From Octopus vulgaris (Eukaryota): a stretch of 64,000 nt of DNA. Below are positions 1-64,000 of this stretch, one piece after another. The notes beneath the pieces are model-generated. The model searched no databases. It was not told the DNA's origin and worked only from the letters and a program-made list of their open reading frames with translations. The DNA lies in contig OX597841.1 in assembly GCA_951406725.2 (NCBI GenBank), forward strand, positions 19,592,001-19,656,000, written 5' to 3'. Position numbers and translations under genes: made by a program. How positions within the stretch are numbered: the stretch's first letter is position 1; the number at the start of each line of letters is the position of its first letter.

Positions 1-1050
1 ATATATATATATATATATACATGTACATATATATATATAAATATACATATATATGTATATAGATATATATATACATAATATATATATATACACATATATA
101 TGTGTGTGTGCATGCACATGTATATATAAATATGTGTGTGTGTGTGTGCATGTGCATGTATATATAAATATGTGTGTGTGTGTGTATTGTTCAAATTTAC
201 AGAAAACAAAATACAAAGACAGATGTATCTTTGCGTTTTGTGTTTTATAAAGCAGAGAAGGAAATGTCATTATATATACAAATCATTGTGCGTGTGTGTA
301 TGTGTATACATATATATAATATTATGTATCTGCTGAGATTCAATGGGAGTCACTGAATGACTTGGAGTAAAGGTTTCTAAATGCTGTGCCACAATTGGTT
401 TACAAGAGTACGATGAAGGTTTAAAAGTCAAAATCCACACTAATACTTGAAATACTTTCTAAAATCTGTCTGACATAAATTTTGATAAGCACAGACAGCA
501 GAACCTTGCAGTATGAGGGCACCACTGTACGAGTGATTTGCTGTATGAGCTGAGACTTGTGCAAACTTTTGTCTTGAAGTACAAGCGAAAATCCATAGTA
601 CGAGCAGAGAAATCATCCCATCTTTAAGATGATCCAGTTAATAAAACCAGTTGACAGATTTCTTTTGCATTCTCTTTTTTATAATTGTCATTTTACTTGT
701 AACTACACCTTTTCTGTTTCAAAACCCATACATATAAGTTTTGGATGGTTTTTGGGGGCTGGAACAGATTAATTATAGTTTAGTTAATTTCAATGGGGAA
801 AATTGATTTGTAAAACAAGTAAATCATAAAACAAGCTGAATCATGGAACAAATGAAGCTGATGCTGGAAGGTAAAAGTGTCCTGGGTCAGCTTCACCTTT
901 CACCATTCAGGATTGATAAAATAATAAGTACCAGTCAAGTTTTGGAGACAATGTAACTGATGTTCCCCTCCCCTGAAAACGATGGCCTTTTACCAAAAAT
1001 TGACATCAATATTGGATGGTGAGCCTCGTTTGTTGATTTTAAATTTTACT

Positions 1051-1277
1051 TTAACCTTTTAGCATTTAAACCAGTCATATCCAACCCAAATATTCTATGT
1101 TTTCTGTTCAAAACAGCTTAGGTCAGGCCACTTACACCAATCCTACAGTGGCATTCTAAAAGTAAATAACCACATCATTGAAATCTTGAAGCTACAAAAT
1201 AAGCCATAATTAAATGAAAACAATGTGAATAAATAAGCAGAACATTTGAGAGAGTAACCTGAATGTTTGAGGGTTAA
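1051..1277. mobile_element. piggyBac-like MITE (TTAA-flanked)
   Basis: TTAA-ccttttagcatt ... aatgtttgaggg-TTAA. Related bodies at 1280-1505, 43320-43512 (ends aaagggttaa) and 58300-58400. Confidence 0.55.
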
Positions 1278-2286
1278 ACCAGCCACAAACAGCTCAGATA
1301 TTCTGCTTGTTTTATGTTCAAACTGGCCACATCTGGTCCAGATCTTGTAGCTGTTTCATGTTTAAGCCAACCAGATCTGGCCCCTCAAACCTATCATACA
1401 ATATCCTCCTCAAAATAAACAAGCACATCATCAAAATTTCAAAGCTGTGAGATAATGTATGATTAATTGAAAACAATTTAAATAAATAATCATTACATTT
1501 GACGGAGCCTTGGCACAGGAGATGGAGAGGGTTTATCTCCCAACCAGTGATATTAACGAGAGAGCATTTTGCACCAAAAGCCAATATGGGAGAGGTTCTC
1601 TCATGGTATTTACTGCAGTATAGTCTGTTCTAACAGAACATCCCATGTTTAAATGAGAATAAATATTACCTCTCTGTCACTAATATATACATATTTTTAA
1701 CAAGATCACTGGTTAATCACAACACCAGTGTCTGTTCTTTTGCTGGCAGGGAGATGAGTCACTGCTTTCTCTAGCAGTCAAGAGTCCATCATTGACAAGC
1801 CCAAATAAGGTTAAAATCACATGATGATGGAGATGGCAAGGATTTATCTCTCTGCCAGCGATATAAACAGGATTGCATTTTGCATGAAAAGCCAATATGG
1901 AGGTTTCTCTCCTGGTATCTACCACAGTAGAGCTTCTTTTAACAGAACTTCCATGTTTAAGTGGAGAAAAATTCGACGGAGTAATATGAATGCTAAAGAG
2001 TTGAAACATTGTTTTAATGCCCCGTGCAAATGGCACTGGGAATTTCTTTTTTTTTTTTTACTTGCCAACCATAAGATGTAAATGAATTTTAAGACCAGAG
2101 TTCCTAAATTGCCAAGAAAATCCATGCTCCTGTGTCACCCTCAAAGCAACCTCAGCAAATATAAGAGCATTCAACATATACATATGTATATATATTTCTA
2201 TATCTGTACATATCCACTTGACTATGTGTATGATGTGTATATATGTATTTATATATCCTATATTATGTATGCATATAGATGTGTGT

Positions 2287-2334
<48 letters not shown>

Positions 2335-2509
2335 TAGGAGAGAGAGAAAGAGAGAGAAAGAAAGGGAGAGAGAGGAGGCAGCCAGAGCTTTGGATAATTC
2401 TTTATTAACACTTTTGTTCATTTAACCGAACACTTCAAGACAAAAATTAAAACCAAAATTTTTGTCTTGACAAAGAATTATCCAAAATTCTGACTGCCTT
2501 CCTTTTTCT

Positions 2510-2585
<76 letters not shown>

Positions 2586-2728
2586 TATATTATATACATA
2601 TTTTATCATACATTTCATGTGAGTTTATGTATATATATATACTTGTACATTATATATGCTTATATATTTGTGTGTGTGTTTGTGTATTGTACATATATCA
2701 TTCTTACATATATACATATATGCATGCC

Positions 2729-2765
<37 letters not shown>

Positions 2766-3329
2766 GATATTACGTAATATAAAATTCTGGTAAATTGTCA
2801 AACTTGGCTTTGGCCAAAATATATTTTTTCAATTTAGTTTCCAAATGCTAGCTTTGTGTAATGATGTTTACGTTTTTGTAGCATCATATATGCGTATCAT
2901 ATATATGTATGCATGTATGTATGTATGTATGTATGTATGTATGTATGTATGTATGCACGCATGCATGCATGCATGTATGTATGTATCAATATAAGCACTC
3001 ATGCACATGCATATATACATACACTGGAGTATATGTATGCTTAAACACACTTGCACACATTTCTTAACATACATTTAAGAGATTCTTCAAGATAAAAATA
3101 GATACCAAAAACATCATCTTAAAAAAATAACAGAAACAGAAAACAAAATATGAATATAAAATAACAACAAATTATGATAAATAATGGTAGACACCTTTTT
3201 CACACCTGGATGTGCAACAAAGGTGTAACTTTTTGAAGCCGTAAACTGTGCCAATGCTGGAACACAGGAGATGTAACAGGAAAACAACATTCTCAAGGAC
3301 CAATACAGGCAAAATATAAGACCAGAGCT

Positions 3330-4590
3330 CATGTGTGTCACAAACAATGACCTATTGTGACACATTCAAATTAAAATTCCAGCTACATGTTGGAAGACTG
3401 TGACAGCAGAACTCAAATGTGTCATGTGTGCCAGCAATTTTTCAAGCATTTAAACCATGTTACATCTATGAGGCATTGTGTGTGTGTGTGTGACACATAT
3501 TAAACAAATTCTTTAATGTGCATGTAGAAAGACAGTGACTGTAGGCAGACCTTGGATGTGTCCTAGATGTGTTCTGCAAGGTTTTTAGGCAATGAACTGT
3601 ATCACAACAATGATACACTAAATGGTGTAACACAGATGAGTAGCTTGAATATATCAAATAGACTGTGACACAAAATTTCAACTGTGTCTTTGTAACACAG
3701 TGTTTCAGAGTAACAACAGTCTGTATCATGAAATACATACCAGGGTATGTGACACACAGTTCCTAAATATTTCATCAGAGTGTGACACACAGAGATTTGA
3801 GTTGAGTGACATAACATATGTAACCATGATACCTGAGTATGATTTCGCACGTCACAATTGTGACAAGTTGCCAGGGTTTTCAGTTCAGATGTGTCATAAT
3901 TGCAACATGACACAAGAGGTTTTAGTTTGACAAGTGTGACAGACAACATTCAAAGTATGAGCTTGTCACAGTGCAACCAAATACTATTGTTTGCAGTGGA
4001 GCTGTGTCACAGTTCTAACATGGCACAGGAGTTTTTAGCCTGCTCTCCTGCAACATAAGAGGGGCACAGTAATACTAACAAACAAAAAAATGGATGAAAA
4101 TTTTAGTTCCTTTCATGATACAACTGTGACACATCTCCAGAATTTTGAATCCAGTTACATCACATGTGACAAAAAGGACAAACAGTTTTAAGTTTAGTCA
4201 CAAGACATGTGACACAGCACCAACATGAGTTTAGTTACATTACATGTATCACAATACCAACATTTGTATTCAGTCACGTTACATGTGACACAGCACCAAC
4301 AATTGAATTCAGTCATGTTACGTGTCACGATACCAATATTTGAGTTCAGTAGTTACGTTACATGTGGCACAGCACCAATATTTGAAGTCAGCATGTCACA
4401 CATGTTACAATATCAACATTTGAGTACACTACATCAGTTCATGTCGCAACTTTTGTAACACAGCACTCAAGATTTCAGTTTAGCATTAATGTGTCCCTGT
4501 CACATAATGACAAGAAAACTTTCAGACGGATCACATGATGTGTCAGCAAAATAAATAAATTTATTAATTAAACAAAAGTTATCAGTCACA
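3330..4590. repeat. TGTGAC/GTCACA-rich degenerate repeat field, with about 38-40-bp units at 4190-4480
   Basis: Units such as tcagtcacgttacatgtgacacagcaccaacaattgaat; perfect palindrome gtcacaattgtgac at 3851-3864. Confidence 0.75.
4560..4565 (-). terminator. Candidate proximal polyadenylation signal AATAAA
   Basis: tttatt on the plus strand about 135 nt past the stop codon. The real 3' end may be more distal. Confidence 0.3.
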
Positions 4591-4700
4591 CAACAGCTTC
4601 TATCCAACAAGGTAAAGGTGGGTCCAGGAAGCTGTGGACAAAGAGGTCCCACTTTCAAATACAACCAAGCAAGTATTCTGAACATCGAGGGTTTTATAAT

Positions 4701-4793
4701 TTAGAGAAGAAACAATGAGAGGAAGGCCTTTGGATTCAGGGGCCGGCAGACAATTTCTAGTTCATCTTCTTTGGAACAGGGATGGCCAGTCAA
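4701..4793 (-). CDS. FBXO32: FBXO25/32 terminal coding exon to TAA
   Basis: Long pyrimidine tract then ttgttgcAG. LTGHPCSKEDELEIVCRPLNPKAFLSLFLL*; compare human GTDHPC...LSPQDFINLFKF. Confidence 0.93.
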   Translation of the reverse strand: MTGHPCSKEDELEIVCRPLNPKAFLSLFLL

Positions 4794-4934
4794 CTGCAAC
4801 AAGAAAGAGAAAGAGAGAAGGTAGATATTAAGAGCAAGGGAACAGCAACAACATCAACAATCATTTTAAGGCTATTTTCCCTCCTAATATGTAAAAAAAG
4901 GCCTTTGGCCTTTTTACATACATGTCTGTGTGTA

Positions 4935-5091
4935 TACATACACACGCACACACATACACACACACATAATACACACACGCACACATACACACACACACAT
5001 ACACACACACATAATACACACACACACACATACACACACACACACACATACACACACACATAATACACACACACACATACACACACACATA

Positions 5092-5129
<38 letters not shown>

Positions 5130-5250
5130 ACACACACACATACACACACACATAATACACACACACACACACATAATACACACACACACACATACACACA
5201 CACATAATACACACACACACACATACACACACACACGCACACATACACAT
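4935..5250. repeat. (CA)n with periodic CATAATA interruptions
   Basis: Direct reading. Confidence 0.95.
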
Positions 5251-5315
5251 GATGGTTTCATTTCCAGAGACTGAAACAAGTAAGAGATAAAAAAACCCCT
5301 TTATATTTTAATGGT

Positions 5316-5640
5316 GGAGGCACATGGCCTAGTGGCTAGAGTAGTGGACTTGTGGTAGAAGGATCGCAGGTTCGAATCTTAGACCAGGCGTTGTGTGTGT
5401 TTAAGAACAAGACACCTAAGCTCCACTTGGCTCCGGCAGAAGGTAATGGCAAAAATTCTGCTGACTCTTTTGCCACAACTTTCTCTCACTCTTTCCTCCT
5501 GCATCTTTCTCTCACTCTTTCCTCCTGCATCTTTCTCTCACTCTTTCCTCCTGCATCTTTCTCTCACTCTTTCCTCCTGCATCTTTCTCTCACTCTTTCC
5601 TCCTGCGTCTTGCAGCTCACCTGCAACAGATTGGATTTCA
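5316..5640 (+). mobile_element. tRNA-like SINE family C with an internal 26-bp tandem repeat (about 5 units)
   Basis: tggcctagtgg (A box) and ggttcgaatc (B box); unit ctttctctcactctttcctcctgcat over 5479-5608. Confidence 0.7.
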
Positions 5641-6818
5641 CCACATTATACTTTTTTCTTTTTTTTAAATTTTTTTTTACTTGTTTCAGTCATTTGACTG
5701 CGGCCATGTTGGAGCACCGCCTTTAGTCGAGCAAATCGACCCCGGGACTTATTCTTTGTAAGCCCAGTACTTATTCTTTCGGTCTCTTTTGCCGAACCGC
5801 TAAGTTACGGGGACGTAAACACACCACCATCGGTTGTCAAGCGATGCTAGGGGGACAAACACACACACACACACATATATGAATATATACGACAGGCTTC
5901 TTTCAGTTTCCGTCTACCAAATCCACTCACAAGGCATTGGTCGGCTCGGGGCTATAGCAGAAGACACTTGCCCAAGATGCCATGCAGTGGGACTGAACCC
6001 GGAACCATGTGGTTGGTTAGCAAGCTACTTACCACACAGCCACTCCTGCGCCTTCTTCTTGTTTTTTTTTTATCACTTGTTTCAGTCATTACACTCCGCC
6101 CATGCTGGGGCACCGCCTTGAAGAATTTGTAGTCGAATGGATTGATCCCAGAACATATTTTTAAAGCTTGATACTGTCTTTTGCTGAACCACAAAGTTAC
6201 AAGGAGAGCAAGTGGAAGCGGACAAACACAGACACACACACATAAAATAACAAAAGTGCTTAGACACGATATAAAACCAAAAAGGAAAACTTCAATTGTC
6301 ACTAATAGTGACTGAGGGTGCAGAGTAGCACCTCCATTGCTAGAAAACAAGAGTCAAAGACCTTTATAACCATAGAAATCACAGTGAGCTAGATCACTAA
6401 ACTTGCAAGCTGGTTTTGCTTGGAACTAAAACCCATCAGTAGAGACCACTCCATCGCTGAATGGTTTGGTCAAATCTTACCAGTCAGTATATACTATTTA
6501 CCAGTCAGGAATCAATTCAGCAAAATGGTATTGTGAAAATTATAAAATAACAAAGCTGGCTATATATATACGATGGGCTTCTTTCAGTTTCCATCTCTGA
6601 AATCCACTGACAAAGCTTTGGTTGACCTGAGGCTATAGTAGAAGACACTTGCCCAAGGTGCCATGCAATGAGACTAAAACCAGAATTGTGTGGTTGGGAA
6701 GCAAGCTTCTTACCACACAGCTATAGTGACCACTTCATATTAACCACAGCACTTCACAGTGTAGTGGTCAGCATACTGGTTTCACAGACCCAGGTAACGT
6801 GAAGGTCTATCTGCTTAC

Positions 6819-6891
6819 CTTCCAGAATATACAATCACAGTTGCAACAGATACACAGCATGTCCGCAAACGTATCTTTCCTTCCAAATCGT
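6819..6891 (-). CDS. FBXO32: FBXO25/32 coding exon (73 nt)
   Basis: ttgtttttgcAG / GTaagc. Completes the split Lys codon (AA|A), then RFGRKDTFADMLCICCNCDCIFWK; compare human [23 protein letters not shown]. Confidence 0.93.
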
Positions 6892-6931
6892 CTGCAAAAA
6901 ACAACAATAATAGAAAGAAAATTACAACAAC

Positions 6932-6977
<46 letters not shown>

Positions 6978-7579
6978 TAACTTTATTTCTATCAAAAAAA
7001 AAAAAAAATGAACGAACTAGTGAGTTTAGTTTAATGGCCTACCAATGTATACTATGAGTTTCTTTGCCCTAGGAGTCGGGAAGACACTCGGCAAGAAATG
7101 GAAGCAAATTTGAAAGAAGAAGAAAAACCCATAAATCATAATAATAATAATAATAATAATATCAATAATAATAATAATTGTTTCTGTTATAGGCACAAGA
7201 ATTTGTAAGGAGGAGGATAGTTGATCCTACCAACCCCAGTACGTAACTGGTACCTATTTTATTGGCCTCAAAAAGATGAAAGGCAAAGTCGACCTTGGTG
7301 GAATTTGAACTCAGAGGAAACGCCACAAAGCGTTTCGTCTGCCATGCTAACAGTTCTGCCAGCTCACCATCTTCAATAATAATAATCCTTTCTACTACTG
7401 AAATTTGGGGGAGGTGAAGCCAGTTGATTAGATTGACCCCAGTACGACACGAGTACTTAATTTATTAACCCCAAAAGATGAAAGTCAAAGTTGACTTAGG
7501 CAGAATTTGAACTCAGAATACACAAAATACTACTAAGCATTTTGCCCAGCATGCTAACGACTCTGCCAGCTCGGCTGCC

Positions 7580-7618
<39 letters not shown>

Positions 7619-7959
7619 GGGGAGGGGACTCATCGATTACATTGACCCCCAGTACTCAACTGGCATTTATTTTATCAACCTCCAAAAGGATGAAAGGCAA
7701 AATCAACATCAGTGGAATTTGAACTCAAAACCTAAAGATGAACAAAATGCTGCTCAGCATTTCACCCGGCATCTTAACCATTCTGCCAGCTCACTGCCGG
7801 AACAACAACAACAATAATAATCCTTACTACTCTACGCACAAGGCTTAGAATTTGAGGGGAAGGGGACTAGTCAGTTACATTGACACTAGTGCTAAGCATT
7901 TTACCCAGCATGCTAATGTCTCTGCCAGCTCACCACTTTCATAATAATAATAATAATAA

Positions 7960-8515
7960 ATGCCCTGATGCAGTACCAGGCAGTGGCTCTCATGGCTTCT
8001 GATCTTAACTGACTGGAAGTGTTATCATGTACATTGTTTTGTCTTGGTATAAAAGATGGGCTACAGCAAATATTCTGCTCAATTCCACAGATTTGCTTGT
8101 CAGTTGTTTGACCTTAACCAGTTGAGCATGTCCCTTAGTGGCTAACGATATGTGCATCTCTGATCAAGAGCAGAAGTAGTGGGGGAGCATCATAGCCATG
8201 TGTTGAGAGGAATTCTTGGAGGTTTGGATAATTCACCTCTGGAAACATGGGTGGTTCATTCAACATCTTTAAACAAACCTTATTCAGGGACCATTTGAGT
8301 GGGATGGGCTACTCAACCTGAAGAAAATTCTAACTGGGCCCCACCTGCAAGGTCATGTGCTGTTTATCTTGATATGAGATCACCATGTCGCGCACATATG
8401 GTTGTGATGTATGTGCCTGGTGTACCCTTATCAGACGGATAGTCACGATGGGTATAATGGCCTTGGTATATTTTACCCCAGTGTCACTTTGATGGTATGC
8501 ACTGCTCTCTCACTC

Positions 8516-8517
<2 letters not shown>
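7960..8517. mobile_element. About 560-bp non-coding interspersed repeat embedded in (AAT)n
   Basis: Highly similar copies at 19287-19823 and 61454-62356, fragments at 49643-49700 and 31990-32135. All but the diverged 32-kb fragment end ...cactgctctct(cact)c then (AAT)n. Confidence 0.85.
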
Positions 8518-8574
<57 letters not shown>

Positions 8575-9089
8575 TAATATCCCATTTGTCTACAGTGAAA
8601 GATTTTCTCCATGACAAAACACAGTGAATGGCTTTCTTATGAGTTCAAATATGCCCCAAGCATATATGAGCAGCCAATAACCTTGCACAAAAAAAAGCAT
8701 AGCTGTGTGGTTAAGACATTCACTCAGCTTTGAGGTTGTAGTTTCAATCCTACTGTACAGCACACTACGAGGTCTTGGTCAACCGAAGGCTACAGTAGAA
8801 GACACCTACTCCGTATGTAACAGAGTGACGTTTGAAACCTGAACCAGAGGCTCCAGAAATGAATTCCGTCACCAGATAAGCAATGTTTCTCTTTAGACAC
8901 AGATTAATTACAGTCATGATCTAAATATCTTAACAAGCGAATTAATTTTATTCATGGCCACAAATGATAAAGGCACAAGAGGAATTTAGGTCATGTGATT
9001 AATGGAAGCTGAAATAGGAGACAGGGGTCAACTCATATCCACTAACCCCCCCCCCCTAACACGCATTCATGCATGCATACATACATACA

Positions 9090-9145
<56 letters not shown>

Positions 9146-9178
9146 GTACATATATGCATTTATATATATATATGTATA

Positions 9179-9218
<40 letters not shown>

Positions 9219-9257
9219 CAAACATGTGTGTGTGTGTGAGTACATGTGTATGTGTGA

Positions 9258-9305
<48 letters not shown>

Positions 9306-9892
9306 TTCTACTATACTCTTTTTACTCTTTTACTTGTTTCAGTCATTTGACAGTGGCCATGCTGGAGCACCGCCTTTAGTTGAGCACATCGAACCCAGGT
9401 TTTATTCTTTGTAAACATAGTGCTTATTCTATCGGTCTCTTTTGCTGAACTGGTAAGTTACGGGGATGTAAACACACCAGCATCAGTTGTCAAGCGTTGT
9501 TGGAGGAGCAAAAACAGACACACAAACATACACACACATACATACATACATATATATACATATCGCCATGTTGATTCATTAGCTACTGCACGCATTTTTT
9601 TTCTCTCCTTCTTTCTGTGTTTTTCTCTCTCTGTGTATCTTTCTGTCGAAGAGCATAGGCTCGAAACGTTAAAGACTTGTTTTATTTATATTTCCTGAGC
9701 GCCATACTAATACAATTGTTCGTTTGTTTTCCACCTGCCTTCGTCTTTTGTTTATTTTCATAAAGCTTCCCGTTATATATATATATATATAGTTATTAAT
9801 ATTTGAGGGAATAAAATCCAAAACTTACAAGGAAAAAAAATTCAATTTAGAAATACTAAATCAAATTTCACACAATATAATATTTATATAAA

Positions 9893-10206
9893 AAATTAGA
9901 AAAAAACACCTTTTATCAATTCAAAATGAACAATTAAATTGCACCAACCAGAAAATTTCATATTATAGAAATATTAAAATTAAAATAACAATAAAACGTC
10001 AAAGATTAAGTAAATTGCAAAAAAATAAATAATAATAATAACTTATTTAAATTGTAGAATAACATAAGTTATTATTATTATTTTTTTTTTGGCTATTTGA
10101 CGTTTTATTGTTATTTTAATTTTAATATTTCTATAATATGAAATTTTCTGGATGGTGCAATTTAATTGTTCATTTTGAATTGATAAAAGGTGTTTTTTTC
10201 TAATTT
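9893..10206. repeat. Foldback: about 110-bp AT-rich inverted repeats
   Basis: aaattagaaaaaaacaccttttatc...aaaacgtcaaa versus tttgacgtttt...aaaaggtgtttttttctaattt. Confidence 0.9.
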
Positions 10207-10880
10207 ATATATATATATATGTATATATATATGTATATATATATACACACATATATACATGCAATGGGATTCTTCCAGTTTCCGTTTACCAAATCCCCCC
10301 AACATGTCTTTGGTTGGCCTGAGGCTATAGTAGAAGACACTTGCCCTAGATGCTATGCTGTAGGACTGAACCTGGAACCATGTAGTTCTAAGCAAGCTAC
10401 TTACCAGACAGCCACTCCTACACCTATACACATATACACACACATATATGCATATATATATACATATTTTTATATACATAGATAGATGGTGTGATGGGTA
10501 AATTGTTGCCATTTCATAATTTTAATTTTGAGCATGTGCATTGTTTGTCTCTGATTTTGCCGACTACACAGTATGGGAGGGTCAGTTGGGCACTGTCTGT
10601 GAGAAAAACAGCACCATGATGCCATTCGCTTTGCCAGAAGTTTGGAAATGACATGCTGCACTGCTTGAGGAAATTCTGAACTACAGACCCTCAAGTGACT
10701 ACATATATAATGAATCTGTGATTATGTAGATCAGAAAAAGGCGAAACAATTTGTTGGCCTTTTATGGTTTTTATAATTATTTATGTTATAGAATATTATA
10801 TTATGTTATATATTATATTCATATTACGGAGATGTACTTGCATAGCAAATGACTTGATCTGAGATCGTGTGCTGGAACGA

Positions 10881-11258
10881 AAACAATTGCAGCATGGAAG
10901 GTGTTTATAAGCCATTTAAGAAACACACAAAAGCCGTTCGATTCACTTCAACATTTAAGTTTAATTTGTCAAAATATTTTCGTCGCTTTATACACATATG
11001 TAAGCTTATGCAATGAAGTAATTATGTATGTATTTATATATATGTGTGCATTGGTACGAGTGCATATGTTTTTTTTGTGTGTATATACCTGTTCACTGAC
11101 AAAACTGAGATGCAACACAAAGCTTTGTCAGTGAACAGGTCGCGGTCTCAAAGCGACGAAAATATTTTGACAAATTAAACTTAAATGTTGAAGTGAATCG
11201 AACGGCTTTTGTGTGTTTCTTAAATGGCTTATAAACACCTTCCACGCTGCAATTGTTT
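10881..11258. repeat. Foldback: about 108-bp near-perfect inverted repeats
   Basis: aaacaattgcagc...aaaatattttcgtcgcttt (10881-10989) versus aaagcgacgaaaatatttt...gctgcaattgttt (11150-11258). A solo arm lies at 53746-53937. Confidence 0.9.
11124..11174 (+). ncRNA. Hammerhead-shaped fold with non-canonical core GTGAACA
   Basis: tttgtca-GTGAACA-g-gtcgc(ggtctcaaa)gcgac-GAAA-atat-TT-tgacaaa; identical copy at 53746-53796. Confidence 0.45.
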
Positions 11259-11338
11259 ATATTCATAGTATTTAATGTAATATTGTAATATAAATAAATT
11301 ATTGGATTGTCTATAGAATATCTCTATACTAAATTTAT

Positions 11339-11374
<36 letters not shown>

Positions 11375-13140
11375 GAAGAATCCACTAGAGTGGATGCAAG
11401 CCCTTATATATGATTTATAAAAACATGTTATATATTAATAAAAATCTGTAAATATAAAACCATCCAGATTTCTAAGTACCTTATTTCTTCTAATATATAT
11501 GTAGTGGATCTTGCATGCATGAAGTGGATTCAATCCACCACAGCCAAATTTAAATTAACACTGCAACAGAACTTTTCCCATGGTGGAACAATGGTTTTTT
11601 TCTGTGACAGCAGTTTTACATTTTCCAGATGCCTTTAGCTAGGCCGAAATAATGTCTTCACCACTTGACCCTTTCTAACCTCTTCTACTACACCAAAAGC
11701 TAGAATAGAGATAACAAGACCACCAACTAAATCTATTGTTCTCAATGATATATCTATCCTTCTGGATAGTTATATAAGCAAGCATACCCCAAGCAAAAAT
11801 CAGTTAGTCACAGTCATTGACAATTCAACGAAGTCTGGCTGACCAACCTTGGTCAGAGGGAGAAATGTAGTTTACTATCAGCAACTGCGAGACAACGTCC
11901 CATGCCCCACAACTCTCATTACTTCTAATTCTGTTCTCTTACAACATCATCCTGTCTCTCTCAGCAATTACTACTACTAAACAATGAAGAGGACACAAAC
12001 AGAAACTTTACTTCGCATGCTTTTTGATCTATTATAACCTGTTCATCGAGGCAAGGTATTGTAACGTAACGGTAAATAAACATTTCCTTAAAACTTCATG
12101 CATTGTTCATCTTTCACATCCTGCAATTATAACAACTTTTTGTCATCACAACTGCTGACCCCAACATATTCACAATATTGTGTACATAATCAATTTTTCC
12201 CGTTACAATTGGTGACCCCGTATATATACGACAAGCTTCTTTCAATTTCCATCTACCAAATCCACTCACAAGAATTCGGTTGGCCCGAGGCTATAGTAGA
12301 AGACACTTGCCCAAAGTGTCACACAGTGGGACTGAACCAATAGCCATGTGGTTGATAAGCGAGCTACTTACCACACAGCCACTCCTGCACCTGTATATAT
12401 ATTTATATATAGAAACACACACACACCAACGCACACACACACACGCACACACACACACATATATATATGCTACAGACTTCTTTGAGTTTCCATCAACCAC
12501 ATCCACTCACAAGGCTTTTTTGGTCAGCCTGGGGCTATAGTAGAAGAACTTGCCCAAGACTACAGTGTTGGAAAGCAAGCTTCTTAACAAATAAAAGGAG
12601 AACATAAAAACTGGTTGACTGGCAAAATGTTTAAACAATGATAAAATAACTGGCAGGAATGATAGCATTTTTCACATTCTGAAAGGAAACCCTGCTGAAA
12701 TCCCCTTTTCATCCCTCCAGAGTCGATAGATAAAGCATCAGCTATACTCAGAAAAAAAAAAATCACCCCAGAAATGTGACTTTGCAGAAGAACGATAGGA
12801 ATCCATGACCACCAACAGATTTGAAGAGAGGCAGCAAGCAGTGCCTGAAGGGAGCCAAATGAAAGATGAGTCAGCCAATTGGGAAAGCAGGAGGCAATAA
12901 TGGCTAGATATAACACAGCAGAGGGTTTCATCGTGTGTCCAGAATGCGTTCACCATTATGCGTATGACTATGGCCTCAGATCCCACGAGGGGATATACAA
13001 ATGAACAAAGTGTTAGGTTGGACTTGATCGACCAAATATATACTCAGCTCCAGTGTGAGCCATGGGAGACAACTGTGTGAACTGTGTGACAACTCAGTGT
13101 TTCTTTATCTTCACGGTATTGTTGAATGCAGTGTTAGGTT

Positions 13141-13630
13141 GACATGCATAAGATCTGGTCATCAAATCTAAGTAGAGACTTCAAACTTGAAATATGCAAA
13201 GCCACAGTCAAACCAATTCTACTATATGGCTCAGAAACCCGGACGTTATCAAAGAAGCTTGAGAGGCAGTTGGATGGAACCTACACTCGCCTCCTTATGA
13301 GAGCCCAAAATCTCTCGTGGAAGCGCCATCCAACCAAAATGCAAATATATGGGAAACTACCACCTGTATCATCTCTTGTGAAAGGTAGGAGAGTCCAGTT
13401 TGCTGGACATTGTTGTAGAGCTGAAAAAGAGGGAATTTCTACTTTTCTCCTCTGGAAGCCATCTGCTCGCGATACCAGAGGGCGCACACTCTCCTACCCT
13501 GATGTAATCTCCAGGGATACAGGCATCCAGCAACAGGACCTCCGTAATGCTATGATGGACCGTGAAGTCTGGCATAGCATGGTAAATTCCATTGTCTCGG
13601 CCACGGTCGAACAATGATGAATGATGATGA
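13141..13630 (+). mobile_element. 3' end of a different RTE-like LINE
   Basis: ORF 13144-13617: IWSSNLSRDFKL...KPILLYGSET...RRVQFAGHC...RGR, then a (TGA)n tail. Confidence 0.85.
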
Positions 13631-14340
13631 ATGCAGTGGTTTCTGGATAGTGGTTGTATATTTGGTGTCTGACAGTTGCACCTTGGTGTTCTACCACGCA
13701 GTCGGGCTAGGACTCAATATAGGAAAGTGTGCGTGGTTCTCCATCCACGGCTGGGGCAAGTCCTATCTTATCAACGTGATACCATCGTCGAGTATCGATG
13801 GTATCACGTTGAAATAATGCGGCGAGCTGGCAGAATCATTTAGCACGCCGGGCAAAATGCTTAGCGGTATTTCGTCTGCCGTTACGTTCTGAGTTCAAAT
13901 TCCGCCGAGGTCGACTTTGCCTTTCATCCTTTCGGGGTCGATTAAATAAAGTACCAGTTACGCACTGGGGTCGATGTAATCGGCTTAATACCTATGTCTG
14001 TCCTTGTTTGTCCCCTCTATGTTTAGCCTCTTGGGGATAATAAAGAAATAGGTATCACGTTGAAAAAGGTAGAACCGGGAGAGAGGGTGTCCTACCTGGG
14101 TCTTAATGTTCCTACGTGGAATTCGAACTCGAGTCGGGAGTTTAGTTTAGATTCGGTGGAGCAGGTGTCCCTGGATATCAAGAAGATAAGCAGGGCTCCA
14201 CTGAAACCCCGACAGAAATTCCTCTTGCTGCAGCATTATTACCTGCCAAGATTTCTTTAAGGCCTTGTGCAGGTCCTGCCGTCAAGAGGAATTCTTGAGT
14301 AAGATAGTCGGGTGAACAGGCAGGAGGACTAGCATTCATT
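13631..14340 (+). mobile_element. Degenerate R2/NeSL-like RT fragment interrupted by a SINE
   Basis: GLGLNIGKC...YLGL...APLKPRQKFLLLQHYYLPR resembles the distal RT/thumb region of R2-type elements. Confidence 0.55.
13815..14050 (+). mobile_element. SINE family B with 15-bp TSD
   Basis: TSD ggtatcacgttgaaa at 13800-13814 and 14051-14065. Confidence 0.9.
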
Positions 14341-17128
14341 CAACACTCAATCTCTCATTTGATGGTTCCTAGCGCCACACTTGGTACCCCACTTCAGCTG
14401 CTGGGCCAAACCAAGTGAAGGTATGCTGTTAACTTTGTACCAGTAAACAATAGACTCCAAAGTAACATTTCCCAAGGGCTGAAGAACCTGCTCAGGCCAA
14501 TGGCCTAGTGTTTGGTGCCAAGGCGTATCTCAGGTAGAGGTATACAGTTAAGGTTAACAGCAGAGGAATGGGCGCTGCTAAGCTAGCTTATCCATGAAAC
14601 ATTCAAGGAGATGACAACCCGAACAGAACCCCCACCAGATGAGCAGCTGCCTGGGTTAACATCAAGGAGGGGGACAGGGTTTGATTTTGCTGGCTCACAG
14701 AGGGTAGCAGAAGACAGAGGTAAGTGGCAATATCTGGTTGTCAGTGAATGTCCCCAATGACCAAAAGGTCAATGGGCAGGAAGAAAAAGAAAATGAAAGA
14801 AATGGAGTTGGGTGGAGCTAGGGCGAGTAACATACTCCCATCTGACTGGCACGCTGTCAGTTACAACGACACGGGTTCCAGTTGATCCGATCAACAGAAC
14901 AGCCTGCTTGTGAAACGAATGTGCAAGTGGCTGAGTACTCCACAGACACACATATCCTTTATGTAGTTCTTGAGGAGATTCAGCGTGACACAGAATGTTA
15001 CAAAGCTGGCCCTTTTGAAACACAGGTACAACTCATTTGTGCCAGCTGAGTGGACTGGAGTAACGTGAAATAAAGTGTCTTGCTTAAGGACACAATGCGT
15101 TGCTGGGAATTGAACTTACGACCTTACAATTGTGAGCTGAATACCCAAACCACTAAGCCACATGTCTTCACTATTCTTTTCTAGTATGCCACAGATACCA
15201 AATAACCTAAGGAACATCACAGGGAACAGGGATTGAGCATTGCCCGTTGAATTTGAACTCGTTCAGCCAAATCCCAGTGATGGCCATTGCTGCTGTCATG
15301 GAAACGGCATTTGTGAGATCGTACTCCTGGCCATTGCCAGAATCATGATGTCCGAATGTTGGGCCTCATGGAGGCAATGACAAGTGACTGGGCCCTTTGT
15401 TGGTGATATGCAGGGCTTGAGAAGACTTGTCAAGTGGAATCATAGTTGTGGCCAATAAGGTGGCGAGCTGGCAGACATGTTAGCATGTCTGGTGAAATGC
15501 GTAGCCGTATTTCGTCTGCCGTTATGTTCTGAGTTCAAATTCCGCCAAGGTTGACTTTGCCTTTCATCCTTTCGGGGTTGATTAAATAAGTACCAGTTAC
15601 GCACTGGGGTCGATATAATCGACTTAATCCGTTTGTCTGTCCTTGTTTGTCCTCTCTGTGTTGAGCCCCTTGTGGGTAGTAAAGAAATACATAGTTGTGG
15701 CCATTGCCGGTGGTATGTAAAAGGCACCCACTACACTCTTGGAGTGGTTGGCATTAGGAAGGGTGTCCAACTGTAGAAACCAAGCAAGATCAGACTGGAG
15801 CCTGGTGCAGCCCTCCTGTTTACCAGTTCCAGTCAAGCCGTCTAACCCATGCCAGCATGGAAAGCAGATGTTAATGATGATGTTTTAATGTTTATTTCTC
15901 CGTTTTTGCATGGATTGGATGACTTCTTTTAAGTCAGATCTGCTACAGTCGGATGCCTTTCCTGTCAACAACCCTCACCTGTTTCCAAGCAAGTTAATAT
16001 TTCCCCATGGCTAGACATGATTTTCCCTTAGAATAGGTTCGAATGCTGGCACCAGGCTAGTAATTTCAGAAGAGGGAGTAAATATCGATTACATCAATCT
16101 ACAGGGTTCAACTGGTACTTCTTCCATTGACCCTGCAAGGATGAAACACAAAGTGAACCTCAATGGAATTTGAACTCAGAAGGTAAAGACAGATGAAATG
16201 CCACCAAGCATTTTGCATGACATGCTAACAACTCTGCCAATTCCTAGCCTTAGATCTTCCCATGATATTGGAAAGGAATATCACTGCTAATGAGATAGTG
16301 ACACTCATTTACTACAACTCTCTTGAAATGTCAAGCAAGACAAGGCGACACACACACACACACACATACACACGCACACATATGTATATATCATCCAGTG
16401 CCCCCTCCCCTCTCGTAATTCCTTGTCTTGCAAGTTACTTGGTGACCCTACCGGTGCTGGTGCCACATAAAAAGCATTCAGTCCACACTGTAGAGTGGTT
16501 GGCATTTGGAAGGGCATCCAGCCATAAAAACCATGCCAAAACTGACCTTGCCTTGTGCTGGTGTCACGTAAAATGCACTGAGTCCACTCTGCAGGGTGGG
16601 TGGTGTTAGGAAGGGCATCTAACAGTCAAATCCCTACCAAAACAGACACAGTAGCTTAGGGTAGTTCTTCTACCTGGCCAGCTCCTGTCAAACCATCCAA
16701 CTCACGTGGTTGAAAAGCAATCTTTTCACCATACAGCCATGCCTATGCTTAAGGCTTCTTTCAGTTTCCATCCCTCAAGTCTTCTCACAAGTAGAAGACA
16801 CTTGCTTACGAAGCCACACAGTGAGACTGAACTCGAAACCCTGTGGCTGGGAAGCAGACCTCTAAACCAGAGCCATGCCTCGGCCCATAACACAATAAAA
16901 CATTTAAAAAAGTGACCTCTGCTGCTAAATAATGCTAACAGGTTTCATTGGGTTAATGGAACCTGCATAGCTGGACATTTCCCAGACTGTTTTCCTTCTG
17001 AAGACAGGCCTTTGCACCTGAAATATAAAGGTTTCACAAAACTCTGCACATTATCAGAAGCATTTTATTTCCCTCTTTTTTACCTTCTTTGATAAAAAGA
17101 AAAGATAAAAGAGCCCCAAACAACATAC

Positions 17129-17388
17129 TTGACACATCTTCGGTAAACCATTTTCCAGTCAATCTCGCACTCGTCGGCTTCCTTTGGAATAAATACCAAA
17201 AGTTGGTCGTTGTTGAAATTATAAAAACACAGCTGCTTCCATAGGATCTTCTCTTCGGACAGTTCGTAGATGAAGCTGTTTGTGAGACCAGTGTGGACAA
17301 TGTCCTTGTGGTCGTTGAGCCGGAGCAGGATGTCTCGGATGCAGTCTTCTGGCAGGTCGCTAAAGGTCAGCTTGCCATCATTTTCTCG
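17129..17388 (-). CDS. FBXO32: FBXO25/32 F-box-domain exon (260 nt)
   Basis: cctcacatgcAG / GTatgt. RENDGKLTFSDLPEDCIRDILLRLNDHKDIV...SEEKILWKQLCFYNF...IDWKMVY carries the F-box signature LTFSDLP..I...IL.RL and LW..LC. Confidence 0.97.
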
Positions 17389-17637
17389 CTGCATGTGAGG
17401 AAGAATGAGAAAGTGAGAGTGAAGAAGAGTGAGAGGGGGGCATCAAGTGAGGAAGAGTGATAGGGATGAAGAGAGAGAGAGAGAGGGAGAGAAAGAGGGA
17501 GTGGTAGGGAGTATGAGTGAGTTAGGGAGGATGACAGGAGAGTATGAGTGTAAGGGTGAGTGAGAGAAAGAGCAACGTAGAGAGGTGGAAAAAGAGTGGG
17601 AGGGAGAGTGAGAGGGAGAGAAGAATAGAAGAAGAAT

Positions 17638-18798
17638 GTGGTGGTGTTGGTGGTGGTGGTGGTGGTGGTGGTGGTGGTGGTGGTGGTGGTGGTGGTGGTG
17701 GTGGTGGTGGTTGTGGTGGTGGTTGGTGGTGGTTGTGGTGGTGGTGGTGGTGGTGGTGGTGGTTGTGGTGGTTGTGGTGTTGGTGGTGTTGGTGGTTGTG
17801 GTGGTGTTGGTGGTGGTGGTTGTGGTGGTTGGTGGTGGTGGTGGTGTGGTGGTGGTTGTGGTTGTGGTGGTGGTGGTGGTGGTGGTGGTGGTGGTGGTGG
17901 TGGTTGTGGTGGTGTTGGTGGTGGTTGTGGTGGTGGTTGTGGTTGTGGTGGTGTTGGTGGTGGTGGTGGTGGTGGTGGTGGTTGTGGTGGTGTTGGTGGT
18001 GGTGGTGGTTGTGGTGGTGGTTGTGGTTGTGGTGGTGTTGGTGGTGGTGGTTGTGGTGGTTGTGGTTGTGGTGGTGTTGGTGTTGGTGGTGGTTGTGGTG
18101 GTGGTGGTTGTGGTGGTGGTTGTGGTGGTGGTTGTGGTGGTGGTGGTGTTGGTGGTGGTGGTTGTGGTGGTGGTGGTTGTGGTGGTTGTGGTGGTGGTAG
18201 TTGTGGTTGTGGTGGTGGTGGTGGTGGTGGTGGTGGTGGTAGTTGTGGTTGTGGTGGTGGTTGTGGTGGTGGTGGTTGTGGTGGTGGTAGTTGTGGTTGT
18301 GGTTGTGGTAGTGGTGGTGGTTGTGGTGGTGGTTGTGGTGGTTGTGGTGGTGTTGGTGGTGGTTGTGGTGGTGGTGGTGGTTGTGGTGGTGTTGGTGGTG
18401 GTTGTGGTGGTGGTTGTGGTTGTGGTGGTGTTGGTGGTGGTGGTGGTTGTGGTGGTGGTGGTGGTTGCGGTGGTGGTTGTGGTTGTGGTGGTGTTGTTGG
18501 TGGTTGTGGTTGTGGTGGTTGTGGTGGTGGTTGTGGTGGTGGTGGTGGTGGTGGTGGTGGTTGTGGTGGTGGTGTTGGTGGTGGTGGTGGTTGTGGTGGT
18601 GGTGGTGGTGGTGGTGGTGGTGGTGGTGGTGGTTGTGGTGGTGGTGGTGGTGGTGTGGTGGTGGTGGTGGTGGTGGTTGTGGTTGTGGTTGTGGTGGTGT
18701 TGGTGGTGGTGGTTGTGGTGGTGGTTGTGGTGGTGGTGGTGGTGGTGGTGGTGGTGGTGGTGGTGGTGGTGGTGGTGGTGGTGGTGGTGGTGGTGGTG
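17638..18798. repeat. About 1.16-kb (GGT)n/(GGTTGT) microsatellite
   Basis: Almost pure G/T triplet tract. Confidence 0.98.
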
Positions 18799-19286
18799 AG
18801 TTACTGAATTTTGTCTTCATTAACTTTTTCACTTTGCAATTTCTTGGTTATTCCAGAATTTATGTGAAATATCTCCCAAAATAGAACTGGTATTTTCTGC
18901 AAATCACATTGCCTCAATAAAGTTGAGATATTTTCAGAGAAAATAGTTTCAAACTTAAAGGTAATGAAATTTTGAGTGGATATGGCTACTTTTTGCTATA
19001 AAATTGTTAAATAACAATTTTACAGGGTTATTATGTATATTAACACTTTCACTGTGAAACTAAATTTCATGGTTATTCCAGGAATTATGTTAAATATCGA
19101 GCATAGAATAGAATTGGTATTTTCTGCAAGTTGCATTGCCTCATTAAACTTGACATATCTCAAGAGAAAATAGTTTCAGACATGACATTCCTCAACAAAA
19201 GATAGATTGATATATTAAACTGCTTCCTGAAGTTGAGGGCAAAGAAACTAAGAAGAGGAGGAGGAGGAGGAGGACAATGACGACGA

Positions 19287-19823
19287 CCAGGCAGTAGCTC
19301 TCATGGCTTCTGATCTTAACTGATTGGAAGCGTTATCATGTACATTGTTTTGTCTTGGTATAAAAGATGGGCTACAGCAAATATTCTGCTCAATACCACA
19401 GATTTGCTTGTCAGTTGTTTGACCTTAACCAGTTGAGCATGTCCCTTGGGGGCTGACGATATGTGCATCTCTGATCACGAGCAGAAGTAGTGGGGGAGCA
19501 TCATAGCCATGTGTTAAGAAGGATTCTTTGGGGTTTGAAGAATTCACCTCTGGAAACACGGGTGTCTCGTTCAACATCCTTAAACAACCCTTATTCAGGG
19601 ACCTTTTGAGCGGGATGGGTTACTCAACCCGAAGAAACTTCTAACTGGGCCCCACCTGCAAGGTCATGTGCTGTTTATCTTGATATGAGATCACCATGTC
19701 GCGCACATATGGTTGTGATGCATGTGCCTAGTGTACCCTTATCAGGTGGGTAGTCATGATGGGTATACTGGGCTTCGTATATTTTAACCCAGTGTCACTT
19801 TGATGGCATGCACTGCTCTCTCA
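19287..19823. mobile_element. Second copy of the 560-bp (AAT)n-associated repeat
   Basis: Closely matches 7977-8517. Confidence 0.85.
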
Positions 19824-20225
19824 ATAATAATAATAATAATAATAATCCTTTCTACTGGAAGCATAAGACCTGAAATTTGGTGGGGAGGAGATAAGTCAAT
19901 TACATCGACCCCAGTGTTTCACTGGTACCTAATTCATTGCCCCTTAAAGGATGAAAGGCAAAGTTGACCTCAGTGGAATTTGAACTCAGAACATAAAGTC
20001 AGATGAAATACCACTAAGCATTTCGCCTGGCATGCTAATGATTCTGCCAGCTCGCCACCTTAATAATAATAATAATCCTTCCTACTGGAAGTACAAGGCT
20101 TCAAAATTGGGGGAAAGGGTTAAGTCAGTTACATCAACCCCAGTGCATAACTGGTACTTATTTAATTGACCCCGAAAGGATTGAACAATATATTCCATGG
20201 AGGTTATGGGATTGTTTTATCTTTT

Positions 20226-20863
20226 ACTATCAGTATCGCCCGGCGTTGCTCGGGTTTGTAAGGGAAATAACTATATAAGCATTTTTAGAGAGTTATAGCC
20301 AAAAAATATCAAAAAATGCATTAAAAATGGAAAAAATATGATGGTAAATGTTTTTAAAAGTCGTTGACTCATCGTAGACATTTTTAGAGAGTTACTTCCC
20401 TTATATAATAGCGAAAAAATGCATTAAAATGGAAAAAAAACGATGGTAATTTTTTTTTAAATCGTAGACTCATGTAGACGCTTTCTTAGCCATTTCTGTT
20501 TTGGTGTCTTCAAGCCATGAAGTCGTTGTTCTAAAAGAACGCTGGTCTCCTTGACAACGCATTACGACGTTGATTTCCTTACACTCCCTTCCCCACAGGT
20601 GCAGGTGTGAGCGTGGACGCCAACTCCGCCGCCATCGACACACGAAAAATTATGCATTAAAATGGAATAAAAAATGATGTTAAATTATTTTTAAAATCGT
20701 AGACTCATCGTAGACGCGCGCTAATACTCAGACGGGCTCGATATGAATCACGACTATAAGCTACCCGAATTTGGTTAAACTGCACCGCAAAATGTGGGAG
20801 TAGTTAGGAATCTAAATCGAAGGGGACAGACACTCACACAACTACAGTTTTATATATATAGAT
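20226..20863 (-). mobile_element. Non-autonomous Helitron-like element
   Basis: Minus strand starts aTCtatatatataaaac and ends with hairpin cccgagcaacgccggg plus a mutated CTAG (ATAG). The same 3' end with intact CTAG|T occurs on the plus strand at 47315-47347. Confidence 0.65.
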
Positions 20864-20879
20864 ATACATAGCGCAGTAG

Positions 20880-21470
20880 TGGTGAGATGTGACAGCAAAG
20901 AAAAGCATACATTCACTCTCTGCATGCAATTAGACTCGGAAAGTTCGTGAGGAACCCATTGACCCAATTTGCTGACTTTTCCGATAGCACACAGGTGTCA
21001 ATGAATGGTTGAATGACCAAATCCAAGTTTCTCTGCTAGTTCCTCAACAGTTACGATGAGATTTTGTTCCACCAGGGTTTTCAGGATGTCCTTGTCGAGT
21101 TCTACAGATCTTTCAGGATGAGGCTCGTCTTCTAGGCTGTAGTTTATGGCTCGGAATTTCTGGAACCACCATTGACACTGCCTTACGCTTATTGTCCAAT
21201 CCCCATATACTGCATTAATATTTCTTGTACTTTCCGTTGCGTTGTTGTCTTTATTGAACTCATAAAGCAAAATATGCCAAATATGCTCCTTTGTTACTTC
21301 CAATATAGCTTTGAAAAAAATAGCTGTTAAAATCGAAATGCACTCTTCAAAACTTGCACTATGAATAAGGACAAGATAAAATTACTACCTGCTTTTATAG
21401 CAAGTTAATATAAGTAGTTTATCCCATTCCCCTCTGACATTTAGTTCAAGCTGTTGAAAAAACCGCATTA
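20880..21470 (-). mobile_element. 5' fragment of a second mariner (cecropia/Hsmar1-like)
   Basis: ORF 20998-21303 has a mariner HTH (HILLYEFNK..NATE...WFQKFR..YSLEDEP). After a stop it continues GKVSKLGQWVPHEL. Confidence 0.85.
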
Positions 21471-21791
21471 TTATATATATATACATACATACATACATAC
21501 ATATACACACACACTCTCTCTCTCTCACACACATGCACACATTTATATTCTGTTATTGTTTTATACGTTTCAGCCTTGAGGTTGTGGCCATGCTGGATCA
21601 TGTGTGTGTGTGTGTGTGTGTGTCTATCTGTCTGTCTGTCTGTATGTATATATGTATATGTATGTGTGTGAACAATAATATTTTCAACAGATGTGTTGCA
21701 AATGTATCTGATTGTTCTCAAGCTTCAATACTGTGTGTGTGTGTGTATGTGTGTGTGTGTGTATGTATGTATGTATATGTATGTATGTATG

Positions 21792-21822
<31 letters not shown>

Positions 21823-22655
21823 GTGTGTGTATGTATGTATGTGTGTGTGTATGTGTGTGTATGTATGTATGTATGTATGTATGTATGTATGTATGTATGA
21901 GTGTATGTTTACTTTATTACTAACACAAGCCACTACGGTTATTTAATGTAAAGTCTTCCTCAAATCACTCTCTCTGGCTATTTACTCTCTTCCAAGAACA
22001 TTTTCACTCACTCTTATCTGTTAGCTTCCCATACATTTTACTCATGTATCTATCAGCGTCATAGTCGTCATCGCATTCTATTGTCTACCTGTCAACACAC
22101 TGTGTGTGCGTTTGCGTGTGGTGTAAACCACATTAAGAAGAGCATTTGACATACACACCAGAATGAGAGTTTTCTGTAAATTTTGCTTAATTGGAGTTTA
22201 AATTTTAAAAACTGGACCTGGCATGACCCGATGCATTGTACTCTTAAAAATGCTAGGTAAATTGTAATTGAAGAAATCCTATATTGTAGATTTCTATAAC
22301 TCCCAAAGGGAGGCAGATAAAATCTGCCTTTTATAATAAGAGATAACATTAAAAAGATTGTATGGCATTATTTTATATTAACTCTTTCACTGTGAAATTA
22401 AACTTGATGGTCATTCCAGAAATGGTGTTAGATATCTGCCCAAAACATAGAATTTCGTATTTCCTGCAAGTCGTGATGCCTCAATAAACTTGACACCTTT
22501 CAATAAAAACTTGTTCCAAACATGACATTCCTCATATAAAACTGCTTTCCACAGTTAAGGGTACGTGTAGATATATTATTTGATTTCCATAGTAAAAGGG
22601 TCAAAGCTATCCCTCTCTCTCTCACTACCTGTCAAAACCTAATAATGCCTAGTAA

Positions 22656-23936
22656 TATGAAAAGTTTTGAGCCTAACCTAGAAACAGGACTGCTATATGG
22701 CCGAAACAGTTTTTTCTGGCAAGTACCGTCTTTTCGGAGTATTCTTGCTCATTTTCATGATTCTGATATTTTAATTTTTTCTGTTGCAGACTTTTGAATG
22801 AACAAGTGTCGAGGTTACAAGGAAAATGGAGAAAACTGAGTATCGTGCTGTCATAAAGTAGCTTCATTTGAAAGGCATGACTCCATCAGAAATCCATGAA
22901 GATATGGTGAGAACCTTAGCAGACAATGCTCCTTCATATGCAACAGCCAAATGCTGGGTAAATGAATTCCAGTGTGGTAGGGAGAGTGTGGAAGATGAGC
23001 CCAGACCAGGGAGACCTCCAACTGCAACCACCAAGGACAACCTTGACCTTGCTCTTGGTATGATAATGCAAGATCGCCAAACATCATGTCATCAGATAGC
23101 CAAGAGACTGGGCACCTCAACTGAAAGAGCTGACAACATTGTGACAAAAGAACTTGGGTACTCAAAGGTTTCTGCAAGGTGGGTCCTTCACCTTTTGACT
23201 CTTCAACAGAAACATACCAGGTGCACTTTGTCCATGAGCAATCTGGAACTGTTTGAAGCCGATGAAGAGAATTTCCTTGCTTGCTTCATTACTATGGACG
23301 AAAGTTGGGTTCATCACTTCCAGCCTGAAACCAAAGAACAATCAAAGCAGTGGAAGCACACATCTTCTCCTACCCCAAAGCAGGCCAGGGTCATTCCTTC
23401 AGCTGGCAAGGTCATGGCATCGGTTTTGGCGATTCTCAAGGTGACTTGCTGATCGATTACCTTGAAAAGGGACACAACATGACAGGGCTGTATTATTCTC
23501 AGCTACTGAAATGCCTCCGAGACGCAATCAAAGAAAAAAGGCCGGGAATGCTCACCAGAGGAGTCCTTTTTCATCGCAACAATGCTCCAGCCCACACCTC
23601 AGTGGTTGCCATGGCAACAATTCGTGAGTGTGGATACGAACTTGTCCCCCATCTGCCTTATTCGCCAGACTTAGCCCCCTCTGACTCTCATCTATTCCCC
23701 AAAATGCAAAAAGTCCTGGCAGGTTGCCATTTTGCCAGTGACAATGACGTCATAGGAAGTTTCTTGGAGTTTCAAATAAAGGAGTTCCTCTACGCCAGGA
23801 TAATGGCGCTTCGGCACCGCTGGAGAAAATGTTCAGCCATCGAGGGGGGGGGGACTATGTTGAAAAATAAATCATCAGAAGTCTTGTACCATGTTTTGTT
23901 CTTTTGAGGCTCAAGACTTTTCATACACCCCTCGTA
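22656..23936 (+). mobile_element. Near full-length mariner (DD34D) transposon, defective; irritans/Bytmar-like
   Basis: ATG 22826 MEKTEYRAVIK*LHLKG; motifs WVLHLL (WVPHxL), TMDESW and YSPDLAPSD; ends GDYVEK* at 23870. Right TIR ggctcaagacttttcatacacccctcgTA and partial left TIR tatgaaaagttttgagcc. One stop (22859) and frameshifts near 23425 and 23850. Confidence 0.93.
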
Positions 23937-23963
23937 GAAGACACACATACATACATATAAGCA

Positions 23964-23996
<33 letters not shown>

Positions 23997-24344
23997 CCAT
24001 AGGGGTTTTCCAAAACACTCATAGGCACTTTCAGATGTACACACACACACCCAAGTGCTCATAAAACACTGATAAGAATGACTGAAATGCAGAGAGACAG
24101 ACACAGGCCCCCACCATTCATATAAACATACACATACCGACATGCAGATACACTTAGACTCATACACTACACATGCAAAGAGGTACACACAAACACATAT
24201 TCACACACACCCAGACACACACACATACACACATCCAGGCAAAGGTACACACAAAGACAGACGCGTGTGTACATAGATACAAAGACACATTAGGTATACA
24301 TGTATGCATATGCATGAGTACAACCAGACATGCATGCAAACACT

Positions 24345-24740
24345 CTTTTACTCTTTTACTTGTATCAGTCATTTGACTGCGGCCATGCTGGAGCACCGCC
24401 TTTAATCGAGCAACTCGACCCCGGGACTTATTCTTTTGTAAGCCCAGTACTTATTCTATCGGTCTCTTTTGCCGAACCGCTAAGTAACGGGGACATAAAC
24501 ACACCAGCATCGGTTGTCAAGCAATGCTAGGGGGACAAAGACAGACACACAAACATACATATATATATACATATATACGACATGCTTCTTTCAGTTTCCG
24601 TCTACCAAATCCCCTCACAAGGCATTGGTCGGCCCGAGGCTATAGTAGAAGACACTTGCCCAAGGTGCCACGCAGTGGGACTGAACCCGGAACCATGTGG
24701 TTGGTTAGCAAGCTACTTACCACACAGCCACTCCTGCGCC
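24345..24740 (-). mobile_element. SINE family A, minus-strand copy 59 bp from an exon donor
   Basis: Reverse complement of 31558-31965. Other minus copies at about 5675-6052, 42765-43141 and 46849-47256; partial ones at 6570-6720, 9320-9540, 10260-10420, 12225-12392 and 30130-30280. Confidence 0.9.
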
Positions 24741-24745
24741 TATAT

Positions 24746-24780
<35 letters not shown>

Positions 24781-24798
24781 TCCCAAATTAATACTGAC

Positions 24799-24968
24799 CT
24801 CTGTTAACTGGAACGTTTCCAGCTTCTTAATCATCCTGGCGACTGCATCATTGTGTTGTGCCCAAAGAGCTTGGCTCCCGATATGTGTATGAATGCCATC
24901 ATTGAGGGCTTTTTGGGAAAGGTGTAGTAACCTGCGCACAGCCTCTAAGTTATACTCGAGTTTTAGAA
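24799..24968 (-). CDS. FBXO32: FBXO25/32 coding exon (170 nt)
   Basis: tgatttttcccAG / GTcagt. Phase 1 in, phase 0 out, bridging its neighbours exactly: (V)LKLEYNLEAVRRLLHLSQKALNDGIHTHIGSQALWAQHNDAVARMIKKLETFQLTE. Confidence 0.9.
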
Positions 24969-25012
24969 CTGGGAAAAATCAGAGAAGGGAAAAATATATT
25001 AACTGTTTATAA

Positions 25013-25053
<41 letters not shown>

Positions 25054-25432
25054 ACAAAAGGGTGTGTATTTCCACACAGGAGAAAATATAGAAAAATTTG
25101 GGCTGAAAATGCACCTGAATTTGAAAAACTTGCAATTGTTTTTAAATAAATTCATTTACATACACACCAAACTAGTTTCAACAGTATTTTTGTTTAGTAA
25201 TGTTAAAAATTTAAAATTGCAAAATAGAAAAACACGTTTAAAAGATTCAATAATATCAATTATGATTTAAATGTTGACAGCGTTCAATATTCTTGTTTAA
25301 ATACAAAAAATTCAATAGTGTTAGAAGTGATCAATAAGAAATGTGGATCACCAAGGGTTCGGTCATACTAAGTTAAACTAGCTCGTTAAGAAAATCTTGA
25401 TAAGGGACAAAAGCAGAATTTATACTGAGCTC

Positions 25433-25967
25433 GACTGGCTTCTGTGCCGGTGGCACATAAAAAGCATCATCCGAACGTGGCCGATGCCAGCGCCACCTTG
25501 ACTGGCTTCCGTGCCGGTGGCACATAAAAAGCATCATCCGAACGTGGCCGATGCCAGCGCCACCTTGACTGGCTTCCGTGCCGGTGGCACATAAAAAGCA
25601 TCATCCGAACGTGGCCGATGCCAGCGCCACCTTGACTGGCTTCCGTGCCGGTGGCACATAAAAAGCATCATCCGAACGTGGCCGATGCCAGCGCCACCTT
25701 GACTGGCTTCCGTACCGGTGGCACGTTAAAAGCACCAACCGATCGTGGTCGATGCCAGACTCCCCTGGCACCTGTGCCGGTGGCACGTTAAAAGCACCCA
25801 CTACACTCACGGAGTGGTTGGCGTTAGGAAGGGCATCCAGCTGTAGAAACACTGCCAGATCAGACTGGGGCCTGGTGCAGCCCCTGGCTTCCCAGATCCC
25901 CGGTCGAACCGTCCAACCCGTGCTAGCACGGAAAACGGATGTTAAACGATGATGATGATGATGATGA
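25433..25967 (+). mobile_element. RTE 3'-UTR-derived copy containing a 67-bp tandem repeat (about 4.5 units)
   Basis: Unit actggcttccgtgccggtggcacataaaaagcatcatccgaacgtggccgatgccagcgccaccttg starts at 25434, 25501, 25568, 25635 and 25702. Tail matches 27890-28069. Related tails lie at about 15710-15880, 28620-29112, 35780-35928, 40960-41140(-) and 45770-46030(-). Confidence 0.85.
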
Positions 25968-26254
25968 AGTAATGTTTAACACCAGAGAGAGGATACCTGT
26001 TATTTCAACAAGAGGAGGAGACCTCTTCCAGCTGGTCCTTCAGTGCGCTCCACATTCAATATTCACTGCAAGCAGGGCAAGAACTCCCTACTCTTCCAGC
26101 TTCGGGACCACCAACTGCAAGGTTTCAACCTTTTCTATGGACATCCTTCGTAATGAAGACTCATCTGCTACAAGTCTCATGGATGCTTGACTGTGCATTG
26201 GATAACCAGCTGGAAGTGGTGTCCTCCTGGGGTTAAATATATATTTATGTAGTA

Positions 26255-28069
26255 ATGTGCAAGCCATGTACAGAGATGCCGTAAGTAAGGTTAGGGTTGG
26301 CAACATGTACACAGAAGAATTCAAAGTAGAGGTTGGGGTCCACCAGGGTTCAGTACTCAGCCCCCTCCTATTTATCATAGTCCTCCAGGCAATTGTGGAG
26401 GAATTCAAGACAGGCTGCCCCTGGGAGCTCCTCTATGCTGACGACCTCGCTCTAATTGCTGAGTCACTATCAGAACTGGAGCAGAAGTTCCAGGTGTGGA
26501 AGGAGGGTTTAGAATCGAGGGGCCTTAGAGTCAACCTAGCTAAAACCAAAGTACTAATAAGTAGAAAGGTAGACAATCCACAAATATCCTCAGGAAGATG
26601 GCCCTGCTCGATCTGTAGAAAAGGTGTAGGTAGAAACTCTATAAGATGTACCCAGTGTAAGCTATGGACACATAAGAGGTGCAGCAATGTCAAAGGTAGG
26701 CTAACTGGGAAGATAGTTTTTGTATGTGGCAGATGCTCGGGAGCATTGACCTCCGAAAATCTGCAGAAAATAACTTCCATCACTTTCCAAGGGGAAAAAC
26801 TAGAAGTAGTTGATAGCTCCCGATATCTAGGTGACCAAGTCAGTAGTGGGGGTGGGTGCGCTGAAAGTGTAACTGCTAGAATAAGAATAGCCTGGGCAAA
26901 GTTTAGGGAGCTCTTACCTCTGCTGGTGACTAAAGGCCTCTCGCTCAGAGTAAAAGGCAGACTGTATGATGCATGTGTATGAACAGCCATGCTACATGGC
27001 AGTGAAACATGGGCCGTGACTGCCGAGGACATGCGTAAGCTCGTGAGGAATGAAGCCAGTATGCTCCGATGGATGTGTAATGTCAGTGTACTTACTCGAC
27101 AGAGCATTAGTTCCCTGAGAGAAATGTTGTACCTAAGAAGCATCAGTTGTTGCGTGCAAGAGAGACGATTGCGCTGGTATGGTCATGTGGCGAGAATGGA
27201 TGAAGATAGGTGTGTGAGAAAGTGCCAACCCTTAGCAGTTGAGGGAACCCGTGGAAGAGGTAGACCCAGGAAAACCTGGGACGAGGTGGTGAAGCACGAC
27301 CTTCGAACTTTAGGCCTCACTGAGGAAATGACCAGCGACCGAGACCTTTGGAAATATTCTGTACGTGAGAAGACCAGGCAGGACAAGTGAGCCCAGCCGA
27401 CTTATGAATGCCTTTCCTCCCTTGGACACAAAGACCTGTTGAGGCAAGCGAAGTCGATATAGAACCTCATCCGACGACAGGCACCCATGCCAACCCCTTT
27501 GCTTGCGAAGACATGTTGGGGCAAGCGAAATCGAAATCGAATTGAACCAGCCAGGATCCCTGGTCTGGTGGTACGTAAAAAGCACTATCCGACTCGTGGC
27601 CGATGCCAGCGCCGCCTCCACTGGCTTCCGTGCCGGTGGCACGTAAAATACACCAATCTGACCGTACGACAGGCACCCATGCCAACCCCCTTGCTTGCGA
27701 AGTCATGTTGGGGCAAGCGAAATCGAAATCGAAATCGAATTGAACCAGCCAGGATCCCTGGTCTGGTGGTACGTAAAAAGCACTATCCGACTCGTGGCCG
27801 ATGCCAGCACCGCCTCGTCTGGCATAAAATACACCAATCCGACAGTGGCCGTTACCAGCCTTGCCTGGCACCTGTGCAGGTGGCACGTAAAAAGCACCCA
27901 CTACACTCACGGAGTGGTTGGCGTTAGGAAGGGCATCCAGCTGTAGAAACACTGCCAGATAAGACTGGAGCCTGGTGCAGCCTTCTGGCTTCCCAGATCC
28001 CCGGTCGAACCATCCAACCCATGCTAGCATGGAGAACGGACGTTAAACGATGATGATGATGATGATGAT
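26255..28069 (+). mobile_element. 5'-truncated RTE-clade LINE (RT C-terminal half, 3' UTR, (GAT)n tail)
   Basis: GVHQGSVLSPLLF, LLYADDL, a Cys-rich CxxC insert, LHGSETW, ERRLRWYGHV and RGRPRKTW. One in-frame TGA at 26980; stop at 27390; repetitive 3' UTR ending aaacgatgatgat. Confidence 0.93.
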
Positions 28070-28139
28070 ACACATATATATATATATACATATATATATA
28101 AACATATATATATAAACATACATATATATATATATATTA

Positions 28140-28467
28140 TATTATATTAAATTAGAGACAAAACGACTATTAGGCAAATCATACAATGAAAAACTTAAGC
28201 CAATACATAAGATTATTTAATTTATATTATTTAAATATATAACAAAATTATTAAAAAAAATATAATTAATATAACACTACGATCGTTTCATGGCTGTTAA
28301 TTTCTTTAAATTTTCGAGTTACAGTCATTCATCAGGTGGTTTAAATATTTAACTCGCCAAGTTAAATATTTAAATAATATAAATTAAATAATCTTATGTA
28401 TTGGCTTAAGTTTTTCATTGTATGATTTGCATAATAGTGGTTTTATCTCTAATTTAATATAATATTT
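28140..28467. repeat. Foldback: about 100-bp inverted repeats enclosing the hammerhead
   Basis: tattatattaaattagaga...ttatttaaatat versus atatttaaataa...tctctaatttaatataata, flanked by (TA)n. Confidence 0.9.
28273..28341 (-). ncRNA. Type-I hammerhead ribozyme motif with intact core
   Basis: aaccac-CTGATGA-atgactgt(23-nt loop)acagccat-GAAA-c-gatc-GTA-gtgtt: palindromic stem III ACGATCGT and a GUA cleavage triplet. Confidence 0.75.
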
Positions 28468-28543
28468 TACTATAAAATTGGATTCAATCCTAAATCTGAT
28501 TTTTCCCTGTAAGTTTGGATTTATTCCCTAATATTTATTATTA

Positions 28544-28603
<60 letters not shown>

Positions 28604-29115
28604 ATCAAAATCATTTCGATGACTGGCATTCATGTTAGCGGGGTGCAAAGAGCACCATACAAGTGTGATTGTTGACAGAGCGGCAATTCGAGTGTGATCG
28701 TTACCTTACTGGCACTTGTGCCTCGTGCTAGTAGGGTACCAAGAGCACCGTCCGAGTGTGATCGTTGCCAGAGCAGCCAACTGGCTTCCGTACCCTTGTA
28801 CATAAAAGGGCACCATTTCAAGCAGGATCATTACCAACGTCGCTCCACTGGCACCTGTGCCGGTGGAACGTGTAAAAAGATTCGAGCAAGGTCATTGCCA
28901 GTACCGCTTGACTGGCCCCCGGGCAAGTGGCATGTAAAAGCACCCACTACACTCTCAGAGTCATTGGCGTTAGGAAGGGCATCCAGCTGTAGAAACTCTG
29001 CCAGATCAAGACTGGAGCCTGGTGCAGCCATCTGGTTTGCCAGCCCTCAGTCTAACTAGTCCAACCCATGCTAGCATGGAAAACGGACGTTAAATGATGA
29101 TGATGATGATGATAC

Positions 29116-29298
29116 ACAAAATTTAGAGGATTGACCACTAAAGGTGGACAGCCTGTATGCTAGATATAGATGTCAAAATCGCCATTTTCCACAGAGAATG
29201 TGTTCTCAAGAAAAAAATTAGCAAAAAACCAAAGCTTTTGACATCTATATCTAGCATACAGGCTGTCCACTTTTAGTGGTCAATCCTCTAAATTTTGT
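29116..29298. repeat. Foldback: about 63-bp inverted repeats
   Basis: acaaaatttagaggattgaccactaaa...gatgtcaaaa versus ttttgacatc...tagtggtcaatcctctaaattttgt. Confidence 0.88.
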
Positions 29299-29380
29299 AT
29301 GTAAAAAACTTTTAATCTTCGAATTTTTTAAATATGCTAGGCCACTGGTTTTAATTGATTAATATCAATTTCTACCCTTA

Positions 29381-29418
<38 letters not shown>

Positions 29419-29921
29419 TATAAAGTTTATCCAAACATGAAAACACAAAGAGAAAACACAACATCGAGAGGACGTGGAACAAGTATAGTGTTATTGGACG
29501 CTTAGGAAAGGAAAGAAAGAAGGAGGGATTAACGTCTTGAGTGGAGCTCTTCATCAGAAATATAAGAAGGGGAAAGATCCAAGGAAGGGAAGACGGAGGA
29601 AAAATAGTCGCCAACGAATTACACGCGGTCACATTTTGAATGAATTATATATAAAGTAGTCAATAGACTATATATTATATCTTTATACTTATACACATAT
29701 GTAAACTCACACACACACATATATGTATAAACACATACACATATATAAACTTGGACACGCATACTCATTAAAGATAGTGTGTTTTATGAGGGAGGTTTTG
29801 CTGCTATTTCTAGCAAGTTGGCTGACTACAGTAACGTCCTGCTCACAGCAGTAGCAAGACGTTGATCAAGTGCAGGAGTTACGTACCTTGACTGCGCTGA
29901 AGCAGAGAAAAGTTGTCTTAC

Positions 29922-30015
29922 CTTGAGTTAAAACCTCTTCCAGTGTGTGGAAGAGATATTTCTGTGTGTTTCCGCTGAGGCTGGACAGTTTGGTGGTTAT
30001 CAAGATTTCCAGCAG
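29922..30015 (-). CDS. FBXO32: FBXO25/32 coding exon (94 nt)
   Basis: cttcctgtcgcAG / GTaaga. LLEILITTKLSSLSGNTQKYLFHTLEEVLTQ plus 1 nt; compare human [29 protein letters not shown]. Confidence 0.95.
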
Positions 30016-30570
30016 CTGCGACAGGAAGCAGAAAGAAGCATAAATGAATGAATGTATAGAGGCGTACGAGTGTCTATATATGGAGACGTGTGTGTATGAA
30101 CATGTGTGTGCATATATATATATATATCTTTCACTTGTTTCAATAATTTGACTGTGGCCACGCTGGAGCACCACCTTCGAGGGTTTTACTCAAAGAAATC
30201 AACCCCAGGATGTACTCTTTGTAAGCCTCTGTCTGTTTTGCTGAACTGCTAAGATAAAGGAACATAAACATACCAACACTGGTGATGCCAGGGGTACAAA
30301 GCAAAATTTCCATACTTCCTAGGGGGCAGCAAATAGGAAACAACAGCTGCTACCCAAGGGTAGAAATCTTGTTACCCAGTGTAATTCATACCCGTGTTCA
30401 GACATGGCTGAGTGGTAAAGTTTGCTTCCCAACCACATGGTTCCAGGTTCAATCTCACTTAGGTAAGTGTCTTCTACCAGAGTCCCAGGCTGACCAAAGC
30501 CTTGTGAGTGGATTTGGTAGATGGAAACTGAAAGAAGTGCATCAGGTGTGTGTGTGTGTGTGTGTGTGCA

Positions 30571-30609
<39 letters not shown>

Positions 30610-30955
30610 ATGCGTGTGTGTGTGTGTGTGTGTGCATGCGTGTGTGTGTGTGTGTGTGTGTGTGTATCTTTGTGTCTTTGTTTGTCCCCCTCCACCACTT
30701 GACAACTGGTGTTAGTGTGTTTACATCCCTATAACCTAGCGCTTCAGCAAAAGAAACTGTCAGAATAAGAACCAGGCTTTAAAAGTAACAAGTACTGGGG
30801 TCAAGACATTTCACCAACAATTCTTCAAGGAGGTGGTGCCCCAGCATGGCCGCGGTCAAATGACTGAAACAAATGACTGAAACAAGTAAAAGATAAAATA
30901 CACACACACACACTCACACTGTATATGTTTAAGGTGAGTGGAAGTGTTTACTCAC

Positions 30956-31048
30956 AGAACAAACATAGTTGAATCTGCGAACATCCTTCACAGCTCCACT
31001 GAGATCGAGTCGGATGAAAGCTTCACTCACACTCGTGTGAATTTTCCT
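30956..31048 (-). CDS. FBXO32: FBXO25/32 coding exon (93 nt)
   Basis: gtatttccAG / GTgagt. RKIHTSVSEAFIRLDLSGAVKDVRRFNYVCS matches the family motif EAFxRLD...D.RRFNYV. Confidence 0.95.
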
Positions 31049-31557
31049 CTGGAAATACACGAAATTTAGATAAATGATTCTCAATTGATAATAAGTGAGT
31101 AGAGTAAATACTAATGAGTGGGTGATATATGAGTGTGAGTGATGGAATGACAGAATCTGTTGAAGAACCATAATAGGTGAATGAGTGCAGGCGAGGCGTA
31201 AGGCAGAGTGAATGAGTTGAGTGTTTGGATTGAGCAAGGATTGGTGCAGATACAGTGAAGAATGAGTGAATGTGAGTGATGAATAAAGTGAGCACAAGCA
31301 CAATGATTGATTAGTGAATGATAACTAAAGTGAGGGAGAGAAGGGGTCATTCATCCTTCATTTATTCTGAAGATGACCAGGCTACACTGTGGACTTTCCT
31401 ATTTGCTTCTGTCTAGAAATCAAAGGAAATTTACTGCTATTCCCTTCAAACTTTGCTTTTGTGACTTGGACATCAATGTTTTGAAACTGACCTATTTTCC
31501 ATTACATTTCAGACAGATTCAGTACTGAGTTGCTGAAGCAGAAATATCATTATTTCA

Positions 31558-31965
31558 GGCGCAGGAGTGGCTGTGTGGTAAGTAGCTTGTTTACCAACCA
31601 CATAGTTCCGGGTTCATTCCCACTGCGTGGCATCTTGGGCAAGTGTCTTCTACTATAGCCTCGGGCCGACCAAAGCCTTGTCAGTGGATTTAGTAGACAG
31701 AAACTGAAAGAAGCCCGTCGTATATATGTATATATATATGCGTGTGTGTGTTTGTGTGTCTGTGTTTGTCCCTCCAACATCGTTTGACAACCGATGTTGG
31801 TGTGTTTACGTCCCCGTCACTTAGCGGTTCGGCAAAAGAGACCGATAGAATAAGTACTGGGCTTACAAAAGAATAAGTCCCAGGGTCGAGTTACTCGATT
31901 AAAGGCAGTGCTCCAGCATGGCCGCAGTCAAATGACTGAAACAAGTAAAAGAGTAAAGAGTAAAG
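31558..31965 (+). mobile_element. tRNA-derived SINE family A, representative full copy
   Basis: Head ggcgcaggagtggctgtgtggtaag (A box) and gggttcattccc (B-box-like), internal (TA)/(GT) tract, tail gcagtcaaatgactgaaacaagtaaaagag. Other plus copies at about 30400-30897, 33302-33750, 34855-35010, 35362-35760, 37728-37980 and 59668-59948. Confidence 0.9.
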
Positions 31966-33080
31966 AGAGTATTATAGCCATTAGTCTGCCCAGTATGACA
32001 GATTTGCTGGTCAGTTGCTTGACCGTAACCACTTGAGCTGACAACCCTCAGTGGCTCACAAACATGAGCATCTCTGATGACGAGGGGGATCATCACAGCC
32101 ACATGATAAGAGGAATTCTTTGGAGTTTGAATAAATGTAACAGAAGCAATGTTTGGAGGAAATATCAGCAATTTTTCATGCTTTTTAGAGGTCAGCAAAC
32201 AAGAAATATCAGTTGCTTACCCAAGGGTAAAAATCATGTTATACTGTGTTATTAGCTTTACTCTCTGAGGGTCCTGAAGAGAGTTTCTTTGGTTAATATT
32301 GGCATAAATTAAGACGGTGAGCGGGTAAAATGGTTAGCAGCATTTTGTCCATCTTCACACTCTAAATTCAAATTCCACCAAGGTCAACTTTACTTTCCGT
32401 CCTTTTAAGGTGGATAAAATAAGTACCAGCTGCACACTGGGGTCGATGTAATCAACGTACCCCTCCCCTTAAATTGCTGGCCTTGTGCCAACATTTGAAA
32501 CCAATATTGGCATAAATTCTACAATTAGAGTGGGGTTACATGATAAAGGAATCAGGACCGAGTGAGAATCTTGCTTTCCACGCAGCCCCTTACCTTTTTC
32601 AGCTTCCCTGGTCATATCTGATTCTGTGTGCTGTACTCCGCAGTGCCCTAAGTGACACTGAGTGACCTTGAGTAGGATGTTCCACTCTTGACTGTTCTGA
32701 GTTACACTTTTCGAGGTCATCTTGGAAGCACTTTTGTATCTCTTCTTTGGTCCACCACGCAACCAAGAACCAACAGCAGGTAGAATAAAGGATCAGACTG
32801 AGTGTGAGTGATGAGTGAAGACGTGTGAGTGATGAGTGAAGGAGTAAAGGGTGAGTGATGTGTGAAGTGTGAGTGATGAGTGAAGTGCATATGTGAGTAA
32901 TGAGTGAAGTGAGTGATGAGTGAAGTGTGTGTGTGTGATGAGACACATACATAGAAAGTGATGAGGTAGGAGTAAACTGATGGATCTTGCTGAAATAGAA
33001 ATTTGTTGGATTTTCACCCCTCCTCCTCCCTTCACCCCCACCCCCCACCCCCCTCTGCCAAACCCCATTTTCACACTTAC

Positions 33081-33180
33081 CTCCCTTGAAGTGCCTTTCA
33101 CAAACTGAATATGGGGTTGGTGGTTGACGTGGGTGTTTTCTTGGCGCCAATACCAGTCTGTCAAGGCCAGTCGAACCAAC
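33081..33180 (-). CDS. FBXO32: FBXO25/32 (atrogin-1 family) F-box protein, most 5' coding exon found (100 nt)
   Basis: Acceptor tctttgaaacAG, donor GTaagt. 1 nt plus LVRLALTDWYWRQENTHVNHQPHIQFVKGTSRE; the end resembles human FBXO32 ...KWIYVHKGSTKE. Phase-0 junction to the next exon. Confidence 0.8.
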
Positions 33181-33460
33181 CTGTTTCAAAGACACAAAAT
33201 GAACAAAAGATAAGGAATTGCTCCACCACTTCACACTGTTTCTGTCACTCTCTCTCTTTCTCTACCTCTCTTCAAAACAAAATAAAGGCACAATCAGTAT
33301 AGGCATTCGAGTGGCTGTGTGGTAAGTAGCTTGCTTACCAACCACATGGTTCCAGGTTCAGTCCCACTGCATGGCACCTTAGGCTAGTGTCTTCTGCTAT
33401 AGCCTCGGGCTGACCAAAGCCTTGTGAGTGGATTTGGTAGACATAAACTGAAAGAAACCC

Positions 33461-33515
<55 letters not shown>

Positions 33516-33762
33516 GTGTGTGTGTGTGTGTATGTGTGTGTGTGTGTGTGTGTGTGTATGTTTGTCCCCCCAACATCGCTTGACAACCGATGGTGGTGTG
33601 TTTACATCCCTGTAACTTAGCGGTTCGACAAAAGAGACCGATAGAGTAAGTACTCGGCTTACAAAGAATAAGTCCTGAGGTCGATGTGCTCGACTAAAGG
33701 CAGTGCTCCAGCATGGCCACAGTCAAATGACTGAAACAAGTAAATAAAAGAAAAACTATAAC

Positions 33763-34007
33763 AAATTTCAAACCTGAGTTCTCATTCCTAAGGTATTTTT
33801 TGATGTTGTTGTTATCATTATTATTATTATTATTATCATCATTATTATCATTATTATTATTAATATTATTATTATCATTAATATTATTATTATCATTAAT
33901 ATTATTATTATTATTATCATTATTATTATTAATATTATTATTATCATTAATATTATTATTATCATTATTATTATTATTATCATTATTATTATCATTATTA
34001 TTATTAA

Positions 34008-34060
<53 letters not shown>

Positions 34061-34580
34061 TATTATTATTATTATTATTATTATCATTAATATTATTATT
34101 ATCATAATAATATTATTATTATTATCATTATTATTATTAATATTATTATTATCATTAATATTATTATTATCATTATTATTATTATTATCATTATTATTAT
34201 CATTATTATTATTAATATTATTATTATTATTATTAATATTATTATTATTATTATTATTATTATCATTATTATTCAGCTCACTGCCTGGAATCGAACATGG
34301 AATCATAGGGTTAGTAGCCCACGCTCTTAACCACTATGCCATATGCCCGTGATTCCAAGTTCGATTCCAGGAAGTGACCTGAATAATAATGATAATAATA
34401 ATAATAATAATCATAAGAAAAACACCAACATCATAAAATAAACTTAGGAATGAGAACCGAGGTTTGAAATTTCCCCAAAACACCTGATGAAGGCTGGAGG
34501 GTATACCAGCCGAAATGTTGTGTTAACAACAAACAAGATGAGGACAAATATCCGTCAAATGTAATTACTGTAAATAATGT
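33763..34580 (+). mobile_element. tRNA-headed, hammerhead-tailed element with an inverted 5' duplication
   Basis: Minus-strand head 34272-34351 has A box TGGCATAGTGG and B box GTTCGATTCC; a plus-strand partial head lies at 34350-34384. Arms 33763-33813 and 34421-34472 are reverse complements. Hammerhead at 34479-34524. Confidence 0.75.
34479..34524 (+). ncRNA. Minimal type-I hammerhead ribozyme motif
   Basis: aacac-CTGATGA-a-ggctgg(agggtata)ccagcc-GAAA-tg-TT-gtgtt: 5-bp stem I and 6-bp stem II. Stem III ATGT is probably a C>T decay of palindromic ACGT. Confidence 0.75.
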
Positions 34581-35039
34581 AAAATAAGCACCAGTTGAAC
34601 TCTGGGGCTGATGTAATTGACTTGTCCCCTCTCCAGAAATTGCTGGCCTTGTGCCAAAATTTGAAACCAATATAGTAACTTTGTCTGTTATCTTTTATAT
34701 GTTTCAGTCACTGGACTGAGGCAATGGAGGGGCCCTCAATTGAAGGGGTTTTAATCAAACAAATCAACCCCAATACTTATTTTGTTTCTAAAGTCTGGCA
34801 CTTATTTTATCAATTTCCTTTTGCCAAACTGCTAAGTTATGAAATATGTGTGCTAGGTGTGTGGTAAGAAGCTTGCTTTGTAGCCACATGGTTCAAGGTT
34901 CAGTCCCACTGTGTGGCACCTTGAGCAATTGTCTTCTACTATAGCCTTAGGCCAACCAAAGCCTTGTCTGTAGATTTGGTTGATGGAGGCTGAAAGAAGC
35001 CCATCGTATGTATACATACATACATACATACATATACAT

Positions 35040-35090
<51 letters not shown>

Positions 35091-35092
35091 TA

Positions 35093-35151
<59 letters not shown>

Positions 35152-35328
35152 TTTATTTAAAACAGCAGAAAATTCAACAAAATCTGTTACTCTGAGTTTC
35201 CCGTTCCCGTTTGTCGGACAGTTTTTGCTAGAATGGAACCAATATCGGTTCCATTCTAGCATATTACTCTACCACTGGTATTTGAGTACTCTTTTTTCCA
35301 CCTTGTTTCGCATTTATGTGTTTACTCC

Positions 35329-35363
<35 letters not shown>

Positions 35364-36399
35364 GCGTGGTTGTGGGGTAAGTAGCTTGCTTACCAACCAC
35401 ATGGTTCCGGGTTCAGTCCCACTGCATGGCACCTTGGGCAAGTGTCTTCTGCTATAGCCTCGGGCAGACCAAAGCCTTGTGAGTGGATTTGGTAGACGGA
35501 AACTGAAAGAAGCCTGTCATATATATGTATATATATCTATATGTATGTGTGTGTGTGTTTGTGTGTCTGTGTTTGTCCCCCTAGCATTGCTTGACAACCG
35601 ATGCTGGTGTGTTTATGTCCCCGTCACTTAGCGGTTCGGCAAAAGAGACTGATAGAATAAGTACTGGGCTTACAAAGAATAAGTCCCGGGGTCGAGTTGC
35701 TCGACTAAAGGCGGTGTTCCAGCATGGCCGCAGTCAAATGACTGAAACAAGTAAAAAAAAAAAATAATTATATATATATGGTGTTAGGAAGGGCATCCAG
35801 CTGTAGAAACACTGCCAGATCAGACTGGAGCCTGGTGCAGCCTCCTGGCTTCCCAGACCCCGGTCGAACCGTCCAACCCATGCCAGCATGGAAAACAGGC
35901 GTTAAACGATGATGATGATGATGATGATTAAAGCCAAGTGAAATCATATTTGTGACTGATGCTGGTGTCACGTAACTGGCACCCGCACCAGTGGCACATA
36001 AAGGCACCTGTGCTCGTGGCACATAAAAAGCACCCATTACACTCTTGGAAAACATGGAAAGCCTAAATGATGATGATGATGATGATGACATATATGCATT
36101 ATATATGCATGTATGTGTTTCGTAATGCACATGACCCCTCACTCCCATGCAAAACCAGTCTGTGCAGCAAAAAAAAAAATTGATTGGGGACCTCAATGAA
36201 GATCATAGTAATCTCTAACGGAGGCTGGGGGCCAGGACTGTGTGGGGAGGGGAGCTGGGGCAGTTAATGATATTGACTTCAGTAGGTGACAGGTACATTA
36301 TTTTAGTGGGCCTTGAAGGATGAAGGGCTAAGGTTGGCTTTAGCAGGATTTGAACTCAGAATACTGCACAGCATGGTTCTGCCAGTTCCCCATCGTTGA

Positions 36400-36463
36400 A
36401 GATAACAATGATGGTGATGATAGCAAGGCTGATGATGCAGATGTTGACGGAGATAGTGATGAG

Positions 36464-36495
<32 letters not shown>

Positions 36496-36598
36496 GATGA
36501 TGGTGATGATGATATAATGATGATGATGATGATGGTGAAGATGATGATGCTGAAGATGATGATGATGGTGAAGATGATGTCAACAACAGTGGTATTGA

Positions 36599-36632
<34 letters not shown>

Positions 36633-37425
36633 GATGATGATGAAGATGATGATGATGGAGGTAGTGACGAGATGAAGATGACAGCAGTGGTGTTGATGGT
36701 GACGAGGATGCTGATAATAATGATGGTGGCTGTAAATAGAGCAGAATTATGATGGTGGTGGTGGCGGTGACCATGACACTGAGGGTGATGACAGTGGTGA
36801 TGGAGGTGATGACGGTGACGATAGTGATAGTGATGGTGGTGGTGGTGGTGATGATGGTGGTGGTGGTGGTGGTGGTGGTGGTGGTGGTGGTGGTACAATG
36901 TTATACAGTGGTGTGATGTTCTCTTTTAGCATTTCATCTTTTGTTTCCGCAATGACTCATTTCACAGCAGAATGAGGATTTTTGTATAGCACTGTCTAAA
37001 AATGGTGGTGGAGGGGGTGGCCCTGATGGTGGCCCTGATGGTGGAGGTGGTGATGGTTGCAATGGAAGGTGATGAATTCATGGTGGTGATGGTGGTTGTG
37101 GTGGTGGTGAAAGTAGTTTTTAGTATTGTGGAGAAGGTAGTATTGATGTAGTGGTAGTGGTGGTTAGAATCCTGTAATGGTGGGGAAGGTGGTAGTTGGG
37201 GTGGTGGAGAACAACAGGTGTCGATAGCTATCATCATCATCATCATCATCACAATAATGATGGCAATGACAACGACAATGATACTGATGATGATAGTGAT
37301 GATGATGATGATGATGGTGATGATGGAGATGATGGTGGTTATGGCAGAAGCAGCAGTGGCCATATTGAGCTAGTTGTCTGTGGGTGGTGGTGGTGATGGT
37401 TGTGGTTGTAATGGTGATGGTGGCC
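36400..37425. repeat. Degenerate (GAT)/(GGT)n low-complexity tract
   Basis: Direct reading. Confidence 0.92.
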
Positions 37426-37587
37426 ACAATGCTGTTTAGCCCTGTGTCAACAATGAGTAAGTAGACTTATTCGTGATCATCAGTATTCTGTCCATGACCA
37501 TCCAGTTCTTACATAAGACAATCATTTTATGGGAGGTTTGGCTGCTATTTCAATCAGTTTGAGTAACCATGTAAAAGCTCCCTCATC

Positions 37588-37646
<59 letters not shown>

Positions 37647-37980
37647 CATGTGTATATTTGTGTCAGTATTTGTCTCCCTACCATCACTTGACAACCGATG
37701 TTGGTGTGTTTACATCCCTGTAACTTAAGCGCAGGCATGGTTGTATGGTAAAAAGCTTGCTATCCAACCACAAGGTTCCGGGTTCAGTCCCACTGCATGG
37801 CACCTTGGGCAGGTGTCTTCTACTATAGCCTCAGGCTGACCAAAGCCTTGTGAGTGGATTTGGTAGACGGAAACTGAAAGAAGTTTGTTGCATATGTGTG
37901 TCTTTCTGTCTGTAATTGCCCCCCCACCACCACCATCACCACCACCACCACCACCAATCACTGCTTGACACCCAGTGTTG

Positions 37981-38443
37981 GCATATCCCAAAGTATGCCA
38001 ATACACACAGATAGAGAAATTAAGGCCAACAGACCAGATATAGTTGTCAGAGATCATGAAGAAAAACAAATGCTTTCTAATTGACGTATCAATACCAGCA
38101 GATGACAACGTGTCTCTAAAAGAAATGGAGAAACTTTCAAAATACAAAGACCTGGAAATAGAGGTAACCAGAATGTGGAATCTAAAAACAGAAACAATCC
38201 CTATCATAGTAGGTGCATTAGGCATGATAAAAAAATATTCAGACAAATACATAACAAAAACACCAGGACTTACAAACACATATAACATACAGAAAATTGC
38301 ACTACTAGGCACTGCACACATCCTACGCAGAACACTTTCCATACAATAACCATCAGAGCATCACAACAAATCACAGCACATACCCAAGGCACACAGAGCT
38401 GCGCTCGGTAGTGAAGTGAAAGCACCCTATAAAAATAAAACTA

Positions 38444-38497
<54 letters not shown>
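37981..38497 (+). mobile_element. 3' fragment of an R4/Dong-like non-LTR element (restriction-like endonuclease) with (TAA)n tail
   Basis: IHTDREIKANRPDIVV...CFLIDVSIP.D.NV..KE.EK..KY..L...W......PIIVGALG with one frameshift near 38065. Confidence 0.88.
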
Positions 38498-38816
38498 CCT
38501 TTCTACTAGAAGCACAAGGCCTCGAATTTTGGGGGAAGGGATTAAGCCGATTACATCAACCCCAGTATGTAACTGGTGCTAATTTTATCAACCTCGAAAG
38601 GATGAAAGGCAAAGTTACCCTCGGTGGAATTTGAACTCAAACCTAATGGCAGACAAAATACCGCTAAGCATTTTGCTCAGCGTGCTAACGATTCTGCCAG
38701 CTTGCCACTTTGATAATAATAATGATGATGATGATGATGATGATAATCACCCCCCTCTATTGCTACAAATACTAATAACAACCCTAGTCCCACTACTACT
38801 GTTACTACTACAAATA

Positions 38817-38850
<34 letters not shown>

Positions 38851-39180
38851 ATTTTTGGCACCCAGGTGACAGATGAGGTGGGGGTCGATACACAGACATA
38901 AAGTCTGTGTGTGTGTGTGTGAGGTGGGGGGGCTAAATAAAATGGGATGGTTTAAAAAAGCAAAAAAATACACTAGGATGATGATGATGATGGTGATGAT
39001 GATGATGGTGATGATGATGATGGTGGTGGTGGTGGTGACTTTTACAATGATGGTTTTTTAAAAATTGCCACAGGGGGACATTAAGAAGGACAGTGCACAA
39101 TTTGTTGTGGAGGGGTTTAAATAAAAAGATGAGGGGAAAATAAAAACGATGACAATGATAATGATGTTGATGATGATGAC

Positions 39181-39185
<5 letters not shown>

Positions 39186-39229
<44 letters not shown>

Positions 39230-39235
39230 GTAATA

Positions 39236-39280
<45 letters not shown>

Positions 39281-39286
39281 GTAATA

Positions 39287-39335
<49 letters not shown>

Positions 39336-39415
39336 TGATGATGATGATAATAATAATAATAATAATAATAATAGTAATAATAGTAATAATAATAATAATA
39401 ATAATAATAGTAATA

Positions 39416-39472
<57 letters not shown>

Positions 39473-39478
39473 GTAATA

Positions 39479-39523
<45 letters not shown>

Positions 39524-39529
39524 GTAATA

Positions 39530-39568
<39 letters not shown>

Positions 39569-39574
39569 GTAATA

Positions 39575-39623
<49 letters not shown>

Positions 39624-39703
39624 TGATGATGATGATAATAATAATAATAATAATAATAATAGTAATAATAGTAATAATAATAATAATAATAATAATAGTA
39701 ATA

Positions 39704-39751
<48 letters not shown>

Positions 39752-39757
39752 GTAATA

Positions 39758-39802
<45 letters not shown>

Positions 39803-39808
39803 GTAATA

Positions 39809-39851
<43 letters not shown>

Positions 39852-39862
39852 TGATGATGATG

Positions 39863-39908
<46 letters not shown>

Positions 39909-40036
39909 TGATGATGATAATAATAATAATAGCACCAATAATGTTAATAAAATGTTAAATATAAAAAACATACAAAGTGTGTTAATAATCGTAATAATAA
40001 TAATGATGATGATGATGCGGATGATGATGATGATAA

Positions 40037-40098
<62 letters not shown>
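39186..40098. repeat. Compound (AAT)n/(AGT)/(GAT)n microsatellite
   Basis: Direct reading. Confidence 0.97.
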
Positions 40099-40103
<5 letters not shown>

Positions 40104-40459
40104 CCATTTCAATGATGTTGATTATGATGAAAAGGTTTTCTATAAATAGCGAATCCTTGACGGAATTTTCATTGAATTTCTACTGAATGGGATGCAAGAC
40201 AAAAAAAAAAAGGTAGATGGGAAGGGGGGGAAATGATTATGATGGGGAGAAGGGTTAGGGGGCTGCTGCTGCATTGCAGAGATGGTAGTGATGATGATTT
40301 TGATGGTAGCTTAGGATCAGATGCACTCATCCCCACACCAGAAACATACATGCATGTATATGTGAATGCATGCATATATATATATATATATACACACACG
40401 AACATATATACATATATGTATATATATACACAAATATATATACATATACAAATATGTAC

Positions 40460-40490
<31 letters not shown>

Positions 40491-40619
40491 CACACATGTA
40501 CACAAACACATACATATATACATGTTTATATTTGTGTGTGTGTATATATATATTTATATGTATGTATGTATACATGAAGCTGAAATGACAAATTGCAACT
40601 ATTTTAGTTTCTTGCCGTT

Positions 40620-40676
<57 letters not shown>

Positions 40677-41136
40677 TTTACTCTCATCAATTTCTTGAAG
40701 CCCCATTTGAAGAGGATGTCGAGGATAGAAAGGAAGGGGCAGACTCTCTTCCAGTGAAAGGTGGGTGATGGTGGGGGGGGGAGACCAGAAAGTCTGAATT
40801 GGTTTCTAAGTCTAAAGAAACAAAACTGGAAGGGTCCACTTTCAATGCCGAGGGGTTGGCAGAGCAATCTCAGCCTTTTTCTGGGAAGTTTTCCCCAAAC
40901 TACTCCAATTAGATGCTCCACTGTTGGGAATACTATAAACCATCATCATCATCATCATCATTCAGTGTCTGCTTTCCATGCTGGCATGGGTTGGACAGTT
41001 TGACTGGAACTGGTAAACCAGAGAGACGTACCAAGTTCCAGTCTGATCTGGCTTGGTTTCTATGGCTGGATGCCCTTCCTAACGTCAACCACTCCAAGAG
41101 TGTAATGGGTGCTTTTTATGTGCCACCAGCATGGGT

Positions 41137-42250
41137 GCTAGTTATGTGCCACTGGCATGGGTGCTAGGTATGTGCCACTGGCATGGGTGCTAGTTATGTG
41201 CCACTGGCATGGGTGCTAGGTATGTGCCACTGGCATGGGTGCTAGTTATGTGCCACTGGCATGGGTGCTAGGTATGTGCCACTGGCATGGGTGCTAGTTA
41301 TGTGCCACTGGCATGGGTAGGTATGTGCTATGGTGCTAGGTATGTGCCACTGGCATGGGTGCTAGGTATGTGCCACTGGCATGGGTGCTAGGTATGTGCC
41401 ACTGGCATGGGTGCTAGGTATGTGCCACTGGCATGGGTGCTAGGTATGTGCCACTGGCATGGGTGCTAGGTATGTGCCACTGGCATGGGTGCTAGGTATG
41501 TGCCACTGGCATGGGTGCTAGGTATGTGCCACTGGCATGGGTGCTAGTGTATGTGCCACTGGCATGGGTGCTAGGTATGTGCCACTGGCATGGGTGCTAG
41601 GTATGTGCCACTGGCATGGGTGCTAGGTATGTGCCACTGGCATGGGTGCTAGTGCCACTGGCATATGTGCCACTGGCATGGGTGCTAGGTATGTGCCACT
41701 GGCATGGGTGCTAGGTATGTGCCACTGGCATGGGTGCTAGGTATGTGCCACTGGCATGGGTGCTAGGTATGTGCCACTGGCATGGGTGCTAGGTATGTGC
41801 CACTGGCATGGGTGCTAGGTATGTGCCACTGGCATGGGTGCTAGGTATGTGCCACTGGCATGGGTGCTAGGTATGTGCCACTGGCATGGGTGCTAGGTAT
41901 GTGCCACTGGCATGGGTGCTAGGTATGTGCCACTGGCATGGGTGCTAGGTATGTGCCACTGGCATGGGTGCTAGGTATGTGCCACTGGCATGGGTGCTAG
42001 GTATGTGCCACTGGCATGGGTGCTAGGTATGTGCCACTGGCATGGGTGCTAGGTATGTGCCACTGGCATGGGTGCTAGGTATGTGCCACTGGCATGGGTG
42101 CTAGGTATGTGCCACTGGCATGGGTGCTAGGTATGTGCCACTGGCATGGGTGCTAGGTATGTGCCACTGGCATGGGTGCTAGGTATGTGCCACTGGCATG
42201 GGTGCTAGGTATGTGCCACTGGCATGGGTGCTAGGTATGTGACACTGGCA
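41137..42250. repeat. 26-bp minisatellite, about 43 units
   Basis: Unit atgtgccactggcatgggtgctaggt, nearly invariant, growing out of a minus-strand RTE 3'-UTR copy. Confidence 0.97.
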
Positions 42251-42691
42251 CCGTCCACAATTAGGATTTTACATTTTGGTCGGGTCGGGGGGGGGGTCAA
42301 TAAAATGTGAATCAATCGAGTGCTGGGGCTGATGTAATCAACCAATAAATTTATTGATTTTTCTAAATTCTATTTTTAGATCTTTTGACTTTTCTTTATT
42401 GTTTTTTGTTTCCTTTTTGATTGATGTTAAACCATTAATCATTATTAACGGAGTACAAGGTGGCCGGCTGGCAGAATTGCTAGCACGCTGGGCGAAATGC
42501 TGAGCAGTATTTTGTCTGCCGTTACATTCTGAGTTCAAATTCCACTAAAGCCAACTTTGCCTTTTATCCTTTCGGGGCCAATTAAATAAGTACCAGTTAC
42601 GCACTGGAGTTGATGTAATCAGCTAGTCCCCACCCCCAAAATTTCAGGCGTTGTGCCTTTTGTAGAAAGGATTACTAAGGGAGTGCAAGAT

Positions 42692-42728
<37 letters not shown>

Positions 42729-43620
42729 GGAATTTTGAGCACTGACAAAATGCTTTCTTTTTTTTCTTTTTTACTTGTTTCAGTCATTTGACTGCGGCCA
42801 TGCTGGAGCACCGCCTTTAGTCGAGCAGAACGACCCCGGGACTTATTCTTTGTAAGCCCAGTACTTATTCTATCGGTCTCTTTTTGCCGGACCACTAAGT
42901 GACGGGGGCGTAAACACACCAGCATCGGTTGTCAAGCAATGCTAGGGGGACAAACACAAACACACAAACACACATATACACACTTATATATATATACATA
43001 TATATGACAGGCTTCGTTCAGTTTCCGTCTACCAAATCCGCGGCTATAGCAGAAGACACCTGCCCAAGATGCCACGCAGTGGGACTGAACCCGGAACCAT
43101 GTGGTTGGTAAGCAAGCTACTTACCTAACAGCCACTCCTGCTTAGTGGCATTTCATTTGTCTTTATGTTCTGAGTTCAAATCCCCCCAAGGTTGTCTTTG
43201 CCTTTCGTCATTTTGGGGTCAGTACAGTTAGTATCAGTGGAGCAGTGGGGATGATGTAATCAATTACTGCCTCCCCTGAAATTGCCGGCTTTGTACCAAA
43301 ATTTGAAATCATTATGAACAGATATTCTACTTGTTATATGTTCAAACTTGCCAGATCCAGCCTCTTACACCTACCCTACAATGTCATTCTAAAAATAAAC
43401 ACTCATGCCACAGAAACCTCAAAGCTATGAGATAATCCATGATTAATTCAAAGCAATGTGGATAAATAAGCATTACATTTGAGGGGAATAACCCAAATGC
43501 CAAAAGGGTTAACCATTTCAATATAAATCCCTACTGTCCATTGTTTAAGTATAATCCTAAATATTTTTGCAGCTTTTGCAGCCAATGAACAACAAACTAT
43601 TATTATTATTATTGATGATT

Positions 43621-44822
43621 TGCTAGAATAAGAATAGCCTGGGCAAAGTTCAGAGAGCCCTTACCTCTGCAGGTGACAAAGGGCCTCTCGCTCAGAGTAA
43701 AAGGCAGACTGTATGACGCATGTGTACGAACAGCCATGCTACATGGCAGTGAAACATGGGCTGTGACTGCTGAGGACATGCGTAAGCTCGCAAGGAATGA
43801 AACCAGTATGATCTGATGGATATGTAATGTCAGTGTGCATACTCGACAGAGTCTAAGTACCTTGAGAGAAATATTGGTCCTAAGAAGCAGGAGATGGGGT
43901 GTGCAAGAGAGACGTTTGCGCTGGTATGGTCATGTGGCAAGAATGGATGAGGATAGCTGTGTGAAAAAGTGCCACACCCTAGTGGTTGAGGGAACCTGTG
44001 GAAGAGGTAGACCCAGGAAGACCTGGGATGAAGTGGTGAAGCATGACCTTCGAACTTTAGGCCTCACCAAGGAAATGACTAGTGACCGAGACCTTTGGAA
44101 ATATGCCGTGTGTGAGAAGACCCAACAAGACAAGTGGGACCATAATCTGTGGCCTTTACCAGGGGTGCAGCCAGCCTAATTATGCGTACCTTTCCTTCTT
44201 GGGATGCAAAACTCCGCTTGTGAAGACCTGTTGATGCAAGTGAAATCGAACCAAATTCGATGACTGGCACCCATGCCAACCTTCCTTCATTGGACACTAA
44301 ACTCTGCATGCAAAGACCTGTTAGGACAAGTGAAATCGAAAATCAAAATTGAACCAAATTCGATGACTGGCACCCGTGCCAGTGTAGTGCTAACAGCTCC
44401 ATCTGAGCGGGATCGTTGCCAGAGCAGCTGCCCGGCTTCCATGCCAGTGGCACATAAAAGACACCATTTGAGCGTGATTGTTACCAGCGTCACCTTACTG
44501 GCACTTGTGCTAGTGGCACGTGAACAAACCATTCGAGCAAGGTCATTGCCAGTGCCACTAAACTGACTCCTGTGCAGGTGGCACGTAAAAAACACCATTT
44601 GGGCATGGCCATTGCCACTACCACCAGACTGGCCCTTGTGCTGGTGGCACATAAAAGCACCCACTACACTCTCGAAGTGGTTGGCATTAAGAAGGGCATC
44701 CAGCTGTAGAAACTCTGCCAGATCAGATTGGAGCCTGGTGCAGCCATCTGGTTTGCTAGTCCTCAGTCAAATCGTCCAATCCATGCCAGCATGGAAAGCG
44801 GACATTAAATGATGATGATGAT
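43621..44822 (+). mobile_element. Second, more truncated copy of the same RTE LINE
   Basis: Closely matches 26875-27390 at the nucleotide level (ARIRIAWAKFRE...ERRLRWYGHV), with the same 3' UTR and (GAT)n tail. Confidence 0.9.
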
Positions 44823-45122
44823 TATAAAGGTGGCTAGCTGGCAGAGACGTCAGCATGCCGGGTGAAATGCTTAGCGGTATTTCGTCTGCTGTTACGTTCT
44901 GAGTTCAAATTCCACCAAGGTCGACTTTGACTTTCATCCTTTCGGGGTCGATAAATTAAGAACCAGTTACGCATGTTTGTATGGATTGTGGATTGTTTAT
45001 CTTCTATCGTAATATTGGATATATTGGAATCTATAATGTTTTGTCAAGTGAAGATTACTATAAAGATAATAATATTGTTATTATTGATAAATATTATAAT
45101 AATAATAATAATAATAAAAATA

Positions 45123-45162
<40 letters not shown>

Positions 45163-45474
45163 TAATAATAATATTAGTAATAATTGATTATTGTTTATGT
45201 AGTCATGAGCATAGACGTATGTATATGTTCCAGTATATATGTATATATATGTATATATATGTATATATATGTATATGACGGATGGTCTATTTACTTGGAC
45301 CTATTGTTTAATTTGTTTATTTATGTGTTTATACACATGTAAAAGTATATATACTCTGCTTATGTATGTATACTTGTATATGTGTAAGTGTATATGGATA
45401 TTTGTTCATATTTTTATATATATTAAATTATACATGTATCCTGTTTCATGCATTAATATTTTAAAGTTCTTTAT

Positions 45475-45606
45475 AATCTCTGACGAGGCCTATGGTTATA
45501 TATATAAGTACCCTATTTTTAAATGCCTACAAATCTCAATATAACTGACAACTATAGGCACTGAAGAAAAAACTACTTTTATCCATAGGCTGAAACAGCT
45601 GTGATT
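45475..45606 (+). ncRNA. Decayed hammerhead with a very long stem-II loop
   Basis: aatct-CTGACGA-g-gcctatgg(about 87 nt)ccataggc-t-GAAA-cagct-GT-gatt: palindromic ACAGCTGT, with about 2 nt apparently missing at the cleavage site. Confidence 0.55.
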
Positions 45607-46508
45607 TTAATGATTTCAATATTTTATATTATGATTTTTATAATTTGTATTCTTATCTTATATGTATTGAATTACAATGTATATATGTATGTTATTGAGG
45701 TTCCCATTTTTGTTAAATGAATAAATAAGTGAACATTCTAATATCCGAAAGCTGATGGACCAACTAAATTCATCATCATCATCGTTTAACGTCCGCTTTC
45801 CATGCTAGCATGGGTTGGACTATTTTGACTGAGGGCTGCACCAGGCTCCAATCTTGATTTGGCAGAGTTTCTACAGCTGGATGCTCTTCCTAACGCCAAT
45901 CACTCCAAGAGTGTAGTGAGTGCTTTTTACGTGCCACCGGCACAGGGGCCATTCAGGCGGAACTGGCAATGACCTTGCTCGAATCTTTTTACACATGCCA
46001 CCGGCACAGGTGCCAGTAAGGCGACGTGACCCAACTAAATTGTTTCTCCATTTTCTTATTTGTATTATAAATTACTGGTAAAATATTTCTTTATCTTCAT
46101 CCGTTTAATACAATAAATAAGTTAATTGCATTGCAATTAAAAACACTTGTGTATTAAGAATTTGGGTATTATACCAACAGTATATTGGATAAATATTATC
46201 CCTTAGTGGGTTGCACCCATAACCCCTATCTTACTTTGTGTTATATATATGTATATATATTATGGATTAGATTACATAAAATCTACTTGACTATATAAGA
46301 TAAAGATATGCTGAGAAATATATAGATCCATCCATGTATCTATGTATGTGTGCGTGAGTGTGAGAGAGAGAGAGAAAGTATGTATGTATGCATATATGTA
46401 TGTGTCAAAGAACAGACACGTTACAAGCCAGTCGTATTATTTCCAGGAAATCTTTATATTTTCTGAGAAAACTAGACAGCCCAGCTTTAAGTTCTTTTAG
46501 AAAGAGTC

Positions 46509-46850
46509 TGTTACGATAAATACTTTCACTTTGTTTAATGCCTTCAGCCTCCTTCTTCCTCTCTCTTTCTTTTATCTTCTTTTTCTACATCGCTGCTCTC
46601 CTCTGTGTGTGTGCGTACCTGCATGTGGGTACTTGCGTGTGTGTGTGTGTGTGCATAATTGAAAGCTGAAGCATCAGACGCATTGTTACTTTCCGTTTGT
46701 CGTCGGCGACGACCTCCCGACCATACTCACGCACACAGACTTAGTACTGGTCGATGTACGCTGTGGTTCACTATCAATAAATAAATACTATAAGGCCTGG
46801 TGCATTGATTTGCCCTCGACTTATACATACATAAGTATTGCCGATATTAC
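46509..46850 (+). mobile_element. Possible solo LTR truncated by a SINE
   Basis: Begins TGTTAC, has AATAAA near 46776, and ends gatattac at a SINE boundary. Confidence 0.25.
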
Positions 46851-47656
46851 TCTTTTTACTCTTTTAGTTGTTTCAGTCATTTGACTGCGGCCATGCTGGA
46901 GCACCACCTTTAATCGAGCAACTCGATCCCGGGACTTATTCTTTTGTAAGCCCAGTACTTATTCTATCGGCCACTTTTGCTGAACCACTAAGTGACGGGG
47001 ACGTAAACACACCAGCATCGGTTGTCAAGCAATGCTAGGGGGACAAACACAGACACACAAACACACACACACTCATATATATATACATATATACGACGGG
47101 CTTCTTTCAGTTTCCGTCTACCAAATCCACTCACAAGGCATTGGTCGGCCTGAGGCTATAGTAGAAGACACTTGCCCAAGGTGCCACGCAGTGGGACTGA
47201 ACCCGGAACCATGTGGTTGGTAAACAAGCTACTTACCACACAGCCACTCCTGCGCCTATATATATATATATATATTTTTACTTTTCAAAAATTCCAGTTC
47301 TAAAGGGACGAAACAAACCCAAGCAATGCCGGGCGATACTGCTAGTAATTTATACAACGAGCGCCTAGTTTTTGTGATTCACATATTATATATATGTGTG
47401 CATGAGCGTGTGTGTGTGTATAAACCCAAGAGGAAGTCGTTTATTTACAGAATAAAAAACGTGATATTTTCCCATAACAAATAAATGGCTATTATTATAT
47501 AACTCTGTTCTTATTAAGTACATGTCACGTATTGCCGAAGATAATCACTCGAATTTCAATGGCTTTTAAATTAAATTTGACCTTCTGTCTGAGCATTTTA
47601 ATAAATATATATATATATGTTGTATGTGTGTGTATATGTATGTGTATATATATATA

Positions 47657-47708
<52 letters not shown>

Positions 47709-47724
47709 TATAGATATATATATA

Positions 47725-47781
<57 letters not shown>

Positions 47782-48225
47782 CTATCTACATATATACATA
47801 TATATATGTATCTCTCTTTCTCTCTTTATATATAATTGTTTTTACTGTATATATATATATATGTATATATTGAGAGAGTTTACGTAAAAAACAAAAGACA
47901 AAGACAGGTGGTGTACAAAACAAACAGGTGTATTAGTATAATGCTCAGGAATAGAAAAAATTCTTTTACGTTTCGAGCCTATGCTCTTCTACAGAAAGGG
48001 ACACAGAAAAAACAAGGAGAGAAAATAAATGTGTGTAGAGGCTAACGATCTATCATGGCGTCATACACACACACACACACACACACAAATATATATATAT
48101 ATATTATATATGTGTATATATATATATAACGGGAAGGTTTACGAAAATAAACAAAAGACGAAGGCAAGTGGAGTACAAACAAACAATTGTATTAGTATGG
48201 CACTCAGGAATAGAAATAAAACAAG

Positions 48226-48263
48226 TCTTTTACGTTTCGAGCCTATGCTCTTCGACAGAAAGA
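48226..48263 (-). ncRNA. Hammerhead-like motif, A6U core variant (family of three)
   Basis: tcttt-CTGTCGA-a-gagc(atag)gctc-GAAA-c-GTA-aaaga. Sister copies at 47963-47998(-) (CTGTAGA) and 9638-9675(+). Confidence 0.55.
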
Positions 48264-48289
48264 TACACAGAAAAGAAACAAGGAGAGAG

Positions 48290-48550
48290 GGGAAAGTCAT
48301 TCTCTTTTAGTGCCTTACGACAAACACATTCACCAGTTCGATTTCCATTCATTTACTTATTTATTTTATTTCCTACAATTTTCGTTGCTTCTTCCAACCT
48401 CTACAACAGTTGTTGACTGTTGGACAGAGTGAACAACTATTGAAAAAGTTTTAGGAGGGAACGAAAATTTTAGAAAAAAAAAAAAAGTAAATGAGTGGAA
48501 ACTGAACCGGAGAGTGTGTTAATAAGGCATTAAAACAAAATGACTCTCCA
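48290..48550. mobile_element. Degenerate palindromic MITE-like element
   Basis: gaaagtcattctcttttagtgcctta...ccagttcgatttcc versus ggaaactgaaccgg...taaggcattaaaacaaaatgactctcc. Confidence 0.65.
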
Positions 48551-48633
48551 CCAAAAGCAACAAATATGCTTCAACACGCCAATTCACATAAAGAATCTTG
48601 AAAACTAAATACAAAATCGAAATATATACATAC

Positions 48634-48695
<62 letters not shown>

Positions 48696-49572
48696 TTACT
48701 CCATATTTCGAGCATTTACGACAATATGTGCCTTCGAGGAAGCAGTTGCTCCTTCACACCAAATTAAAATTTGGGATTTGCGGAGGCTCCAAAATGGGAC
48801 AAGAACGCAAAACATCCAAATAGACGATACAAAAAACACGGACGGGTCATTCGAAGAACCGGATCATCCTCGCAATTTCGACTGATTAATCTTGAGATTG
48901 CTCCAATCCGGCCAACCCCAAGGAAAACCTAAGCCATGAGTATTAGATTCCTTGGCAAAAAGCATCGAATATATAAGAACAAGGACGGGAAAACGGACGA
49001 CGTTACACGAATATAAATACAAAATAATACAAAAAAAAACAATAATAATAATAATAATAACAGGAAATAACAACAGTTATGTACCCCCTAGAATTTTTGC
49101 GGAGTGCCAAATCAAAAGTTGCACCCCTGCTTACTTTTCTCACGTTTAGAAAACAATGAATAAAAAGTGATCAATAAAAAGCAGCTCGAAGTTAGTTTTC
49201 TGAAAATTTTGGGACCTGAGTTTGCACCCGCTAAGACAAATATCTTTCCCGAGCCAGTAACTGTAATGCTCAAATGATTCGAACGATTCTGATGTCTTTA
49301 CGAGGGACCAGTTTTGCGGGGGTAAAGAGGGGCTATAAGAGGAATCCGATGCATACATAAGTATATATACTTGTGTGTAAATCCACGTGTATATAATTGC
49401 TTTGCATAGACGTGAATATATGTGTGTGTATGTGTCTACCAACTCGTAGCTTCTATTAGTTTTCTAAAATAATTGTGTTTCCATCTTGGATATTTCATAA
49501 GGAAAATCAAATTGAATCGACCATAATTCTTGGCTTGGTACTTCATTTCATCGACTCTAAAAGATGACAATA

Positions 49573-49605
<33 letters not shown>

Positions 49606-49778
49606 GATGATGATCATAATAATAATAATAATAATAATAATAGGGCTTCGTATATTTTATCCCAGTGTCACTTTGATGGCATGCACTGCTCTCTCACTCA
49701 ATAATAATAATAATAATAATAAACTCCGTAGGATTTGAACCCAGAGCGCAGTGTTGTAAACTAATGTGTACCTACAAG

Positions 49779-50176
49779 GGATCTTTTCGGTTTGAACGGC
49801 AGTTTTTAACATAATTTCTAGGTAACTGAAAAATTTTAAACTTCGTATACTGGTAGAATGTGTTTATAAAACATCTTTTTCTTTTGGCTTTATTGAGAAA
49901 ATTCTATAGTTTGTAAGATATTTGGTCTTTAATTTCTTGCATTTCGGCAATTTCAACCAATCAATGACCGTCTATTGAGGTGAAAACATTCTGTGCCGTA
50001 TGAATATGTCCCTCGTTTAAGAAACAGATTGAGTGTGAAGAAACAAAGATACCCTTCCACCCACCCCTAACCTAAAACAGATTGAAATGCAATAGATCGA
50101 TACTAGGGTCATAATTATGGGTGACAATTTCATATGACACTGCTAGAAAAAACTGCCGTCCAAACCGAAAAGATCC
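49779..50176. mobile_element. MITE with about 28-bp terminal inverted repeats
   Basis: ggatcttttcggtttgaacggcagttttt ... aaaaactgccgtccaaaccgaaaagatcc (one mismatch). No clear TSD. Confidence 0.85.
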
Positions 50177-50349
50177 TCTCCCAGTCTATCATTGTAATTA
50201 TTTACAACAATCTATAAATCTATCTCCATCCATCTATCAAGCTGTATGTCTTCAGACTCTCCTCTATTCATCCATTCTAGCTACCTGTCCACTTACGTAT
50301 TTATCAATTCAGCTATCTAGCAACTTATCCGTCCATCTCTGTTCATCAG

Positions 50350-50452
50350 TCCATCTTTCTTTCCATCCATCCATCCATCTATCCATATATCTATCTATCT
50401 ATCCATCCATCCATCCATCCATCCATCCGTCCGTCCGTCCGTCCGTCCGTCC

Positions 50453-50485
<33 letters not shown>

Positions 50486-50486
50486 C

Positions 50487-50524
<38 letters not shown>

Positions 50525-50562
50525 GTCTGTCTATCTATCTATCTGTCTGTCTATCTATCCAA

Positions 50563-50597
<35 letters not shown>

Positions 50598-50721
50598 CCT
50601 ACCTACCTATCTCTCTCTCTATCTATCTATCTATCTATCTACTTATCTATCTATCTATCTATCTATCTGTCTGTCTATCTATCTATCTGTCTGTCTATCT
50701 ATCCAACTATCTATCTATCTT

Positions 50722-50752
<31 letters not shown>

Positions 50753-50930
50753 GTCTGTCTATCTATCTGTCTGTCTATCTATCCAACTATCTATCTATCT
50801 ATCTATCTATCTACCTACCTACCTATCTCTCTATCTATCTATCTATCTACTTATCTATCTATCTATCTATCTATCTATCTGTCTGTCTATCTATCTATCT
50901 GTCTGCCTGTCTGTCTGTCTGTCTATCTTT
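50350..50930. repeat. Compound (TCCA)/(TCCG)/(TCTG)/(TCTA)n microsatellite
   Basis: Direct reading. Confidence 0.97.
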
Positions 50931-51476
50931 ATTCCTTTCATTCCATTTATTTATCAATCCATCAATCAATCATCCATTAGTTTGTCTCCTTACCAATCTG
51001 TCAATCTTTCGATCCACCATTCCATCCACCATCCTCCTATCAGTCTCCCAGTCGATCTATCTCTTTCTTTCCTTTTCTTTGTCTGTCTGTCTGTCTGTCT
51101 GTTTATCAATCAATCAATCAGTCAACCTATCTATCAATCAATCAGTCAACCTATCTATCAATCAATCAGTCAACCTATCTATCAATCTCTTCGTCTCTCC
51201 AGCAACAAACCATTCTATTTTCACACATTCACCTCCAACCCATAATTCAACCACAACCATCATACATACACATCCAGCTTCTATGCGTTTTGTCTACAAC
51301 TGTGCGTGTCTACGTGTATCTGGCTGTATAAATATGTTTAGATGTGTTTCTATATGTGTGTTTAGTTGTGTAAATGTGTATTTGGCTACTTGAATGTGTG
51401 CGTGTGTGTGTGTGTATCCGAATGCGTAAATATATTTGTATACCTGTGTATGTGTGCGAGCGTAAATATGTTTGGG

Positions 51477-51516
<40 letters not shown>

Positions 51517-51558
51517 TGTGTAAATAGATGAGTCGATGTGTTGGGGGGGAGGGAGAAT

Positions 51559-52060
51559 GTGCGCGCACACGCGTAGTCGCGCTAGCTAGTCGTGACGGGT
51601 CGATCCTACAACGACTTCGTAGCAAAGTAAATAAAACACAAAATAATTTTTCTTGCACAAAGTAAATAAAACACAAAAACACGAAGGATCGACTAGTCAT
51701 GACTAGCTAGAGCGGATGCGCGAGTACGCGCGTGCGCGCACCGGGGTCACTGTTCGCTAGTAGTACCTGTCTGTGTGTGTGCGTAAATGTGTGTGCGTGT
51801 GTGTGTGCGTGTGTGCGTAAATGTGTGTTTGTGTGTGTGTGCGGAAGCATTTTTTTAATCGTGTGAGCTGTCATTGGTGGTGCATGCACTCTGCGCATGC
51901 GCATTGCATGCGCCTTCCATTGTGCATGCGCGCACGCGCGTCCGTTCGTGCATGTATGTGCGCGCATGCGCAATTGCGTGTGAAGCAATTGACAGGGCAA
52001 CGCCGCATCAACGTAAACAAACCATCAACGTAAACAACACAAGCACGCGCCAATGAATGG
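51559..52060. promoter_or_regulatory. CpG-rich promoter/enhancer-like island
   Basis: High local CpG density. NRF-1-type YGCGCAYGCGCR at 51892-51903 and 51961-51972; FOXO-type GTAAACAA at 52013-52020 and 52030-52037; GTAAATA at 51627 and 51662; CCAAT near 52050; ETS-like GCGGAAG at 51841. Confidence 0.55.
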
Positions 52061-52074
52061 AGGAAGCCGTGTTG

Positions 52075-53225
52075 TCTTGCAGAAATAGCAGTCAGGTCTC
52101 CCTCGAATCACACACTTTACACCCCACATTAAGAAAAAAAAAAGAGAAGATTATGTGGTTCTAGGTGCAAAAACACTACCCGCCTAAAAAGAAATAAGAA
52201 AGGTTGGCCACGGCTGGAAACGTCTTGGAACAGAGGCGATTAACAATAACACAGACTAACACACCACCACCACAAATTTAACTCAATACCAACAGACATT
52301 CAACTTCTTAGAAATAGCAGCTAAATCTCCCTCAAATTATACCTACTGTTTTGTGTGTGTGTGTGTGTAAGTGTGTGTGCGTGTGTGTGTGCGTGCGTAG
52401 GCGTGTGTGTATGATCCAATGAGGGAGACCTCTATATGGTAGCTAGACCTGTTTGAAATGGCACCGAAATCTCCCTCAAATCACGCCTAGTGTCTTATGC
52501 GCATTTTTATGAGGGAGAATCCTATATGGTAGATAGACATGTTAGAAATAGCAGTTAAATCTCTCAGATCACACCAACTGTTTTATGTACATAAATATGT
52601 ATGAGCGAGAGGGAAACTTCTATGGTAGCTAGACCTGTTAGAAATAGAAGCTAAATCTCCCGCTAATCATACCTGTCTACGGTACATATATACGTATGTA
52701 CGAGCCAGTGAGGGAGACCTCTATATGGTAGCTAGAACAGTCGGAAATAGCAGCTAAATCTCCTTCAAATCACGGTATATATGTATGAAAGGCGGCGAGC
52801 TGGCAGAAACGTTAGCACGCCGGGCGAAATGCTTAGCGGTATTTCGTCTGCGTTACGTTGTGAGTTCAAATTCCGCCGAGGTCGACTTTGCCTTTCATCC
52901 TTTCGGGGTCGATAAATTAAGTACCAGTTACGCACTGGGGTTGATGTAATCGACTTAATACCTATGTCTGTCCTTGTTTGTCCCCTCTGTGTTTAGCCCC
53001 TTGTGGGTAGTAAAGAACTAGAAATATATGTATGAGCCAATGAGGAAGGCCTCTGCCTGGTAGCTAGATCTGCAAGAAATAGCAGCTAAATTACCCTCAA
53101 ATCGCATTCTGTTGACATATGTATCTATGACAGTCAACAATGAAGACCTGTACATAGTAAATAGAATCAGTAGAAATAGCAGCCAAATTTCCCCTTATAT
53201 TCATAACCCTACAATCTTTAAAAAG
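52075..53225. repeat. Clustered array (about 8 copies) of a dispersed 65-100-bp motif
   Basis: gagggagacctctatatggtagctagacctgttagaaatagcagctaaatctccctcaaatcacac-like copies near 52080, 52310, 52421, 52511, 52608, 52710, 53042 and 53140. Confidence 0.85.
52789..53023 (+). mobile_element. SINE family B with 12-bp target-site duplication
   Basis: ggcggcgagctggcagaaacgttagc...gagttcaaattcc (B box)...taaagaa; TSD atatatgtatga at 52777-52788 and 53024-53035. Other copies at 15458-15690, 42458-42670, 44828-44972 and 59010-59228; minus copies at 7190-7800, 19850-20060, 38500-38710, 60000-60180, 61020-61210 and 62930-63110. Confidence 0.9.
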
Positions 53226-53932
53226 CAGGGGGGGGGGACATTAGGTTATGTAGTTCTAGTTTTGTCCCAAAAAACAAAAAGGTGCCCATATGTCTGCTCG
53301 ATCCAGACTAGCCCAGGGTTAACCATCATCATCAGCATCAACAGTATCAACATATGATGACATCTGACCACTACGTTACTACTACAATCTCCACCACCAC
53401 CATCACCTTAAACATTTGACAAGCATCGTCAGCACCAGGGCACCGATATAGCACAAGAACCATTCTACCATTAGTAGTAATATGTATATATATGCATTTT
53501 TATAAAAGCTGCAAAAGCATCACGACTCATCAGTTTCACGTTCCTGTTCGTTGGACATTTGTGACTTTATCCAGTCTTGATCACAACTGGCTGACGAATG
53601 CCAACGTTGAACTCTGGGTCAGTTTTCTGATGTTTTTGCAACTTTAACAAAAAAAAAAAAAGCATATTACTCTACTTTCAGTATTTGGGTACTATTTTCT
53701 CACCAGGTTTTGCATTTATATAGTTCCTAGTGGAAAGCACGGATTTTTGTCAGTGAACAGGTCGCGGTCTCAAAGCGACGAAAATATTTTGACAAATTAA
53801 ACTTAAATGTTGAAGTGAATCGAACGGCTTTTGTGTGTTTCTTAAATGGCTTATAAACACCTTCCACGCTGCAATTGTTTTCGTTCCAGCACACGATCTC
53901 AGATCAAATCACTCGCTATGCGAGTACATCTC

Positions 53933-53968
<36 letters not shown>

Positions 53969-53971
53969 GTA

Positions 53972-54028
<57 letters not shown>

Positions 54029-54118
54029 GGTAAGACAACAAAAGAAAGAAAGAGACCTCGATATTATGTAAATAGAGGAATTTATCTGTAAATTTTCATA
54101 GCATTTTTCCGATGGCCG

Positions 54119-54179
54119 GATAACTGAAGAGATGGCGGTGTGGATTTCCACCTCGGCATCCGAAACTCGGAGTTTTATC
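54119..54179 (+). ncRNA. Type-I hammerhead ribozyme motif
   Basis: gataa-CTGAAGA-gatg...catc-c-GAAA-ctcgga-GTT-ttatc: perfect 5-bp stem I, stem III ACTC/GAGT. Confidence 0.65.
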
Positions 54180-54619
54180 ATGGCTACCGAATAATTGTCA
54201 CATATTACATTTACAGATATATATATATATATATATGTCTGGGGAGAGTCATTTTCTTAATCAAGATAACCAAATCCGAAAACGAAATATATGTGTGTAT
54301 GTGTGTGTGTGTATGTGTGTGCTTGCATATGTGTGTGTATATATATATATACAAACATGTAAACACAAAGGCATGAATACACAACATACATACATGCATA
54401 TACATATATACAGTTGTCAATTGTGGAACACGACTGTCACTACTACTACCACTACAACACAGACCTGATGATTGTGCAAAACATGAAAGTACTAGTTTTA
54501 TCACAATAACTATATAATATTCCATTACTACGATATTGTAAAACTGTAAAAATTGTAAATAATAAAAGGTGAAAATCAGACTAAGTTGGAATTTCTTCTA
54601 TACACAATCATACAAACTT

Positions 54620-54673
54620 GGATATATATATGTATATACACATGTATATACATACACATGTATATACATATAC

Positions 54674-54741
<68 letters not shown>

Positions 54742-55224
54742 TATTATTTATTATTTGAGTATGCATGTATGTATTTATGTATATATGGATGCGCGCGTGT
54801 GTGCGTGTATGTGTATGCATATGTATAAACATATGTATACATTTATGCATGTATGTACTTATGTATATATAGTTGCGCGTGTGTGTGTGTATGTGTATGC
54901 ATGTGTGTATGTATATGTATGTGTATATATGTATATATATACATGTGAGTATGTATGTGTATGTGTATATATGTGTATATGAGTATGGGTATATATGTGT
55001 ATATGCATGTATGTATGTGTATGTGTGTACACGTATGGACTTGTTGGGTTTCTTTTTCATATATGTAGATAGATGTGTGTGCGGGTGTATTAGTAGGTGC
55101 ATGTGTATATATATGTGTATGTATATGTATAGATATATGGATGTATGGGTATGTAGGTATGTATATGACTGGTGTAAGTATATATGTGTGTATGTATATG
55201 TAGGTATACGCGTACGTGTATGTG

Positions 55225-55278
<54 letters not shown>

Positions 55279-55751
55279 CGTACATGCATACATGCAAAAA
55301 TATCTACATCTATACATACGTGCATACACACATGCATACATACATACATACATACATACAAACATACATACATATATACATACATAGAATTCACACCGTA
55401 TCCAGATTATAAATTCACATTTATTCCAAGGATAACTACAGAAAACTGTTTCCAAACCTCCAGCTTGTCCATCCAAATTTAAACTGGGATTTATACCAAT
55501 AATAATTGTTGCACTTAGTTTTGTGAATAACTTTGTTAGTAACAATCTGGTTAAGCTTATATTTACAGAAATAGACATTTAACCAGTAAATTTGCACATT
55601 ACAAAAGACAATGTAAGTGGAACAGTAAAAATATGCGAAATTTTTCTCAAGTTCATAATGTGATATTATTTTCGTTATCTTTTGTAGAAACCTGCGTTTC
55701 TTAGGAGAATATTTCAAATAATTAAAAACATCCATCCATTCATTCATACCT

Positions 55752-55840
<89 letters not shown>

Positions 55841-56350
55841 CATACATACATGCATACATACCCACATATATACATACATATATATTCATGCACGTACATG
55901 GATACATACGTGCATACATACTTGCATACATACATATATATACACACATATATACATACATACATGCATATGCATATTCGTACATATATACATACTTGCA
56001 TACATACATACATACATACATACATACACATACATACATACTTGCATACATACATACATACATGCATACACACATACATTCACAAATACATACATACATA
56101 CACACTTATATACATGCATACATACACATACATACATACATTCTTGCCTACATACATACATACATACATGCATACATACATGCATACATGCATACATACA
56201 TGCATACATGCATACATACATGCATACACAAATCATACATACATGCATACATACATGCATACACACATACATACATACATACATACATACATACATACAT
56301 ACATACATACATACATACATACACATGCATACGTACATACATACATACAT
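54620..56350. repeat. (TA)/(TATG)/(CATA)n microsatellite field with a unique spacer at about 55390-55740
   Basis: Direct reading. Confidence 0.9.
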
Positions 56351-57975
56351 AAGACTGGCTACCACTTCTAGCAGGTCTGGCTTCTATCACATATAAACCC
56401 AGTAACACCAGACACCTCTCCACCACCACCACCACCATCACCACCACTGTCACCTCCACCACCCCCGAAGAGCCAGCCGACTTCAGCCACCGCCGCCGTT
56501 AAACATGACGTCTCTGCCAGACATACCAACAGCACTATCAGCTTCCCTTCCCCACCATCAACAATAGACCCGAACCTGATGAGCAGATGAGGGAGGAGAC
56601 GTCGATGTGGTAGCGAGAAAATGTTTGCATCAACAGCCAAATCTTCCTCAAATCACACTCTTGTACGTATGCATGTATATACATACTCCATATATACAAA
56701 CGCGCGTGCACACACACTCTGGAACACATTAATAAGTATGAATCAATGAAGGAACTTCTATGCGGTGGTAACTAAGACCTGCTAGAAAGAGTAACCAAAT
56801 CTCCCTCAAATCACATTTTACTATTTTATGTATGTATTACGTACGTATGTACATATGTATGTATGCATATGAATGTATGTGTGTGATTATGTATGTGCAA
56901 GTATGTGTATATATATATATATACATACATGCACATATATGCATATATGAAGGTATATATGTTTGTGGCATGTGTGTGTGTGCGTGTATGTATATATGTG
57001 TGTGTGTGTATGTATGTATGTATGTATGTATGATCAATGATGGGGTGTTTACATTATGGTCGGTAGACCTGCTAGAAATAACAGTCAAGTCTGCCTATAG
57101 TCTTTAGAACAGTCCATGTTGGATGATGCACGGTCTGGGTATGTTGCACATGAGAAGAAAGACTCGAAAAAGACCCAGCTGGAGTAGGTTTGGTTCATAG
57201 GTCTGCTTGATTATGGCTGGGCAAGGGTTAAACAAGAACCAGACGGATTTACCACCACCACCACCAGCAGACAACACTACCATCATCATATCATCGTTGC
57301 TACTTCATGAACAACACCGACAGCAGGTACCAACGGCATTAAAACACCACCACCACCAGACATCTCTGCCACCACCGCTACTACAACCACATCTTTACCA
57401 CCGCACCACCACCACTGCCACCAGACATCTCTGCCGCCGCCGCCACCACATCCACCAGACATCTCCATCGCCACCGTCACCACCACCACCACCACCGCCA
57501 CTAACAGACAACTTAGCCTCATTTTCATTCAGTCAGTAAAATGCCTCGTTTGCAACAGTGACGACTGCATAGAGTTAAGATGGTGGTGGTTGGTGGTGGT
57601 GAGGTCGATGCACTGTTGTGGTGTGAATGATTGGTGCAACGGTTTGGTGCAGTGATGTGGCTTCCTGTAGTTGTGTAGTCAGTGCAAATCAGTGGCATAG
57701 AGTGGAGGAGTTTTGTGTTGTAGTGTTGTTGAGTGGATCAGTGGTTATGAAGACAGGATCAGGTAGAGACTGCAGAAGAAATTTTGATGGCTCAACGAAG
57801 TGGCTGCTGCAATGCCTTGTGCTGGGGTGAAGAGAGCGAGATGAGGCAAGCAAGGCATTTTGGTCATCCACTAAATTTGCCTCAATCCCCAGCTGTTTCG
57901 ACCTGGTCTTCCCAATGGGCTGAAGACAGTCATGGATGAGAGAAAGAGAGTGTGTGAGGTTTGACGGTGTCTGAC

Positions 57976-58306
57976 TCTTCTTCATTTAAACCAGTTTAAA
58001 CCGGCCATATCTTCTTCATTTAAACCAGTTTAAACCAGCCATATCTTCTTCATTTAAACCAGTTTAAACCAGCCATATCTTCTTCATTTAAACCAGTTTA
58101 AACCAGCCATATCTTCTTCATTTAAACCAGTTTAAACCAGCCATATCTTCTTCATTTAAACCAGTTTAAACCAGCCATATCTTCTTCATTTAAACCAGTT
58201 TAAACCAGCCATATCTTCTTCATTTAAACCAGTTTAAACCAGCCATATCTTCTTCATTTAAACCAGTTTAAACCAGCCATATCTTCTTCATTTAAACCAG
58301 TTTAAA
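57976..58306. repeat. 34-bp minisatellite, about 10 units
   Basis: Unit tcttcttcatttaaaccagtttaaaccagccata. Confidence 0.95.
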
Positions 58307-58916
58307 TCAAGTCCTAATATTTTACCTGTTTTATGTACAAACTGGCTGAGTTAGCCTACAATGTCATTTTGAAAATCAAGTCACATCATCAAAATTTCAA
58401 ATTTAAAATGTGATGAGGGGCCTAAGTGGTTCATGTTACTCTGATGGGTGACTGTGTTGCCCCAAGCAGATCTCATAAAACAACAGACTTATGTTCAAAA
58501 GCATTCAAGCCAGTCATGACCATCTGTTAGATTTCTTTTTCCACCAAGGCGGCAAACTGGTAGAATTGCTATTAAACCAGGCTCAATGCTTATGGTGGTA
58601 TTTTATCTGTCTTTGCATTCTGAGTTCAAATCCCACTGACGGGGTTGATAAAATAAGTACCAGTTGAGCAATGGGGGTCAATATAATCAATTTACCCATG
58701 TCCCAGAAATTGCTGGCCTTGAGCCAAAAATTTAAAATCATTATTATTATTATTAGTCTTCTTTTTGCTTCTATATCTTCTGGAGGAGTTACCTTAATCC
58801 TATAAAATATTAACCAAAATGACGTAGATTGACACATTCATTTTTTGAACCTGTAGAAGACACACAAGATGTCGAAATACCGTTCACTTGATAACAATGG
58901 CACTCTTCTTTTTTTG

Positions 58917-58948
<32 letters not shown>

Positions 58949-59229
58949 TAGAACATGCCTGTAATACAAAGGATTATTATGATTATAATCAGTTATTAAC
59001 ATAATCCGTAAGGTGGTGAGCCAGCAGAGTCATTGTACGCTGCTGGGCAAAATTCTTAGCAGTATTTCATCTGCTGCTTGGTTCCGAGTTCAAATTCTGC
59101 TGAAGTCGACTTTGCCTTTCATCCTTTTGGGGTTGATAAATTAAGGGCCAGTGAAACACTGGGGTCGATGTAATTGACTATCTCCCTCCCCTCCAGATTT
59201 CAGGCCTTGTGCCTTTGGTAGAAAGGATT

Positions 59230-59602
59230 ATTATTACCTCTGCCTTAGCAAAGGCAGAGGTATTGTTTTCAGTCGTATTTGTTTGTTTGTTTGTCCCTTA
59301 GACAAGATATCTCAAGAACTGCTGGATGGATTCGGCTGAAACTTTAAGGGATGTTTGACCTCATGACTGGCACAAACCAATTAGATTTTGGGATTGATCC
59401 GGAACCGGACATGCATTCTGGAATATCTTTCTTGTTCTTTTGCTTAATTTTTTAGGGTGGTCGGCTTTAGTATTCTCATTTGTGAGAGACGTCAAGTTTA
59501 TTTCAGAGATTTTCATTTTAAAAACCATCTCCAACGAATCATTGAGAGGACATTGGTGTTGCCTTGGTGGAAGTTTGTGCTCTCCAAGGGCTGTTTCTGT
59601 TT
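59230..59602 (+). mobile_element. Helentron/DINE-1-like non-autonomous element
   Basis: ttattacctctgcctt-agca-aaggcagaggta subterminal hairpin, then (GTTT)n, and a 3' gccttggtggaag...ctctccaagggc end. Confidence 0.55.
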
Positions 59603-59817
59603 CAACACACGATTTCACATCAAAAATCTTGCAAAACAAATATATAAACGTATATATATATATATATAGGCGCAGGAGTGGCCGTGTGGTAAGTAGCTTG
59701 CTAGCACAGGTTCAATCCCACTGCGTGGCACCTTGGGCAAGTGTCTTCACCTATAGCCTCGGTCCGACCAAAGCCTTGTGAGCAGATTTGGTAGATGAAA
59801 GCTGAAATAAGCCCATC

Positions 59818-59849
<32 letters not shown>

Positions 59850-60194
59850 CTGTGTTTGTCCCCCACCATCGCTTGACAACCAATGTTGGTGTGTTCACAT
59901 CCCCGTAACTTAGCGGTTCGGCAAAAGAGACCAATAGAATAAGTACTAGTATATTTTGTCCGGCATGCCAATGATTATTATAATGATAATGATTTCAAAT
60001 TTTAGCACAAGGCCAGTAATTTTTGGTGTACCAGTGTATCACTGGTACTTATTTTATCAACCCAAAAGGATGAAAGGCAAAGTTGACCCCAGCGGAATCT
60101 GAACTTAGAAAGTAAAGATGGACGAAATGCCGTTAAGCACTGTGCCCAGCATGCTAATGATTCTGCCAGCTGGCCACCTTAATAATAATATTGT

Positions 60195-60560
60195 AACCTT
60201 TAGGAGGGAGAAACAAGAGGCCCTAATAATTGAGATGGCAGTGCCAGAAGATCAACATATCATCAGGAAAGAAAGAGAAAAGGTTGATAAACATGGGGAC
60301 GTGATAAATGAGATGACCAAGATGTGGTAGCTATGAGAGTCCCTGTTGTCATCAGGGCATTGGGTTCAATACCCACCAACCTAAAGAAACATCTGGGAAC
60401 TTTAGAAATACCCTACAAACTAGATGTATTGCAAAAATCGGAATAACTTGGAACTGCATGCATATTGCGTGAAGTAGTGTCTGTCTGAGGTCCTTGTTGG
60501 GAGTTGACAAATGGTGCAAACCCCCAGCAGACACAATATCTTCAATCAACAACGTCACAG
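60195..60560 (+). mobile_element. Diverged R4-like endonuclease fragment
   Basis: ALIIEMAVPEDQHIIRKEREKVDK...KMW...VPVVIRALG, broken by a stop and frameshift. Confidence 0.65.
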
Positions 60561-60584
60561 TATTGGATTCTGTGTGAAGTCTTA

Positions 60585-60620
<36 letters not shown>

Positions 60621-60623
<3 letters not shown>

Positions 60624-60960
60624 CTTCAGACAAAGAACATGCCTCCTCATTGATATGACTGTCCCAATCGATTTAAACGTATCTGTCAAGACCTACCAAA
60701 AACTGAGCAAATATAAAGATCTTGAAATAGAAATCAGCAAAATGTGGAACCTGAAGACCAAAACAATACCTGTTGTCATAGGTGCCCTGGGAATGATAGT
60801 GAAAGGGGCTGATTGCTACCTAACTCAGATAATAGGAAACCCAAAAATGGCAGAAATTCAAAAGATAGTGCTCATGGGAACTGCTCATATCCTATGCAAA
60901 ATACTTTCTCAAGTTTTAAAACAAACATAATTTTCATATGTTCTTTTAGGCCTTCACTAG
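60621..60960 (+). mobile_element. R4/Dong-like endonuclease fragment starting right after (TAA)n
   Basis: CLLIDMTVPIDLNVSVKTYQKLSKYKDLEIEISKMWNLKTKTIPVVIGALG. Confidence 0.85.
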
Positions 60961-61208
60961 TACAACACCAAGTACAAAACCATATATATGGCACACTAGG
61001 CATAACACCAACATGAACAGACAAGGACAGACAAATGGATTAATTCGATTATATCGACCCCAGTGCAAACTGGTACTTAACTTATCGATCCCGAAAGGGA
61101 TGAAAGGCAAAGTCGACCTCGGTGGAATTTGAACTCAGAACGTACCGGCAGACGAAATACCGCCAAGCATTTTACCTGGCATACTAACAATTCTGCCAGT
61201 TTGCCACC

Positions 61209-61239
<31 letters not shown>

Positions 61240-61240
61240 T

Positions 61241-61285
<45 letters not shown>

Positions 61286-61453
61286 CTTGAACTAAGGTAA
61301 CACCTTTTTTTTTTTTTTGCTCAAATACTCCGGAAGGTGCTCAAAAAATAAGAGGTGTTACCTTAGTTCACTGGTAGTGAACAGCTGACACTGTAGCACA
61401 TCTCCAGCGTTAGAAGCTGTGCAAAGGCAATAATAATGATAAGAGTAATAATT

Positions 61454-62356
61454 ACCCTGATGCAGTACCAGGCAGTGGCTCTAATGGCCTGATGCAGTAC
61501 CAGGCAGTGGCTCTAATGGCCTGATGCAGTACCAGGCAGTGGCTCTAATGCCCTGATGCAGTACCAGGCAGTGGCTCTAATGCCCTGATGCAGTACCAGG
61601 CAGTGGCTCTAATGCCCTGATGCAGTACCAGGCAGTGGCTCTAATGCCCTGATGCAGTACCAGGCAGTGGCTCTAATGCCCTGATGCAGTACCAGGCAGT
61701 GGCTCTAATGCCCTGATGCAGTACCAGGCAGTGGCTCTAATGCCCTGATGCAGTACCAGGCAGTGGCTCTAATGGCCTGATGCAGTACCAGGCAGTGGCT
61801 CTAATGCCCTGATGCAGTACCAGGCAGTGGCTCTAATGCCCTGATGCAGTACCAGGCAGTGGCTATCGTGGCTTCTGATTGGAAGTGTTATCATGTACAT
61901 TGTTTTGTCTTGGTATAAAAGATGGCCTACAGCAAATATTCTGCAAAATACCACAGATTTGCTTGTCAGTTGTTTGACCGTAACCAGTTGAGCATGTCCC
62001 TTAGTGGCTGACGATATGTGCATCTCTGATCAAGAGCAGAAGTAGTGGGGGAGCATCATAGCCATGTGTTGAGAGGGATTCTTTGGGGTTTGGATAATTT
62101 ACCTTTAGAAACATAGGTGTTTTTTTCAACATCCTTAAACAAACCTTACTCAGAGACCTTTTGAGCAGGATCTGCTACTCAACCTGAAAGGTCATGGGCT
62201 GTTTATCTTGATATGAGAAAACCATGTTGCGCACATATGGTTGTGATGCATGTGCTGGGTGTAACCTTATCAGATGGGTAGCCATGATGGGTATACTGGG
62301 CTTCGTATATTTTACCCCAGTGTCACTTTGATGGCATGCACTGCTCTCTCACTCAA
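61454..62356. mobile_element. Third copy of the 560-bp repeat with its first 32 bp amplified about 13 times
   Basis: Unit gccctgatgcagtaccaggcagtggctctaat is tandem over 61454-61863, then the body continues. Confidence 0.88.
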
Positions 62357-62367
62357 TAATAATAATA

Positions 62368-62606
62368 ATAGTAGGTGCATTAGGTATTAAAAAAATATTC
62401 AGAAAAATACACAACAAAAACACCAGGACTAACAAGTATATATAACATACAGAAAATAGCACCACTAGGCACCGGACACATCCTACCTAAAACATTCTTT
62501 TCATTACAGTAAAAATAAGAGCACCACAACAAACCACAGCACAAACCCAAGGCACACAGAGCTGTGCTCGGTAGTGCAGTGGAAGCACATAATAAAAACA
62601 AGATTA

Positions 62607-62659
<53 letters not shown>

Positions 62660-62673
62660 CAACAACAATAACA

Positions 62674-62731
<58 letters not shown>

Positions 62732-62744
62732 CAACAACAATAAC

Positions 62745-62785
<41 letters not shown>

Positions 62786-62805
62786 CAACAACAATAACAA
62801 TAGTA

Positions 62806-62876
<71 letters not shown>

Positions 62877-62898
62877 AACAACAATAACAATAGTAATA

Positions 62899-62929
<31 letters not shown>

Positions 62930-62930
62930 T
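62368..62930 (+). mobile_element. Extreme 3' end of the 38-kb R4-like family plus a long (AAT/AAC)n tail
   Basis: gtaggtgcattagg...aaaaaatattcaga...cccaaggcacacagagctg...tactgaataataat matches 38208-38460. Confidence 0.8.
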
Positions 62931-63394
62931 TTTGACACAAGGCCAGCAATTTTGTGGGATGGGGCAAATGATTACATCAATCCCTGCGTTCAACTGGTAT
63001 TAATTTTATTTATCCCGAAAGGCGATGTTAACCTTGGTGGAATTTGAACTCAGAATTTGACAGACAAAATGCTGTTAAGCAATTTGTCTGGGGCAGCAAT
63101 GATTCTGTCCGCTTGATGCCGTATCATAGAAGAGTTGGGTTAAGTTGACTCGGTCACCATACTATTGATTACATTACTGTTATCATCACTGGTGCTAAAA
63201 TCAATATTTGAAGCCAAACCAGCAAGGGAGAGCCATACATGATTTTTAAACACAGCAGAAATGGCAGCCAAATCTCCCTCAATTCTTAAGAGCTTACTGC
63301 TTTATGTATATGTGTGTGTGTGTGTGTGTTTGTGTGCATGTATGTGTGTACATGTGTGTGTGGGTGTGTGAGCATAAGGGCATGTGTGTGTGTA

Positions 63395-63720
63395 TGGAGG
63401 GTACCTGTGGAAGAGGTAGACCCAGGAAGACATGGCACGAGAAGGTGAAGCATCATCTTCAGGTGTTTGGTCTCATCCAGGTGATGACAGGTGACTGAGA
63501 CTTCTGGTGATTTGCTGTATTTGAGAAAACATGTCAAACCAAAACGTGGACAGTGCCAGTGACACAAAAAAGGCATCTACGAGATTCTTGGAGTGGCTGG
63601 CATTAGGAAGGGCTTCAAGCCATTGAAACCAAACCACAGCCAACTGGAGCCTGGCTTACTAGTTCCAGTGAAATCATCTAACCCATGCCAACATGGAAAA
63701 TGGATGCTAAATGTTGATGA
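63395..63720 (+). mobile_element. Degenerate 3' fragment of the same RTE LINE
   Basis: EGTCGRGRPRKTW..KVKHHL followed by the ttaggaagggc...aacccatgcc tail. Confidence 0.75.
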
Positions 63721-64000
63721 TCAGTTTGAAAATTAGGGACTCCTTCATAGAGTAACTGCTGCATTTGTCAAGTATATGAATAGTTTGGCCGCTTGTTCCT
63801 CTGGGCACCATCAGAATGCTGATGAGAATTCAATAATGCTTGAAAATCAATTAAGGTTGTTTATTGTTTTTTCAGTATGTAAAGAAATGGCTAAAATTTG
63901 CTCTGTTTATAATTATACCATATGTTACACACACACACACACACACACACACTATGTATATCATCACCAAAACTATTACTCAGAGCTTCATGTTGCAGTT

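What the first reader, a model, noticed from the sequence alone, without database searches (positions are those of the whole stretch)
33763..34580. Pol III tRNA-promoter plus hammerhead-ribozyme retroelement with Penelope-style inverted duplication
Seen: a tRNA-like head with A box (TGGCATAGTGG) and B box (GTTCGATTCC), an (AAT)n linker, a 50-bp conserved block, then a type-I hammerhead fold (aacac-CUGAUGA-stem II-GAAA-UGUU-guguu). The 5' part is present twice, head-to-head. Established: Penelope-like elements carry minimal type-I hammerheads and leave partial inverted repeats; schistosome SM-alpha is a SINE-like hammerhead repeat. Inference: a non-autonomous SINE that uses a Pol III promoter, self-cleaves, and is mobilised by a Penelope-type RT. 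I do not know of such a family described in cephalopods.
Basis: partly seen in the sequence, partly recalled or inferred. Interest (0 to 1): 0.8.

Follow-up and report, generated by a model that had tools for sequence, protein, structure and literature searches.

The report
Penelope retrotransposon with tRNA-derived promoter
This is a broken, head-to-head pair of terminal repeats from a protein-coding Penelope-type jumping gene whose repeat begins with a tRNA-like piece, so the element likely used RNA polymerase III, an enzyme thought to serve only short non-coding mobile elements.

Summary
The parts are real, but this is not a stand-alone SINE. It is a head-to-head pair of solo pseudo-LTRs (pLTRs) of an autonomous Penelope/Poseidon-type retroelement. 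In this genome the same cassette (tRNA-like head, (AAT)n, block, hammerhead, tail) follows the stop codon of an RT + GIY-YIG ORF and also leads in frame into that ORF's start (L333). Solo and ORF-linked copies share the majority base at all 258 columns tested. Inverted partners (49 of 88 loci), an extension at one end only (0 of 88 at both) and a minimal hammerhead overlapping the ORF start are textbook Penelope. The new part is the tRNA-derived A/B-box head inside the pLTR of a coding element (0 of 33 relatives' hammerhead sites have it). Copies stop sharply at the head's first bases, and the 2.5-kb coding strand has no TTTT terminator (P about 0.025). Best reading: Pol III transcribed the whole element, and short copies are run-off cDNAs ending at the transcript start (0.55). 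Main rival: Pol II from a TATA-like word just upstream. Expression and cleavage are untested. The family is about 5-7% decayed, with about 20,000 arms.

The parts
34275..34349 (-). Complete tRNA-like head of the pLTR (left arm)
   Evidence: a natural family copy aligns best to a genomic tRNA-Arg(TCG), 49 of 74 nt, among 30 tRNA loci of six isotypes
34331..34341 (-). A box
   Evidence: A+B pattern positive on this arm
34287..34296 (-). B box (left arm)
33814..34274 (-). Expanded (AAT)n linker, about 460 nt
   Evidence: tens of nt in most copies
33763..33813 (-). Block with the ORF's ATG (33785-33783); the arm is cut off before the hammerhead
34350..34385 (+). 3' part of the head (from about nt 45) with B box 34359-34368; inversion junction at 34349/34350
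34386..34414 (+). Short (AAT)n linker
34415..34478 (+).
   Evidence: in the family the frame from this region runs open into the RT
34479..34524 (+). Minimal type-I hammerhead: stem I 34479-83 / 34520-24, core 34484-90, bulged A, 6-bp stem II, GAAA 34512-15, predicted cut after 34519; a C->T change at 34516 spoils the helix-III palindrome
34525..34581 (+). Tail up to the inner 3' end point; the optional about 35-nt extension is absent

Best explanation
[quoted passage not shown] Shown: the unit is head - (AAT)n - block with ATG - hammerhead - tail - extension - RT/GIY-YIG ORF - stop - about 35-nt spacer - head again (about 2.6 kb). Inferred: Pol III starts a few bases before the head and reads through a coding strand without TTTT. 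Inferred by analogy with anole Poseidon (PMC11167929): the protein binds the first about 170 nt of the ORF, cuts AT-rich DNA on both strands and primes reverse transcription internally at two sites, about +120 to +139 and about +165 from the ATG. Priming at the first pLTR-ORF junction copies only back to the RNA's 5' end and gives the abundant short SINE-like copies. Two such cDNAs joined at their far ends give inverted pairs with the extension on one arm only. Priming at a downstream junction gives ORF-bearing copies. The hammerhead is predicted to cut weakly, as a dimer or with protein help, about 70 nt after the ATG. At this locus the left arm reached the RNA's 5' end, the right arm stopped at head nt 45, and the left arm's outer part was probably lost later.
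For: Linkage: the head follows the ORF end in 15 of 30 RT-picked loci (a 16th partial) and follows the spacer in 28 of 30 spacer-picked loci. The pLTR body precedes the ORF start in 25 of 30 loci picked on the ORF's 5' part. L333 shows a full partial tandem. One lineage: 65 solo versus 36 ORF-linked arms, majority base differs at 0 of 258 columns. Penelope marks: inverted partner upstream in 49 of 88 loci and downstream in 1 of 88; extension on one arm in 37 of those 49 and on both in 0 of 88; two 3' end clusters, with flanks 74% AT versus 63% background. A 55%-identical relative (P0003) keeps the hammerhead-encoded peptide at its N-terminus. Sharp 5' end: 67 of 71 listed head arms share at most 11 nt with the spacer. 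Genome-wide exact words: tail 12,578, head start 3,429, spacer 1,090, endonuclease 1,015, a threefold or larger drop over about 25 nt and then flat over 170 nt. Pol III: A+B pattern in 19 of 30 family heads, 0 of 33 relatives' hammerhead sites and 0 of 8 other-family Penelope loci here. Zero TTTT in 2,502 majority columns versus 2.9 in synonymous shuffles, P = 0.025; a young Neptune-type ORF of equal T content has 9 in 2,346 nt; median 3.8 per kb in 56 relatives.
Against: No RNA evidence and no transcription or cleavage assay. A TATA-like word (TTTATAA, overlapping the stop codon) lies about 30 nt before the head, so a Pol II start would fall at the same place. The TTTT test is modest (P = 0.025, one family). 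TTT runs are not significantly depleted (14 versus 17.8, P = 0.11). The decayed single copy L141 has 3 runs, like its shuffles, and 3 of 56 relatives' ORFs also have none without a tRNA head being found. A and B boxes are no better conserved than other head columns, as expected of one neutral burst, so selection on them is not shown. An uncapped 2.6-kb Pol III RNA would have to be translated. The priming model is borrowed from another species' element.
Confidence: 0.55

Rival explanations
1. Same element, but transcribed by Pol II from the TATA-like word at the ORF's stop codon; the tRNA piece is a passenger (an old SINE head inserted at the start site) and the sharp 5' end marks a Pol II start.
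For: TTTATAA about 35-28 nt before the head. TATA-like words occur upstream of the hammerhead in relatives L222, L223 and L226 (by eye). pLTR promoters driving the downstream unit are the known Penelope mode (PMC6765202 passages). A capped RNA explains translation.
Against: Does not explain the absence of TTTT over the unit, including the pLTR, where 28 of 33 relatives' sites have at least one within 300 nt. The word may be just a codon end plus the stop. Both boxes and their tRNA spacing are intact in the family.
Confidence: 0.22
2. Dual use, closest to the first reader: Pol II or read-through makes the coding RNA, while short Pol III RNAs from pLTRs, including solo ones, are mobilised in trans as a nascent SINE.
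For: Solo full-head arms outnumber ORF-linked ones by about 4-6 to 1 (13 versus 3 in the set picked on the ribozyme alone). Solo arms are slightly less diverged (5.0% versus 6.6%). Copies with the extension carry about 165 nt of ORF, near the 172 nt that anole Poseidon needs.
Against: No diagnostic base separates solo copies (0 of 258 columns). The divergence gap follows how the solo sets were picked. With no TTTT in the ORF a Pol III transcript from a full element would not stop short.
Confidence: 0.15
3. The 5' pile-up is a reverse-transcriptase stop or fold-back at the short hairpin and tRNA-like structure at the head start, and says nothing on the promoter.
For: A 5-bp palindrome straddles the head start, and many inversion junctions sit on it.
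Against: Copies without an inverted partner also start there (L036, L052, L059, L060). About one arm in five reads through and then declines very slowly. It does not explain the missing TTTT.
Confidence: 0.08

Closest known systems
Penelope/Poseidon clade of Penelope-like elements, e.g. Poseidon of Anolis carolinensis (PAc; PMC11167929, first two of four parts read)
   Same: RT with C-terminal GIY-YIG, partial tandems, inverted 5' copy, optional 30-40-nt tail, hammerhead overlapping the ORF start, two 3' end points inside the ORF, AT-rich targets.
   Different: The pLTR starts with a tRNA-derived A/B-box head and an (AAT)n leader; coding strand free of TTTT; very large excess of solo pLTRs with a defined 5' end.
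Minimal hammerheads of metazoan PLEs (Cervera and De la Pena 2014, PMC4209133, first two of four parts read)
   Same: Short helix I, longer helix II, unpaired base before helix II, G10.1-C11.1 pair, palindromic helix III, mostly dispersed single copies from truncated PLEs.
   Different: No tRNA-like promoter is described in the parts read.
Sm-alpha / Sj-alpha of schistosomes (passages in PMC6765202 and PMC2770079; primary papers not read)
   Same: tRNA-related Pol III promoter followed by a hammerhead.
   Different: Non-coding tandem repeats; the passages name no autonomous element that carries the same repeat.
TRIMp3: Cassandra, Helenus, Ajax (PMC10886601, passages)
   Same: Small-RNA-derived Pol III promoter placed inside a terminal repeat.
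   Different: Non-autonomous LTR elements of 311-1263 bp; the paper expects their autonomous partners to use Pol II, whereas here the coding element itself has the head.
Non-LTR retrozymes (PMC7229834 passages; bioRxiv 10.64898/2026.07.22.740005, first part and passages)
   Same: Hammerhead repeats related to PLE pLTRs.
   Different: Retrozymes are head-to-tail arrays without protein; here tandems of the short unit are rare (4 of 88 loci) and the term tRNA does not occur in the preprint's main text.
Octopus SINEs OK, OR1, OR2 (Ohshima and Okada 1994; not held; tRNA-Arg origin of OR1/OR2 recalled)
   Same: tRNA-derived head, possibly of Arg type.
   Different: OR2 is listed as a CORE SINE (PMC4758252 passage). 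No sequence comparison was possible, so identity with one of them is not excluded.

Membership tests
Penelope-like element, Penelope/Poseidon clade | RT and C-terminal GIY-YIG endonuclease in one ORF | tested here: met
   L141 569-aa frame: RVT_1 E 2.7e-6, just under the curated cut-off; no Pfam GIY-YIG hit. Endonuclease motif seen by eye and aligned in relatives 55-68% identical over 99% of the query.
Penelope-like element, Penelope/Poseidon clade | pLTRs formed by partial tandems | tested here: met
   ORF end - pLTR - ORF start in L166, L172, L174, L178; full structure in L333.
Penelope-like element, Penelope/Poseidon clade | Inverted truncated copy at the 5' end; 30-40-nt extension at one end | tested here: met
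   49 of 88 upstream, 1 of 88 downstream; extension never on both arms; feature as described in PMC8557442 passages.
Penelope-like element, Penelope/Poseidon clade | Minimal type-I hammerhead in the pLTR | tested here: met
   Motif and stems present. 18 distinct relatives' motifs show 3-4 pair types at each of the first four stem II positions, though the scan required these stems. Cleavage not tested.
Penelope-like element, Penelope/Poseidon clade | No Zn-finger linker between RT and EN (present in Neptune and Nematis) | tested here: met
   By eye: absent in L141, present in the other family L092.
Penelope-like element, Penelope/Poseidon clade | Phylogenetic placement against named clade references | not tested
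   No named reference sequences were in hand.
SINE (SINEBase definition, PMC3531059 passage) | Short, with a tRNA-derived head | tested here: met
   Short copies about 250-500 nt; head like tRNA-Arg and found weakly by a tRNA profile in 19 of 30 loci at E <= 1.
SINE (SINEBase definition, PMC3531059 passage) | Non-autonomous lineage distinct from the RT donor | tested here: not met
   Same sequence as the coding element's pLTR; 0 of 258 majority differences.
SINE (SINEBase definition, PMC3531059 passage) | Transcribed by Pol III from the internal promoter | tested here: inconclusive
   Boxes, 5' step and lack of TTTT favour it; the TATA-like word allows Pol II.
SINE (SINEBase definition, PMC3531059 passage) | Depends on a partner LINE | tested here: not met
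   The 3' part belongs to a Penelope-type ORF and the insertion pattern is Penelope-type.
Non-LTR retrozyme | Head-to-tail arrays of hammerhead units | tested here: not met
   4 of 88 loci have a second direct body nearby.
Non-LTR retrozyme | Circular RNA | not testable with these tools
   No RNA run was listed.
Octopus OK/OR1/OR2 or a Repbase/Dfam entry | Sequence identity to the catalogued consensus | not testable with these tools
   No repeat library on hand; 1994 paper and SINEBase supplements not held.

The most novel reading that the evidence does not exclude
An autonomous, protein-coding retrotransposon that replaced its Pol II promoter with a captured tRNA gene, purged TTTT terminators from 2.6 kb and was transcribed end to end by Pol III. 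Its run-off cDNAs left about 10,000 SINE look-alikes without any SINE master, so solo Penelope pLTRs record the start site of their own RNA and may show how hammerhead SINEs such as Sm-alpha arise.
Probability: 0.5. Interest if true: 0.8.

Novelty: new variant of a known kind. Interest (0 to 1): 0.62.

Why it matters
The working rule is that coding retrotransposons use Pol II and only short non-coding passengers use Pol III; PMC10886601 states this expectation outright. A coding Penelope element with a tRNA head in its pLTR would be an exception and would raise a testable question: how an uncapped 2.6-kb RNA with an (AAT)n leader and a ribozyme in its first codons gets translated. The copies also confirm, at genome scale, the two-site internal priming model shown in vitro for anole Poseidon, and give a route from Penelope pLTRs to promoter-plus-hammerhead repeats. 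Practically, tens of thousands of 'SINE' calls in such a genome may be Penelope pieces. The family looks dead, and no host function is implied.

Tried and rejected
Rfam (gathering over the window; E <= 10 over 34200-34700) gave no tRNA or hammerhead match, only hairpin-type chance hits from the inverted repeat; ARAGORN found none. Relaxed ARAGORN hit 17 times in 28 heads but also 14 times in relatives' flanks, so it was not used. The GIY-YIG family search returned other, Neptune-type families with no similarity to this cassette; rejected as partners. My first A+B pattern could not have matched this family's own B box; it was replaced by one with a positive control. The first synonymous-shuffle test had a frame slip in one scaffold and was redone. 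One search used wrong coordinates and only re-found pLTRs. No RNA holder was listed; this is no evidence either way. Viral contigs gave no relative. Earlier findings of this scan: none shown. A recalled family name ('Chuyu') found nothing relevant. Ten paper searches listed no report of a tRNA head in the pLTR of a coding PLE; most hits were seen only as listings. Target-site duplications were not tested systematically. tRNA-like hits in L222, L265, L277 and L280 lie away from any located pLTR and were taken as unrelated insertions.

Full report
Observation. The window holds two arms that meet at 34349/34350. The left arm, on the minus strand, has a complete 75-nt tRNA-like head with A and B boxes, about 460 nt of (AAT)n and the first 51 nt of a conserved block; it ends at 33763, before the hammerhead. 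The right arm starts at about head nt 45, so it has the B box but no A box, then a short linker, the block, a hammerhead at 34479-34524 and a tail to about 34581. The hammerhead was the only hit of a strict scan of both strands of the window. Rfam and ARAGORN see neither the head nor the ribozyme. No single arm here runs from promoter to ribozyme.

The family. Of 29 head-picked loci, 23 continue into the body and 21 into a whole hammerhead. A 45-nt ribozyme word with GAAACGTT has 915 exact copies, control 0. In loci not picked on the ribozyme the palindrome bases are C in 63 of 81 and G in 55 of 74 arms, with the losses typical of CpG decay. The window's T at 34516 is such a decay; the duplex energy of the palindrome goes from -3.5 to +0.8 kcal/mol. 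Across 88 loci an inverted partner lies upstream in 49 and downstream in 1. An optional extension of about 35 nt is on exactly one arm in 37 of the 49 pairs and never on both. These are the insertion marks described for Penelope-like elements (PMC8557442, passages). The ribozyme fits the minimal PLE type of PMC4209133 (first two of four parts read), which cleaved poorly and only as dimers in vitro.

The partner is the element itself. Young GIY-YIG-bearing families in the genome are Neptune-like and share nothing with the cassette. A tblastn of the first 60 loci found a different RT remnant directly upstream of a head in L033. Searching with it (7,369 candidates, 150 scored, 30 loci) showed the head about 35 nt after the ORF's stop in 15 of 30 loci, with a partial 16th; most others end earlier. 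Conversely, 28 of 30 loci picked on an exact spacer word continue into the head, and 25 of 30 loci picked on the ORF's 5' part are preceded by the pLTR body. L333 shows ORF end, pLTR, whole ORF, pLTR. The 'extension' is simply the next stretch of the ORF. By column majority the frame is open from inside the block through the ribozyme to the stop (2,502 nt, no internal stop; depth falls to 1 at some columns). A relative 55% identical, P0003, keeps the ribozyme-encoded peptide at its N-terminus. Among 101 distinct full-head arms, 65 solo and 36 ORF-linked, the majority base differs at none of 258 columns. The feature is therefore a pair of solo pLTRs, not a separate SINE lineage.

Size and age. 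Exact words: tail 12,578; head start 3,429; spacer 1,090; endonuclease 1,015; all controls 0. Calibrated by small samples (15 of 25, 6 of 21, 7 of 12, 6 of 16) this is roughly 21,000, 12,000, 1,900 and 2,700 arms; the head figure is uncertain about twofold. Divergence from the majority is 5-6.6%, biased low by picking best hits. With the rate used in PMC13282606 (main text read; 0.065 = 18 My) that would be roughly 14-18 My, if the rate applies. No intact ORF was seen; the longest open frame among the RT hits was 569 aa.

Mechanism. In anole Poseidon (PMC11167929, first two of four parts read) the ORF starts inside the hammerhead, the protein needs the first 172 nt of the ORF, cuts both strands at AT-rich sites and primes at two internal sites whose interval is the optional tail; uncut RNA is the main template. 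Here the ATG is 34 nt before the ribozyme core and the two 3' end clusters map to about +120 to +139 and about +165, with AT-rich flanks (74% versus 63%). I infer the same cycle. Priming at the first pLTR-ORF junction can copy only back to the RNA's 5' end, which predicts many short copies with a common start. That is seen: 67 of 71 listed arms share at most 11 nt with the spacer (one of these, L109, is ORF-linked by eye, and some arms are mirror partners). Word counts drop at least threefold across about 25 nt and by only 7% over the next 170 nt.

Which polymerase. For Pol III: the start coincides with a tRNA-like head (best match tRNA-Arg, 49 of 74 nt, among six isotypes sampled) with A and B boxes in tRNA spacing. 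The pattern finds 19 of 30 family heads, 0 of 33 hammerhead sites in 79 metagenome loci of relatives (32-50% identical; many loci end before the pLTR) and 0 of 8 Neptune-type loci. The coding strand has no TTTT in 2,502 majority columns, against 2.9 in synonymous shuffles (P = 0.025) and 4.5 by composition; head, body and spacer columns have none either. Controls: 9 in a 2,346-nt Neptune ORF of equal T content and a median of 3.8 per kb in 56 relatives. Against: 3 of those 56 also have none; TTT is not significantly depleted; the single decayed copy L141 shows no depletion; the boxes show no extra conservation within the family; and TTTATAA at the stop codon would put a Pol II start at the same place. 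No RNA data could be had. I put whole-element Pol III transcription at 0.55, Pol II with a passenger head at 0.22, dual use with a nascent SINE at 0.15 and an RT stop artefact at 0.08. That the feature is a solo pLTR pair of a coding PLE is common to all four (about 0.95).

Comparison and novelty. Promoter-plus-hammerhead repeats are known as Sm-alpha and Sj-alpha (passages), small-RNA promoters inside terminal repeats as Cassandra, Helenus and Ajax (passages), and pLTR-derived hammerhead repeats as retrozymes. All are non-coding. PMC10886601 expects autonomous partners to use Pol II because of Pol III's weak processivity. Ten searches of the held library listed no coding PLE with a tRNA head. 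Subscription papers, Repbase, Dfam, SINEBase data, the 1994 octopus SINE paper, bioRxiv supplements and the Zenodo library of PMC13282606 could not be seen, and the family may be catalogued there as a SINE or a Penelope. Verdict: a new variant of a known kind, interest 0.62; 0.8 if Pol III transcription of the coding element is shown.

Noticed in passing
L091, L092, L093 (e.g. L092:287-3687); one search list: Young Neptune-type PLE family with many intact 781-aa frames and a separate upstream frame of about 330-380 aa without a Pfam match; long pLTR with tandem CCAAT-type repeats and a TATA box.
   Followed up: partly
L068, L070, L071, L074, L079, L085: Hammerhead variant with a TTGATAA core (the U3-A8 covariation reported for Cercyon) downstream of these Neptune-type endonuclease genes.
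   Followed up: no
window 33311-33760, 34858-35101, 35366-35772 and about ten more places: A second, very abundant tRNA-like repeat with an internal (TA)n(TG)n tract flanks the feature; probably a known octopus SINE (recalled, not tested).
   Followed up: no
L020, L021, L156, L161: The same about 300-nt foreign sequence is inserted in the (AAT)n linker of several copies, suggesting another element that targets AAT repeats.
   Followed up: no
L160, L164, L170, L175, L177, L180, L184, L185, L187: Internally deleted copies (ORF 5' part joined to a downstream pLTR) with different breakpoints each, so no shared non-autonomous subfamily among them.
   Followed up: partly
L252:3501-5117, L220:3501-5235, L224:694-2433: Related PLE ORFs from other organisms with no TTTT in the matched stretch (7.4 expected for L252) but no tRNA head found.
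   Followed up: partly
window 17080-17442 (-): Open frame that looks like an exon of an F-box protein (resemblance recalled); the feature may lie in or near this gene.
   Followed up: no
window 22862-23907 (-), 20998-21381 (-), 26206-27390 (-), 13138-13617 (+): Remnants resembling mariner transposase and LINE reverse transcriptase by eye.
   Followed up: no
family linker, e.g. L053, L059: The leader before the ATG often turns from (AAT)n to (AAC)n, reminiscent of CAA-rich viral translation leaders (recalled); might matter for translating an uncapped RNA.
   Followed up: no
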